DNA from: Lama glama
Taxonomy: Eukaryota
Direction of reading: 5' to 3'
Length of the DNA: 64,000 nucleotides
Assembly (NCBI GenBank): GCA_028534125.1
Contig: CM052816.1
Location: 36,644,001 to 36,708,000 of the forward strand
Shown here: positions 1 to 64,000 of the stretch, in pieces
Layout: every line of letters starts with the position of its first letter
Numbering within the stretch: position 1 is the stretch's first letter
Translations under genes and position numbers: made by a program
The notes under the pieces: model-generated
Databases searched by the model: none
What the model was told of the DNA's origin: nothing
What the model saw: only the letters and a program-made list of their open reading frames with translations

Positions 1-296
1 GTGTTCTGGATTTTGGCCTTTCTAATAAGTATTTAGTGGTATTTCATTGCTTTAATTTGCATTTTCCTGGTAATATATGACATGGAAGATTTTTTCATAT
101 GCTTATTTTCCATTTGTATATTTTCTTTGGTTATTAAAGTCTTTGTCCTATTTATCAATCAGGTTATTTTCTTACTGTTGAGTTTTAAGACTTCTTTGTA
201 TACTGCAGATAACAGTCCTTTATCAGATATGTATTTTGAAAATATTTTCTCCACGTTGTTGGCTGATCTTCTCATTCTCTTAACATTGTCTTTTGC
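1..296 (-). mobile_element. L1 (LINE-1) ORF2 3' region fragment, old L1M-type
   Basis: Typical antisense L1 text (ttaatttgcattttcctg, cagtcctttatcagatatgtattttgaaaatattttctcc); ORF 82..372 is only the antisense reading. Confidence 0.85.
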
Positions 297-1399
297 TTGT
301 TTGTCTTTTGATGCCTTTTATCAGTTTCACTATGCAATCATCACACATCACCACATCCTAGTTGAGGAATGAAGATCTCTTTTTTTGATGAACTAAATAA
401 ATAAGGTTAATATTTTGTTTCCAAATATTTCTCACAGACATTTAAGTCTGTCAACCATTATAACAATTTTGTCTGTGGCCTCCTTCTCTTGGACTCAGAT
501 AGGTATACATGAAGGCAGATGAGTTATTTACTCAAGTGCTTTCCTCATGTTGCACATGCTATTTTGTTTGCCAAACTCCTCTCTTTTCCTAGTTTATCTT
601 CATTATCTTTCACTCTCCCTGATCAACTCAATTATTATAAGTATATTATAGTGAACATCTTTGTTAAAAACTAAATTTCAACCATTCTAAATATTCCATG
701 CCCAGCTGAAGAGTAATGTCATTGTATACTGAATATTAGCTTTGAAAATTGAAATATACTTAAGCTTACTGAAAAAAATTTGAGGCGTCTCAAAGTTTCA
801 ACTTATACTAAAATATAATGTAAGGGTGACTTAATTAAAATTCTCATCTTAATTTTAAAATTTTAAATATTTGGCATTATCAAAAACCAAAACAAAGACA
901 TCAACAATAATTGTGTCCTAAGGATCACACGCATTTACTGACTTTTCCCAGTTTTTATAGGTCACACTCAAAACCCTAAGGAACTAGATGTTTCTAAACA
1001 CTCACTAATGAAGTAAAGGAGGAAAAGAGAAATCTACCGGTTTGTCAGTATTTCAGGATTATGAGACACAAAGATCCAAATGACTATGCACTATGTCAGA
1101 TTTTAATTACAAAATACCCCTCAAATACTTTAACTTGAATTTGCAGTAACTATTTCATACAAAATTAAAACATGTGAGCAAAATATAGATCTTATAGTAT
1201 AGGACAATAGAGTAGCTTTTTAAACAAAGGCATTGGGCCACCCATGACTCCAGGTCAGACTGTTAGAATTGTTACAACTCCAGCTATCATTTCAATACAT
1301 ACAATGTCTTAATGACTACCTGTACTATTAACTTTTCAGCTATATTTGCACATGCAGATTAAGTATTTTTCCATGGTACTGCATTAAAAGTAAACAATG

Positions 1400-2930
1400 T
1401 TAGTATATAATTATAAGTATTATTAGGAATGGTTTTGTGAGCCAACAAAAAATATTATTCAGAATTTCAATGAGTTTTCCTGATGGGTGTTTAAGAAATA
1501 TCTTCTTTTGGAACTAGTTTCTCTTTTTTTACTGCAGAGTTGCTATCAAAGTCTTGCTGAGTAGTACTACTAGATTTTTGCACCTAGACATCTCTCTTTT
1601 CCATCAAACTGTCTATTTCTAGGGACATGGAAATGTTCAGTGTGTCAATAGCAAAGAAACATTTCTAAAAATTTGATCCTGCGTTACTCTGAGAAAAATT
1701 CTTGCTTTCTGATTTTATCACACAAAACATTTTCATTCTTTTTATAAACTAATAAAATGAAGTGAAATTCAATCACTTAAACCAACTTTGCATTAACACA
1801 AATCATGGTCTTTGACCATGTATAACTCACAGTGGGAGGAAGGTCAAATCTCTTGTTAGGCAATAGTCTTGAACTCCAATAAGCACCTCATAAATTCTCA
1901 TCCAGCACTGTGTGGATTGTACTCAGAACACTGAAAATATTTACACTTAGGCTGGTAAATTCCCTCTTAAGTTATTTCCATTCATTCAATAGGTAATATT
2001 AAAGTCTTTTTCAAATTCTGAGAATCATTTGTTTTTCCTGAACAAGTCTTTATTTTTCTTGAGTATATTTTTTCCTATTCTTTCTTCTATGACTTCAACA
2101 TTTTTTAAGTAACTGAGCTGTTAAAATGATGGAACTTTTCACAAAAAAACTCCTAATGTGGAGACTATTCTAGATAAAAATCAAGTTCTATCTCCACTTC
2201 TGATCTTTTATTTTTTCCACTGAGATTTCTTTGCTGCAATTCACCTCTCAAATAACATACCTATCTATCTATCTATATTTCTGTATATCTTTATAGTTTT
2301 CAGTAAATCTTTCATCATTTTAGTTACAGACGTTTTCACACAGAACTATACATACATTTAATCATGAGAATTTTGTGACAGTACAGTTGCATCAGTCTTC
2401 ACTCCTTTGTGCACTTCTCTTGCATCTTTCATTTAATTTTTTCACACTAAGAACTTTTCAATAATCTTCCCACCACTTAATTCTGAATCTTTTCTTTTCT
2501 TCTCTTCTCTTTTTCTGGCTTCCAAGATTTATTGGAACAAATTTTAGTCCCCACTTCTGCAGCCAGTACCAAGGTTATAATTGATATTTATCATCTCCCT
2601 TTTTTTTTGTAAATTCATATTTTATTGAAGTATAGTCAGTTTACAATGCTGTGTCAATTTCTGGTGTACAGCACAATTCTCCAGTCATACATGAACAAAC
2701 ATTTATTTGTTTTCATATTCTTTTTCACCATAAGTTACTGTAAAATATTGAATATAGTTCCCTGGGCTATATAGCATGAACTTGTTGTTTATTTTTTATA
2801 TGTCAGTAAGTATCTGCAAATTTCTAACTCCCAATTTACTCCTTCCCTTCCCCCTGAATTTTTTCTTTCCAAGTTATGAATCAAATTCAGATGATCTTAT
2901 AAACTTAATTTCAACGTTAGACAATAAATT
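1400..2930 (-). pseudogene. Large 3' pseudo-exon (K/E/N-rich tail), boundaries approximate, interrupted by an L1 at 2483-2868
   Basis: Minus-strand purine-rich readings such as SEFDS*LGKKKFRI, MKDLLKTIKIYRNIDR, NVEVIEERIGKNILKKNKDLFRKNK*FSEFEKDF; no repeat similarity recognised. Confidence 0.5.
2483..2868 (-). mobile_element. 5'-truncated camelid/cetartiodactyl L1 3' end with probable 3' transduction and TSD
   Basis: 2621-2853 matches the reverse complement of the L1 3'UTR at ~8075-8310; 15-bp TSD ctgaat(c/t)ttttcttt at 2483-2497 and 2854-2868. Confidence 0.85.
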
Positions 2931-3233
2931 ATGTATAGTAGATTAGCAGGTATATTCTTAATCTGAATGTGACAATATTTAAACTCAGGACAGATATACG
3001 ACAAATCTCTAACACATAAAAACCTTCACTAAAAAAAAAATAAAGTCAGACTTTTAATCACTTTCATAACGGTGAAGAAGACATTTTGATCAGAAAGGTT
3101 TGTGAAAGATTAAATATGACCTCACTTCCCCTGGTATTGATCCATATTGTGTAAATATTTTAGAGTAACAGGTACTATGAGTAACACATACTGAACAAAT
3201 TCAGACTCAAGAGGATGAGCATCTTCATTCTAA

Positions 3234-3379
3234 TTATTAAATTTTTTAAAAAAAATTTTGGGGGGTAGATAATTAGGTTATTTATTTATTTATTTATCCT
3301 TTAATGGAGGTACTGGGGATTGAACCCATGACCTTGTTCATGCTAGGCATGCACTCTACCACTAAGCTATACCTTCCCC
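3234..3379 (-). mobile_element. tRNA-derived SINE, camelid Vic-1 type
   Basis: Minus strand has A box tagcttagtggtag, B box gggttcaatccc and a (taaa)n tail; 16-bp TSD agcatcttcattctaa (3218-3233) / agtaccttcattctaa (3381-3396). Confidence 0.9.
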
Positions 3380-4299
3380 TAGTACCTTCATTCTAAATGA
3401 ATATCTTGTGGTTACACATTGGGGTTGTAAGTAAATTTTTTATTATTTCTTCAGCCAGATGCCTATGAACTAGAATCATATAACTCTATAAGAATTTTTA
3501 AGGTAAAATTTTTCTCTAGTTAGAGTTGGCACTTAAAAAAAAATAAAAAAAAAAGTTTGTCTGCAAAAATAAACTTGCAGGCCAAACAGAGTTTTGTTAT
3601 AAAAGTGATGATGGTACAAGTGGGTAGATGAATAACCCATCCATCACCATGACACATAGGTAAGATCAGAGGTCATGCAATCCTGAAAGGTAAGGTTTTA
3701 CTTACATATGTTCAATGAGGTTCTCTCTTTCAACATAGTATCTACCAGTGGGTTTCAAGTAGCATAAGGGGAACAATGTTAATTTTTTAAACTAAATTTT
3801 CTTTATGCATAGTGGAACAGACATTATCAGTTTTAGGATTCCACTGATGGTTCCATATTTATTTCTAAATTAAATTATTGGAAAGATTTTCTTCTGAAAA
3901 AATAGTTCATAGATTTCAATCCTGAAATTGAAAAAAAAACTTTTAAGGTATTTTATATATAACTTGCTTTTCCTTTATAAAATATTCTCTAATGGTGTCT
4001 TGCTGTTTCATCAGATTGATATTTTCTTGCCAGTTGATTATTTTAGCTTTTAGTCACTTCTACCTGTATCAGTTCTGTTTGTCCCAGAAATCGATTTAAA
4101 ACTAGCATTATAACTCCTATTTAAGTAATTAAACTTAAAACTTTTTAAAAAATTCTCACCACAGCAGTTATCTAGTCAAACTGGTATTTTTTTCCTCTAA
4201 ATATTTAATATATTCTTCATCAAAGCTAATACTTTTTACTATTTGAAGCACATGTGAAATAGCAATTTCCAGCCTGCTCTAAATAGTTATATATTTAAA

Positions 4300-4612
4300 T
4301 CAGATGTTTCATACTAGTAGCAATGGTGGATTTTAAACTATAGAATGCTTTTATTCTGTCCTGCCCAGTGTTAAAGATATCATTTGTTTTTAATACTTAA
4401 AAATCTGGATGTTCAATACAGAATTGAGATTTTTTGATTCTTGTAAAAATTGAGGTATCTGCTATTTCTGGCTCAACTTTCATGCAGAATCCTCTCAAGC
4501 TGAGTGGCCGTTTCCCTGTCAGGAAATATGTATTGTACTTCCCCTACTCAAGGATGTTGCTTTCACTTGAGTTGTGGATTGACTCCCACTGGCATTTGAG
4601 TTTATAAACTTT
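4300..4612 (+). mobile_element. hAT-Charlie MITE remnant, MER102-like
   Basis: Motifs taaaaatctggat, aagctgagtggccg and ggcatttgagttt resemble the recalled MER102 consensus. Confidence 0.5.
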
Positions 4613-5524
4613 AATCTGAAACATATCTTGCCTCCACTGACTACCAGTCTAATCTCCAGCTGCTCTCTGACAATTTCCTGTCAACATCTTTAGCCTGACA
4701 ATCATTTCTGTTTTTGTCTTCCTAGCTCTTTTTATTTAAAAGGCTAACTTGGAATTTAGCATAAGCATGATATTGTTTAGCTAAATTGCCAATCTCCCAA
4801 GTGGAGTATAAATCCATTAAGCAGAAGAACCATATTTTTTATCAATCTATATGCCTTGCTTATTAATATCCTAATCACATAATGATTTTTACAAGAGAGT
4901 ATGCTCTTTCACCTATGGTTAAGTATCTAAGGAAATGCTTCTATCTTTTTCAAATAGAAATTCATTTAAAACTAATGTGTATTACACAGCTCTGGGCACT
5001 CTAGGTTTATATGTCTTTCTCCCCTACATGTTATGGCACTGTCTCAGAAAGCTCACAAGAAAACACTTGGTTTAATTTAGGCAATCATGTTCAAACCACA
5101 GTTTCAGTTTCAATCACTTGAGTTAAATATTCACAAGTAATTTGCAGGATGAGGATTCAGGGGAGAAAATGTAGAAAATTGCCACAGTTATCTTTTGTAA
5201 CAATAATTTTCCTCTGCCTCAGTCATGATACATATATACTATGGAAATACAACTACAAATTCAGAGGGCACATAATACTCCATAAAAACTGCAGTTTCAT
5301 TATGTAGTAAGTGGAATATGTAAGAGATACAACATCAGGAGTGAAAAAATTAAACCACGTAGACTGTAGAACTCAAAGCCCTTAATGAAAGTATAATTAG
5401 TGACTTTAGATTCTACAAATACAGTTTAGGTACTTTCTAAACCATAAAGAATAGATTATATGTAAGTAAATGAGTGTATTTGATGGACAGAATAAAATAC
5501 ACTTTAGGGTAATATTTTAGTTAC

Positions 5525-5682
5525 CTCAAAACTTCTTCAGAATGGTTATATACTTCTTAGTTAACTTGGATTTTTACACTCTCATATAAATAGATAGCTT
5601 TATATCTGTCTACCATTCTTTCTGTTATATACACAGGAGTTAAAACATCCTTAGGGAACCAACAGAAATAATTTTGAAGATT
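5525..5682 (-). pseudogene. Pseudo-exon with IQ-like region (158 nt)
   Basis: Boundaries tgtag|aat and gag|gtaact; reads NLQNYFCWFPKDVLTPVYITERMVDRYKAIYLYESVKIQVN*EVYNHSEEVL with one stop. Confidence 0.65.
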
Positions 5683-6282
5683 CTACAGTATTAGGATAAC
5701 AGAACCGAACTTATTAGGCTATTTATTTCCAATAAGACATGCCAGTATAACATTTCAACTTCAACTTGCATTGTGTATCTATGATACCAATTTAGTTTTA
5801 GAAAATAATGGAGATTTAATAAGTATTTCTTGAATTAAATAGTAATGATATTGTTCATTAATTATTTATGCAAACTACTGGTAAATATTTGAGTTGTTAA
5901 AATACTGGATTGGTAACATCAAAAACTTAAAAAAATTTTTTTTCTATCATTCCTCTAGCAATATGATATTACAGAAAAAGTTATTTTAATTTTTTACTTA
6001 TTTTGCTGAAGTGGATTGTCTCTTACAATCTCAGAAAAGTCAAACTTTAAAATAAACTATGATAAATTTTCAAACAGCAGACAATTTTCAAATAAAAGAA
6101 AAACCACCATGAACCAGAAAAGAAGAGAGAAATTCAAGTGAGAGAACCCACTTGTTCTTTGTAGCAAATCACTTGGGATAATTCTCCCCAAACTTGACCC
6201 AACAAATAAATGCTTCCTTTTGGGAAAGAAGAATATAGCCTTTGCTATAGAAAGAAAAACTGCTGAAACTTTAAGTGATGGG

Positions 6283-8869
6283 TGACAGAGACTCTTCTAG
6301 ACCAAACTCTAGTCAGGCTCCTCGCCCTCTTCTTGACGAGGACTCAGTCTTTCCTTATTAAAAACTATTTTATGAACAAGATTAACATACGGAAATCAGC
6401 TGTCTTTCTTTACACTAACAATGAAACACCACAAAAAGAAAGTAAAGAAACAATCCCTTTTAAAATTGCATCCCCAAAAATACAACACTTAGGAATAAAT
6501 AAATAGGTGAAAGACTTATACATGTAAAACTATAAAACATTGATTAAGGAAATCAAAGATGACTTAAAGAAATGGAAGGACATCCCATGCTCTTGGATTG
6601 GAAGAATTAATATTGTTAAAACGGCCATACTGTCCAAGGCAGTCTATAGATTTAATGTGATCCCTATGAAATTATCCAGGATATTTCTCACAGAACTAGA
6701 ACAAATAACCCTAAAATTTATATGGAAACACAAAAGACCCAGAATTGCCAAAGCAATACTGAAGAAAAAGAATGAAGCTTGAGGAATAACCCTCCCAGAC
6801 TTCAGACAATATTATAGAACTATAGTAATCAAAACAGTGGAATTGGCATAAAAACAGACATACGGATCAATAGAACAGAATAGAGAGCCCAGAAATAACC
6901 CACAGACCTACAGTCAATTAATCTTCAACAAAGGAGGCAAGAATATACAATGGAGAAAAGACAGTCTCCTCAGCAAGTAGAATTGGGAAAACTGGCCAGC
7001 CACATGTAAATTAATGAAGTTAGAATACCCTCACACACCATACACAAAAATAAACTCAAAATGGCTTAAAGACTTAAACATAAAACAAGACATAATAAAC
7101 ATCCTAGAAGAAAACATAGGCAAAATATGCTCTGACAAAAATCTTAGCAATGTTCTCCTAGGGCAATCTACCCAGGCAATAGAAATAAAAGCAGAAATAA
7201 ACAAATGGGACCTAATTAAACATATAAGCTTTTACACAGCAAAGGAAACCATAAGTCAAACAAAATGCAACCTACGGAATGGGAAAAAATATTTGCAAAT
7301 GTTGTAACTGACAGAGTTTTAATTTCCAGAATATATAAACAGCTTATATAACTTAATAACAACAACAACAAACAACCCAATCCAAAAATGAACAGAAACC
7401 TTAAACAAGCAATTCTCCAGTGAAGACATACAACAGGCCAATAGGCACAAGAAAAAAGGCTCAATATTGGTAATTATCAGACAAATGCAAATCAAAACTA
7501 CAATGAGGTATCATCTCACACCAGACAGAATGGCCATCATTCAAAAATCCACAAATGATAAATACTGGAGACGGTGTGGAGAAAAGGGAACCCTCCTACA
7601 CTGCTGGTGGGAATGTAGTTTGGTGTAGCCATTATGGAAAACAGTTCAGAGATTCCTCAAAAAAACTAAAAACAGACTTGCCATATGATTCAGCAATCCC
7701 ACTCCTGGGCATTTATCCAAAGGAAACTCTAATTCAATGCAATCTGCACCCCATAGCAGCACTACTTATAATAGCCAAGACATGGAAGAAATCTAAGTAT
7801 GCATCAAAAGATTACTGGATAAAGAAGTTGTTGTATATTCATACAATGGAGTATTACTCAGCCATAAAAAAGAATGAAGTAATGCAGCAACATGGATGGA
7901 CCTGGAGGTCATCATTCTAAGTGAAGTAAGCCAGAAAGGAGAGAAAAATACCATATGATATCATTCATATGTGGAATCTAAAAAAGAAAAAGAAAAAAGA
8001 GGACACTAATGAACTCATCTACAAAGCAGAAATAGACTCACAGACATAGTAAACAATCTTATAGTAACTGGGGAAGAGTACGGAAAGGGATAAATTTGGG
8101 AGTTTGAGATCTGCAAAGGTTAACCACTATATATAAAAATAGATTAAAAAAAGAAATTTCTTCTGTATAGCACAGGAACTATATTCAATATCATATAATA
8201 ACCTTTAATGAAAAAGAATATGAAAATCAATATATGTATATACATGCATGACTGGGACATTATGCTGTACACCAGAAATTGACACATTGTAACTGACTAT
8301 ACTTCAATTAAAAAAACAAAACAAAACTTGTATCAAATCAGCACTTATAATTTTATGGATACCATCACCACACCCTCTTCATACACATACACATATACAT
8401 AATAAACTTGAAAAAGACTAACATAGTTGCATTGTTTCTAACAGCTCAAGATCACATCCCTAGGATGACCCTAGTTCCCTTTAAAACACCTGCCTGAGAA
8501 AGCTTAGTGCTGCCAAAAGAATTTACTGTTTGCTTTAGCCAACACTTGAACACTGGGCTTCTGTCTCCCAGTCCGTGGGACGGTAGAAGCCTAAGGTCTA
8601 GAAGCATCAGTTAGCACACCCAGGTGGTCTAGACACATTGACCAGCACCCACCACTTCCTGCTTTTTATGAATTTCCTCTTCTCTGACTCTGCTCAAGCA
8701 CCTGCAGTTTTCCCTCCTTTTTCTCCCACTTTACCTTTAAAAAGTTGTTCCTTCTGCAAAGATGAAGGGTGAATTCAATTTATGGGGGATCATCTTACCA
8801 ACTGCAATAATTACAACTGAATAAAATGTATCTCACTACTTTAGTGTCTAGCTTAGTTTCTCTTCGACA
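6283..8869 (+). mobile_element. ERV1 solo LTR (MER31/MER67/MER90/MER110-like), split by an L1 insertion
   Basis: Starts tgacagagactc..gaccaaactctagtcaggctcctc, resumes at ~8400, has aataaa at 8820 and ends ttcgaca; 4-bp flanks tggg/tggt. Confidence 0.75.
6367..8327 (+). mobile_element. 5'-truncated L1 (ORF2 C-terminal half + 3'UTR + A-rich tail), relatively young camelid/cetartiodactyl type
   Basis: ORFs 6540..6782 ([17 protein letters not shown]), 7014..7307 and 7555..7920 are L1 ORF2p fragments; tail at 8310-8327; short TSD aaaact at a TT/AAAA site. Confidence 0.97.
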
Positions 8870-9309
8870 TGGTCCATGTAAGAAATGAAGATTAGAGGCA
8901 CAGTGTTCACCACTCAGAAAAAGTTAAGGAGATGCCTACCCTTGACTAAGTGCTTGAGCAGGAAAAAATAAACTGTAAGAAATTACTACCCCAAAGTTCA
9001 TAAATCATGTTTTTTTTTCATTACTTAGAATTTCGAACTAGAGAGAAATAACTCTGTACGAGATGAGTGCAAGATAAAAATACTGCATAAAAAAAAAAGG
9101 AAAAAACCTGAATAAGAATGAAAATAATTAAGGACCCACTGAATGAGAAAAATTAAAACAATATGAAAAAGACCACAAAATAAGTATATTTGAAAATTAA
9201 AGTTAAATTGAAAGATAAAGAAGTATAGGACTATATGCAAAAGAAGAGATAATTTTGGGACAAAAGCAAAATAATGTTCCTAAACTTGAAAACACAGTGA
9301 CTACACCAT

Positions 9310-9778
9310 GACAGTGTTCGTTTTGTCAGCGCTATTTCCCCATTTTTCCTTCAAATGGAAATCCTATCTTACTTTTCCTGATATTTACTATTCTTCAACC
9401 TAATTAAGTGCCTCAAAGGATGCTGATTCAAGCCCAACTTTCAAGGATAGGTCTGGTTGGGTACAAGGAAAAATCCCACTGCATAGCTAATAATTTAGTT
9501 TTAGAATGGGAATATACCACAATTTGGCTAAAGTAGATATGATAAAAAATAATTTCATGTTATACATTATGAATAATTTTATATAGGCAATCAGTAGTAT
9601 TATAAAGGTGTATAGTAATGGCAAAACAAAGAAATAAAATGGAATTTTATATTGAAGATATGAACTGAATTGCATAATAAACCTATCCTTGGGGCTATAC
9701 TATCTCTAGACTTTATTGTGCAAAGTATTTTATTCTGGTTTTCTGTTATCCGCAAGCTACATTGCCTTAACTAATGCA
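9310..9778 (+). mobile_element. MaLR LTR remnant (old MLT1)
   Basis: 3' end ggttttctgttatccgcaagc..cttaactaatgca resembles the MLT1 terminus. Confidence 0.55.
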
Positions 9779-10519
9779 CACTGAAATACAAATCTCAGTG
9801 GATAGATAAATAAAAGTAAGTTACATAAACCTAGAGAGAGCATAAAGATAATGAGAAAAACATAAAGGGATTATCATCACAAGTTAAAATATAGGCACTG
9901 GGGATTTAAAAATTTTAAAGCTTTTAACAAGAGACAAAACACTAATATGTGAAATATGTGTGTGCATTATATATATAATACTATATATATTATCTTTACA
10001 TACTATCCCCTTCCTATATTTCTATTTTTATAATTTCTCAAATACAATGTACATGAATATATATGTTCATGGATATATATATATACATGACTATAAACAT
10101 GTATATACACATGTACATGCATGCGTCCATAACTATGCCACAGAGTAGAAATGCCAAACACATTAACAATAAAAATAAGAAAAAAACTGAGAAAGACACA
10201 AAATAAAGTGGCAAATTTTCACTTGTGAGTGTGTTATCAATTAATTCCTTTTTTGCAAAATGTTATCAAAATTCAAAGGTAGAACTATACCTTCCTTTTT
10301 TTCAATTAATTTATGCTTCTCTAACCAATGCCTGACAATACAACCATAAGCATGCCACTTATTTTTTCATTTAAAATGAAACAGATTTTGTTTGAGAACA
10401 GAATATATTCCAACTGACTAGAAATCTATTTCATTTATTTAAACTGCTATATATTATTCTATTGTATTAATTTCTCCATACCCATTATTGGTGATTTAAA
10501 TCTGTATTTTCAAACATAG

Positions 10520-10850
10520 ATACACATGTAAAAACTTAATGTTAAGTGAGGAGCATTGCATAAGTTCAGTATGAAAAAATTTATACAAAATAAATTATTT
10601 TTATATAATGTTTTTAGCTATAGGTATATATCTGATATTAAAACGTAAGTGGTGATATGACACATTAAATTCATAAATATAATTACTCTAAGGGTTAATC
10701 AAGAAAATGGAACTCAGAATATAAATGTACACACAAAAAATGAAAATATAATATTTACATATTCTGGGTTATGGATATATAGGTATTCACATCATTTTCT
10801 GTTCTTTTCTTCATCATAAAAATTGCCAAAACAAAAATAAATAAACAAAA
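10520..10850 (+). mobile_element. Ancient L1ME-type 3' fragment
   Basis: cttaatgttaagtga and ctgggttatggatatataggtattcac motifs followed by an A-rich end. Confidence 0.5.
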
Positions 10851-11072
10851 ATTACATTTCTGTTATACTGTAAAAATAAATTCTGAGGCCTTAATTGGCA
10901 CCCTTGTATACTAGCTAGCAAGGCTGCACGGTCCACAGCGTACAAATAACTAGATGTGGAGAGAGGTTAGGTAGATAAGTAGTGCGACATTCTGGATCTG
11001 TGACTCCTTATTAATAAAAGCAAGACAATAACAAGGCTTGCCTTGTATAGTTGTTTTGAAATTTAAATGAGA

Positions 11073-11135
11073 CTCTCTCTCTATATCTATCTATCTATCT
11101 AGATATATAGACTCTCTCTCTCTATATATATATAA
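11073..11135. repeat. Compound (CT)n/(TATC)n/(TA)n microsatellite
   Basis: Directly visible. Confidence 0.9.
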
Positions 11136-11494
11136 ATATAAAGTTTCTGAAATATAGAAGAAAATGTACAAATGTTGATTCTTCTCTCATCAATAAGTAT
11201 CCAGTTTCTTTTATAATGCATTCCAGAGAATAGAAATGGTTTCAGTGCCTTTATCCTTAATCAATTATTCTAAATCAATTATTCTAAATGTATTCTATGA
11301 TATTCTGATATTCTGGGCAAGCACTAGAACACTTTAGAACTTCCAAAAATTCGGACGAACCAGAATTCAATGGCAACACTATTTCAAATATTTACTATAT
11401 TTTATATTACAGCATGTTTTAGGTATAGTAATTTTTTTCATTTTGTTAATGTTTGAATACCACAGCTCCAGAATATTCATTCTAGAAATTTTAC

Positions 11495-11571
11495 CTTTAT
11501 TTAAATTATCTTTACATTGTTCATATTTCTGTTTGTACTATAAGTTGTATACCTCCTCTTAAAACTAGTAA
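11495..11571 (-). pseudogene. Pseudo-exon (77 nt, phase 1 to 0)
   Basis: Boundaries gtttttag|tt and aag|gtaaaa; reads TSFKRRYTTYSTNRNMNNVKII*IK. Confidence 0.65.
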
Positions 11572-11709
11572 CTAAAAACATATAAACAAAGTTTTTAAAA
11601 ATGGGTAGGTTTATTACGGCAACTTTTTGTCTCTAAAATGTTGAAGTTAGTGCACTACTGAATGCCAATAATATTTACTAAGGTAAATTGGCTTTGAAAA
11701 TACCTTTAC

Positions 11710-11818
11710 CTTTGAGAATTTGGCCTTTTTCAGTCTGGATTATTTGACTGATATTTAATAATATGTTGCCATAGTGGGAGATAAGAGGTAGAGATCATGT
11801 AAGATGTGGGATACAATA
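11710..11818 (-). pseudogene. Pseudo-exon (109 nt, phase 0 to 1), second half of LRR cap
   Basis: Boundaries attcag|tat and aaag|gtaaag; reads YCIPHLT*SLPLISHYGNILLNISQIIQTEKGQILK. Confidence 0.65.
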
Positions 11819-12028
11819 CTGAATATTAAGGTACTTTCATTCTTATAGATCAACTTTTATTTACAGTTTCATGTATAACTGTCACATCATACAACTTTCA
11901 AAAGATGTAATATTTTGACAAGGCAGGAAATTGCACACCAAAATATATTTTACCTACATAAACACATAAATACACACACTCTCTCTCTTTTGAACTTGAA
12001 AATTGATCAGTTACAGAAGGATACTTAT

Positions 12029-12069
12029 TTTTCAAATATCTCTATTAGATGCCGTCTAACGAAAAGGAC
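12029..12069 (-). pseudogene. Pseudo-exon (41 nt, phase 1 to 0); donor apparently mutated GT to AT
   Basis: Boundaries tatttaag|gt and aaa|ataagt; reads (C)PFR*TASNRDI*K. Confidence 0.6.
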
Positions 12070-12143
12070 CTTAAATATAAAATACACATTGCATATGGGA
12101 AATTTACCATTGTAAATCCACTTTCCAATGTTGTAACACTCAC

Positions 12144-12192
12144 AGTAGCCTATATCCCATGGCTTTCTAATAATTGTAATCTGCTTTGCCCC
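12144..12192 (-). pseudogene. Pseudo-exon (49 nt, phase 0 to 1)
   Basis: Boundaries ctctaacacag|ggg and tact|gtgagt; open reading GAKQITIIRKPWDIGY. Confidence 0.7.
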
Positions 12193-12388
12193 CTGTGTTA
12201 GAGATATAATTATGTTAACAGCTTTCCTACACAGGCACCATACATTGCTATTATGAAGCTAATTTCACTTAATTAGCATCATGTAGTAAATTAGCAGTTA
12301 TAAGGACTGCTGGGTACAAGGGGATCTCCATTTTCTCACCATTTACTTAATCCTCAGTCAATGTTAAGATTACTTCTCACTGAATTAC

Positions 12389-12510
12389 CATAGTAAAATC
12401 ACCATCACCCTCTTCAGATGTTGTATTTCAGCATTTGTATGGATTTGAAACAAACAGTTTTCTCCGGATGCCCAGAAGTTAGGATTATTGAAATCCTGTC
12501 CTGCTCCTTC
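12389..12510 (-). pseudogene. Pseudo-exon (LRR); acceptor uncertain or mutated
   Basis: Donor atg|gtaatt; open reading EGAGQDFNNPNFWASGENCLFQIHTNAEIQHLKRVMVILL resembles recalled LRRIQ3 LPNTKFWNGLKNL..LHDN..KLKNICVL. Confidence 0.65.
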
Positions 12511-13925
12511 CCGGAAAGACATAGGAATGCAGAGAGACAATGCCCAAGTGAATAAATTCTTTTTTCTTTCAAAGCAACCTTTTTTTTTTTCTTTAATGAC
12601 TTGATAAAAAGAGTAGTGTTAGCTAGGGAATAAATGGACAGGCAGAATGATTCCTTTTAAAAGAAAGTTCCGAGATTTTATTAGCATTTTACTGAGATTT
12701 TTTTCTATGCCTAGTGCTTGGGAGAAACACATAAAATTAAATTATATTATTACTTAGCCCATAACTGGGCTTATAGTGTGCTGATGAAGTTGACTAATAA
12801 CTTCTGTGTTTGTGTGTATGCGCTTGTTAATTCATTAAGTTTCAACTTCATTAAGAATTATTTTCAGAGTAGCAAAAACTACTAGCTTTAAGTAGAAATT
12901 TTTTAAATCAGAGAGCATGAGAAACAAACTTATTTATTTGCCTAATATAGAAGAGACAAGATACGTATTTAAAGTGTCATTTCATCTTCGTATTTCAACA
13001 TAAGTTAATTCAATAACTGTAGAAGAAAACCTCTAGAAGTAACTCCCAATTTGTGGTTTTATGATCAGTCTGTAACTAATAATTCAGTCTCCAGAAATAA
13101 ATATTGAAGAAAATCTTCACAAAACATCACAAAATATACTTCAAAAAAATTGTTGTCTACTTTCTCTCTGGTTCCACATGTGCCCTGCCAAATAATTTAC
13201 AAACTCTAAATAATACACGTGTATAGAAAAAATTATATATATATATATCGAAAGTGAAAACTACACTCAGAAGTTTTACTGGTCATCAAACTGGTCCTTT
13301 AGATTACTTGTTTTGGTGTCCCCTTACTCAATGAGAACTTAAAATATATTTGGATCTAGATTCTGTGTGGTATGGATCCCTCAGTCATGAATTTCTACTG
13401 GATTCTGTGCTGATCCTTGAGAAAGATCACCTAGCACCAGAAGCATTTCTGAAGGCCCAAAGGGCGTTTGTGTCATCATTAGAAGCAGATTCATACAGTG
13501 CAGTATCTACCTCTCAGAGGGGCAGGGTTTTTGTGACCCTCAGCCTACTTGACTAATCTTTCTCTCTACATGAGGTGCTCTCAGACTCCCGTATCTCTCA
13601 GAGACACAACCCAACATTCACCTGCTTCATGCCTGTTTAAGGCTATCTGGTCTCCTTCCCTGGAAAGTCTGTTCCCAGGAGGCCAGAAGACAAGAGGCCC
13701 GCTGTGAGTTCATACAAGTGTAGTAGCTTACTGAGCCCAGAAGGGAAGACTGCCAGTTCATACCCACTTGGCGGCCTGCCCTGAACCCTGCAGATTATAA
13801 TTAGGTGCTGTCATTGCTATACTGAAACCTGGTGTCTCTGGTAATAGCTCTGAGAGGACAAACAGCATAATGTGTAAGGGAACTGACCTCTGTGAGGCAA
13901 ATGTTGATGAATGAGACATGGAAGC

Positions 13926-14406
13926 TGTGAATGAAAAATACTGCAAACCGTATCAGTAAACAAAGAATGCTGAAGCCATCAAGTCATCAGTTGCTGCCGC
14001 CACCCCCCACAGTGAAGACAAGCCTGCAGCCCAGCCTCTGCAGCCACTCACAATGGTGCCCTCTCAGGGGACTCAGAATAATAAAGGACAAGATACTGGC
14101 CCTAGATAGCTAGATGCTTGTCAAAGGAATGAATTCAATGAGTCCAAATGTTTGCTTCCTCCCATACATAGAAAAGCACTAAATTCTTTAACTTGTGATG
14201 CCTGTTTTTCTTTAGATAACATGTAATCTTTTATTGTTCCAACTACCTGGTCTTTGTGTTGTAAAGCTCCTATATATCTTAGCTATTCTCCTAACTCTTA
14301 GGAGGAGTCTCTCAGAGCAATCTGAGAGGCTATCATCCCAGTTCAAGTCCTCCGGCCAAATAAAACATAACTCAACTTTCAGGCTGCACATTTATTTCAG
14401 TCGATG
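13926..14406 (+). mobile_element. ERV1 solo LTR (MER34/MER39-related, artiodactyl type)
   Basis: Starts tgtgaatg; TATA-like cctatata; aataaa at ~14359; ends ttcagtcga; 4-bp flanks aagc/aagt. Confidence 0.8.
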
Positions 14407-15319
14407 AAGTCAAAGAGTAAATTCTTCTCCCATCATCTTCTTATAGAGTCTTTTGAGACATATCTGTGCAAAGGGTCTTTATGAAGATACATCTTCCTAG
14501 CTTCACTTTCCCTTTCCTCTCAATCTTGCTTTCCTTGTAATTTACACCCCATAAAGCACGTAAGGCATTAGGCTTAATTTTCCAGGCAAATAAATCAGTT
14601 ATTTCACATCTGAAGAGAATGTGTAGGTGTCCGGCTGGCTAGTTAAAAATCACAGTTAATACATTAAGGTTGTGCCCTTTACACACTGGGAAATTCCCCA
14701 TCCCTTTGCTCAGATCCCAGCTCCTCTTGCATTATACAAAGCTTAGATATGCTACATTATTTTGTTTTAAAGCACATTATATTGAGAGATAACACACTTG
14801 AAAAGATGATGAGGGATTTCTACTTTGCTGTCTTTATGGGAGGAAGATAACAGTGAGACAGCAAGAAAAAGAACTAAAAAATGGATAAACATGACTAAAA
14901 TCATGCCAAGAGTCCTAAACACCTTACTATGTCTTGGAGCTATTACTGCTATAAAACACAATACAAAAACTAATTTTATAATAATGGCCTGGATGCTAAA
15001 AGAAAATTCAAATTATGTTTACTATATTCTACATGAAGAAGGAAGGCAAGTTCCTTGGAGAATTCTCAACTAAACAATTAAAATAAAAATGTTTCAACGT
15101 TTAGATTGAAGCTAGACATTTTGACAAATATGGCCATATAGAACATTTTATTCTCTAAGGTTCTGGGTCATACTTAATATTGTCTCTTTCAAGGAGCTAA
15201 ATATTTCCATAAGGTAATAATGAAAATATGTAGATAGGAAATAGTATCTAGGAAAGATCATATAGTGGCAACTCACAACTTTTTTTTTTTTTGGTCTCTG
15301 GCTGTTTGAATCAGATTAA

Positions 15320-18300
15320 TATTCCTAAACATGAACAATAAAAAAGAGAAATCTAAATAGACTCATAACTAGTAAGAATAAATCAGTAATAAAAATCTGA
15401 CAAAGAAAAGCCCTAGACCTGAAGACTTCACTGGTGAATTCTATCAAATATTTACAAAAGAATGAACACCAATCCTTCTCATTTTTTTCCAAAAAATTTA
15501 AGAGGAGGGAACACTCCCTGAATCGCTATCCTGATACCAAAGCAAGGCAAACAGACTACAAAAAAGGAAAACTACAGACCAGTATGTTTTATGAACATCA
15601 ATGCAAAAATCCTCAACAAAATACTGGCCAACTGAATTCAGCAGCATATCAATCACGTGGGATTATTTTCCTAGATTGCAAATATTCTTCAACATATAAA
15701 AATTGATCAATGTGATATACCATATTAACAGAATAAGGCTAAAAACCACATGATTACAGAAAAAGCATCTGACAAAATTTAACAGACTTTCATGATAAAA
15801 ACACTCAACAAACCAGAAATAGAAGGAAATCAACATAATAAATGACATATGAAAAAATCCACAGCAAAAACCATTCTCAGAGTGAAACCTTTTCCACAAG
15901 ATCAGGAATAAGGCAAGCATGCCCACTTTTACCATTTCTATTCAACAAACTAGAAATAGAAGGAAATCAACATAATAAATCATGTATTTGAAAAAATCCA
16001 CAGCAAAAACTATACTCAGTAGTGAAAGAGTGAAAGCTTTTCCACTAAGATCAGGAATAAGGCAAGGATGCCCACTTTTACCATTTCTATTCATTTACCA
16101 TTTCTATTCAGTGGATGCCCACTTTTACCACTTCTATTCAGCAGTTCTGGCTAGGAACTGTAAGTCCTAGCCAGAGTAATTAATCAAAAACTAAATAATT
16201 AAATGAAAGATATCCTAATCAGAGAGGAAGAAGTAATATTATCTCTATTCATAGATGACATGATCTACAACTCGATATGTATGTAGAAAGCTCTAAAGAG
16301 TCCACCGAAAAACTAGTAGAACTAATAAATTCCCAAAAGTAGCAAGATACGAAGCAGGATACAAAAATCAGTTGGATTTCTATACACTAACAACAAACAA
16401 AAATCTGAAAAAGAAATTAAGAAAACAATTTCACTTGTAATAGCATAAAAAAGAATATTTAGGAATTTACTTATCTAAGAAAGTAAAAGACTTATACAGT
16501 AAAAACTATAAAACATTTCTATAAAGATGTTAATAAAGGGAAAGATATCTATGTTCATGGATCGGAAGACTTAATACAGATTGTCCCAGTTTATGATGGT
16601 TTATTACAATTTTTCAACTTCATGATAGTGTGAAATTCATACTCATTCAGTAGAAACCTTATTACAAATTTTGAATTTTGCTCTTTTTCTGGGCTAACAA
16701 TTTGCAGTATGATATTGTCTCTAGATGCTGGGCAGTGGCAGCAAGCCCTTACTTCCAGTCAGCCATGAAATCATAAGGGCAAACAACCAATACATCTATA
16801 ACCATTCTGTACCCATACAATCATTCTGTTTTTCACTTTTGGTACAGTATTTAATGTATTATATGAGATATTTTAAAACTTTATTGTAAAATAGGATTTA
16901 TGTTAGATGATTTTGCCCAACTCTAGGCTGATGTAATTGTTTTGAGCACATTTAAGGTAGACTAGGCTAAGGTATAAGGTTTGGTATGTTAGGTGTATTA
17001 AATGCATTTTCAACTTACAATATTTTTAATTTATGATAGACTTATGGGGACATAAACCCACTGTAAGTCAAGTAAGATCTGCATTGTTAAGATGTCAATA
17101 CTACCCAAAGTGATGAACAGAACTAATTCAATTCATATCAAAAAAACAAAACAAAACAGTTTTTTGTAGAAATAAAAAATCCACCCTAATATTCATATGG
17201 AAAATCAAGGAACCCCAAATAAACAAAACAATTCTGAAAGAGAACAAAACTGGAGGACTGACACTTCTTTATTGCAAGACTTAATATAATGCTACAATAA
17301 TCAAAATTGATACTGGCAAAAAGACAGACATATAGACCAGTGGAACAGAATAGAGCGGACAGAAATAGACCCTTGCATACATGGTCAAATTATTTTCAAC
17401 AAGAGTGCCAACACCATTCAATGGGGAAAAAAAAAAAAAAGACAGTCTTTTCAACAAATGGTGCTGGAAAAACTAGATATGCACATGTAAAAGAATAAAG
17501 TTGGATGCTCACATACTACCATAAACAAAAAATTAATGCAATATATCAAAAACCTAAATATAAGACCTGAAAGTATAAAACTCTTTGAGGAAAACATAGG
17601 GCAAAAAGCATTGGATTTGACCATGATTCCTGGATATGACACCAAAGGCACAGGCAACAAAAGAAAATGTAGACAAACTGAGCTTCATTAAAAATTTTTA
17701 GAAAGTTGCAAAAAGTTTAAAAGACCCTATCTATACAGAATAAAAAAGAAGAATCAGAGAAAATACTTGCATACCACATATCTAATAAAGGGTTAATATT
17801 TATACTATATTGAGTTTTAAAATTTAACACCAAAAAGCAAACAACTTGATTCAAAAATGGACAAAGGACTTGAATAGACATTTCTCCAAAGAAGTTATAC
17901 AAAAGGCCAATAAGCACATAAAAGATGCTCAATATCACTAATCATTAGGGAAATGCAAATTAAAACTACAGTGAGGTATCAATTCACACAAATTGAGATG
18001 GTTACTATTAAAAAAAGAAAAACACAGAAAAAAATGATGGAATGTGGAGAAATTTTAACCCTGTGCATTTTGTTGGAATGTAAAATGGTACAGCTATTGT
18101 GGAAAACATTATGGTGGCTTCCCAAAAAATTTAAAATGGAATTACCATATGATCTAGCAATTCCACGTCTGGGTTTATATTGAAAAGAATTCAAAGCAGG
18201 GTCTCAAAGAGATATTCATATGCCCATATTCATAGCAGCATTATTCACAATAGTTAAAATGTAAAAGTAACTCAAGTGTCCATCAGACCATGAATGGATA

Positions 18301-18490
18301 AACAAAGTGATCCATATACATAGAACAGAACGTTACTCAGCCTTACAAAGGAAGGAAAGTGTGACATAAAATACAACATGAATGAATCTTGAGGAAATTA
18401 TACAAAGTGAAATAAGCTAGTCAAAAAAAGAGGTATGTGCTGTTTGTATGTCTTTATGACTGTATGATTCCACTTATATGAAGCACTTTA
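15320..18490 (+). mobile_element. L1MB-like element, decayed ORF2 (RT to C-terminus) and 3'UTR
   Basis: ORF fragments AFPLRSGIRQGCPL and MQIKTTVRY..ELPYDLAIP; L1MB-type 3'UTR (gcagggtctcaaagagatatt). Confidence 0.95.
16577..17081 (-). mobile_element. TcMar-Tigger element (MER47/Tigger5-like) nested in the L1
   Basis: Ends cagattgtcc../..gtaagatctg with TA/CA flanks; the L1 text ggaagacttaata|ttgttaagatgtc rejoins across it. Confidence 0.85.
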
Positions 18491-19042
18491 TTTCCATAAT
18501 GTTATTTTATATTATCAATAATATTCCAATTTCAACATTTTCTCAAAATCATTTTTACTTTCTTATAATGGTGGGTAATTAATAACAGAGCATTGTTGTT
18601 TTCTCAGACTTAGGTTTTCTACTTTTATCTGGGTAAATTTTGGTAAGATATTATTTTCCTTAAAGTTTACTTGATTCTATTCATTAGAGACAGTATATCT
18701 TTTTAATTATCATCATGCCTTACTCTAATTTCCATCTCCCCACAGGAAATCCTCTTAATGAATTTACATTGTATATTTTAACTTGAACATATTCTTATAA
18801 AGTGTGCTTTTTTTTTTTTTTTCTGTGCATGCATTTCTTCCTTCTGGAAACTATCTACTTTCCCTTCAGTTATGGGAAACAGAAATATCCTTTTTACACC
18901 AGTAAGAGACTGAACAGGTATTACGGCAAGTTAGTTGTGGTACCCCAATCTACAATCTTCTTTCTGTAGTACAAAAAGTATGCCACTTATCGATTGATGT
19001 GTTGCCTAGTACTTATTACTTTGGTCAATTAAACATTTTCAC

Positions 19043-19140
19043 CTTAGCCTGCCATTCTTAACCAGAACCTGTCAGTGTAGCCTGATACTTGTGAATCTTA
19101 TTTTTCTTCATCAAATTACAGTAACATGCTTACTCATATT
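19043..19140 (-). pseudogene. Pseudo-exon (LRR-like), acceptor unclear
   Basis: Reads CYCNLMKKNKIHKYQATLTGSG*EWQAK with donor aag|gtgaaa; similar to recalled LRRIQ3 CIKLIKLDLHGNQ. Confidence 0.45.
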
Positions 19141-20157
19141 CAACAAGTCAAAATAACAAAAAAAATATATATTTTTAATACATTTAAATTTGAATTTTCC
19201 ATCAATCTGTGTAAATAATTGTCTATTACTTGTCATGATCAGTGTGCATAAGAGCTTTAGGGAAATTAGTTCAATCATCATAATTAATATAATACTATTA
19301 ATCTATTGTTAAATTTGTAGTATGCTGACTCTAAGAAAAATAATTATCTGTAAAATCTCTGCCAGTAAAAAGAACAGCACATTATTACTATATTATTACT
19401 ATATGACCTTATATCTTAGATTAAAATAGGCTTATGATTTATTTCTATACCAATTAGCAGAACTTAAGAGAAATTGTTGGCCAATTGGGATGAAACAGAC
19501 AGATGACTTTAAAGGCTATTCTTGTACTTTGGATATAATTCAAAATATTGTCAATAATCTATAAAATTCTGTTTTATGACATAGATAATTTAAGTTTCAA
19601 GGTGAAAAATGGAATGGAAATAACCAGCTGGATCATTCAAACAATTCACACTTGCTTTAAACTATCTTTTTAAGTTGATTTTTTCTGATTAAATAAGACT
19701 TTACCTTAAACATGTATTATTATAATTTATATTTATTAATTTTAAAGATTCAATATTACATAAGGTAAATTATTTATGATACAATTTTGTAAAGCTGCAA
19801 TGATAAAAATATATCAACATTACCAATCAAGTAGTGAATTTGGTCTCAGAGTTAAACTTTTAAAGTTCAAAGAATTACACAATTTTTTATTAAATAAGTA
19901 AAAGTACTGCTACAAAACTGAATAAAGAATATGTTTCCTATTAGAAATAAACTTACAAGTAATATAAAGTAATTTTTTTCTTTTAAATTCTAACTCCCCC
20001 TATGAAATGTGATTGGTAATATGGTTTATGAGATAACCTACACCAGTATGAATTTATCTAAATTACACAAATAAATTGTCAAAAGGTAATTCTGACATCA
20101 TCTAGAAAAATGATAAAAATCCCTAAAGGTTAAAAAAGTTTCAGAAACTTGACTTAC

Positions 20158-20238
20158 ATAAGAAAATTTTGATTTAGTGTTTAACACATCCTTTCTAATA
20201 TGTTAGTGGTCAGGTGGACGGAATTTTTAAAATTTTAC
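20158..20238 (-). pseudogene. Pseudo-exon (81 nt, LRR-like)
   Basis: Boundaries gatttag|gt and ttat|gtaagt; in phase with the preceding exon it reads CKILKIPST*PLTY*KGCVKH*IKIFL. Confidence 0.55.
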
Positions 20239-20779
20239 CTAAATCTTGGAATATAAATTCCAAATCTTGTTAATCTTGGAAATAAAATTATTTATTATTT
20301 TTTGTGTGTGTGGCTGAAAACTGAGCAGTTTTAAAAGAATACATAATAATCAAAATATTGATTTATTGATTTAGGGTTTGGTTATTTATACCAGTAATCT
20401 GATACCACCAGAACCTCATCAATATCCTTCAGTAGCAATAGGATGTTTAAAGACCTACTATTGGTCATTTCATGTATTTCTTTTCCCTTCCCTATTGTAC
20501 TTTCCCCTCCCTTTTTGTTCCCTCCTCTCTCCTGCTCTCCCATTTTTTCCCTTCTTTCTTTTCTCTCTCTCTCTTCAGTTGAGACTCTTAACTTGCTATT
20601 TCAACTAATTTAATTCTTGAGAGCCTAATCTCTAGTACATGCATTGACCTTCTCATGGCTCTAATGTTGCCTTCTCTGCAAAGCCTTAAATAAAATCAAA
20701 TACTTCCCCCTCTCTTTCAATAGATTTTTCCTAATTCTGGAATAATAAAGCATTGCATTTTGTTCAGTTACATATATAT

Positions 20780-20915
20780 GTGCCTATTCATATCCCCTGA
20801 CCAAGATACTTCCTGGAAGGCAGGGTTAGTGTTCTGGTTATCATTGTATCCTTAGCCTTAATATAATTTGTAAAACACAGAAGATTTGTAATGAGTGACT
20901 GTTTTGTAAATGGAT
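20780..20915 (+). mobile_element. L2 3' end fragment
   Basis: cttcctggaaggcagggttagtgttctggttatcattgtatcc, an L2 tail motif. Confidence 0.6.
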
Positions 20916-21589
20916 ACTTGAATTTTAGACCAATTTTTTCAGTAGTTCAAATAAGTTAATACTGTTCTCTGTGAAGCCCTTCAATGGGGATGAAATAGAG
21001 ACTAGAAAGTGCACTTTCCCCTTTAGAGATACTTAGTCCAGGTGGGAAGATAATATATCAACAAGATGCTTTCCAACATATAATCTTACTCATATGAATG
21101 AAGAATCTCAGAATTCTAACATTTGTCTTCCCAACTAGGAAAACCTGGGAGTCTCTTATGTGCCAGGATACAGTCTTTTGACATGGGTAAAATGTTAGAC
21201 CATGTAGTGATAATTACAGCTACTATTATAGCAATAAAAACAGCTAAACAATAACAAAATTTATTGATGGCCTTCCATGACTATAATTACTGGCAGAAAC
21301 TAGGTATTTCTTGGAATCACAATTTATTTTTCAGGCATGTAAATCCTGTGCTCATGCAAAACTCTTGGCACCCAGCTTTGAGTGAGTACCAGCCTCTACA
21401 TGGTTAATTTATAAGAAACACTACAAAGCGTCTACATGATCTTATTTGAGAATCCTGGGCAATAAATAATTGTGGAAATTCACATTACAAAGGTAAAATA
21501 GTTTTGACCATCATTATCAGAGAATAAAATTATGAATATTATGAAGTGAAAGTACGTTTTAAATGGAGCACAAGGAGACAGCAATGAGA

Positions 21590-21830
21590 TTCTATTTATC
21601 AATTATTTGCTACCTGCTAGACACTGTACTAAGTTTTAAGCTTTTAAACATTTTTCATAAATATCACTTTATACTCAACAAAGGCATACTATTATTACAC
21701 CCATTTTACTTAAGAAGAAATAGGTAAGAAAGGCTACGTAACTTTTACATTGTGACTCAGCAGGCAAATGTCTGGATTAAATTCAAACCCAGTTCTGTAT
21801 GCCTGACTTAAAAGGCCATGCTATTAATTA
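21590..21830 (-). mobile_element. MIR SINE
   Basis: attattacacccattttac..aagaaa and attcaaacccag core motifs. Confidence 0.7.
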
Positions 21831-22109
21831 CTAACTCCTCAACTTTTCATAGTAAGATGGCTTCTTCACTACAATGCAAGAAGTATTTTATACTACACTT
21901 TCCCCCTCACTGGGAATTTGGCTATTCTTCTTGATTTATTAGTTTGTTGCTTAAAGAGGAAGGTAGGGAAAAGGTTTGAAAGATAATTGTGATTTTGTGA
22001 AAGGACAGAAAAAATCTCTGTTAAAAAGAAGATAAGAATGTCTGAAAATCTCTTTTTCCTTTCTTCTATACTAAGGACCACATTCTATAACTGAATAGAA
22101 AAAAAATCT

Positions 22110-22300
22110 AGAAATAATAATAGCTACCATATATTGATCACTCTGTGTGTGGCAATCATTGTGCTAAGTACTTTATACACACACACACACAAACACATAT
22201 AATCTCTAACTATTAGAACACTGCCTCAATGTAATGTTAGTTACTTGTTTTACAAATGAGGGAAATGGGGCTCAGAGAGGTTAAATTATCTGCCCAGTGA
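22110..22300 (-). mobile_element. MIR SINE
   Basis: ttttacaaatgagggaaatggggctcagagaggttaaattatctgccc core. Confidence 0.8.
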
Positions 22301-23439
22301 TTTCAGAGCTAGGACTTGTAGTTGTCAGGTCTTTCATACAAACACCCATAAGAATAAAATGCCCACGTACTCTACTCTAGCAAGGTTGAGTAAGAGATTG
22401 ACAATATGGAGGGATGACAGAATTTTATGTAGAGATAAAAAGAGACAGCACCATTAGTATAAGACAATGCTGTAGAAATGAAGATTATTTTCCCCTTGGA
22501 TTATGAATTCAGAGTTTCTATAGATGAATAAGTGACCCAGTTTAAAGGATGATAATAATATACCAATTGATGGTTAAATCTATCATTTAGTGTACATTTA
22601 GACTAGTGTTTACAACGTAATCTCCATTCTTACAAGAATCTTGTTAGGTAAAATTTCTATTTCTAATTATGAGTTATAGACTTAGAAATTTTCAACATCT
22701 TCAAAATTAATTGGTGAATTGAGTAAGGATTCAAATGCATCTTTGGTTAGTACCTTGCCCTATGCTCTTATCTAAGGAAAACATCTTGTTAGTGATATCC
22801 TGTTAATAACATTCTATGAGGTGAATATAAATTATACCCAAAGTAAAATGTCTGGCCAAAAAAATGGAGATTTTTGGACTAAATGACGAGTGTCTGTCTA
22901 GCTCCAGCTATCCAGATTTTAGTCCTATTCAAGAGTTGTAATGGACATTAAGACCTTTTGACTAAGACAGAAATCATATCAGTTGGAAATCACTGAGAAG
23001 TTGAGGAGGAAGAGCTGAATGATCTTGCAACCACCAAGAACACTGCTTATCCCTGCAGAACATGTATCAGAGAGATTGCTACATCTAGATTCCCTTATTT
23101 CTGAGAATGAGTCCCAGCACACTAGGATATCAGAATCTCATTCACTCTGGAACTGAACATGTAAACTGAAGGTTATTACTGGTCGAAACTGGTTGGGACT
23201 GGAATAAACAGAAACTTAAATATATATTTCTGACAGGTTCTTATTGTCTCAGGGGAACATAAAAATCAAGAATTCAGTACGTGTCCTACAGTCTGTTAGA
23301 ACTTTTTAGTTAAAGGGAAAATGCAGACTGAGACATAGGATAATTAGGGGAGAATCATGTTTTGACACACAAATATAACTCTAAATTGTTGATTAATGGA
23401 TTAATGCCAAAAAGAAGGAGATCTCTAGAGGAGAACTCA

Positions 23440-24420
23440 GGAATTCATGATATTTTTCAATAGTGACTTGGATCATGACATAGAAGCTACCTTTTTTGTA
23501 TTTGTGGATGACAGATTTAGGAGGATTATCTAATATATTTTATGACAGTGGTAGAGTTAAAAATATTGATAGGCTTGAATGATGGAGTGAAACCAATAAA
23601 GAAAAATTTGACAGAAATAAATATAAGATTCTCCATTTAAATTAAGAACAGGTTACATAAACGTAGATTCAGAAAGTTTGATCTCAAAAGCAACTCAGTG
23701 AAAAAACTAGATTTTAAAGTTGGTGATAGAAGACAACAGTGAGACAGAAATAATAATAATATAAAAAAACTAATTCTAAGCTGCCTTAATAGCTCTGTTA
23801 AATGTTTGTAATTCTGATATGATAATATTTGCCAAAGGGGAAGTCAAGATCCATTACTGAGTCATGAATCAATGAGTGGGCCTTAAAGAGCAACTTATTT
23901 TTTTTATATAGCGAAAAAGAAGATAATAGGATAGAATGGGATGGATGGAATGAAAGATACAAGATTTCACTGTTTATACAAAGGAATAATGGGAGAGAGA
24001 CAGAGACAGACTATATTATTAGCTTCATAGAGGCAAGAATTTTTGACTCTTTATTTTTGAATGCCCAGTGCCTAGACATAGATGAATGAATAGCACATGA
24101 AAATATTTAATAAATGCTATGTACTGAATATGATAAAAAATACATTGTTTACTGTATGTCATATTGAAAAAAAATTTAAGAACCACAGCTTTCTGTCATT
24201 CTGCATGATTAAGACATTGGAACATTGGGGCACCTGAAAACTTTGTAAGGTATATTAAACTAAGGAGGTTCCAGGTGAAGTTTACCAGGTTGGAGCTGTC
24301 TGTTTTTGAAACCATATCACCTTTTTAACTATGGAAGCAGTGATGTTTAACCTCAAAATATTCTGGAACCATGAGAGATGTCTATATATAAATTAAGAAC
24401 TTTCAAGGGAAAGAACAAAT
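23440..24420 (+). mobile_element. Ancient CR1/L3 LINE reverse-transcriptase remnant (interrupted)
   Basis: gacttggat..atagaa..tttgtggatgac (FVDD, degenerate FADD at 23501-23512)..gataggcttgaa matches the CR1 RT pattern. Confidence 0.7.
24010..24130 (+). mobile_element. L2 3' end inserted in the L3 remnant
   Basis: agcttcatagaggcaaga..cccagtgcctagaca..ttaataaatgct. Confidence 0.6.
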
Positions 24421-25086
24421 ATTTCAATAGTACTTGTACTAGGAGGCAACCTACTAATTGTTTAGTTATTTATTTAATATGGAAATGATCTTTACAGCAA
24501 GTAAAGTTGAACTAAGATTATGCAGACTCAGAAAAGAACTTAAGGGTTCTTTCCTTATGAATGAAGGAATTTATGTGCTTTAAAAATGTAGGTATCAAGA
24601 CAGTATCAATTACTGAAAGTGTTGAAAGAAATTTCCCTACTGGAAATATTTTTGTAAACATTCCTTTTATTAGTATTTCTATAATACTAAGAATACAAAC
24701 ACATTATTTTAAAGGTTGCCTATATATATGTATACACACACACATACATACATACATATATATAAATCTCCTCCTGAAAATGACCTATATGCCCAATAGA
24801 ATCTCTCTTATCACACTTCCTGATTAGTTAATTTGTCCACAAAATATGACAAGATCATACATTATTTAAATTTTATTTTCCCTGAAGAGGGAAAAAAGGA
24901 AGAACAATTAAAGTACTGTCTTAAGGAAAATAGTTAGAACCTATATATTTTGAAATATGCTGCAACTTTTGGCTAAATCTAAATAAAACCCTTCAGGAAT
25001 TTATCACTCTGTAAAATGGAAATGATAAAAAAAGATATAAAATTCATCATGTCTGAAGATCAATTTCATACAGAGTTTTTACTTAC

Positions 25087-25145
25087 AACTTTTACTGCTG
25101 TATAATCATCTAAATTCTATTTTATTATAATGAAGATTTTTATTC
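25087..25145 (-). pseudogene. Pseudo-exon (59 nt) with LRR core
   Basis: Boundaries ctttaactag|ga and agtt|gtaagt; reads NKNLHYNKIEFR*LYSSKS (LxxNxI core). Confidence 0.7.
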
Positions 25146-25365
25146 CTAGTTAAAGTCACCATTAGTGTGACATAACATTCTTTAGGTTGGACATCACTGG
25201 ATATGAAACACAACTGAACATTAGCAATATTATATTAACATAAGGTGGCATTGGTGGTTTTGTGATTTTCAAATATTAAATTATAATTTCAAGGAACTAC
25301 AGAAGACACTATTAAAAAGAAACAAAACAAAACAAAAAACTTTGTAACACATATGAAAAAAAAGT

Positions 25366-25982
25366 TGTTAGGCAGTTAGATAGAAATGAGCCCTGGGCAA
25401 GGGGAGAGGAAGGGGGAGGGAGCAACCCAGAAAATAACAGTATAGCTGTGCTAAGGATAAGAGGCTCCAAGAACTTTCACTTTCTCTAAATGAGGGCCAG
25501 CAAAGAAGCCGGCTAGAATAGAATGCTGCGGCTGCAGTAGAGAGAAGGACCAGGCTTAAGTTGACCCAATGCTCATTATAATGTAATTAACATTACAGTT
25601 TGAACCCCTTCCTGTAGGTTTCTCTGTGTGCATTATGTGTAAAAACATGTGTAAAAGAGATGAGCGTGCCTGAGCACAAGGAACCTGAGCTGTCAGTCAG
25701 CCTGAGAACTCAAAGAACATGAGTCATCAATCAATCAATCAATCAATCAAGAAAATGCCCCTAAGCTAGGATATAAGAAAAGGAAAACAAAGGTGCACTG
25801 CCATTTTTCCTCTCCTGGGTTGGCCCGCCCGCAATTCTCAGGGGTGTACTATATTTTACCACCTTTCTACTTAACTAATAAAATCTTCTGTTTATATCAC
25901 ACTCTCTGTCTCCTGTTAAACATTCATTTTTGGGGGGTGACTAAGAATTGAGGTAACTTTTATTCCCTTCCTCCTGGTAACA
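25366..25982 (+). mobile_element. Solo LTR (probably ERVL class)
   Basis: tgtta...taaca inverted termini; TATA-like atataag at 25771; aataaa at ~25877; no clean TSD. Confidence 0.75.
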
Positions 25983-26629
25983 GTGTCACTAAAACTATCC
26001 ATAAAGTTATTCTAATACAGTCCAGGACTTTGAAAATGAGTAGAAATGTACCATATTGAACTTGAGCAGAACTGAAAAATCAAATATTGCTCATGATAAG
26101 CAGAACTGCTTCAAAACGAAATTAGGATAAAGGACAAGATATTTAAAATAAAGATAAGTAATACTGCTGGTTTAAAAAGTTACCCATTAATTTTTTATTT
26201 ATATGTCATAAATGTTACCAATTGTAAGTTTAATAGAACTATGTATTAGTTGTCAACATCTCAAAATATCTTTAGATAGATTCAACAAGCAAAATAAAAG
26301 ACTGAGCAGCAAAGGACATTCAGCTTCTCATTTTACCTGAGTTTACACATGCAATTTTAAGAGAACAGATGATAAGGCATGCCTGACATTATTTAGTAGG
26401 ACAACAAGTTACAGTGGAGGTAAGAAGGAGTTCAGAAAATGGTCTTGACTGATTAGCATGCTTAAAAACCTCTGTCTGCCTGAACAAACAGAAAAATATG
26501 GAAATCAGTAATGCCAATTGGATAATTCAATAGTGATGAGAATCAGATCCACTACATCTAAAAGAAAACACATAACAGTAATTAAAAGGAAAAAAAATGC
26601 AGAAATCTCAAAGACTAAGCTACAAGGAG

Positions 26630-26740
26630 ATGTTTACTTAGTATGTCTCCTGTGCCAAGCCCTATTTTCAGAGCTGGGGGATACAGTAATAAATGAGATA
26701 GACAGAGTCCCTATTCTCATAGAAATATTTTTGGGCAGGC
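26630..26740 (-). mobile_element. L2 3' end fragment
   Basis: ctgtgccaagcc..gctggggatacagtaataaatgagatagacagagtccct. Confidence 0.7.
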
Positions 26741-27736
26741 ATAGAGTGGTTGAAGTGCAGAGACATTTGGGAGTACATAGCTAATAAACTACCAAATTAT
26801 AACTTCAAAGAACAACAGCATAAAAGGAACATGATAATTTTATAGTGGGAAGTGGAAAAAGAAAACAAAATGAGACATGAGTATGAATAATTTGTTCTGG
26901 GGTTGAAATGACTTTTTTTGGAAATAAGAGTGTTAAAAGTAGTTTTGTAAGCATAGTCCAAACTGACTTGAAGTGCATGAAAATAACTGGAGGCTGTATT
27001 CTGGGAGTAATTTAAGGTGGCAAAAGTGAATAGTGAACTGAGGCAAAGAATATAAACTGAAACTTCTCAGGTGGGTATTAAGTATATTATATATTCTTGT
27101 TTCTACTCATTCTTTAGAATGTATTCTCCAGAGGAATATATTCTCTAGAGGGGAATATGGAAAAAGAGACACTAGACATTTTAATTTAGAAATAATATTG
27201 GAATTTAATAATAAATGTTAAAATATTGGATTTAAAATATTACTGATCAATGGCCTTTTTAGAATACTTGTAGTTTTAATAAATCAACTTAAGTTCTTTC
27301 ATATTACGATCTAGGCACTATACTAAGATTTTTCATAAACACAATCTTGTAAAGGCTTTGAGAGAATTTATAAACCAGTAGAAATGAATGATTGCTAAAG
27401 TTAGAACACAGCAAATATCATACGACAAATATACAGTATTGTAGGTATTTGAGTTGTGATAAAGGGCATCTTTGATGTTTCATATTCGTGAAGAATGGAA
27501 TATGGCTTCTAAAATATTTCTGAAGTGTGTGATATATAGTCAAATAGGAAACACATTAAAAGTTAAACATGAGTAGTTGAAAGATTAATAAAAATCAGTC
27601 ATAAATGCTTAATACTGACATATGAACATGCACATGGGATAAAGTATATTTTGAATGTATGAGATATACAGTCAGATATAGGCTTTATTCTTTTTTATAT
27701 ATAAAGAATTGATTACCAAAAAAGTGATTTACTTAC

Positions 27737-27794
27737 CAAATGGGTTCCAAGTTTTTGTTGAAAATATTTGATAACTGACTTTACATTATAGTAT
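27737..27794 (-). pseudogene. Pseudo-exon (58 nt, phase 2 to 0), open
   Basis: Boundaries tttctatttcttattcttaattatag|a and ttg|gtaagt; reads YYNVKSVIKYFQQKLGTHL. Confidence 0.72.
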
Positions 27795-28464
27795 CTATAA
27801 TTAAGAATAAGAAATAGAAATGTAAGATCTAACATTTCTCCAAAGACTATTATACAGCACATTCATGAAAATATTGCAAGATCAAATATTACACTAATGG
27901 GTGTTTGTTCAGGAGTACTCATAAAACAAAAGAATAAATTTTATTCTCTTGTCAGGCAGTTTGAAAAATAGCTTTCATGACTAAAGTTATTATCTGATTA
28001 ATATGCTCAGCCTTTTATTTTTTGACCATCAAACTAGTGTCCACAATACGATTTTTAAAGCCCCTATATTTATAAAAATGATTTACTAAGTTATACTTGT
28101 TACTAAAAGTAAAGCATAAATATAGACATTGTGGATGCCAATTAATAATACCTTTTAACTGTTAATTAATTATATGTCCTAATTATGCAATTTTCATGTA
28201 CAGTACTTATACTAATTAGATAATTAGAATATGTGACTAGAACTTTGCTGTAATATACAGAAAGACCTTAACATATTTTAGACAGTAAAAAAAAAAAAAA
28301 AAGAAAGAAACACATAATCATCCAGTCTTTTCCTAAATAAGGATAATAGTATCTTAAAAAGAGATTAAATACTATAGTACAAATGAAGGTAATAGTTTCC
28401 AAAGAATCTTTCTGGATACAGTTTTTGTGTATATCCTCATAGAAAACACAAAAAATAAGTATAC

Positions 28465-28649
28465 CTCCCACACACACAATATAGGAATCCCAACATTCTC
28501 TGTAATATTATCAGTACTATTATCTCTGTAAAGATTATAAGTCACTTTGTTGTACTCTCTTTGAAAACATATCATCAAAATTCTGATGGGTGAAAAACTC
28601 AAAGTCAAGATGGCAGGAAGTGGAGACAAAAGTTAAGAGCTATATATTC
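28465..28649 (-). pseudogene. Probable first coding pseudo-exon (185 nt)
   Basis: Branch point actaac (28673-28668), pyrimidine tract and ctacag| acceptor; donor gag|gtatac; ATG at 28570 gives MFSKRVQQSDL and the neighbouring frame gives STDNITENVG. Confidence 0.6.
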
Positions 28650-28829
28650 CTGTAGACAGAAAAGTTGGTTAGTTACCAATGGACCTCCTTTTTCCTACTA
28701 ATTAAATCCCTAGAAAATATGTATATTTTTCACAGAACATTGAACAACGTTAGATATGACAGAGGAAGCTCCTGAAAGGTGCTCTCACAATGTCTAGGCA
28801 ACTATTATCAACTACTGCTGAAGTCATTA

Positions 28830-30170
28830 GGTGAATGAATGGTTGAAGAGGAACTTTATAATAGATCAGATTGACAACTCCTGAATCTAATAATCATTCT
28901 TAAATCACTACAATTGAGGTAACTACACACCATATATTACCTAATATGATACAATATAAATTACACACAGTACAATAATATATTCTTGTCAGGGAAGGGG
29001 AGGCGGGAAAAATATGCACAAAAATACACCTGGATCTAACTACCAGTTTATAGGCAATATGAAGGATAAAAGTTCATGTTAAACTATGCTATGAAGCAGT
29101 AATCAACCAAATCCAAAGTTTGGAAAATTCTAAGTAATTTCACACACAATTAAGCAGCATCAACCATTAAATAACACAACAGAGAAAAATGTAGATGGCT
29201 AATGGTTATAGAGTAAAGGGAATTTAACATACAGAGCAACTAAATAAAACACATGAAACTTCTTTTGATCCTGCCTCTATCACAATTGTAGAAGACATTT
29301 TTGAGACAATGAGGAAATATCAGAAATTGAGTAGGTATTAGATCACATTATAGAGTTATTTTTATAAGATGTTATTTTGTTTCAGTTATTATTAAACAAA
29401 TGTCTTTACCTACTGAGATACACACAGAAATATTTGTAAGTGGAGTGATAGGAAGTCAGATTTGCTTAAATATAAAACTGAAGCAAATAAACACAAGAAA
29501 AAGTTTGGGTATGTATGTTGTGGGGGAAGGAAGGGAGACAGATAATACAACAAAATGTTGATAATTGTGGTAGGTATAGGAGGCAGAAAAATGACTAACC
29601 CCACCCCTAAAACAGATCCAGGTCTTAATTCCTGAAACCTGTGAATATCTTGTTATACGGCAAGGGAAAATCAAGGTTGCAGATGAAAGTTTGCTCATCA
29701 ACTGACCTTGAGATGGGGGAATTATTCTGGAAGACCCTGCAGCACAGAGAAGTGGGAGGTGGGGGAGACAATGTATCATAAGGCTCCTTATAAGTAGAAG
29801 AGGAAAGCAGAAAAGGTAAAACTAGGGAGATGGCAAAATGAAAAAGACTTGGCCTGATGTTGCTGGCTTTGAAGACGGAAAAATGACACCATAAGGCTGT
29901 AGAAGCCTCTTGAAGCACAAGAAAACATATTCTCCCCTAGAGTCTCCAAAAAGGGAATATAGCCCTCATTTTTAGCCCAGTGAGATTCATTTCTGACTTT
30001 TGACCTCTAGAAATACTAAATGATAATGTATGCTGTTTTAAACCATCAAATTTCTGTTACTATGTTACTGAATCAATGAAAAAATAATGTACTAGGTTAT
30101 GGGTACATGAGTTTCATCATTCTTCCTGCTTTTGAATTTATTTTAATTTTTCCATAATAAAACTTAAAAA
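28830..30170 (+). mobile_element. Ancient L1ME 3' region, split by MLT1
   Basis: ggatctaactaccagttt, gagatacacacagaaatattt and tttccataataaaa motifs. Confidence 0.75.
29575..30091 (+). mobile_element. MaLR solo LTR (MLT1D/E-like)
   Basis: aaggttgcagatg, tgctggctttgaagacgga and ttctcccctagagtctcca motifs; 5-bp TSD gtagg/ctagg. Confidence 0.88.
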
Positions 30171-30783
30171 AATTAAGATTCTGAAAATAATTTTTATTAC
30201 CAATTTTGTGATTAAAGTCCAATAGCTCAACAGCAAAAAGCTTAATTTAAGGACATATGAAATCTAGTAAATAATATGACTGATTCTGAAGATGCCCTTT
30301 ATATATAATCAGAGATGTCACAACGTAGTATAATTATTTGAATTGTGTGGCATTGTTAAAGAGTAAGAAAAGAACTGAAAGTGTCTTCATGACAGATTTG
30401 TGGTCACATTTAAAGGCAAATATATCAAATTGTATTGAAACACATGATGAGATCATCAATTAGTAGGTCACAGATGGTATACTCTTTGTGCCACTTTGTA
30501 ATGAACATTCACTATTAATTTTAGAATTTTGTTAAGTGAAGCATAGTTAAAATAACAAATCTCTCCATAAACACCACCTTTTTAGACCAAAAAGTCAAAG
30601 AGGGATAACCTATTATTACCTTAAACTGCAATTCAATGTTGTATTTTATTTAATAGAGATAGTGTCTCACAAATATTTTTATCTGTCATAATGGGAGATT
30701 GTGACTTTTTTGAAGGGTAGGTCTTTTTTTTTTTTATCTGAAAAACAGTTCTCTACATCCTGAAAGAAAATTAATTTGATTTC

Positions 30784-30784
<1 letters not shown>

Positions 30785-30820
<36 letters not shown>
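30785..30820. repeat. (AC)18 microsatellite
   Basis: Directly visible. Confidence 0.98.
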
Positions 30821-30824
<4 letters not shown>

Positions 30825-30889
30825 CTACTTCACAGTACAAATGGAGATTACGTAATGACATTTTCCCTTTAAAAGCCATTTAAAAGTAA

Positions 30890-31508
30890 TAATAAACGGT
30901 GACAGGTGATGTCGAAGCAAATACTTTTTCTCTAGGATACTTCAAAAACGGATAAACTTACCTAAGACGGTTCAAATTTCTCCACTGCAGCCGCTGTAAT
31001 TCAAGACTATCTGTGGTAAACTCAACCTACTTGTTCAGCCTTAAAACAAATTTTAATTCACCGAGGTCTCACACGGGACCCAGTTCGGTTTAAGTCGGAC
31101 CCACTTTGACCTGGAGCAGCCTAGTTTCTAAGTCGGATTCATTCTGACCCCGGAACTGGTTCTGTTTCTAAATTGGACCCACTCTGACCCCGGAACCAGT
31201 CTGACGTTTTCGTCAGACCCAGTCAGACTCCAGCGGTTTCTGGTTTCGGTCAGAAAAGGAAGTGCAGTCAGACTGTAGGGGTTTCTGGACTCAGTCAGAA
31301 ACAAGAAGTGCTCAGATAAAGTCCGAAAGCTCATAAGGCAAAAGCTGCAGAGCTGAAACCGGGTTTCTGAGAGAATAATGTACCCATCAGCTCCTGAGGC
31401 GGCAGGAAAGCGGGGCGCTCAAGCGGCTCGAAGGTACCTCAGCCTGGTTGTTCGTTGCTTTGGGGGCCCTCAGGGGTCTCCTCTGGCCCCTTCTTTTGAT
31501 ACCAGAAC
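30890..31508 (-). mobile_element. ERV1 (MER4-group-like) 5' internal leader with degenerate PBS and gag-like remnant
   Basis: PBS-like tggtatcaaaagaagggg (31504-31487; 12/18 match to tRNA-Leu PBS tggtgtcagaagtgggat) 4 nt after the LTR; 31020-30970 reads FTTDSLELQRLQWRNLN. Confidence 0.7.
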
Positions 31509-31815
31509 TGGTAAAAGATAAACTGAAGTATATTAAAATTTTTAAGAATTCATCTGAGCAAAATATCTGTTTGAGTCGGCTGTGCCAAACCGGTAGTGGT
31601 TACTCGCGCTCCACCTGACGAGAGCTCCGGGAGAGACTGTTACAGAGAGACGGTGGACGCAGAGTAAGGAGATTGTTGATTGGCTGGAGCTTGTAGCCTA
31701 GCTGGCCTTTGGAATCGGTTCTCCTCAGCGTTTTGGTTTCACGACCTTGAGGCATTTACGGGCTTAGATTTTGGTTTGCTTACAGTAGGCAGCCAAGGTA
31801 TTAGAGCCACGTCAG
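30897..31815 (-). promoter_or_regulatory. CpG-island-like candidate promoter and first exon
   Basis: About 37 CpGs in ~920 bp (manual count); CCAAT at 31683-31679; CRE-like TGACGTGG at 31814-31807; donor TTAG|GTAAGT at 30962/30961. Confidence 0.55.
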
Positions 31816-31846
31816 TGAATGGCCTCCCTGTTTAATTAATGTGACA
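31509..31846 (-). mobile_element. ERV1 5' LTR (LTR31/MER72-like)
   Basis: Minus strand tgtcacattaattaaacagggaggccatt..gtaagcaaacc..agccaatca..tcagtttatcttttacca; TG..CA ends. Confidence 0.82.
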
Positions 31847-31992
31847 GACCAAATTTAAAATTAGTTCCTCATCACTGACTTTCAAAGCAGGATTCAGACT
31901 TTCTTAGGCAGTTCTAGTCTAAATAAATTTACAGTAAGCCGCTGAGGTAAAAGCATTTTGAACTTCTGGAAACAGGTGATGATAGTGGCAGT

Positions 31993-32092
31993 NNNNNNNN
32001 NNNNNNNNNNNNNNNNNNNNNNNNNNNNNNNNNNNNNNNNNNNNNNNNNNNNNNNNNNNNNNNNNNNNNNNNNNNNNNNNNNNNNNNNNNNN
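31993..32092. other. Assembly gap (100 N)
   Basis: Run of N; true size unknown. Confidence 1.
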
Positions 32093-33169
32093 AAACATTA
32101 ATAAAAATTAAAATAATACCAAAACAGTACTTTTATTATAATTGTCTTACGCCATAATTGTGACTTTGTGACTGAAAATGTAACAAATTATTTACAATTT
32201 TACTCTTACCTAGTTCATTTTACAAGAATAAAAAAAATCTCATCAAAGTAATAGACGGCAAAGGATGAGAAATAACTTTTAAAATTGGTAATATTAATGT
32301 GTCAATATTAGTAATTCAGTTTTTACTAAGAAATTCCATATACAAGCTGTGTACAGTAGCAGTCAAAATGACCCTAATGAAGTAAGCAATGATTCTTCTC
32401 TAAAAATATAACTGAACTCATACATCTGAATGGGTTGTTATCTTTAATTTTATAATTGCCTTTACATAATAAAGCAGCATTTTAATATTCATAATTCATA
32501 CCCTTTGTTGAGGGTAGGTTTTATTTGTATTCATATTCAAAAGTCTTTTGGAGTCAGGTCAACATACATGTTTCAGACAAACCACTTTTTCAGTGTTGGC
32601 TCCATGATGTAAAGGAATAAGACTCTCGTTTATCTTTTAAACTACAGAGAAACTAGGAAAACAATTTACAAAGTAAAACATTATTAATTTCTTGTTGACT
32701 TTTATAAATTGAGTGATCTGTTGAGGTGTAACATTTTTTACCAAAATAGATAGCTTTATAATAAAAGAAAATGACTGATTCTCCTAAGTTCATTAAAAGG
32801 AAAGAAAAAACAGGACTACAACTACCTAAGGAATACAGTTCATAAATGTAGAAACAGTTGTTTAACAGATCACAGTTACTACCTATTTATACTTTTCTCT
32901 TTTTCTTTCTATCACCATATTTCTCTCTATTGCTATATTTATGTCCTATCTTTTTATTAATAGAGAAGACCACTGTTGTTATGATGAATATTCTGTAAAT
33001 TCATTGAACACTACTTTTTCAGTTAATAATACATATATATTTTACTATATTATAATTTTAAAATTTTTTTACTTATTATTTTAAACTATTTTTTAGCTTC
33101 TGTATGCTAAAACTGCTTTACCAAACCTGAATTTTGTATATGACAAATACATAAAATAGTACCTGTAGG

Positions 33170-33860
33170 TGTAGGAGAAAAATTAGAAAATTGTGGTGTC
33201 ATTGAAGTCAAGAAAGACTCAAGAAGAAGGAAATGGCAAGTGGTGTTAACCAAAATTTACTCAGTGTAATGAAGTTATTGTTAACTCCCTGGAAAATGGT
33301 ACAAAACTGAAAATCATAAGGGTTGCCATCCAGTGGATAAAATAGATACTGAAGTAAGATAATGATGTTCTGATAAATTGACATATGGAAATATAAGGTG
33401 CCATTAAAATTGTCACAGGGCTGAAATTTTATAGAATTTTTACATTTATAATTTTTGAATATTCAGAGATGATGTGACTTGGAGACATTCTTCGAGGTTG
33501 GTGACGTGATGTTGATGGATTACATTCATAAGAATGGTTTCAGTCAAGTGGTCAGATTTAAGTTTCATAGGAAGGGGGTTGCTGAATTAGAATAAATGGG
33601 AGATAAGTGTGTAGAATGTATTTTAAAATTTTGTCTATGAAGAGAAAGAGAGAATAAAAAAAATGGTATCAGCAGCGGTTTGAAGTTCCTAGTAAGCTTG
33701 TAAAACATGTAACGATAATAGATTGAGTATGTATGTAAAACATGTAATGGTAATAGACAAGGAGATGATGGACTTGAGAATTGGTTATGAATTCTTGTGG
33801 AATAAGAGGATGATTTAGGATGTTGGATAGGGACTGTAAGCAAGTGCCAAAGTCTGAAGT
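33170..33860 (-). mobile_element. L2 fragments
   Basis: gtggtgtcattgaagtcaagaaaga..tcaagaagaagg and related purine-rich antisense L2 motifs. Confidence 0.6.
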
Positions 33861-33863
33861 AAA

Positions 33864-33926
33864 TGTGTGTATGTGTGTGTGTATATCTCTGTGTGTGTAT
33901 GTGTGTGTGTGTGAGTGTGTGTGTGT
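33864..33926. repeat. Imperfect (TG)n microsatellite
   Basis: Directly visible. Confidence 0.95.
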
Positions 33927-35026
33927 CAGAGTGGAGGTGGGGCAAGGTATTGGATGGTGGTAATGGTGATGCAAGATATTAAGGGTGACAACTTGGGCAC
34001 ATAAAAACCAAAAATATTTTAGGTAAATATACTTTATGTATTTCCTTGTGATAGTAGTATTTTCTAAGTCATTTGCACTGTATGAGATTTAGCCTTCCTA
34101 AAGACAGCAATGCATAGTATTCCGTTTTCTTCATAAATAAAAATAATTGTACAGAGATAACACTCACCAGGAAGATACATTATAGATCATACTATGGTTA
34201 AAGATTATCTCTGATTCATTGTATAAGTAGTAGATACTCTGTTAAATTGGGTATTAGACAAGCCCAGAGTTGAGTAAAAGCTTAGTTGGAAATATGTTGC
34301 TTTCAAATAAATATCCTCATTTAATTTTTATCTCTATTTGAAAAGTATTAGAAAAAGAAAAATTATGTTAAAAACTACCATGGTGTTACCTTTTTATCTC
34401 AAAATCTTCCTAATTATGGTTTAGATATTGAGCAATATTAAAGGTCTGTCATCACTGCAATTTGTTTGGCAGCAGTAAGACTTCAGAAGGCAGATAAAAA
34501 GCTCATAATCCTGTTATTAGACACACTAGAGCTTTATTGTAACATAAATAAATTTTGCAATTTCTGATTTTTTGAAAAAAGTTTTCTTACTACATTTATA
34601 ACATTAATAAAATTTTAAATCAGAAGCATGTTCTACTATTTTATAGTATCATTAATTTTTTAAAGAAATGCCAAGGAGTATAATATTGTACACATATGTG
34701 GTTTACCAACCAGTTTAAGATATAAAGCACGTAAGATATCAAAGCTCCTTTAAAACTCCCTAACTCATTTTTTTGCCTCTTCATCCTCCCTCCACAAAGG
34801 CAGGTATTATTTTTAATTTTTCATATTCATATATGTTCTCAAACATTTAGTATGTATGTGTCCATGAACATTTTATATTTTTGTATTGCAGATTTTCAAG
34901 TTAAATGCTTTATAACAAATTATTTTGTGTATTTTGTTTTTTCAGTTATTTAGTTTATGACAGTCATCTATGTTGACAGTGTATCTCAAGTTCAAAATTT
35001 TCATCAATTATTTGTATTTTATTATA

Positions 35027-35300
35027 CATTTGGCCCTTGAAGAATGCAGAAGTTGGGGCATTGATTCCCCAAGCAGTTGAAAATCTGAATATAAATTTTG
35101 ACTCCCCCAAAACTTTACTAATAGACTACTGTTGACTGAAAGCATTTCTGATAACATATGTAGTGAATTAACACATATTTTGTATGTTATATGTATCATA
35201 TATGATATTCTTACAGTAAGGAAAACTAGCTAAAAGAAAATGTTATTAAGAAAATCATAAGAGAAAGTACATTTATAGTATTGTTTTATTTATCAATATT
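35027..35300 (+). mobile_element. Tigger2/MER8-like DNA transposon end
   Basis: ta|catttggcccttgaa..ttttgactcccccaaaact..aaaatgttattaagaaaatcataag. Confidence 0.85.
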
Positions 35301-36460
35301 GTAACATCATCTGTTTACAAAATGAATCATCTGTCAGTATGTATGTCAATAACATCTTACATGATACAAAAATATTGTAGATGTTATATGTACAAAACAC
35401 GGCCCAGATTGTATATGTTATTATAAAATAATGACTCTCTTCTTGAAAGTATATTTTGTCTAATAGTAATCTGGCTATACCATTTGTTTTCATTACGTTT
35501 GATTGGTATAATTTTGTTATGTATTTTTACTTCCAGTCATTCTTTATCATTATGATTATGTTTATAAATAATGCAAAGTTGGTTTCTGTTTCTTTTTCAT
35601 CTACACTTATCACTTCTGTCTTTTAACTGGAAAATTTGAACTATTTACATGTATCACAATTATGGATGTTTTTGACTTATGCTAAAACCTTTATTGTTAT
35701 CCTATCATTTTTCTGAATCTCTTTTGTTGCCTTCTTTGGATTTAATACATTTTTCTTTTTTTCCCTTCAGATGGTTTTAAAATGACATACTCCATTTTTA
35801 TTTGTATGTATTTGTGTTTAACATATATATGTTGACATAGCATATGTGTGTATATGCATATATACACACAGACACATGCACACATACGTACACATTCACC
35901 ACTGTTTCATCAGTCTTAAGAAATAAGGGAGGCTGTTATAACCTTAGAACTTCTCAGAACTGAGAACTGTTATTGTCTCACATGTTATTGTTTTATGTAA
36001 CATTTTGCTTACATGTTATATTTCACTCCCAAAGTATCTTGGCTATCATTAAAATTTTATATTTAATATGTTTATATTACCTACATATTTATCAAATCTT
36101 TTGCTCTTTATTTCTTCCTATGTTTATTCCCCTCTTTCTTTTCTTTATGTTATTCTAGTTTATATTTCCTAAAGCAAATTCTTTAAACATTTATTTAGTG
36201 AAGACTAATTAATGGTAAAAATCTGTCAATTAACATTTGTCTAAATTTTCTTTATTTCATTTTTCATTTTTTAATAAATTTTATAGGTATAAAATTGTGG
36301 ATGACAGTTATATTCTTTCTGCATTTTAAGAGCTTTTTCTCAGAGTTCTTATTATTCTATTCTTGTTATAGTCTATTCTTGCAGTTGATAGTCTGCTGTC
36401 AATCTGATCATCATAATTTCCACTTAAACTGCCTTTCCTTTGTAGCTGATTTAAAATCTT

Positions 36461-38930
36461 CTGCTTTAAAGAGGAGTTTTTAAAGATGGTGATATAGGAG
36501 GCTCCTGAACTTACCTCTTCCCACAAACACATTAAATGTACAGCTAAACACAGAGCAGTTCTCTCTGAAAGAAATCCAGAAATTAACTGAATGATTCCTA
36601 GACAAGAAAAGACCTACATCAAAATAGATAGAAAGTCTGGGTTGTCCACATAAGTAAAAGTGGGAAGAGTTCATCACCACTAGACCAGACTTGTAAGAAA
36701 TATAAAAGGGCCTTCTTCAAGATAAAAGAAATGAACTCTTGTTAGTAAAAGGAAAACATACGAAAATAAATCTCACTGATAAAGATAAATACATAGTTAA
36801 ATTCAGAATACTTTAATGTTGTAATGGCGGTGGGTAAATCACATATAAATCTAATATGAAGATTAAAAGACAAAAGTAATAAAAATAACTATATAATAAT
36901 CTGTTAAGAGTTAAAAGTAAAAAAGTAAAAAGATGTGATTTGTGGCACCAAAAACATAAAATGTGGGGGAGCAGTGGTAAAAATATAGAGCTTTAGTATG
37001 TACTTTAACTTAAACAGTTATCTGGTTAAGATAGACTATTATAAGTAGTTTTATGTATGTCTCATGATAACCACCAAGCAAAAATGCATAACAGATACAC
37101 AAAGAGGAAGTAATCCAAGCATGCCATGGATTTGTGATGTGTGATGAAAACATCAGATCACAAAGGAAAAAATCAGGAGGAGAGAGTAAAAATAAAGATT
37201 ACAAAATAGCCAGAAAAATTCACAAAATAGCAATCATAGTGCATAGCTATCAATAAACATTTTATGTAAGTTAACTAAATTCCTGAATCAAAAGACATCG
37301 AGCCTTCTTCAAGAAACAAAAATCTCAAATAAACACCTAACTTTATTCCTCAAGGAACTAGAAAAAGAAGAAGAATGAAGCCTAAAGTTAGTAGAAGGAA
37401 ATTTGAAAAAAGTCACAGTGGAAATAAATAAAATAGACACTAAAAAGACAACAGAAAAGATCAAAGAAACTAAGATGTGGTTCTTTGAAAAGATAAAATC
37501 AACAAACTTTTATTTAGATTCATCAAGAATAGAAGAGAGAGGACTCAAAGTCAGAAATGAGAGAGAAGATCTTGCAACTAATATCACAGAAATGCAAAGG
37601 GTCATAAGACACTACTATGAACAACTATACTCAACAAGTTGGAGAACTACAAGAAATGGTAAAGTCCTAGAAACTCACAGCTTATCAAGACTGAGTCAAT
37701 AAGAAAAAGAAAATCTGAACAGACTACTTACTAGAACCAGAAGTCTTCACTGGTAAATCCTACAAAACATTTAAAGAAAAAGTAATACTAATTTTTCTCA
37801 GACTTTTCCATAAAATGGAAAAGGGAATACTACAAGCTAATTTTACAAAGCTATTACTTCCCTGACACCAAAGCCAGGTAAGGACACTAAAGAAAAAGAA
37901 AACTAAAACAATATCCCTGATGAATATAGATGCAAAAATTGTCAACAGAATATCACCAAACCAAATTAAACAGCATACTAAAAGGATCATACACCATGAT
38001 CAAGTGGGATTTATTGCTAGAAATACTAGTCAATCATATATCTGATAAGGAGTTAATATCCAAAATACATAAAGAACTCATACAACTTAATAGCAGGGAA
38101 ATAAGCAATTTGATTTAAAAATGGGCAAAGGAACTAAACAGACATTTTCCAAAGAAGACATACCTGGCCAACAGTTACATGAAAAGGTGTTCAATATCAC
38201 TAATCATCAGGAGAACATGAATCAAAGCCACAGTGAGCTATAATATCATGACTGGAAGGGTAACTGTCAAAAAGGCAAGAGTTAACAAGTGTCACCCAGG
38301 AGGCTGAGACAAAAGAATTTTTATGTACCGTGTGCGAAAATGTAAATTGGTGTAGCCACTGTGGGAAGGAGTATGGAGGTTTCTTTAAAAATTTGAAATA
38401 GAATTATCTTATGATCTATCAATTCCACTTCTGGATATATATATCCAGAGTAAATGATAACAGGATCTTGAAGAGATATCTGTACTTCCACAGTCATTGC
38501 AGCATTATTCACAATAACAAAGATACCAAAACAACCTATGTGTTTGTTAAAGGATGGCTAGATAAAGAAGATTTGAGATATATTGATATAGATATAGATA
38601 TATTATTTATCCATGATAAAGAAGGAAACCCTGCCATTTGTGACGCATGGACACACACCTAGATCTTGAGGGCATTATGCTAAATGAAATGAATTAGACA
38701 GTGAAAGACAAATACTGTGTTATATCACTTATATGTGGAATATAAAAAGTCAAACTCATAAACAGAGACTAGCTTGGTTATCAGGGATTCAGGGGATTGG
38801 GCAATGAGGAGTTTACTCAAAGTGCACAAACTTCCAATTTTAAGGTGAATAAGTTCTAGGTATTTAATATACAGCATGATCTATAATGATATTTAATAAC
38901 ACTGTATTATATACTTGGAATTTAAAAATA
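36461..38930 (+). mobile_element. Internally deleted L1 (L1MA9-like) retaining 5' end, ORF1 end, ORF2 pieces and 3'UTR
   Basis: 5' aagatgg..ggaggctcctgaacttacctcttccca; ORFs 37403..37702 and 37930..38118 are ORF2 pieces; candidate TSD taaaatctt (36452-36460 / 39114-39122). Confidence 0.88.
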
Positions 38931-38935
38931 AAACA

Positions 38936-39113
38936 CAGTTGGCCCTTGAATAATTTGGGGCTAAAGGGGGCCAACCCTCCATGCAGTCAAAAATTCATGT
39001 GTAACTTAAGCTGGCTCTTTGTTTATGTGGTTCCTCTGTATCCACAATTCCACATTCAACCAACTGTGAATCATGTAGTACAGTTCAAACTCATGTTGTT
39101 CAAGGGTCAACTG
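38936..39113 (+). mobile_element. Short Tigger2-family MITE
   Basis: TIRs cagttggcccttgaa / ttcaagggtcaactg, followed by TA. Confidence 0.9.
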
Positions 39114-41554
39114 TAAAATCTTTTTGTCTTTGGCATTTTAAATGCTTATTTCCATTTATATAAATATTAATTATTGTTCATGCTGTTGAATATCTTGATA
39201 CATATTTTTAATTCTGGAAAATTATCACCTATTATCTCTTTTCATTCTGTCTCTTCTATTTTCCTTTCTATTTTTCTGGAACTCCTATTATCATTCTTAA
39301 ATGTCTCTTTTCCATGTTTTTTGAATTTTTATTTTTCATCAGTCTTTCATCTGTGATAATCTAGGTAATTTCTTCTGTTTTATTTTCGAGCTGAGGTTTT
39401 CTTTAGCTATATCTAAACTGTTTAATCCACTGAACACATAATTTCAATAATCATATTTGTATTTCAAGAAGTTCTTGGTAATTCAGATAATATACTTTGT
39501 AATTTGAGGAACTTGTTCTGCTATTTTCTTCCTTCTCATATTTTTATTTTTACCTTTATCCACTTAATTTTTAAATATACATTTTATACTCTATATTGCA
39601 CAATTCTATTATCTGAAAATTCTGGGAGTCTAAGTCTTCTTATTCTTTCACAGTAGCACATTCATTTTTGTGTTGACTAATTTTTAATTGTGTGTTCATA
39701 TCTGTTAAGCTTTATATATAGTAATTTTGTACAGTTACAGTTGAGGGTCATTGTAAAAATAAATTGTCTTTGCTTTTGGTTGGCACCCCAAGGATCTTCA
39801 AAACTATAAACTCGTGAAAGATAAAATCTTTAGTTACAATTTCATAGGTAGGTATTTTCCAACTGGAGTTTAGAACAAGCACATAATTTTTCTTGTTATA
39901 CTCTCTACTAGCAGTAGATACCTCACTTCTGGCATTATTCTGGCATTTCAGTTCGGACTTTGTACTTTCATGGACCCCACCAAGGCTTCAATTCTTATAC
40001 TGATACAGCCATCAGTGTACAAATTCTTGAACACAAATATTGGGGAAGATTCTCAAGTTAACCACGTTAACTTCTAACTAACAAGTTTGGTTTTGGCTTT
40101 CTTTTTATTTTTGATACCTGGTGATTTTCTTTACTTTTTTGTGAGGTAATTTTTATAACTGTGGGGATATTTATAATATTTTAACCAGCATTCATAAGTT
40201 TCTTTTAAGAGAAGTTTATTTGAACTACTTATTCTGTCATATAATTTAGTACTCTTACCCTGTATATGTGTGTGCTGTGTCATTGAACATTTTTCCTGAT
40301 CAACAAAACCAGTATTAACTTAATTGATGGGAAAAAAAAGTCACCATAACTCATACATACTAGTAAGCATTATTTGATGGAGTAGAAAATTTCCACGTTG
40401 TAGTGGCTTTAGTAGGTGAAAAATAGACAAATGGGCTTCAAATGTCATTTTGAACTTTCCTTAAATTATTTTAAAGATTGTGTTTTAATTTAGGAAAGAA
40501 TTCCTCATAGATTCTTAAAAGAGTCTTTGAAATATAGGCACTGGCTATATATGGAACAACACCTAAAAAATTAAAGACAAAATAAGATTATCTGTAATTT
40601 CAGCTCCAGAGGAAAGAATATTAATAAAAACCTTTTATGGATGGTACAAAATGAATATTTGAACTCCTCTACAGTGTCTAAATTCATTTTTTTAAATGAG
40701 TAGCATAACCTAAGTGAGAGAAAAAATAATACAATAAATAATACAATAAAAAAAAAAACTTCCCTGAGTGCTCCTTTGTTTCTTTTCCATTTTATTTTAT
40801 TTCCATTTGCTCTTAAATCACTAATCACCTAATTTCCAAAAGCCACAGTCAATACTGAAGTCATTTACTAGCCTGATAGTCTGAGTCTCATATGCCACAT
40901 TACATAACTATATATGCCAATATAATCAAAATCTTAATGAAACCCAATTAAGCTGTCTGTGCTGTGGCTCTTCAGGTATCTTGTCTCTTTATTATAGAAG
41001 TCAATCGCATTTGTTAAGCTCTTTATACATCTGAACTAAGCCAAGAAATATTTAGCTAAGTGATGTTTTATTGAGATCCTGGGAAAATAAACCAACTCTT
41101 TTCTCTATATTCTTAATTTTTCTTCTTTTCTCCACCTATTTTTTTGTTTGTGTTTGTTCTAACTTGTGTAAAAGTCAAGTTTGGTTCATTTTTACTATTA
41201 TAAGAAATATATGAACACAAGAGTGCATAAATTATATATGTCATTTAAATAATAAGTACTAATGAATATCCATATAACCATCACCTTGTGAAAAAGAGAA
41301 CACTTTTGGAACCCTTGAAGCTTGTGAATGGTCCTCTTCCAAAATATTTCTTCTTGAAATTAGTACTCTCCTGTTCTCTGTTATAATAATCCTTTGCTTA
41401 TCTTTTTAATTTTACTGTTTATTTACCAATTTGTAACACTGTTTCACTTTGCCTGGTCTTAACTCTATGTAAGTTATTTTTACTATGTATAAGTGTGTGC
41501 CTTATTTCTTATGCTAAATATTTATGAGCTTGTTTTATATTGCTGGATACTGCC

Positions 41555-42111
41555 TGTATTAGGAAGGGTTCTCCAGAAAGCAAAAACAATTATTTTTATA
41601 TATATAGTTACACATATGTGTATACATTCCTATACACACACACACACACACATAAATGTATATGGAGAGAGAGAGATTATAGGAATTGAACCACATGATT
41701 ATGGAGGCTGAGTAGTTCTAATATGTGCAGTTTGCAAGCTGGAGAACCAGGAAAGCAGGTGGTGTAATTCAATCCAAGTCCAAAGCCTGAAAGCCAGGAT
41801 GGTCAATGGTCTAAGTTCCACTCTGAATCCAGAGGCCTGAAAACTAGGAGTTCTGACTTCCAAGGGCAGAAGACAGATGTCCCAGTTCAAAGAGAGAGAA
41901 AATTCACCCTTCCTCTGCCTTTTGTTCTATTCAGGCCCTCAAAGATTGGATGATGTTCACCAGCATTGGTGGTTTTTACTCAGTCTACTAATTTGAATGC
42001 TACTATTATCTTCCAGAAGCAACCTGACAGACACACTTAGAAACAAAGTTTTACTACAAGTCTGGGCATCCATTAGCCCAGTCAAATTGATACATAAAAT
42101 TAACCATCACA
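41555..42111 (-). mobile_element. ERVL LTR (MLT2)
   Basis: tgtattag..gggttctccaga..gcaagctggagaaccaggaaagc..cagtcaaattgatacataaaattaaccatcaca. Confidence 0.92.
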
Positions 42112-42126
42112 CACCCCATTCATTTT

Positions 42127-42716
42127 TGAAGAGGTTCAAAACATTTTATACTCAGAATATGCCACTTTGGTATAGTGATTATTTTGAGCGTGATGGCACC
42201 AGAGAAACAGCAGATGCAGAAAGGATTCTCTGATCTTTCCCTTTCTACTTAAAAGCAAGTCACAAAATTAACCATGAGAAAGATACCTTCTCTGTACCAG
42301 GAAAAGAACATTCTTATCACTGGAGACAGAGAAATGGTACCAAGTTTGACCTGTACAAATAAATCTATTAAAATAACCCTTATCTTCTATTAACTTTTCC
42401 TATATATTTCCTAGTCGCCTTCTCACAATTTACTAGTCCCAGCCCAAATATCTTTGTCTTGTCATTTCTCCACAAATTTATCATTTCTTTGTTAAAAGTA
42501 TATATTAGCTCTTGGTCCTAACTGGTTGTTCAGGTCTTCGTTTTCCGTATGAAAATTCCTTTGTGCACACAAAGATATTAAGTAGCATTTATGTGCTTTT
42601 TCTTTTTTCTTTCTTTTTTTTTTTTTTTTTTACTGTAAACCTGTCTTAGGTAAGTTTAATTCTCAGGCTCAGCCACAGAATCTAAGAGACTGGAAGTACT
42701 TTTTTTCTCCCCAATA
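42127..42716 (+). mobile_element. ERV1 solo LTR (MER34 family)
   Basis: aatatgccactttggtatagtgattattttgagc..cagcagatgcagaaagg; tttt flanks on both sides. Confidence 0.85.
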
Positions 42717-45714
42717 TTTTTATACTCTACAGTTTTATGTTGCTTGAATAAAAATTTTTCCATTCTGTGAGTGGTGAAAATATCCAGTTTTAGACTAGTT
42801 TGAAAAAAAAACTGCTGAAAACATTTCTACATGTCCTATGGTACACATAAGCAAATGCTTTTCTGGAGTATATATGCATATAAATTGAGTTGTTATATTG
42901 TAGAATATGTATAACTTAAAATTTCCTAAACAATGTTCCGAAAATAGTACACTATTTTTCACCCATAGTATCCGCATTTCATCCACATCTAGCATTTTCA
43001 GATGCTTTTAAATGTTTGTTGATCTGGTTGATTTTTAATGGAATCTAATTGTGGTTTTTAAATTGCATTTCTCTGATTACTAAGTGAGTTAAAACATTTT
43101 TCACATGTTTGAGGGATTTTGATTTTCTCTTTTCTATAATACCTATATTAAAAATTATCTTTACAAAGCATGTTTGGTAAAGTATATTTGATCAGGTTAA
43201 ACTTGTCTTTAAAACCTAATCAACCTATTGGGTGTGTTGGCTTATCAATGCTTGTTGTTAGACTTGTATATATCCCTGTATTTAGTAGTTAAGACTTGTT
43301 TAGAACTCAGAGCATTGAGTTAAGGTTTAAGAAATATGATGGAATATAAAAGAAAGAAAATATAATACTTAGGTGAGTAAAACTTGTTGACCTCAGAGAG
43401 TTTATTAATAAATTTGAACTGGTATTTTGTAAACTTAATGATTAAAATACTGAAAATGTGTATAGTAAGAGACTTATTTAAGTATATTGAAACTGGTTTA
43501 TGAAGTGTTCAGGGAAAATGTGTATTTTAAGTTAGATTTGAATATTCTACTTTTTAAAAAAAATAGTTATATTGAACACTAGCCAAGTACCTGGGATTAT
43601 TTGAACTAGTTAGAAAAGATAAGCTATAAATAATGTCCTAAAGTTCTGCTCTTGCTATCCAGTGTGCCTCAAGGATGAGATTACCAAGATAGTTATGGAT
43701 AAAGTAATTATGAAATAATAGTAGAAAGTATAAATTAACACACCTTGTGTGTATTATTGGAATTCAGAGAAATAGTCTGTCAATCAGAAAAAATGAGATA
43801 TAGGTGTCTGTGTATTTAAAGATGTGTAAATTGTGGACTGTTAAAATAATCTTGCAATGAGCAAAAAGTATGGGTAGATAAAGGTGAAGCAGGGGAGATT
43901 TTGGTAGAGGAGAGATGTTTATTGAATATTCCTTTAAAACAAAAGCTAAGCTTGACACTCATTGCAGATATATGTCTTTATTCTTCTAGTATTTTAAATG
44001 ATGTTAATTTTATTTAGAGAAACAGTGGTGTTGGATCAATGTTGGTCTTTTGGGTGGGGTCTGATAATATTACCTCTAATGTCTTAAAACTAAATGTCTA
44101 GTTTTCATGCTTAAAACAAATGCTTTTTATTATTTCCTTATGTGCACGCAAACCATTCTGAAGGAAGAATTCTGGCAATTATTTAATTAGTTTGCTCAAT
44201 GGATCTAGTTAATTAAACTAGCAAATTCTGTGAGGCTAGAATTAAATGGTGTTTCCTCATTTAAAAAAATGGCATTGTCAGTGTACAAGCAAAAGTTGTT
44301 TATATGGTCTGATAATCAGCAACTCTCAGTTCTCAGTGACTTAGGATGACAAAGTAGTTTGTGTTTTTATTTTATTTTCTGGTTGTTTCTTGTACAAAAA
44401 CACATCCTAGTCAACAGAGCAACTCTATCCATTGGAACGTCAGAGTCTCAAGTGGACCCAGGCTGATGGGGCGAATACAATATGGAATATTGCTGGTCAC
44501 TTTGCCAGAGGAAAAACAAAGCTCTGAATATTTGTCAACAAACTAAGCATTTTGCCAAGAAGTGTTACAGATCATTTATATACACAAGTTTTAGCCAGAA
44601 CTCCTCAACTGACTCCATGCAACAATAAGGGTCAAGGAAGTAAACTATGTGCCTGAAATGTGCATTAGAAACAGTGAGCAGCACTTAACTTTGCCCATTT
44701 TAAATGACTATATCTTCACTTCACTTCATATAACAGATATAATGTCTTTAATAATAGATAAATGTCTGGTTATTCCCTTTTACTTATCAAAATTGTATAA
44801 TGATTTGATTTTTTTCTGGTTACTTTTTCCTTATTATGTGATCAATAATTTCATTTTTAATGGCTTTATCAACATGGGGTTTTTAGTGTCAATACAAACG
44901 ATAGCCATCATCACTCACAAAAATAATACCATGTGTTTGGCACAATAACAGTACCAGGATTACATGTAACTGCTTCAAAGGTTAATATTTAAACCTACCA
45001 GAAATCATTTATTATTTTGCCGATTTTATTCCAATTAAATAAGACAACATCCAGCTTTTTCATATCTATGTAAAATATTTAACTTCATGGAACATATAAA
45101 TATTAAGAAAGGTATTCAACATCCTGAAGAACAATGGATTTTCCTACTTGAACTCATTTGAACCATCTGGAAACAAAGAAAAATAATAATTTAGAGGTGA
45201 TGATTCAGCATTTTTCCAACAAGAATATGCCTCTGAGAATAAATACAATAAAATCCTAAGTAATCAATCCATACTTTAATGCCTTTGAACAGAGAGTGGG
45301 GTTTCTCCAAAGTTTCCAGATCATTGAGAAAGAAATGAATAACATTGTTTGTGCAAGTGGTTGGGAGTTGGAAAATTAAATTGAAGGATTATGTTTATTA
45401 GGAAAGAGACCATGGGGAAACATTGACTATGAAGGATTTACAAGAACTGATATACCCTCTACAATGTTGTATACATAAGACAATATGTTCCATATTTTGT
45501 GGTAGTTTAACAGACTGTAAAGCATAATTTTGACAAAATGTCCCTCTTACCATTTGACTTAACTCATGAGGTGTAAATCTGCACAAAATATTTCATAGTA
45601 TACAACACATTTGGAAGTCCTGTTAATAGTCATTACACTATTTGTCAGGTATACATGTGAGGCTGTTTTGCTTGTTTTCACTAGTACATTATATTAATAA
45701 TTTTGTCCTATGGA

Positions 45715-46340
45715 AAAAAATTTTAAATAAACTTCAGAATTTCAGAATAGTTTTAGGTTTACAGAAAATTTCCAAAGACAGTATACAGAATTCCTGAATA
45801 CCTCTCACTCATTTAACATCTTACATTGCCATGGTACATTTTTCAAAATGAAGAAACCAACATTGGTAACATTGCCATTAACTAAACTTCATCATTTATC
45901 TGGATTTCCCTAGTTTTTCGCTAATACTCTTTTTCTGTTCCAGGATCCCATCCAGGATACCGCATTACTTTAAACAATATTTTTGTTTGGCCTTCTCTGT
46001 TCTGTGTCAGTTTTTCAAACTTGCCTTTTTTTATGATGATGTTGACATATTTGAAGAGTGCTGGTTAGACTTTTTGTAGAATGCCCCTCAATTTGAGTTT
46101 GATTTTTTTTGTTTGTTCATTTGTTTTTTTCATGGTTAAACTAGGGCTACAGGGCTTTAGGGCAAAAAATACAAAGGTGAAATGCCATTGTTATCACATG
46201 GTCTCAAAGATACACACAATCAAAATGACTTATCACTAAAGATACTAACTCTGATCACCTAGTTCGGGTAGTTTTTGCCATGTTTCTCCATTGTAGTTAT
46301 ACAGCCCCTAACTTTCCCATACTTTATACTTTGGAAAACT
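45715..46340 (-). mobile_element. L1MC-type 3' end
   Basis: ttttaggtttacagaaaa..ttaacatcttacatt..ttctgttccaggatcccatccaggatacc. Confidence 0.85.
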
Positions 46341-47559
46341 TATGGGGATTTTAAAAGATATTTTTCCTTTAGAATTTTAGAAAAAAGCATGACGACTAAA
46401 CCCTTAACAGCACAGAAGAAAGCAATAAAGTTACAAACGTTAAAGTTAAATTCCTACCAAAGGACAGAATGTTGCTTCTTCATCCTGGAAAAAAAATAAG
46501 CCAGTTTACATATCTTCAAATAGAAGATAGTCTTTGTCTCATTAAATGCTCATCATTAATGTTAAGATTTAGATTTTATGCCTTAATGAAGCTTAATTGC
46601 TACACTTACAGGGAATTTAAAATTTTGGTGAATGTGTTCCGAAATCAGTCACTAAAAATTGTTGAGGCAGAGATTAAAATAAAGAATTACATAAAAGAGC
46701 CAAACTGTAAAAAGTTAATGAAATTATTCTGAAAGAATAGAAGTCATTTAAAGATTAAAGAACTACAGAATAACTATTTTAAAGTATGAATAGAGAGACG
46801 AATTATATTACTAGAATTAAGTGTGCTTGAACAAATAAATATAAGCCAGCTAAGCGTCACAATTATTTGAAGCTCCAAGACAGCTTTTTATAATCTCTTC
46901 ATCCTAGGTAATCAGAACATTTTTAACTGATTTGAAAGGCAAAGACTAATGGGTATGCCAGGATAAAGACAGACAAGTCAGTTAAGGAAGCCTAGAAATT
47001 GATAAGATTTCTTTCATGAGATGTTAACATTTTTCAATTAATTTATTCCTATTCTGATTAATTAGGAGAATATTTTGAGAGGATTCTGGAAGATTTATTG
47101 CTAATTACTTTGGCTCAGACTTGGTGCCTACTACAGGATATAGTGACAGCCCTTACATAGGGTTATATTTATTAGGAGAGTAAAATCCCTAGATTAGGTC
47201 ACTGCTTAAATGGATATTTTTAAGTAAAATTTCCTTCTTTTTAATGTATGTCCTTCATAAATAGGAATAACAATGTGAATTAAAAATGGTAACTGTTGAG
47301 CTTTAACATTTTACACGAGTTAGTCAAAACATTTGTCCATTCTCCCCATAGAAATTAAAGAAGCTGTGTCTTTATATCTATCAGTTATACTGTATTAAAA
47401 TTATAATCTATTAAAATCAATTATACTCTATACATTTGTCAATGGTATATTTCAAGTAAAAGCAGTTTTGAAACTTTAGTTTTCTTTTCAGAATCATAGT
47501 AGAAACTGGAAATTATATTAATATTTGCAGTTCAGACCTGTGAGTGTTTTTCCCACCTA

Positions 47560-48135
47560 TAATAGTCTAGTCTCCCTCCTGTCAATATAGCATCCCATGC
47601 CAATCAGTTTCCCAGTACTAGAAGTTTTATTGTTTTAAATTACTCATCATAACACACTAAGTAAACAAAAAAAAAAAATCAAAGCATTCTAACTGCTTAA
47701 AAATGGTTTGACTCTCTTAGTATATTTCACGAGGCTGACCAGTCTGGGACTCAGGTCTCTCTAGTTGAAAATTAGGCTCAGGTACACCAATGTGTTTTCA
47801 GTGCCTTTATTTTCTCATGCTTATTGCCCTTGCATTGATGTCATTTCAGCACACAGTATCTACCTGTTTACTTCCCATTTTTAAAGATTCTATTAGGTAC
47901 CTCTGTGAATTCTTTTCAAATTTCCCAGGAGCACCTTCTTGCCTCTTTAGTTAGTGCTGAGCATATTCCCAATGAATGTGCATCTTATGGTTTGAGTACT
48001 GCTTGTTTAGTCATTTTTCTTTTACTCTAGAATGTGTAAGGAATTTTGCATTTCGCATTCCTCATCTCAAGTCTATATAGCAGCACAGTCCCTGCCAAAG
48101 AGTAAACCACCAAATAAATATTGATGAAGGAAAGC
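47560..48135 (+). mobile_element. L2 3' fragments
   Basis: Ends agcacagtccctgcc..aataaatattgatgaagga. Confidence 0.5.
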
Positions 48136-49079
48136 ATAGAAAATGTATAGTGTTTTTAATTGTGGTAAGGAAAATAAATGCCATTAAGAAATACCTAAAT
48201 AATTTCTTATTTATAGTATAAGAAATATTTTTTCCTCACTTGTTTAATATGATAGATACTGATATGACAATCTCCTTAAAATGTCTTTTTTTTTTTTTTG
48301 CCTGCCAAAACATTACAAGAGTCTTATCTAAAAGTTTGTTCATTTCCTCTTTTCCTCATTTTAGGAGAGTCAGTAAACCACTGGTGTCTACATGCCTAAA
48401 AACTGATGTTACAAGAGCATCTAGCATAATATTATTCCTCTAAGTACTGGAAAATACAAAGAAGCAAAAAGATTAACATTTATAACTCTTTTAAGTTATG
48501 ATTTTCTAAACCACACTTCCTGAAACCTCTTCTCGGAGCCACCAAATCTAGTTTTGTGAAATTCCTTATTGAGCTGCTGTGTCCATTTCCTTCTCATTTC
48601 CATCCTGACAGACACTTCGTACTCTGGATGTTTTCCAAAGGCAAACTCTTAAGTCTTTAGGGTGATTGGATGTATAGTGGGGCAGTAAAGATCGTGTGTT
48701 GTTTGGAGAAACTCTATCACTGAAAAATTCTGATTCCTCCCACCCATGACTGCCCTACCACAACTTCAGAAAACAATTACTCTACTCTTTGGGAGTTAAA
48801 AGGATGGTAAGTGTCTCAACCTGGATAGAGAGTATGACTTTACTAAGGTAAATATGCGAGAGAGAAAGAGAAATCTGTTTTTAAAAGAATGGTAAGTTTG
48901 ACTGTTCGCATGTGGAGCTGACTGGAAGCAATTAGAAAAAAAAAATTAGACTCAGTCATTAAAGAGCCACAGAACCTTAGTTCAAAAGAGAAAGGTTGTG
49001 CAAAACTTAAAATGATGTATGAGTACCTAATAGTCTACAAGCCGGAGGAAGGCTGAAGTGAGCATATTCTTCAATGCTG

Positions 49080-50013
49080 TCTTCAGATATGGCTCAAGAG
49101 AATCATGGAGAAGGAAGTACTTCCCAGGGGCCAGAACTAAGGGCCATGGAGGACAATAAGCTTTGAGGCTACCTTCAGGGAGTAAGAAAGGTGACTTAAT
49201 CAAAGAATATTCCCTCTCCCCCAAATCTGGTATTGTGGAACAACAACTGTTTTGTGTCTTGAGTTCTGCTATCTGAAGGGGATTTTTTTCTGTGATTAAT
49301 TGGTCCCTATTCCACTGCTGTATAGTGTGTAGGTGCTGTAGGAGTGTGTGTGTGTGTGTGCATGTGCATGTGTGCATGCTGTTAACCTGGCTTTCTCAAA
49401 CTTCGATCTGTGAATCAGGAATATTCACATCTGGAACAAATACAGAGTCTATATCAGGATCTTGGACTTTGAGCCTTACACTGTGATTTGATAGGACTTT
49501 ATAGTGTCTCCTAAGGAAGTAGATAAGGACATTTTACCTATAGCAGGGAGGGAGGTAAACATTTGTGGCCAAAAGCATTGCCTATGGAATATTACAGTAT
49601 TCTTTCCAATCATTTGGTGCACTTGCCATGTGATATGCAGTACCCCCTTATAAAAGGAGTATATTCCCTCACCCCATTGACTTCTGTCTGTAACAATGTC
49701 ACTTGCAATATAGCACATACAGTAAGATGTGTGCAGAAGTAATGAGTATAACACAACTGAGAAGAATCTTTAAATAAGGGTGATAATATGGCTTGGCATC
49801 TCTCCCTTTTCCCTTCTGCTATCAATATAGACTGTTACCTGATTGCTAGAATGAAAAAGACCCGTAGAAGACTACTGAGGTGGGGGCATACCTGACTTGC
49901 AGCTGCTACAGCTTTCATGTAACATGAGCAAGAAATAAACCTTTGTTGATTCAACCTATTGAGATTTTAAGATTATCTATTTCCAAAGCATAACCTACTA
50001 ACAGCTAACTAGT
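49080..50013 (+). mobile_element. MaLR internal 3' end plus old MLT1 LTR (~49583-50013)
   Basis: ttggactttgagcc..atttgtggccaaaag before the LTR; catgagcaagaaataaacctttgttg..gagattt..agcataacc in the LTR. Confidence 0.75.
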
Positions 50014-50941
50014 AACCACCTAAGGGTCATTTTCTCCTAATTTTACTTATACCACCTGGCACAGTGCCACAAATTTCCTACTAAATAAATACTTAATATG
50101 CACATGAGTGAAGGCATGAAGATGTCTAGCTGTTCATCATAGAGCATCTTGTTTAAGAAAAGCCCCATTAAGGATTTATTTTGTCCTTGATGCCTGAGTC
50201 CTTAGGTGACTTCAGGACCCAAATCTTCTAGAGGACTGAAATTTCTTGGGATGAAAAATCAACATTGCCAAATTAAGAATGCAGAATGCATTTGATATCT
50301 TGGTATCAATTATCTCATTCATATGTCTGAATGGATGAGAATTCACATTAATGCAAAATGTCTAATATTGCCTTCAAGTCAATAAGGAAAAGGTAAAAAC
50401 TTGTATAGAAAAAAATGGGCAAGAAGAAATTAAAATGGCTCAAATGAAAGTTGCATAAAAATTAAAGTTAACCAGATATCATTTTTCAAATGTTAAATTT
50501 AATATATATATAACAAATTGTGATAAGCCATTGCCTTGGCAGCCAAGTAGGCAAACTCATATATTGCTGATAGAGCTTTTTGAGATGATAGTTTGGCAAT
50601 GTCCACCAATATTTACAAAATAGATAGCTTTTAATTCAACAATTCTAATTAACAACTTATCATACAGATATATATATAAGCAAATGACCTACACATAAGG
50701 ATGTTTGATAAAATATTGTTTGCAATATATAGTAAAAGAATGGAAATAATCTGAATGTCAGCAGGGGAATTAATGATGTACCTGTGTAGACATTATAAAG
50801 GATGAGTAATTTTATGTATAATCATCTGGAAATATACCCAAAATATATTGTTATGTGAAAAAAGGAAGGTGAAGAGCATGCACCACGTTGCCATACATAT
50901 CTGATTAAAATATATTTACATAAATACATACGATGTATAGT

Positions 50942-51072
50942 TAGGGTGACCACATAATTTAGTTTGCCCAGTGTATTTCTGATTTTCACCTATTGTCCTA
51001 GCATAACTAAAACTTGCACACCCTTTTACTCTCACAAGGGCCTCAGTTTAGTTGATAAATTACATGTACCTT
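50942..51072. mobile_element. hAT MITE (MER96/MER53-like) within an L1ME remnant
   Basis: Degenerate TIRs tagggtgaccacataattt / aaattacatgtacctta; 8-bp flanks tgtatagt/catatagg. Confidence 0.6.
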
Positions 51073-51969
51073 ACATATAGGTGGCATGTGTCTTGCATAT
51101 TTAAGTATACACAAGATATACAATGATGGCTGCCCCTAGGATGGCTGTGGGTCTGTGGTGGAAAAATACTTTATTTACTCCTTTTTTTTTTGTAAATGTA
51201 TATAACCATGGGCATGGACTGCTATTTAATAAGAGTATAAAACCTTGAAACTAGTTGGTTACATTTATTTCCACAAGATTTTTATAGAATATGAAATTAT
51301 TGTGAAATACAGGGAAATGATTAAAATAACACAAAATCATCCTGTGTAATGTGAAGAGAAAGAAGCAAATGGAATCATCATTAGAGAATATTTAAGGGTA
51401 CAATGATCTAGAATTGCATTCTGTTGCTACAAGCCAAATTGTGGCCCTAAAGCAGGGTATAATTTTCTCACTGACCTCTTGATGTTTTGCAAAAATAAAA
51501 TGTGTGAGATAATTATAGTGGCTTCCAGTAATTAAATAGATTCCTAATTCCTAAATAAATCTTGTGTATTTTCAGTTCTCACCAGGATATAGTATCTATT
51601 TGAACACCATGGCAAAGCTCAGAGGACTTTTTTTTTTCAAAATCCAATCTATTTTTTTCTTTAGGCCAGAAGGCTATCATAAAATCAAATACTGTAGGAC
51701 AAGCTTCACTAATTATTTGTTAGAATATAAGCTTCTGGTATGGAAGCAGCTATTCCTGGCTGGTTCACTGTGATACTCTATTAGCTGCAGTTGTGCCTGG
51801 CATGTTATGAGGATACAATAACTATTTGTTAAAGAAATGGATTAATGAAGAAAAGATCACAACTTGACAGGTATTCTCATACTCTGGTATTGGTGTACAA
51901 ATTAGCATAAACCTTTTCTCAGGGTGAGGCTTTTTAACAAAACAAAGTTAAAATAAGTATACTTCTTGA

Positions 51970-52300
51970 TTTTTTTTAAATTGACATCTAGTCAGTTAAT
52001 GTGTCAATTTCTGGTATACAGCATAATGTTTCAGTCATGCATATCTATCTATCTACCCACATACATTTGTTTTCATATTCTTTTTCATTAAAGGTTATTA
52101 CAAGATATTGAATATAGTTCCCTGTGCTATATAGAAGAAATTTGTTTTTTATGGGTAACCTTTGCAAATTTCAAACTCCCAGATTTATCCCTTTCCACCC
52201 CTTTTCCCCGGTTACCATAACATTGTTTACTATGTCTGTGAGTCTGTTTCTATTTTGTAGATGAGTTCATTAGTGTCTTTTTTCTTTTTTTTTATCTCTG
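51970..52300 (-). mobile_element. Short camelid-type L1 3' end
   Basis: Reverse complement of the L1 3'UTR at ~7985-8310. Confidence 0.92.
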
Positions 52301-53859
52301 TTTTTTTGATTGTAGCTGTGTTTTCCTGCACAGCTTTCCAAGTCCTGCAAAAGCTGGTATCTGATTTTTGTGTTCATTTCTTTGCCACTTGTTCCAATTC
52401 ATAGCAGACACCTAACAATTATGTGTTTTTTGGGTGATGTATCTAAAACTAAGCTATCAGAGATATCTCAGAAATAGAGTCAAAGATGGAGTAACTAGAC
52501 AGAAATTTTAAATAAAAGGGTTGGACAAATTACTGCTAATAATATTTTAAAATATTTTACTAGGCGTTATATTTGAGAAGTGGCTCGGGGCTCAATACTT
52601 TGCTGAAAGTGCTTTGAGCTCATCCTGCTTTATTGTATACATATAGGAAAGGTGAAGATGGGTGTCAGCTTCTTTTGTACTTTTGTACTTCCTCTGGCAA
52701 TCTAAACAGCATAGCCATCTCCATGTCTTTTGTGTTAGGTAATGCTGATGACTAAGATCATTATGCAGATGTGTGAGTCTGCAAAAATCAATATCTAACA
52801 AGCAACCCCTTTTTCCTGTCTCCTGCCTTGTGAACATAAAATGAGTTTTATTTCATTGGACAATGCAACTCCTATTGTGCACACTGTGTGTAATTCTATT
52901 TGTTTGTCTCATAGTCTGTCCTTTGGTCAAGTGAAACTATCTTATTTTAAACTGATGGTAGTTTACATTGCTTTCTATGTTGTAATGCAAGGCATGATTT
53001 CATATTGAATTTTCAAACTATTTAGCAAATCTTAAACTTGGTAGAGACTGTGACTTTTATAACTGATTTTTTAAAAACAGTGCTTCACTCAAAAAAAGTA
53101 ATCCCCCTATGCTTTTTTTGGTGACATTGATAAGTTAGTAAAGATCTTGAAGTAGTTTTGGAAATAAAATGTAACAGAGCTTTTATATAGGATTACTTGT
53201 GGGGAGTCAATTTAACTTTGCTGACATTTATGCAAACGGTATTTCCCAGTGTTCTGCTGTTAGAAGACACAGAAAGGATGAGGTACTCAAAGAGCCATAA
53301 CCAAAGAGAAAAGTGAGAGCCCTGAGTGCTCATCCAGCCTTCTGTGCCAGCACTTCAGAAAGGCTTTGGTGAGTTGACAGATGATAAAGTTATGATTGAG
53401 TAAAAAGTGACCCACATGACATTTTTTCTATTATTTTTAAAGTCTAAGAAGACCTGTATAATTGAAATATTCATTTAAAATTTTTTGAACTTTCTGAGTA
53501 AGAAGGAAACATAGACTATAATTTAAATATTCCTTGACCTCCTGCTTTCAAAGAGGTTAAAGCACACCAATATTAAAGTAAAAATCTAGTTCCAAATAAT
53601 TATAGTCCTTGGGCTTGTGAGAGGGTAATATCTTGAAAGGCATTAACTATAATAGATGTGTGATAACTGCCATTTGACTGACACTCAGGTACCACTTGAA
53701 GGACTTCTCCAAGGACAGAGGATTCTTTCTATCATAAAAAGCTGGGTGCCCCCAAAGGAGGAAAGAGTAAGTGTTCTTGAGAAGATATTTATTTGAATAT
53801 GTTTTGAGCAGGGAATTATAAGAGAAATCATTTTACTATTAAGATTAAGTTCATATGAT

Positions 53860-54050
53860 AAAAATATTTATAGAGCTTTTACAATTTGTCAGACAATTTA
53901 TACATATAAAAACTTCCTTAATTCTCCAAAGAACCATATGATGTAATTATACAAATAAAGAGCCTAGGGCTTAGAAAGGTTAAACATTTCCCAAAAGTTC
54001 TACCTCTAGTAAATGGTAAGGCTTAGATTCAAATATAGGCAATTAGATGG
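53860..54050 (-). mobile_element. MIR SINE
   Basis: tacaaataaagagcctagggcttagaaaggttaa..cccaaaagt..ctagtaaatgg..gattcaaat. Confidence 0.65.
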
Positions 54051-57000
54051 AACATAGTAAGTTATAAAAAGTAAAGATAAATTTCTACTGAAAATATTTT
54101 TCTTTTAAAATTCTGAATGCACAAGTGATACATGAAAATATTATTTGAGTTCCTATTTTACCTATTTTAAATAAGTTCTCTCAATTATAAGAATTATTTA
54201 TCTTGTTGATCAGATATTATTAATGGCATGTAGATAAAAATAATTTCAAATTATCATGTGTTTTGCCTCTTAAGAGATATGCAATTATTAATAGTGAAGT
54301 ACAGGAAGCCATTTGATAAACAGAGGCCTTTGTACTATACAAATTGCACATACAATTTCTCTTATTTGTCCTTGTGATTCATAAAAAAAAATTAGGTGTA
54401 AAAAAGGCAGATTTTTATGTTTAATATTTAATACAGACTATTTTAATTACTTAAGAAGAAATGTGTCCTTAATGATATATTTAACATAGTACTTGCTATA
54501 TAGAATTTGGTTAATGCATTAACAATTAAATTAACTATTAAATCTAAGATTGCATAGATATTAAATAGATATGCAAAGGTATTTAAAACTAAAACTATAC
54601 TTGAGGCATTATATAAAGTGTGGACAACTAATTCTGATGTTTTTCATATGAGGTAAAATAAATATTATCAATAATTGATTTTTATTCTGCATTATATTTC
54701 AAATTTAGTTTATGACAGACTCAATTTGCATATTGATTTCATTTTACATTGATCAATTATTTATAACATGAAAATATATTTGGACTAAAAGAAGCAAAAA
54801 GTTAACACAATCAAATGCATTATCTTTTTCAACAAATACTTGATGAAAAATTAGGGCTCAAGGCACAATGCTTACCTTTGCTAATTCCAAAAATATATTA
54901 TTTAAAATGTATATCCTAATGGAAGCTATTTGGGGAGAAATAAGTATATATAAAAAATAAATGAGACTTTTCAAAAGTTTATGGAAGTTATAAATGATTT
55001 GTGAGTTATCAGTTTTGGGGAGACACAGACAAGGGAGACAGGGTTCTGGTCCTGAAGGAGTCCATTTTGTTAGAAGGTAACAATCAGTTAAAATAAAAAC
55101 CAAGCAGATTAAAATCACAAGATACTATGACAGTTATGAGAAGGTAAGTGCCTTCTGTAGTAAGATAGTGCCTTCTGTCACATGTGGACACGAGAAGACC
55201 TGTGAAAGCAAAGCATCAAGAAGATAATGAGGTAGGATTTAATTGCTGGTACACTTGTGTTTGTTTTGCATATGTAAAATGTATTACTTAATAATTTTTA
55301 TTAGCTGCATGCTTATGAAACAGATAAAAAACAATGTGAATGTTTAATTCAAAGGGTTTTTAATGAGCCTTGAAATTGGTGCTTAATTCCCCCCCCACAC
55401 TTTACTCGTACCTCTTGTTAAGAGCACCTGGATTCCTAGTCACGGCAATGTTTTAGAAACTCAATACATTATGTAATGGATTATAAAGCTATAAATAACA
55501 TCATAAATAAAACCAATCTAATTATATCACTACAGAGCCTAAGAATCCATTCGTAAACTTCCAAAAGATCCAGCTGAAGAGACATATGTTTTCCTTAAAA
55601 TAATGAAGTATAGAATGTGTGAAATTTATTTTGCAAGCAAGCCTGAGATTTTGTGTATGTCAAACTTGGGAGAGGCTATATGTTTTCCATGAAAGAAGGA
55701 TTACTTTCAATAAAATTAGAAGCAGAAAAGTTTCAAGCTTATTTCAGTCATGAGTATACCATAGCTAAAAATCCAAGTTTTATATCTAGTATTCAAAAAG
55801 AGTGTTTCAAATTGGAGGAATTTCAGATATTTGTTTAAACATGGATGTTAAATCACTCTGAGATTTTCTTGGATAATAAACAATAATGGCATATACAGAT
55901 GTCAGCCTGAGAATTAGTAACTGTGTCTGTCCTATTAATAATGTGAATACTTGATGACCTGGATTCCACTTACATGGAAAAATAAAAGAAATAATGAAAA
56001 CTAGATTCACCTCTTGCCTATCCTTTATGTAAATATGATTCACATTACTTGGAGCTTCAAACTCCATTACAAAGGGGAAGTAGGATTTGGAGCTTTCTTG
56101 TAAGCAGTAATGCAGATAGCAGGGTTAAGTCTGGAAGTATTAACCTGTATGTTTCCTGTATATTTTTCTTCAGATCATCCAGCATTTCATTGGAACTTTA
56201 AGCTCCTTTCATCCTTTCTCTCACCAGAATCCACAAATAAGTACTTAGAGAAAGCTTTGGCCTAAGTGATAAACTGGAATATTCTATTGTGTACTTGGAG
56301 AGCAAGTTTTTCTCCATCCAAAGATAATTTTAGATCTGTGGTATAATGGGAGAGAAAGGGTACTGATTGCATAGGGGAGATCCAGAATGAAAGGAAAGAG
56401 TAGAGAATCCATCATTGACATGACCAAGGACAGAAGTTACAGAATATTACTAATTCTGGATCCTCATCTATTCCCAGCCTCTGGGTCACTTGCCATTTAG
56501 CAGTATGAGCCACTAGGTTCATCTGAATGTGAACAGGTGGTTTTGGACATTCCATATGGCAGTAGGATGTAAGAGAAACGTTTCCTCAATCCTGTTCCAT
56601 AGCAGAATTAAATAAATCTAGTTTGGAATTTCCCTGTAAGTTAGGTCAGTGTTGGACCATCTGCCATTTAATATTTACCATTCGTATTACTCGTTAGTTC
56701 CAAATATGTGTGGCCTTTCACTTAACAAAGTGTTCATATGTATTTTTTAAATACTTTACTTTTCTAGATAGCCTGACATAGTCCAGTCATCTGGATGTTC
56801 TCCTCAAACCACCCCTCCACCCCTGCAAAAAAGAGAGGACAATCTCTTTAAAAACATTTTTTTTCCTATGAATAAAAATCAGCAAGGGATTCTTATTTAA
56901 TATTTTTATGACATTCACTATTAGTTCATGACTTTCAGAATGTGAAGTATCAGCTTTCAAAAAATCACATGAGAATACCACTTCAAAAGATGAGTTACTT

Positions 57001-59859
57001 GTTTTTCAGGTACTGTTATTGATATTCAAAATGTCAGTGTATTTATGTATGTTCATCTCTTCTTCAGAGTAATGATACTTACACTATTCTTCAGGGAACT
57101 TAAGTAGGAGGATTTGTAAGTTTCATAATTGACTCCAAATTTCATTTTTAGAGGAATTTTATACTCAGACATGTTTTATTTAACATCTCAGAATGGCAAG
57201 TGTATGGGTATTCCTGTATCACCAAGGTATCAATGGAACTTATTAATTTATAGCAATGTGCAGAGAGGAGGGAAAAAAAAGACCTTGGATAGATTTTAGG
57301 TAGTAGGAAATGAGGAATACATTTTAACAGCAATTTAAATATTACACAGGATTTAGTTTGTGGTTATTATCCTAAGACAACTTCGTTAAAGGAAAATAAC
57401 TTTTCCAAGTCTTTATAGATCAGTAGACTTGGTATCATAGAGTGGAAGATCCTCTGAAAACAATATGGTGCATGGCCCCAAATCAAAATATGTAATCACA
57501 ATCTCTGATTGGGTAACCCCACTTTGGGAAATTTTATTTAAGGAAATAATTATCCAAAAATAGAATCCAATACACTCAGCAAAGTTTGTTAAAACTTTAG
57601 TTTATAAAATCATAAAATCATAAAAGTGAAGATCTTATGTCTAAGAAGGTGTTTAAAGGTTATGATGTATCAGCTAAAGGGAATGTTATGTAGATATTAA
57701 AAATAACAAATATGAAGGAGAAAGGAAAATTTTCATGCAAAAGCACAGAATTAGACTTTTTAAAATTGGTATTTATAAAATTACATAAGGCTAAAGTGGT
57801 ATAGAAAGAAAGATATAGTTATTTGATTAGAGCCAGCAAAATTGTATTGAATGTGAATTGTATTGAATATATTGTACTGAGTCAAATACATATGATTAGG
57901 GGCTGAAACAAATTTATATCAATTTCACCCCTTCAGAAAATAAGTCTAGCAGTAGTGTTAGAATCAAATTACTGGTATTTTATTTTTTTAATTATTTTAA
58001 TGTTTTTATATTTTTATTAAAATGTTATTTTAAATGAATAGGAATTCTATGTTAAATATAATATTTAACCATTATATAAATCAAATATTACGAATTTAAC
58101 CATTACCTTTTTCCTCTATCCATCTAAGAAAGACAACACAATTTTATACTTCTGGTTCAAATATTTTTTTCCTTAATGAGGCTAGGCATACAGTAGGAAA
58201 CTGATAAAGATCTTGTTGACAAATGGAAATTGCTAGGAATTAAAATTAGCCTGCTTATACTAATCAATACTTGGAAGACATTGAGGTATACACATTCATT
58301 AGAAAATCATTACTGCACATAAAAGATGTATTTGAAGCCACACTAATGTAAAACTCTAACAGATATGTTTATTGCACGTCTTAATAGGTGAAGAGTGAAA
58401 AGGAAGGAGTCATTAGTGCAGTGTTGTTAAGTGTGGTAAATGGACCACTGCAATTCTCTGAGGTCTGTCACGGTTTTCTGCAGATCGAGCTGCTTCTCTT
58501 TGTGATGGCAAAAGGTAGAAGTGGGAAGAAACAGTTTTCTTTATCTGTGTTTCCCAAATTTGATACGTGAAATATATTTTCCATTCAGATTTCATTCAAT
58601 CTTGTTAAATTCTTAACAATCTCTACTTTCTTAAGGATTTCCCATGAACTACAGAATCATATTGTTGGGTTCGTCTGTTATCGTTCATTGAACAAGGCTC
58701 AGTGATTTTGGTCAGAGTGTTGCACAAGATTTGCTTTTTATTGTTTGTATTTAATAATTAGTCATATATCACATTTTATTGCTACTGCTCTAAGATATGA
58801 ATCAATGGCTCAAAAATGGTTTATTTAAAGTTGTTGGGATAAACAGAGTAATATGAAAAATGCATTCAGAGTGGTGTATGTAGGAACTGAATGCACATAT
58901 AGAATGTGCAGACCATGTGTTGGGAAAACTCTAATTTCACAGAAGCAGCCATCAAAGATAAACATCCTTTTGAAAGTAAAATGTTTAAGGTTGAATATTT
59001 TAAAAGTGGATATTACTGAACAGTTTCTTTGTCTTAAAAATGCATCTCAAAGAGTAACATAAAACCACTTGAGATTTTCATCATTTTAAATTAAATACAA
59101 GCAACTTCACTGGAATACAGTTGATATTTACACAACAAACATCAAATAATGTTTTCGACTATATTGATTGACATGTTCTATTTTTTCAGGCATTATTATA
59201 TATTATATATGTTTATAATATTATTCCAAATTATATTATTGATGTTACATATGTGATCATGCTGCTTTTTATTGTACAAGTGATTGATTAGTTATTAAAT
59301 ATGAGGAAGAGAATACAGTTACAGAGGCTTTATGTACATTTTTATTCTTTTGAGGGAAAGAAGGTAAAAAAATATTTTTTTGCAAAAAGTATATAAAACT
59401 AATTTGAAATCAGTTGCAAATAATACACTCAGAAAGAAACAGAAGTAGCTGTTAGAAAATATTCTTTATATAAATGCAATCTTGACAATGTTATTAAATC
59501 AATGGCAAATGATGGAAAAAATGTCATTTACTATTATATGAACCTATCACCTATTTGCTTTTTTTCGGTGATTGATATCACTGCAGTACACAGTGTATTT
59601 ACACATGTGTGTGCACACAAAGCATATCTACACATCATATATATATATACACACATGTATGCAAATATCTATGTGTATATCTATATTTGAAGGAGAATTG
59701 TTCTCCTTGTTAATGAAATTATGTGCATTATAAAGAGGAGATTTCTCATTTTATCACCTAGGCAGTAACTTAGAAGAGGATAAAAAAAATGATAGAATTT
59801 TATGAGTGTTGAAGAAGTGTTTAAGCATAAAGGTAGGACTTTTCAATATTCTCAGTGTT

Positions 59860-61055
59860 TTGGCCTTAGAAAAGTAAACCCCACTACCCCATATCCTCTG
59901 ATAGTTATTACCCTATCAATCAAGTATTTGCTAATTCATTACTAAACTTCTCCAAAAATGGTGATATTTACTCTCCTCATTTCCTCACCTGTAACTTACT
60001 TCTCTACTAGTCCAATTTGGGTTCAGGCACAGTATTGACTCTGAAATAATTTTTGATAGGGAAACCAGTAAAAGGTATTCCTCTAAACCCATCAGGGATT
60101 GTCTAATAAGTATCTTAAGTTCTCAATAAGCATTTGAAGATAGACATTTTTTTACCTCTTTAAGCAATTTTTATTTGCTTTCCTCCGGAAATCTTTTCAC
60201 CTCATAATTTCTTGTTATATTATTAGATTTTAATTTTTTTAACTTTAATCTATCAATTTTGTCTCTTTTTGGAGGAATCATCAACTAATATGTCATTCCT
60301 CAAAACAAAGGTTTCACTGTTTTTCACCAGTGCTAATCATTACATATGTTTTGAAAATTACTTCCTTAAAATTTTGCTTCCATGATATACCATAATCCTG
60401 ATTTTCTATTTTTATCTTTTGTTATGTCCTTGCTTTTTCATTGGGAAATGCATCATTCTCTATTCAGCTGTTACATTTTTAGTTCATCAACATTTGTCTT
60501 AAATTATCTTCCTGTTTATTCTACATAGTGTCTCTAAAGTATTTCATCTAAGTTCAAAGCCTCAGTTGTTACTGATATACAAATGCTTAAAGAGTCCTGC
60601 CCAGACATAATTTTCTGCTCCAGGACTGTATACCCAATAGCCTCTTGCATTTTCAGGTAACAAAATCAGCATACCTCAAAATGAACCCATACCACACCCC
60701 ACCCCCATTGCCACCACCCTTTTCCTTTATTCCTTCTAACGGTAACAAGAACTACTATTTGTTACTGTGATAGTGAAAAATCTAAATGGTGTTCCATATG
60801 TTTCTTCTTCCATATTCCAGTATCTAATTTATCACTGTGCTCTGTAATTTACCTCTTAAACAGTTTCATGTCTCTGTTTTTCTTCAGCTCTATTTCCTTC
60901 TTCATGGTTCAAGCTATGAAATTCTCCTGCCTAAGGTAATGCAGCACTTTCTTAACTCTGTTCTGGTAGACAGTCTTACCCTGCCAAAACATTCTCCATA
61001 TTACAGAGTAATGGTTTCAAAGCAAATGTGCTTTCATTGCCATTTTCCTACTTAA
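59860..61055 (+). mobile_element. L2 LINE internal fragment
   Basis: Pyrimidine-rich L2 motifs (gcttccatgatatacca, cagcatacctcaaaatgaacc). Confidence 0.6.
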
Positions 61056-61059
61056 CCCC

Positions 61060-62190
61060 TTTATTTATTTTTTATCTAATAGGTTTTTATTGGGTGCCAG
61101 GTATGTGCCAGACATTGGTCTAGGTACAAAGAACAGTTGTAAGAAAATAGAAAAAAATATCGTCAGCTTAATAGAACTTGCATTCTGAAAAGAAAAACGT
61201 ACAGTATCAAATAAACATCAATATAAAATGAAATGTCAGGTAGCAATATATGTTTTGAAGAAAAATGAAGCAGGATATAGGGGTAAATACTAAGAAGTGG
61301 TGCTGTTTTATTTCTGTGGGCTTCTCTGTTAAGGGAAAATTTGAGAAAACTGACACTTAAGTGAGACGACAACAAAGAAGAATGTCTCAGTCAGTAGGAG
61401 CAGCGAGAGCAAGACCTTGGCAAGAAAAGCAAAAATCAAACTGTCAGCCAAAATGACTGGAGTGAGAAGGAGCATGGCGGTTTAGGTCTCAGAGAGCAGG
61501 GAATGGGAGAGGGTGGTACAGATCATGTAGAGTTTTTTTAAGGACAGTTATTTAAGCTAAGTGCAGTGTGAAACCATTGAATGGTTGAGAGTATGGAGCA
61601 ACAAGTTCTTGCTGATATTTTTAAAGCATTCTCTGTGACTGTTCATACATAAAAGATTATAGGAAGAGAAGAATGAAAGTAGTGAAACAGTTAGGAGGGT
61701 ATGAAATAATCCAGATGGAGAAGATACAAACTTGACATAGGTTGGAGCAATAAAGGAGAAAAAAGGTGGAAGGACTTAAAATATATTCTGATAGTAGAGC
61801 TCATAGGCTTTACTAATGTGTTAGTTAGGGGCTATGAGAGAAAGATAAGAGGTAAAGATGCCTATAAAACTTTTTCCAGAGTAATCAGGTGTATCCTTTT
61901 ACAGTATCTTGAGATGGAACTAAAAATACAGTTAAGGAAAGGTTCAGTAGTTTTGTACTGGAAATGCTAAGTTTGGGATACCTAGTGGGCATGAAAGAAC
62001 ATGCAGTCATGCATGTGAGAATACAGCTGAAGAATGACACTGGAACTAGAGATCTAAATTTGGCACTAGACAGCAAATAGTATTTCAAGCCATGGGACTA
62101 GATATGATCACACATAAACAGATTGTGAGTAAAGAAGATGCCAGAAGTCTGATTCAACCAGAACAGCCAGGGAGGTAGGAGGAAAGAAGG
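61060..62190 (-). mobile_element. L2 LINE 3' ~1.1 kb
   Basis: tttattgggtgccaggtatgtgccagacattggtctaggtac tail; atgctaagtttgggataccta and caaatagtatttcaagccatgggactagat. Confidence 0.82.
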
Positions 62191-63919
62191 CCTTTTAATG
62201 ACCTCTTAATACATACCTATTTAAATAAATAAAAGTACCTATTTATAATAATTCGTAAATAAATTGGTTTGCATATAAATTGCAATCCACAGTGAATTTT
62301 GTCACAGAGAACAAGACCTTTTTCTCATTTTTTTTTGTTCTTCATTTTTATGAAAGACACCCACTATTGATCCGAGTCAAGCAAACCAGGAACTTAGGAC
62401 AGTCTTTTGACATCAGACTCTCTGATGAAGCACTGGATGTTTCCCAGAAAAATAAATCTCTCCATAATATTCATTTCCACATTTAATACCAACATATATA
62501 ATTATTTGAAAGAGACAGTGAATATGTGTATCCATTTCAGATAAGACATAAGACATGTAATTATGATTTAGGGTTTTGTAAGACAGGAAACTATCTGGTT
62601 TGCAAACTTTCCTATAACTGTAGCTCTTATCATTATATTAGAGCTGGATGCATTAGTGTAAGATACAAACAGTATCATTTCTGTTACCGATATAGAACTA
62701 TTATTATTAACGATTTCATGTTTTGCATTCAACTGCAACATATTTCTCTTTCTTAATTTAACTAAATTTTATGGTCCATGTGTGTTCCAAATGTCTACTC
62801 AATGGTCTGCAGATGCCAAGAGTTTGAGAAATGGTCCATTAATGAGTAGCCTGAATCTATAAACCAACTATTTCGAATATATGCCAGTAGTTAGTACCAA
62901 AAATAGTATTTATCTGTTTTCTTAGCGTACACTCTTTGTTCTTAGAAAAAAGCGAAGTGTGTGATGGTTGAGAAAGATAGATAATTCTCTTTCAGGGCCC
63001 AAATGTCATTTGTATTTTCTGTCTAATGCTGGATACATTTAATTGACAATATACAATAGGTCACAGCTTAATCATGGGGATTATAGTAATATTTTATTCC
63101 TGCTCCATCAAAGCATGTTTTTAACATAAATATATTTTTAACAATTATTTTAAAAGGTGTCAAAAGCCTTTTGAAAATACTTTGTATGATGTAATTTTAC
63201 ACCCTTCTGTGAGAAATAAGTTTGTTTTGTTCTTAAGCATGTCAAGACATAGACTTCCTTCTATAACCTTAGGAAAATGAGAATAAGAAGTCAAAGAAAA
63301 TATTCATGTGTATTTGGATTTAGGCTCTTCCTTCCTTGAAGAGAGTTGCAAGAATGGCCTTAGAGATTTTCCCCTGAGCTTCTTTGATACTATGCTGTAA
63401 TGTGTTGAAGTCATACCCATTTTTAACTCCTAAACTGTTTTTAATTAGGCAGGCTTGAAATTCTTGAAATAAAACATGTCTTCAGATCTTTGTATTCTTA
63501 AAGTTGAGAAGAAAAACTGGCAGTAACTGGAGGGGACCTTGCATCCCTATAAACCACTTATTATTTTATGGGATTTCATTGTGATAAGAAAAATGGAGGG
63601 CATGTTTAGCAAACAGAGAAACTTCATCAGAATCTCTGATTAAGTTAGTGATGAGGCTGTTTAAGAAAACAGAATACAAAGGAGCCTCTCAATTTATGCA
63701 GTGGACTTACATTTTACCCAAAACTGCTTTCTAAGGACAAAATATTTTGCTTTCATTTTGATGCTTCCTGAGTCTCCCAGTCCTGCTTTTGATTAGGTTT
63801 TCCAAGATAAAAGCATATTACTGAAATTGTCAGACACAAAGAATGAAAGAAAAGATCCCATTTCTTGTATTTTCCTTTCCAGAAGATCCAGGCAGCTGCT
63901 AGTCACTATATTTCAAGTA

Positions 63920-63969
63920 TAGAAAGAAAAAGAAAGAAGGAAGGAAGGAAGGAAGGAAGGAAGGAAGGA

Positions 63970-64000
<31 letters not shown>
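63920..64000. repeat. (GGAA)n(GAAA)n microsatellite
   Basis: Directly visible; runs off the window end. Confidence 0.97.

What the first reader, a model, noticed from the sequence alone, without database searches (positions are those of the whole stretch)
30897..31846. Old ERV1 LTR+leader that is a CpG island with a perfect splice donor, pointing into the fossil gene
Seen: about 37 CpGs in ~920 bp, against about 4 in the 480-bp LTR at 13926. The element is nonetheless decayed: PBS 12/18, no AATAAA left in the LTR, internal region truncated near 30890. It has CCAAT and CRE-like TGACGTGG in U3 and a minus-strand TTAG|GTAAGT donor at 30962/30961, 2.3 kb upstream of a strong acceptor at 28649. 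Knowledge: methylated old LTRs lose CpG, whereas germline-unmethylated promoters keep it. Inference: this is a co-opted, probably germline-active promoter and first exon spliced to the LRR-IQ exons.
Basis: partly seen in the sequence, partly recalled or inferred. Interest (0 to 1): 0.8.

Follow-up and report, generated by a model that had tools for sequence, protein, structure and literature searches.

The report
Old retroviral LTR kept CpG-rich
The front end of a dead retrovirus is the only CpG-rich spot in 64 kb of AT-rich mammalian DNA and carries an intact splice donor, so it likely stayed unmethylated in the germline and probably starts a non-coding RNA, a known kind of reuse; no trace of the proposed downstream protein gene was found.

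Summary
30897-31846 has 37 CpG (o/e 0.68, 6.4 expected), no TpG/CpA excess, and is the window's only CpG island by the 200-bp rule. It is a 338-bp minus-strand 5' LTR, a Leu-type primer site with 12 of 18 matches, a repeat-bearing leader and a top-ranked donor. The decayed primer site argues for age, so the kept CpGs most likely mean germline hypomethylation. Strand skew flips sign near the element in 7 of 8 masked settings. Promoter use and splicing are untested: no RNA reads could be laid. All five ATG frames close before the donor, so any RNA is likely non-coding. The 'LRR-IQ fossil gene' got no support from Pfam, PDB, phmmer, ESM or motif scans. Against: flanks show no CpG shore, no sister copy could be fetched, and this scan judged a similar case in another genome family-wide (e1-8043598). 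Verdict: probable LTR-derived non-coding promoter, a new member of a well-known kind.

The parts
31509..31846 (-). 5' LTR of an ERV1-type element, 338 bp, TG...CA ends, 13 CpG (o/e 0.75); MER57-like by recall only
   Evidence: sequence; counts; no second copy in the window
31807..31814 (-). CRE-like TGACGTGG in U3
   Evidence: unique on the minus strand of the window
31679..31683 (-). CCAAT box; at the usual -60/-100 spacing it would put a start near 31620-31580 (inferred)
   Evidence: spacing from PMC12065363 passage
31549..31554 (-). decayed poly(A)-signal look-alike about 40 nt before the LTR end (4 of 6 matches); no canonical signal in R
   Evidence: sequence, motif scan; assignment inferred from position
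31487..31504 (-). decayed primer-binding site, Leu type, 12 of 18
   Evidence: reference type from PMC4724089 supplements
30963..31508 (-). retroviral leader, 21 CpG (o/e 0.61), with diverged repeat units (45 bp x2 at 82%, 31220-31311; a 47-bp pair at 74%)
30956..30965 (-). consensus splice donor, last exon base 30962; probably the element's native major donor (inferred)
   Evidence: chance of the exact 8-mer in 950 nt is 0.013
30897..30955 (-). last CpG-bearing stretch; the internal region breaks off about here, no gag/pol/env and no 3' LTR
28645..28675 (-). candidate acceptor (first exon base 28649) with a CTRAC branch point; use untested
31994..32093 (.). 100-N assembly gap about 150 bp upstream of the LTR; content unknown

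Best explanation
This is the 5' LTR and leader of a truncated ERV1-type provirus that has kept its CpGs, likely because bound transcription factors keep it unmethylated in the germline, and it probably starts a spliced non-coding minus-strand RNA at its own retroviral donor. Shown: the LTR, primer site, leader, donor, CpG excess, lack of deamination products and closed reading frames. Inferred: old age from the decayed primer site; hypomethylation from age plus kept CpG; binding of NF-Y and CREB/ATF/ETS-type factors from motifs; a start near 31620-31580; read-through of R because the poly(A) signal has decayed; splicing to an acceptor downstream (28649, or 30067/29786/29736). Untested: transcription, tissue, junction, function.
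For: 37 CpG against 6.4 expected; 7 of 7 other LTR-like pieces in the window have o/e 0.00-0.26 (boundaries by eye). TpG+CpA o/e 0.96, below all 65 background tiles (minimum 0.98). Primer site 12 of 18; P(6 or more mismatches) 0.006 at 10% and 0.0002 at 5% divergence. CCAAT, four CRE half-sites (4 of the 12 in the window), two ETS-type CCGGAA and a GC box lie inside the element. Composite minus-strand skew is +0.04 below and -0.07 above the element; the best change point falls at 30.2-33.2 kb in 7 of 8 masked settings; minus-strand G+T exceeds 0.5 in 3 of 3 lower bins and is under 0.5 in 3 of 3 upper bins. This is the sign expected from germline transcription or an origin (PMC2927911, PMC3320577, passages). 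All 5 ATG frames stop before the donor. Precedents: ERV1 LTRs start nearly half of human oocyte LTR-initiated transcripts (PMC6102241); MER57E3 is promoter-like and active in testis (PMC9122532, PMC12947407, 10.1101/2020.03.11.987230).
Against: No RNA, CAGE or methylation data were examined. No CpG shore: 8 CpG against 8.3 expected in 3 kb of flank, although sperm-hypomethylated islands have shores of 1.5-2 kb (PMC4509998). The skew result depends on by-eye masks: unmasked the change point is at 18.0 kb in 4 of 4 settings, one masked setting gives 21.9 kb, the GC component alone breaks at 21.9 kb and has the wrong sign at 20-31 kb (-0.05), and the permutation ignores autocorrelation (lag-1 0.10-0.32). 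Skew upstream of laurasiatherian CGI genes is near zero (PMC2927911), so the upstream -0.07 is not what a one-way promoter gives. Age rests on 18-24 bases. CRE half-sites rise with CpG content alone. A donor is normal in a retroviral leader (established knowledge), so it does not show selection.
Confidence: 0.5

Rival explanations
1. Family-wide protection: most copies of this LTR family escape germline methylation by their sequence, so this copy is CpG-rich without being a meaningful host promoter; any RNA is noise.
For: CpG excess stops at the element's edges. MER57 subfamilies are bound by NF-Y as a class (PMC12065363).
Against: It does not explain the skew flip near this copy, if that is real. 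No sister copy was available to show the pattern.
Confidence: 0.2
2. The insertion is younger than it looks: a camelid-specific, CpG-rich element that has not yet decayed and is methylated and silent.
For: Sharp CpG boundaries, no shore, no TpG excess all fit youth. At 5% divergence a start o/e of 0.83-1.12 would suffice.
Against: Primer site 12 of 18, no poly(A) signal, no TATA match, repeat units 74-82% alike, internal region and 3' LTR lost.
Confidence: 0.12
3. One reading: the LTR became the promoter and first exon of a transcript that runs through the decayed exons of an old LRR-IQ gene.
For: A few minus-strand stretches look LRR-like by eye (22084-21896, 19909-19705, 19636-19460, 12656-12385). 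Exon-like units with an open frame number 16 of 80 on the minus strand below the element against 6 of 56, 2 of 38 and 5 of 57 in the other three sectors (units overlap, 5 of the 16 lie in one repeat).
Against: No LRR or IQ family hit in 30 + 45 + 30 minus-strand Pfam queries; nothing in phmmer (sent in a frame other than the most LRR-like one), three word searches, four PDB searches or two ESM searches; motif counts at or below shuffles. AATAAA at 28019 and 27945 could end the RNA right after the 28649 exon.
Confidence: 0.1
4. Passenger: the true promoter or a germline replication origin lies next to the LTR (for example in the 100-N gap) and keeps it unmethylated, as MER57E3 copies sit about 1 kb downstream of ZNF starts.
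For: The gap begins about 150 bp upstream; 6 of the 8 masked change points fall at 32.4-33.2 kb, just beyond it; skew is negative upstream, as at an origin (PMC3320577); MER57E3 geometry (PMC9122532).
Against: Both gap flanks are AT-rich and CpG-poor (1 CpG in 145 bp, 2 in 354 bp), unlike island shores.
Confidence: 0.08

Closest known systems
LTR-initiated transcription units (LITs) of mammalian oocytes (PMC6102241; passages read)
   Same: LTR at the 5' end, ERV1 class common in non-rodents, element-encoded donor splicing into downstream sequence.
   Different: LITs are defined by RNA data, which is lacking here; most start in solo LTRs, whereas the donor here is in the leader, about 550 nt past the LTR; long-term CpG retention is not part of their definition.
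Human MER57E3 (ERV1) promoter-proximal elements (PMC9122532, PMC12947407, 10.1101/2020.03.11.987230; passages read)
   Same: Old ERV1 LTR with promoter-like marks, low methylation and testis activity; the window LTR resembles the MER57 group by my recall and shares the Leu primer type given for MER57 (PMC4724089 supplement).
   Different: MER57E3 is called primate-specific and lies about 1 kb downstream of ZNF gene starts; this one is in a camel-family genome (earlier notes) with no coding gene detected in 64 kb, and it keeps a leader and donor. No PAR-bZIP palindrome lies inside the LTR.
Transposon-derived CpG islands (PMC4509998; passages read)
   Same: A retroelement creates an island in CpG-poor DNA.
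   Different: Hypomethylated islands there have sloping shores; none is recorded in flank CpG content here.
CRE-bearing, methylation-sensitive LTR promoters such as mouse IAPLTR1/1a (PMC9729108; passages read)
   Same: CRE-like site in U3 that would work only unmethylated.
   Different: IAP is young ERVK with a full TGACGTCA; here an old ERV1 with half-sites.

Membership tests
ERV 5' LTR plus leader | TG...CA-bounded LTR followed within a few bases by a TGG-starting primer site | tested here: met
   31846-31509, then 4 nt, then 31504-31487
ERV 5' LTR plus leader | 3' LTR, target-site duplication and gag/pol/env | tested here: not met
   no second LTR copy, no retroviral Pfam hit: a truncated remnant
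MER57 group (ERV1, MER50-like) | Leu primer site | tested here: met
   12 of 18 to Leu(CAG); 2 of 2 HERV sites with the same first 8 letters are typed Leu; MER57 is typed L. A poor match; Leu is not exclusive to MER57
MER57 group (ERV1, MER50-like) | alignment to a Dfam/Repbase MER57 LTR model | not testable with these tools
   no repeat library; short motifs of the window absent from three papers' supplements; label is recalled
MER57E3 | primate-specific, beside ZNF gene starts | tested here: not met
   camel-family genome by earlier notes; no ZNF or other gene domain in 150 of 179 ORFs scanned
CpG island | 200 or 400 bp, GC 50%, o/e 0.6 | tested here: met
   790 bp from 31056, GC 0.50, o/e 0.65
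CpG island | 500 bp, GC 55%, o/e 0.65 | tested here: not met
Co-opted LTR promoter / LIT | capped transcript starting in the LTR and spliced from its donor | not tested
Co-opted LTR promoter / LIT | unmethylated in germ cells | tested here: inconclusive
   indirect only: CpG kept, no TpG excess, no shore, age argument
Co-opted LTR promoter / LIT | this copy differs from sister copies or is conserved in orthologs | not testable with these tools
   no genome held; 0 viral hits and 0 of 6 metagenome hits were true copies
LRR-IQ (LRRIQ-type) pseudogene downstream | colinear exons with LRR and IQ similarity | tested here: not met
   these searches are weak on frameshifted fossils, so absence is not shown

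The most novel reading that the evidence does not exclude
An ERV1 leader-donor cassette landed at, or replaced, the promoter of an ancient gene lost in this lineage, and has acted so long as a germline promoter or replication origin that it flipped the strand composition on both sides while keeping the dead gene's exons transcribed as a lncRNA.
Probability: 0.1. Interest if true: 0.55.

Novelty: new member of a known kind. Interest (0 to 1): 0.3.

Why it matters
If right, it is a lineage-level example of an old ERV1 front end that supplies a ready-made promoter and first exon in a gene-poor region, readable from sequence alone through three footprints: kept CpG, missing TpG and a skew flip. 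LTR promoters of germline non-coding RNAs are known in large numbers, so one more changes little unless the RNA has a function or rescues a lost gene, for which I found no evidence.

Tried and rejected
RNA runs: 9 of 21 listed runs, RNA or guessed RNA from 3 studies, hold 0.05-0.21 of the words of 27600-31900; four are labelled reproductive system. First exon alone would give 0.14, plus two small exons 0.19, the whole element 0.22. None was laid, so this is a lead and not evidence; start, strand and junction stay open. Sister copies: no genome held; 0 hits in viral contigs; 6 metagenome hits, none aligning beyond the motif, five without any alignment and all with bacterial-like CpG; no look-alike in earlier findings. 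Second leader copy at 42638-42658: 20 of 21 bases match the donor region, but it lies at the end of a separate solo LTR (MER34-like by recall), so I dropped it as proof that the donor is native. Shared-CpG test on leader repeats: one pair only, 0 shared, 1 decay-type, 3 other: uninformative. CpG shore: absent. LRR-IQ gene: see rivals. PDZPH1 as the local fossil gene: literature listing only, no PDZ or PH hit. Rfam on 26000-40000: 0. GC-biased conversion in the element: cannot be polarised without relatives, no claim. Literature: searches (2 and 4 listings, not opened) showed nothing on this locus; one search found 0 papers; listing only. Supplements of the bioRxiv paper are closed and figures are not held, so published MER57 sequence figures were not seen.

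Full report
Observation. The window is about 31% GC mammalian DNA; earlier notes place it in a camel-family genome, 4.76 Mb before a CHD1 finding (unchecked). The stretch 30897-31846 holds 37 CpG at GC 48%, o/e 0.68, against 4 CpG (o/e 0.19) in the LTR at 13926-14406. Background o/e is 0.117, so 6.4 are expected (p 1e-16); the richest other 950-bp window has 8. It passes the 200-bp and 400-bp island rules (790 bp, GC 0.50, o/e 0.65), fails the 500 bp/55% rule, and no other 200-bp window passes.

Anatomy. On the minus strand: a 338-bp TG...CA LTR (31846-31509), four bases, a primer-site-like 18-mer (31504-31487), a leader with diverged repeat units, and a donor after 30962 that ranks 4 of 3254 GT sites. 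No second LTR copy and no retroviral domain remain. The primer site matches the Leu(CAG) type in PMC4724089 supplements at 12 of 18 by my count; both HERV sites there that start with the same eight letters are typed Leu, and MER57 is typed L. The MER57-like label comes from my recall; no repeat library was at hand, and short window motifs were absent from the supplements searched. MER57E3 itself is called primate-specific (PMC12947407), so I do not file it there.

Is it old? A fresh provirus has a near-perfect primer site and a poly(A) signal (established knowledge). Six mismatches in 18 have probability 0.0002 at 5% and 0.006 at 10% divergence; the 95% interval is 13-59%. A gapped reading by hand still needs about five events. 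The poly(A) look-alike at 31554-31549 matches 4 of 6. With an assumed 4- to 10-fold CpG rate, a methylated copy at 13% divergence would have needed a starting o/e of 1.1-2.5 to show 0.68 today. The deamination products are missing too: TpG+CpA o/e is 0.96, below all 65 background tiles (mean 1.20, sd 0.10, minimum 0.98) and below 7 of 7 other LTR-like pieces (1.02-1.33), whose CpG o/e is 0.00-0.26 (boundaries by eye). So old and spared from methylation is the best reading, but age rests on two dozen bases, and sharp edges without TpG excess also fit youth.

Is it a promoter? Inside the element lie a CCAAT box, four of the window's twelve CRE half-sites, two CCGGAA and a GC box; there is no TATA match. 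CCAAT spacing of -60/-100 (PMC12065363) points to a start near 31620-31580. CREB1 binds only unmethylated CRE and drives LTRs (PMC9729108). An independent footprint is strand skew: with repeats masked by eye, TA+GC skew on the minus strand is +0.04 below and -0.07 above the element (37 against 35 blocks, rank test p 0.0009), the best change point lies at 30.2-33.2 kb in 7 of 8 masked settings, and G+T is over 0.5 in all three lower bins and under 0.5 in all three upper bins. That sign fits germline transcription away from the site or an origin (PMC2927911, PMC3320577). Against it: unmasked the break is at 18.0 kb in 4 of 4 settings, one masked setting and the GC component alone give 21.9 kb, GC skew at 20-31 kb has the wrong sign, autocorrelation is ignored, and upstream skew should be near zero for a one-way laurasiatherian promoter. 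Flanks show no CpG shore (8 against 8.3 in 3 kb), whereas sperm-hypomethylated islands have one (PMC4509998). No RNA reads were laid, so start, strand, tissue and junction are untested; the unlaid word shares are listed under tried and rejected.

Where would it splice? The acceptor at 28649 ranks 83 of 3795 by a rough matrix; those at 30067, 29786 and 29736 score higher, but 28649 alone among the 14 listed has a CTRAC branch point. No good donor follows it within 750 nt (best 4.9), and AATAAA occurs at 28019 and 27945, so it may open a last exon. All five ATG frames in the LTR and leader (51, 3, 18, 68, 4 codons) close before the donor: the product would be non-coding. The exact donor core has a 0.013 chance in this stretch, but retroviral leaders carry one natively, so it does not prove selection.

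The fossil gene. The finding gives no coordinates for the LRR-IQ exons. I scanned minus-strand frames over most of 1-31950, two L1 blocks and 13.4-14.4 kb left out (30 queries), 45 short frames and 30 ORFs against Pfam: no LRR or IQ family. Four PDB searches, three word searches, one phmmer job (not in the most LRR-like frame) and two ESM searches gave nothing usable. Motif counts were at or below shuffles. Of 179 remaining ORFs on the plus strand and the upper minus strand, 150 were scanned; 2 hit, an L1 reverse transcriptase piece and one sub-threshold match. A few stretches look LRR-like by eye. These tools are weak on frameshifted fossils, so the gene is unsupported, not excluded.

Rivals. 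Family-wide protection is the main one: this scan judged a similar ERV island in another genome to be shared by most copies (e1-8043598). I could not test it: no genome is held, and scans of viral and metagenome contigs gave 0 and 0 of 6 true copies.

Comparison and verdict. It would work like the LTR-initiated transcription units of oocytes (PMC6102241) and like promoter-type MER57E3 copies active in testis (PMC9122532; 10.1101/2020.03.11.987230); membership in either is unproven or not met. Of all papers I read search passages only, plus supplement search hits for PMC4724089, PMC9122532 and PMC12947407; PMC5753468 served for family names. Searches listed nothing on this locus. Verdict: a real feature, most likely an old LTR kept unmethylated and probably a non-coding promoter (0.5); new member of a known kind; interest 0.3.

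Noticed in passing
window 30.2-33.2 kb: Composite strand skew changes sign near the element after masking repeats; could mark a germline promoter or replication origin older than the LTR.
   Followed up: partly
window 31994-32093: 100-N assembly gap about 150 bp upstream of the LTR, AT-rich on both sides.
   Followed up: partly
window 30846-30856: Perfect PAR-bZIP-type palindrome just past the element's truncated end; the pattern occurs 10 times on the minus strand, so it may be chance.
   Followed up: no
window 31199-31218: Two CRE half-sites face each other as a perfect 8-bp inverted repeat with a 4-base spacer in the leader.
   Followed up: no
window 42150-42700: Solo LTR (MER34-like by recall, 4 CpG) whose end holds a plus-strand consensus donor at 42649, 20 of 21 bases like the leader donor region.
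   Followed up: partly
window 8330-8950, 13400-14406, 25380-25985, 29600-30060; L1 at 6.0-8.3 and 15.3-18.5 kb: The LTRs and two long L1 pieces below the element appear to lie on the plus strand, antisense to the proposed RNA, as is usual inside transcription units; orientation by eye and AATAAA position.
   Followed up: partly
window 22084-21896, 19909-19460, 12656-12385, 27794-27737 (minus): Exon-like or LRR-like stretches by eye; the 58-nt unit at 27794-27737 has good splice sites. No database support.
   Followed up: yes
window 4800-3950 and 2620-1400 (minus): Purine-rich stretches whose frames are rich in K, E and S, like decayed large coding exons; no Pfam hit.
   Followed up: partly
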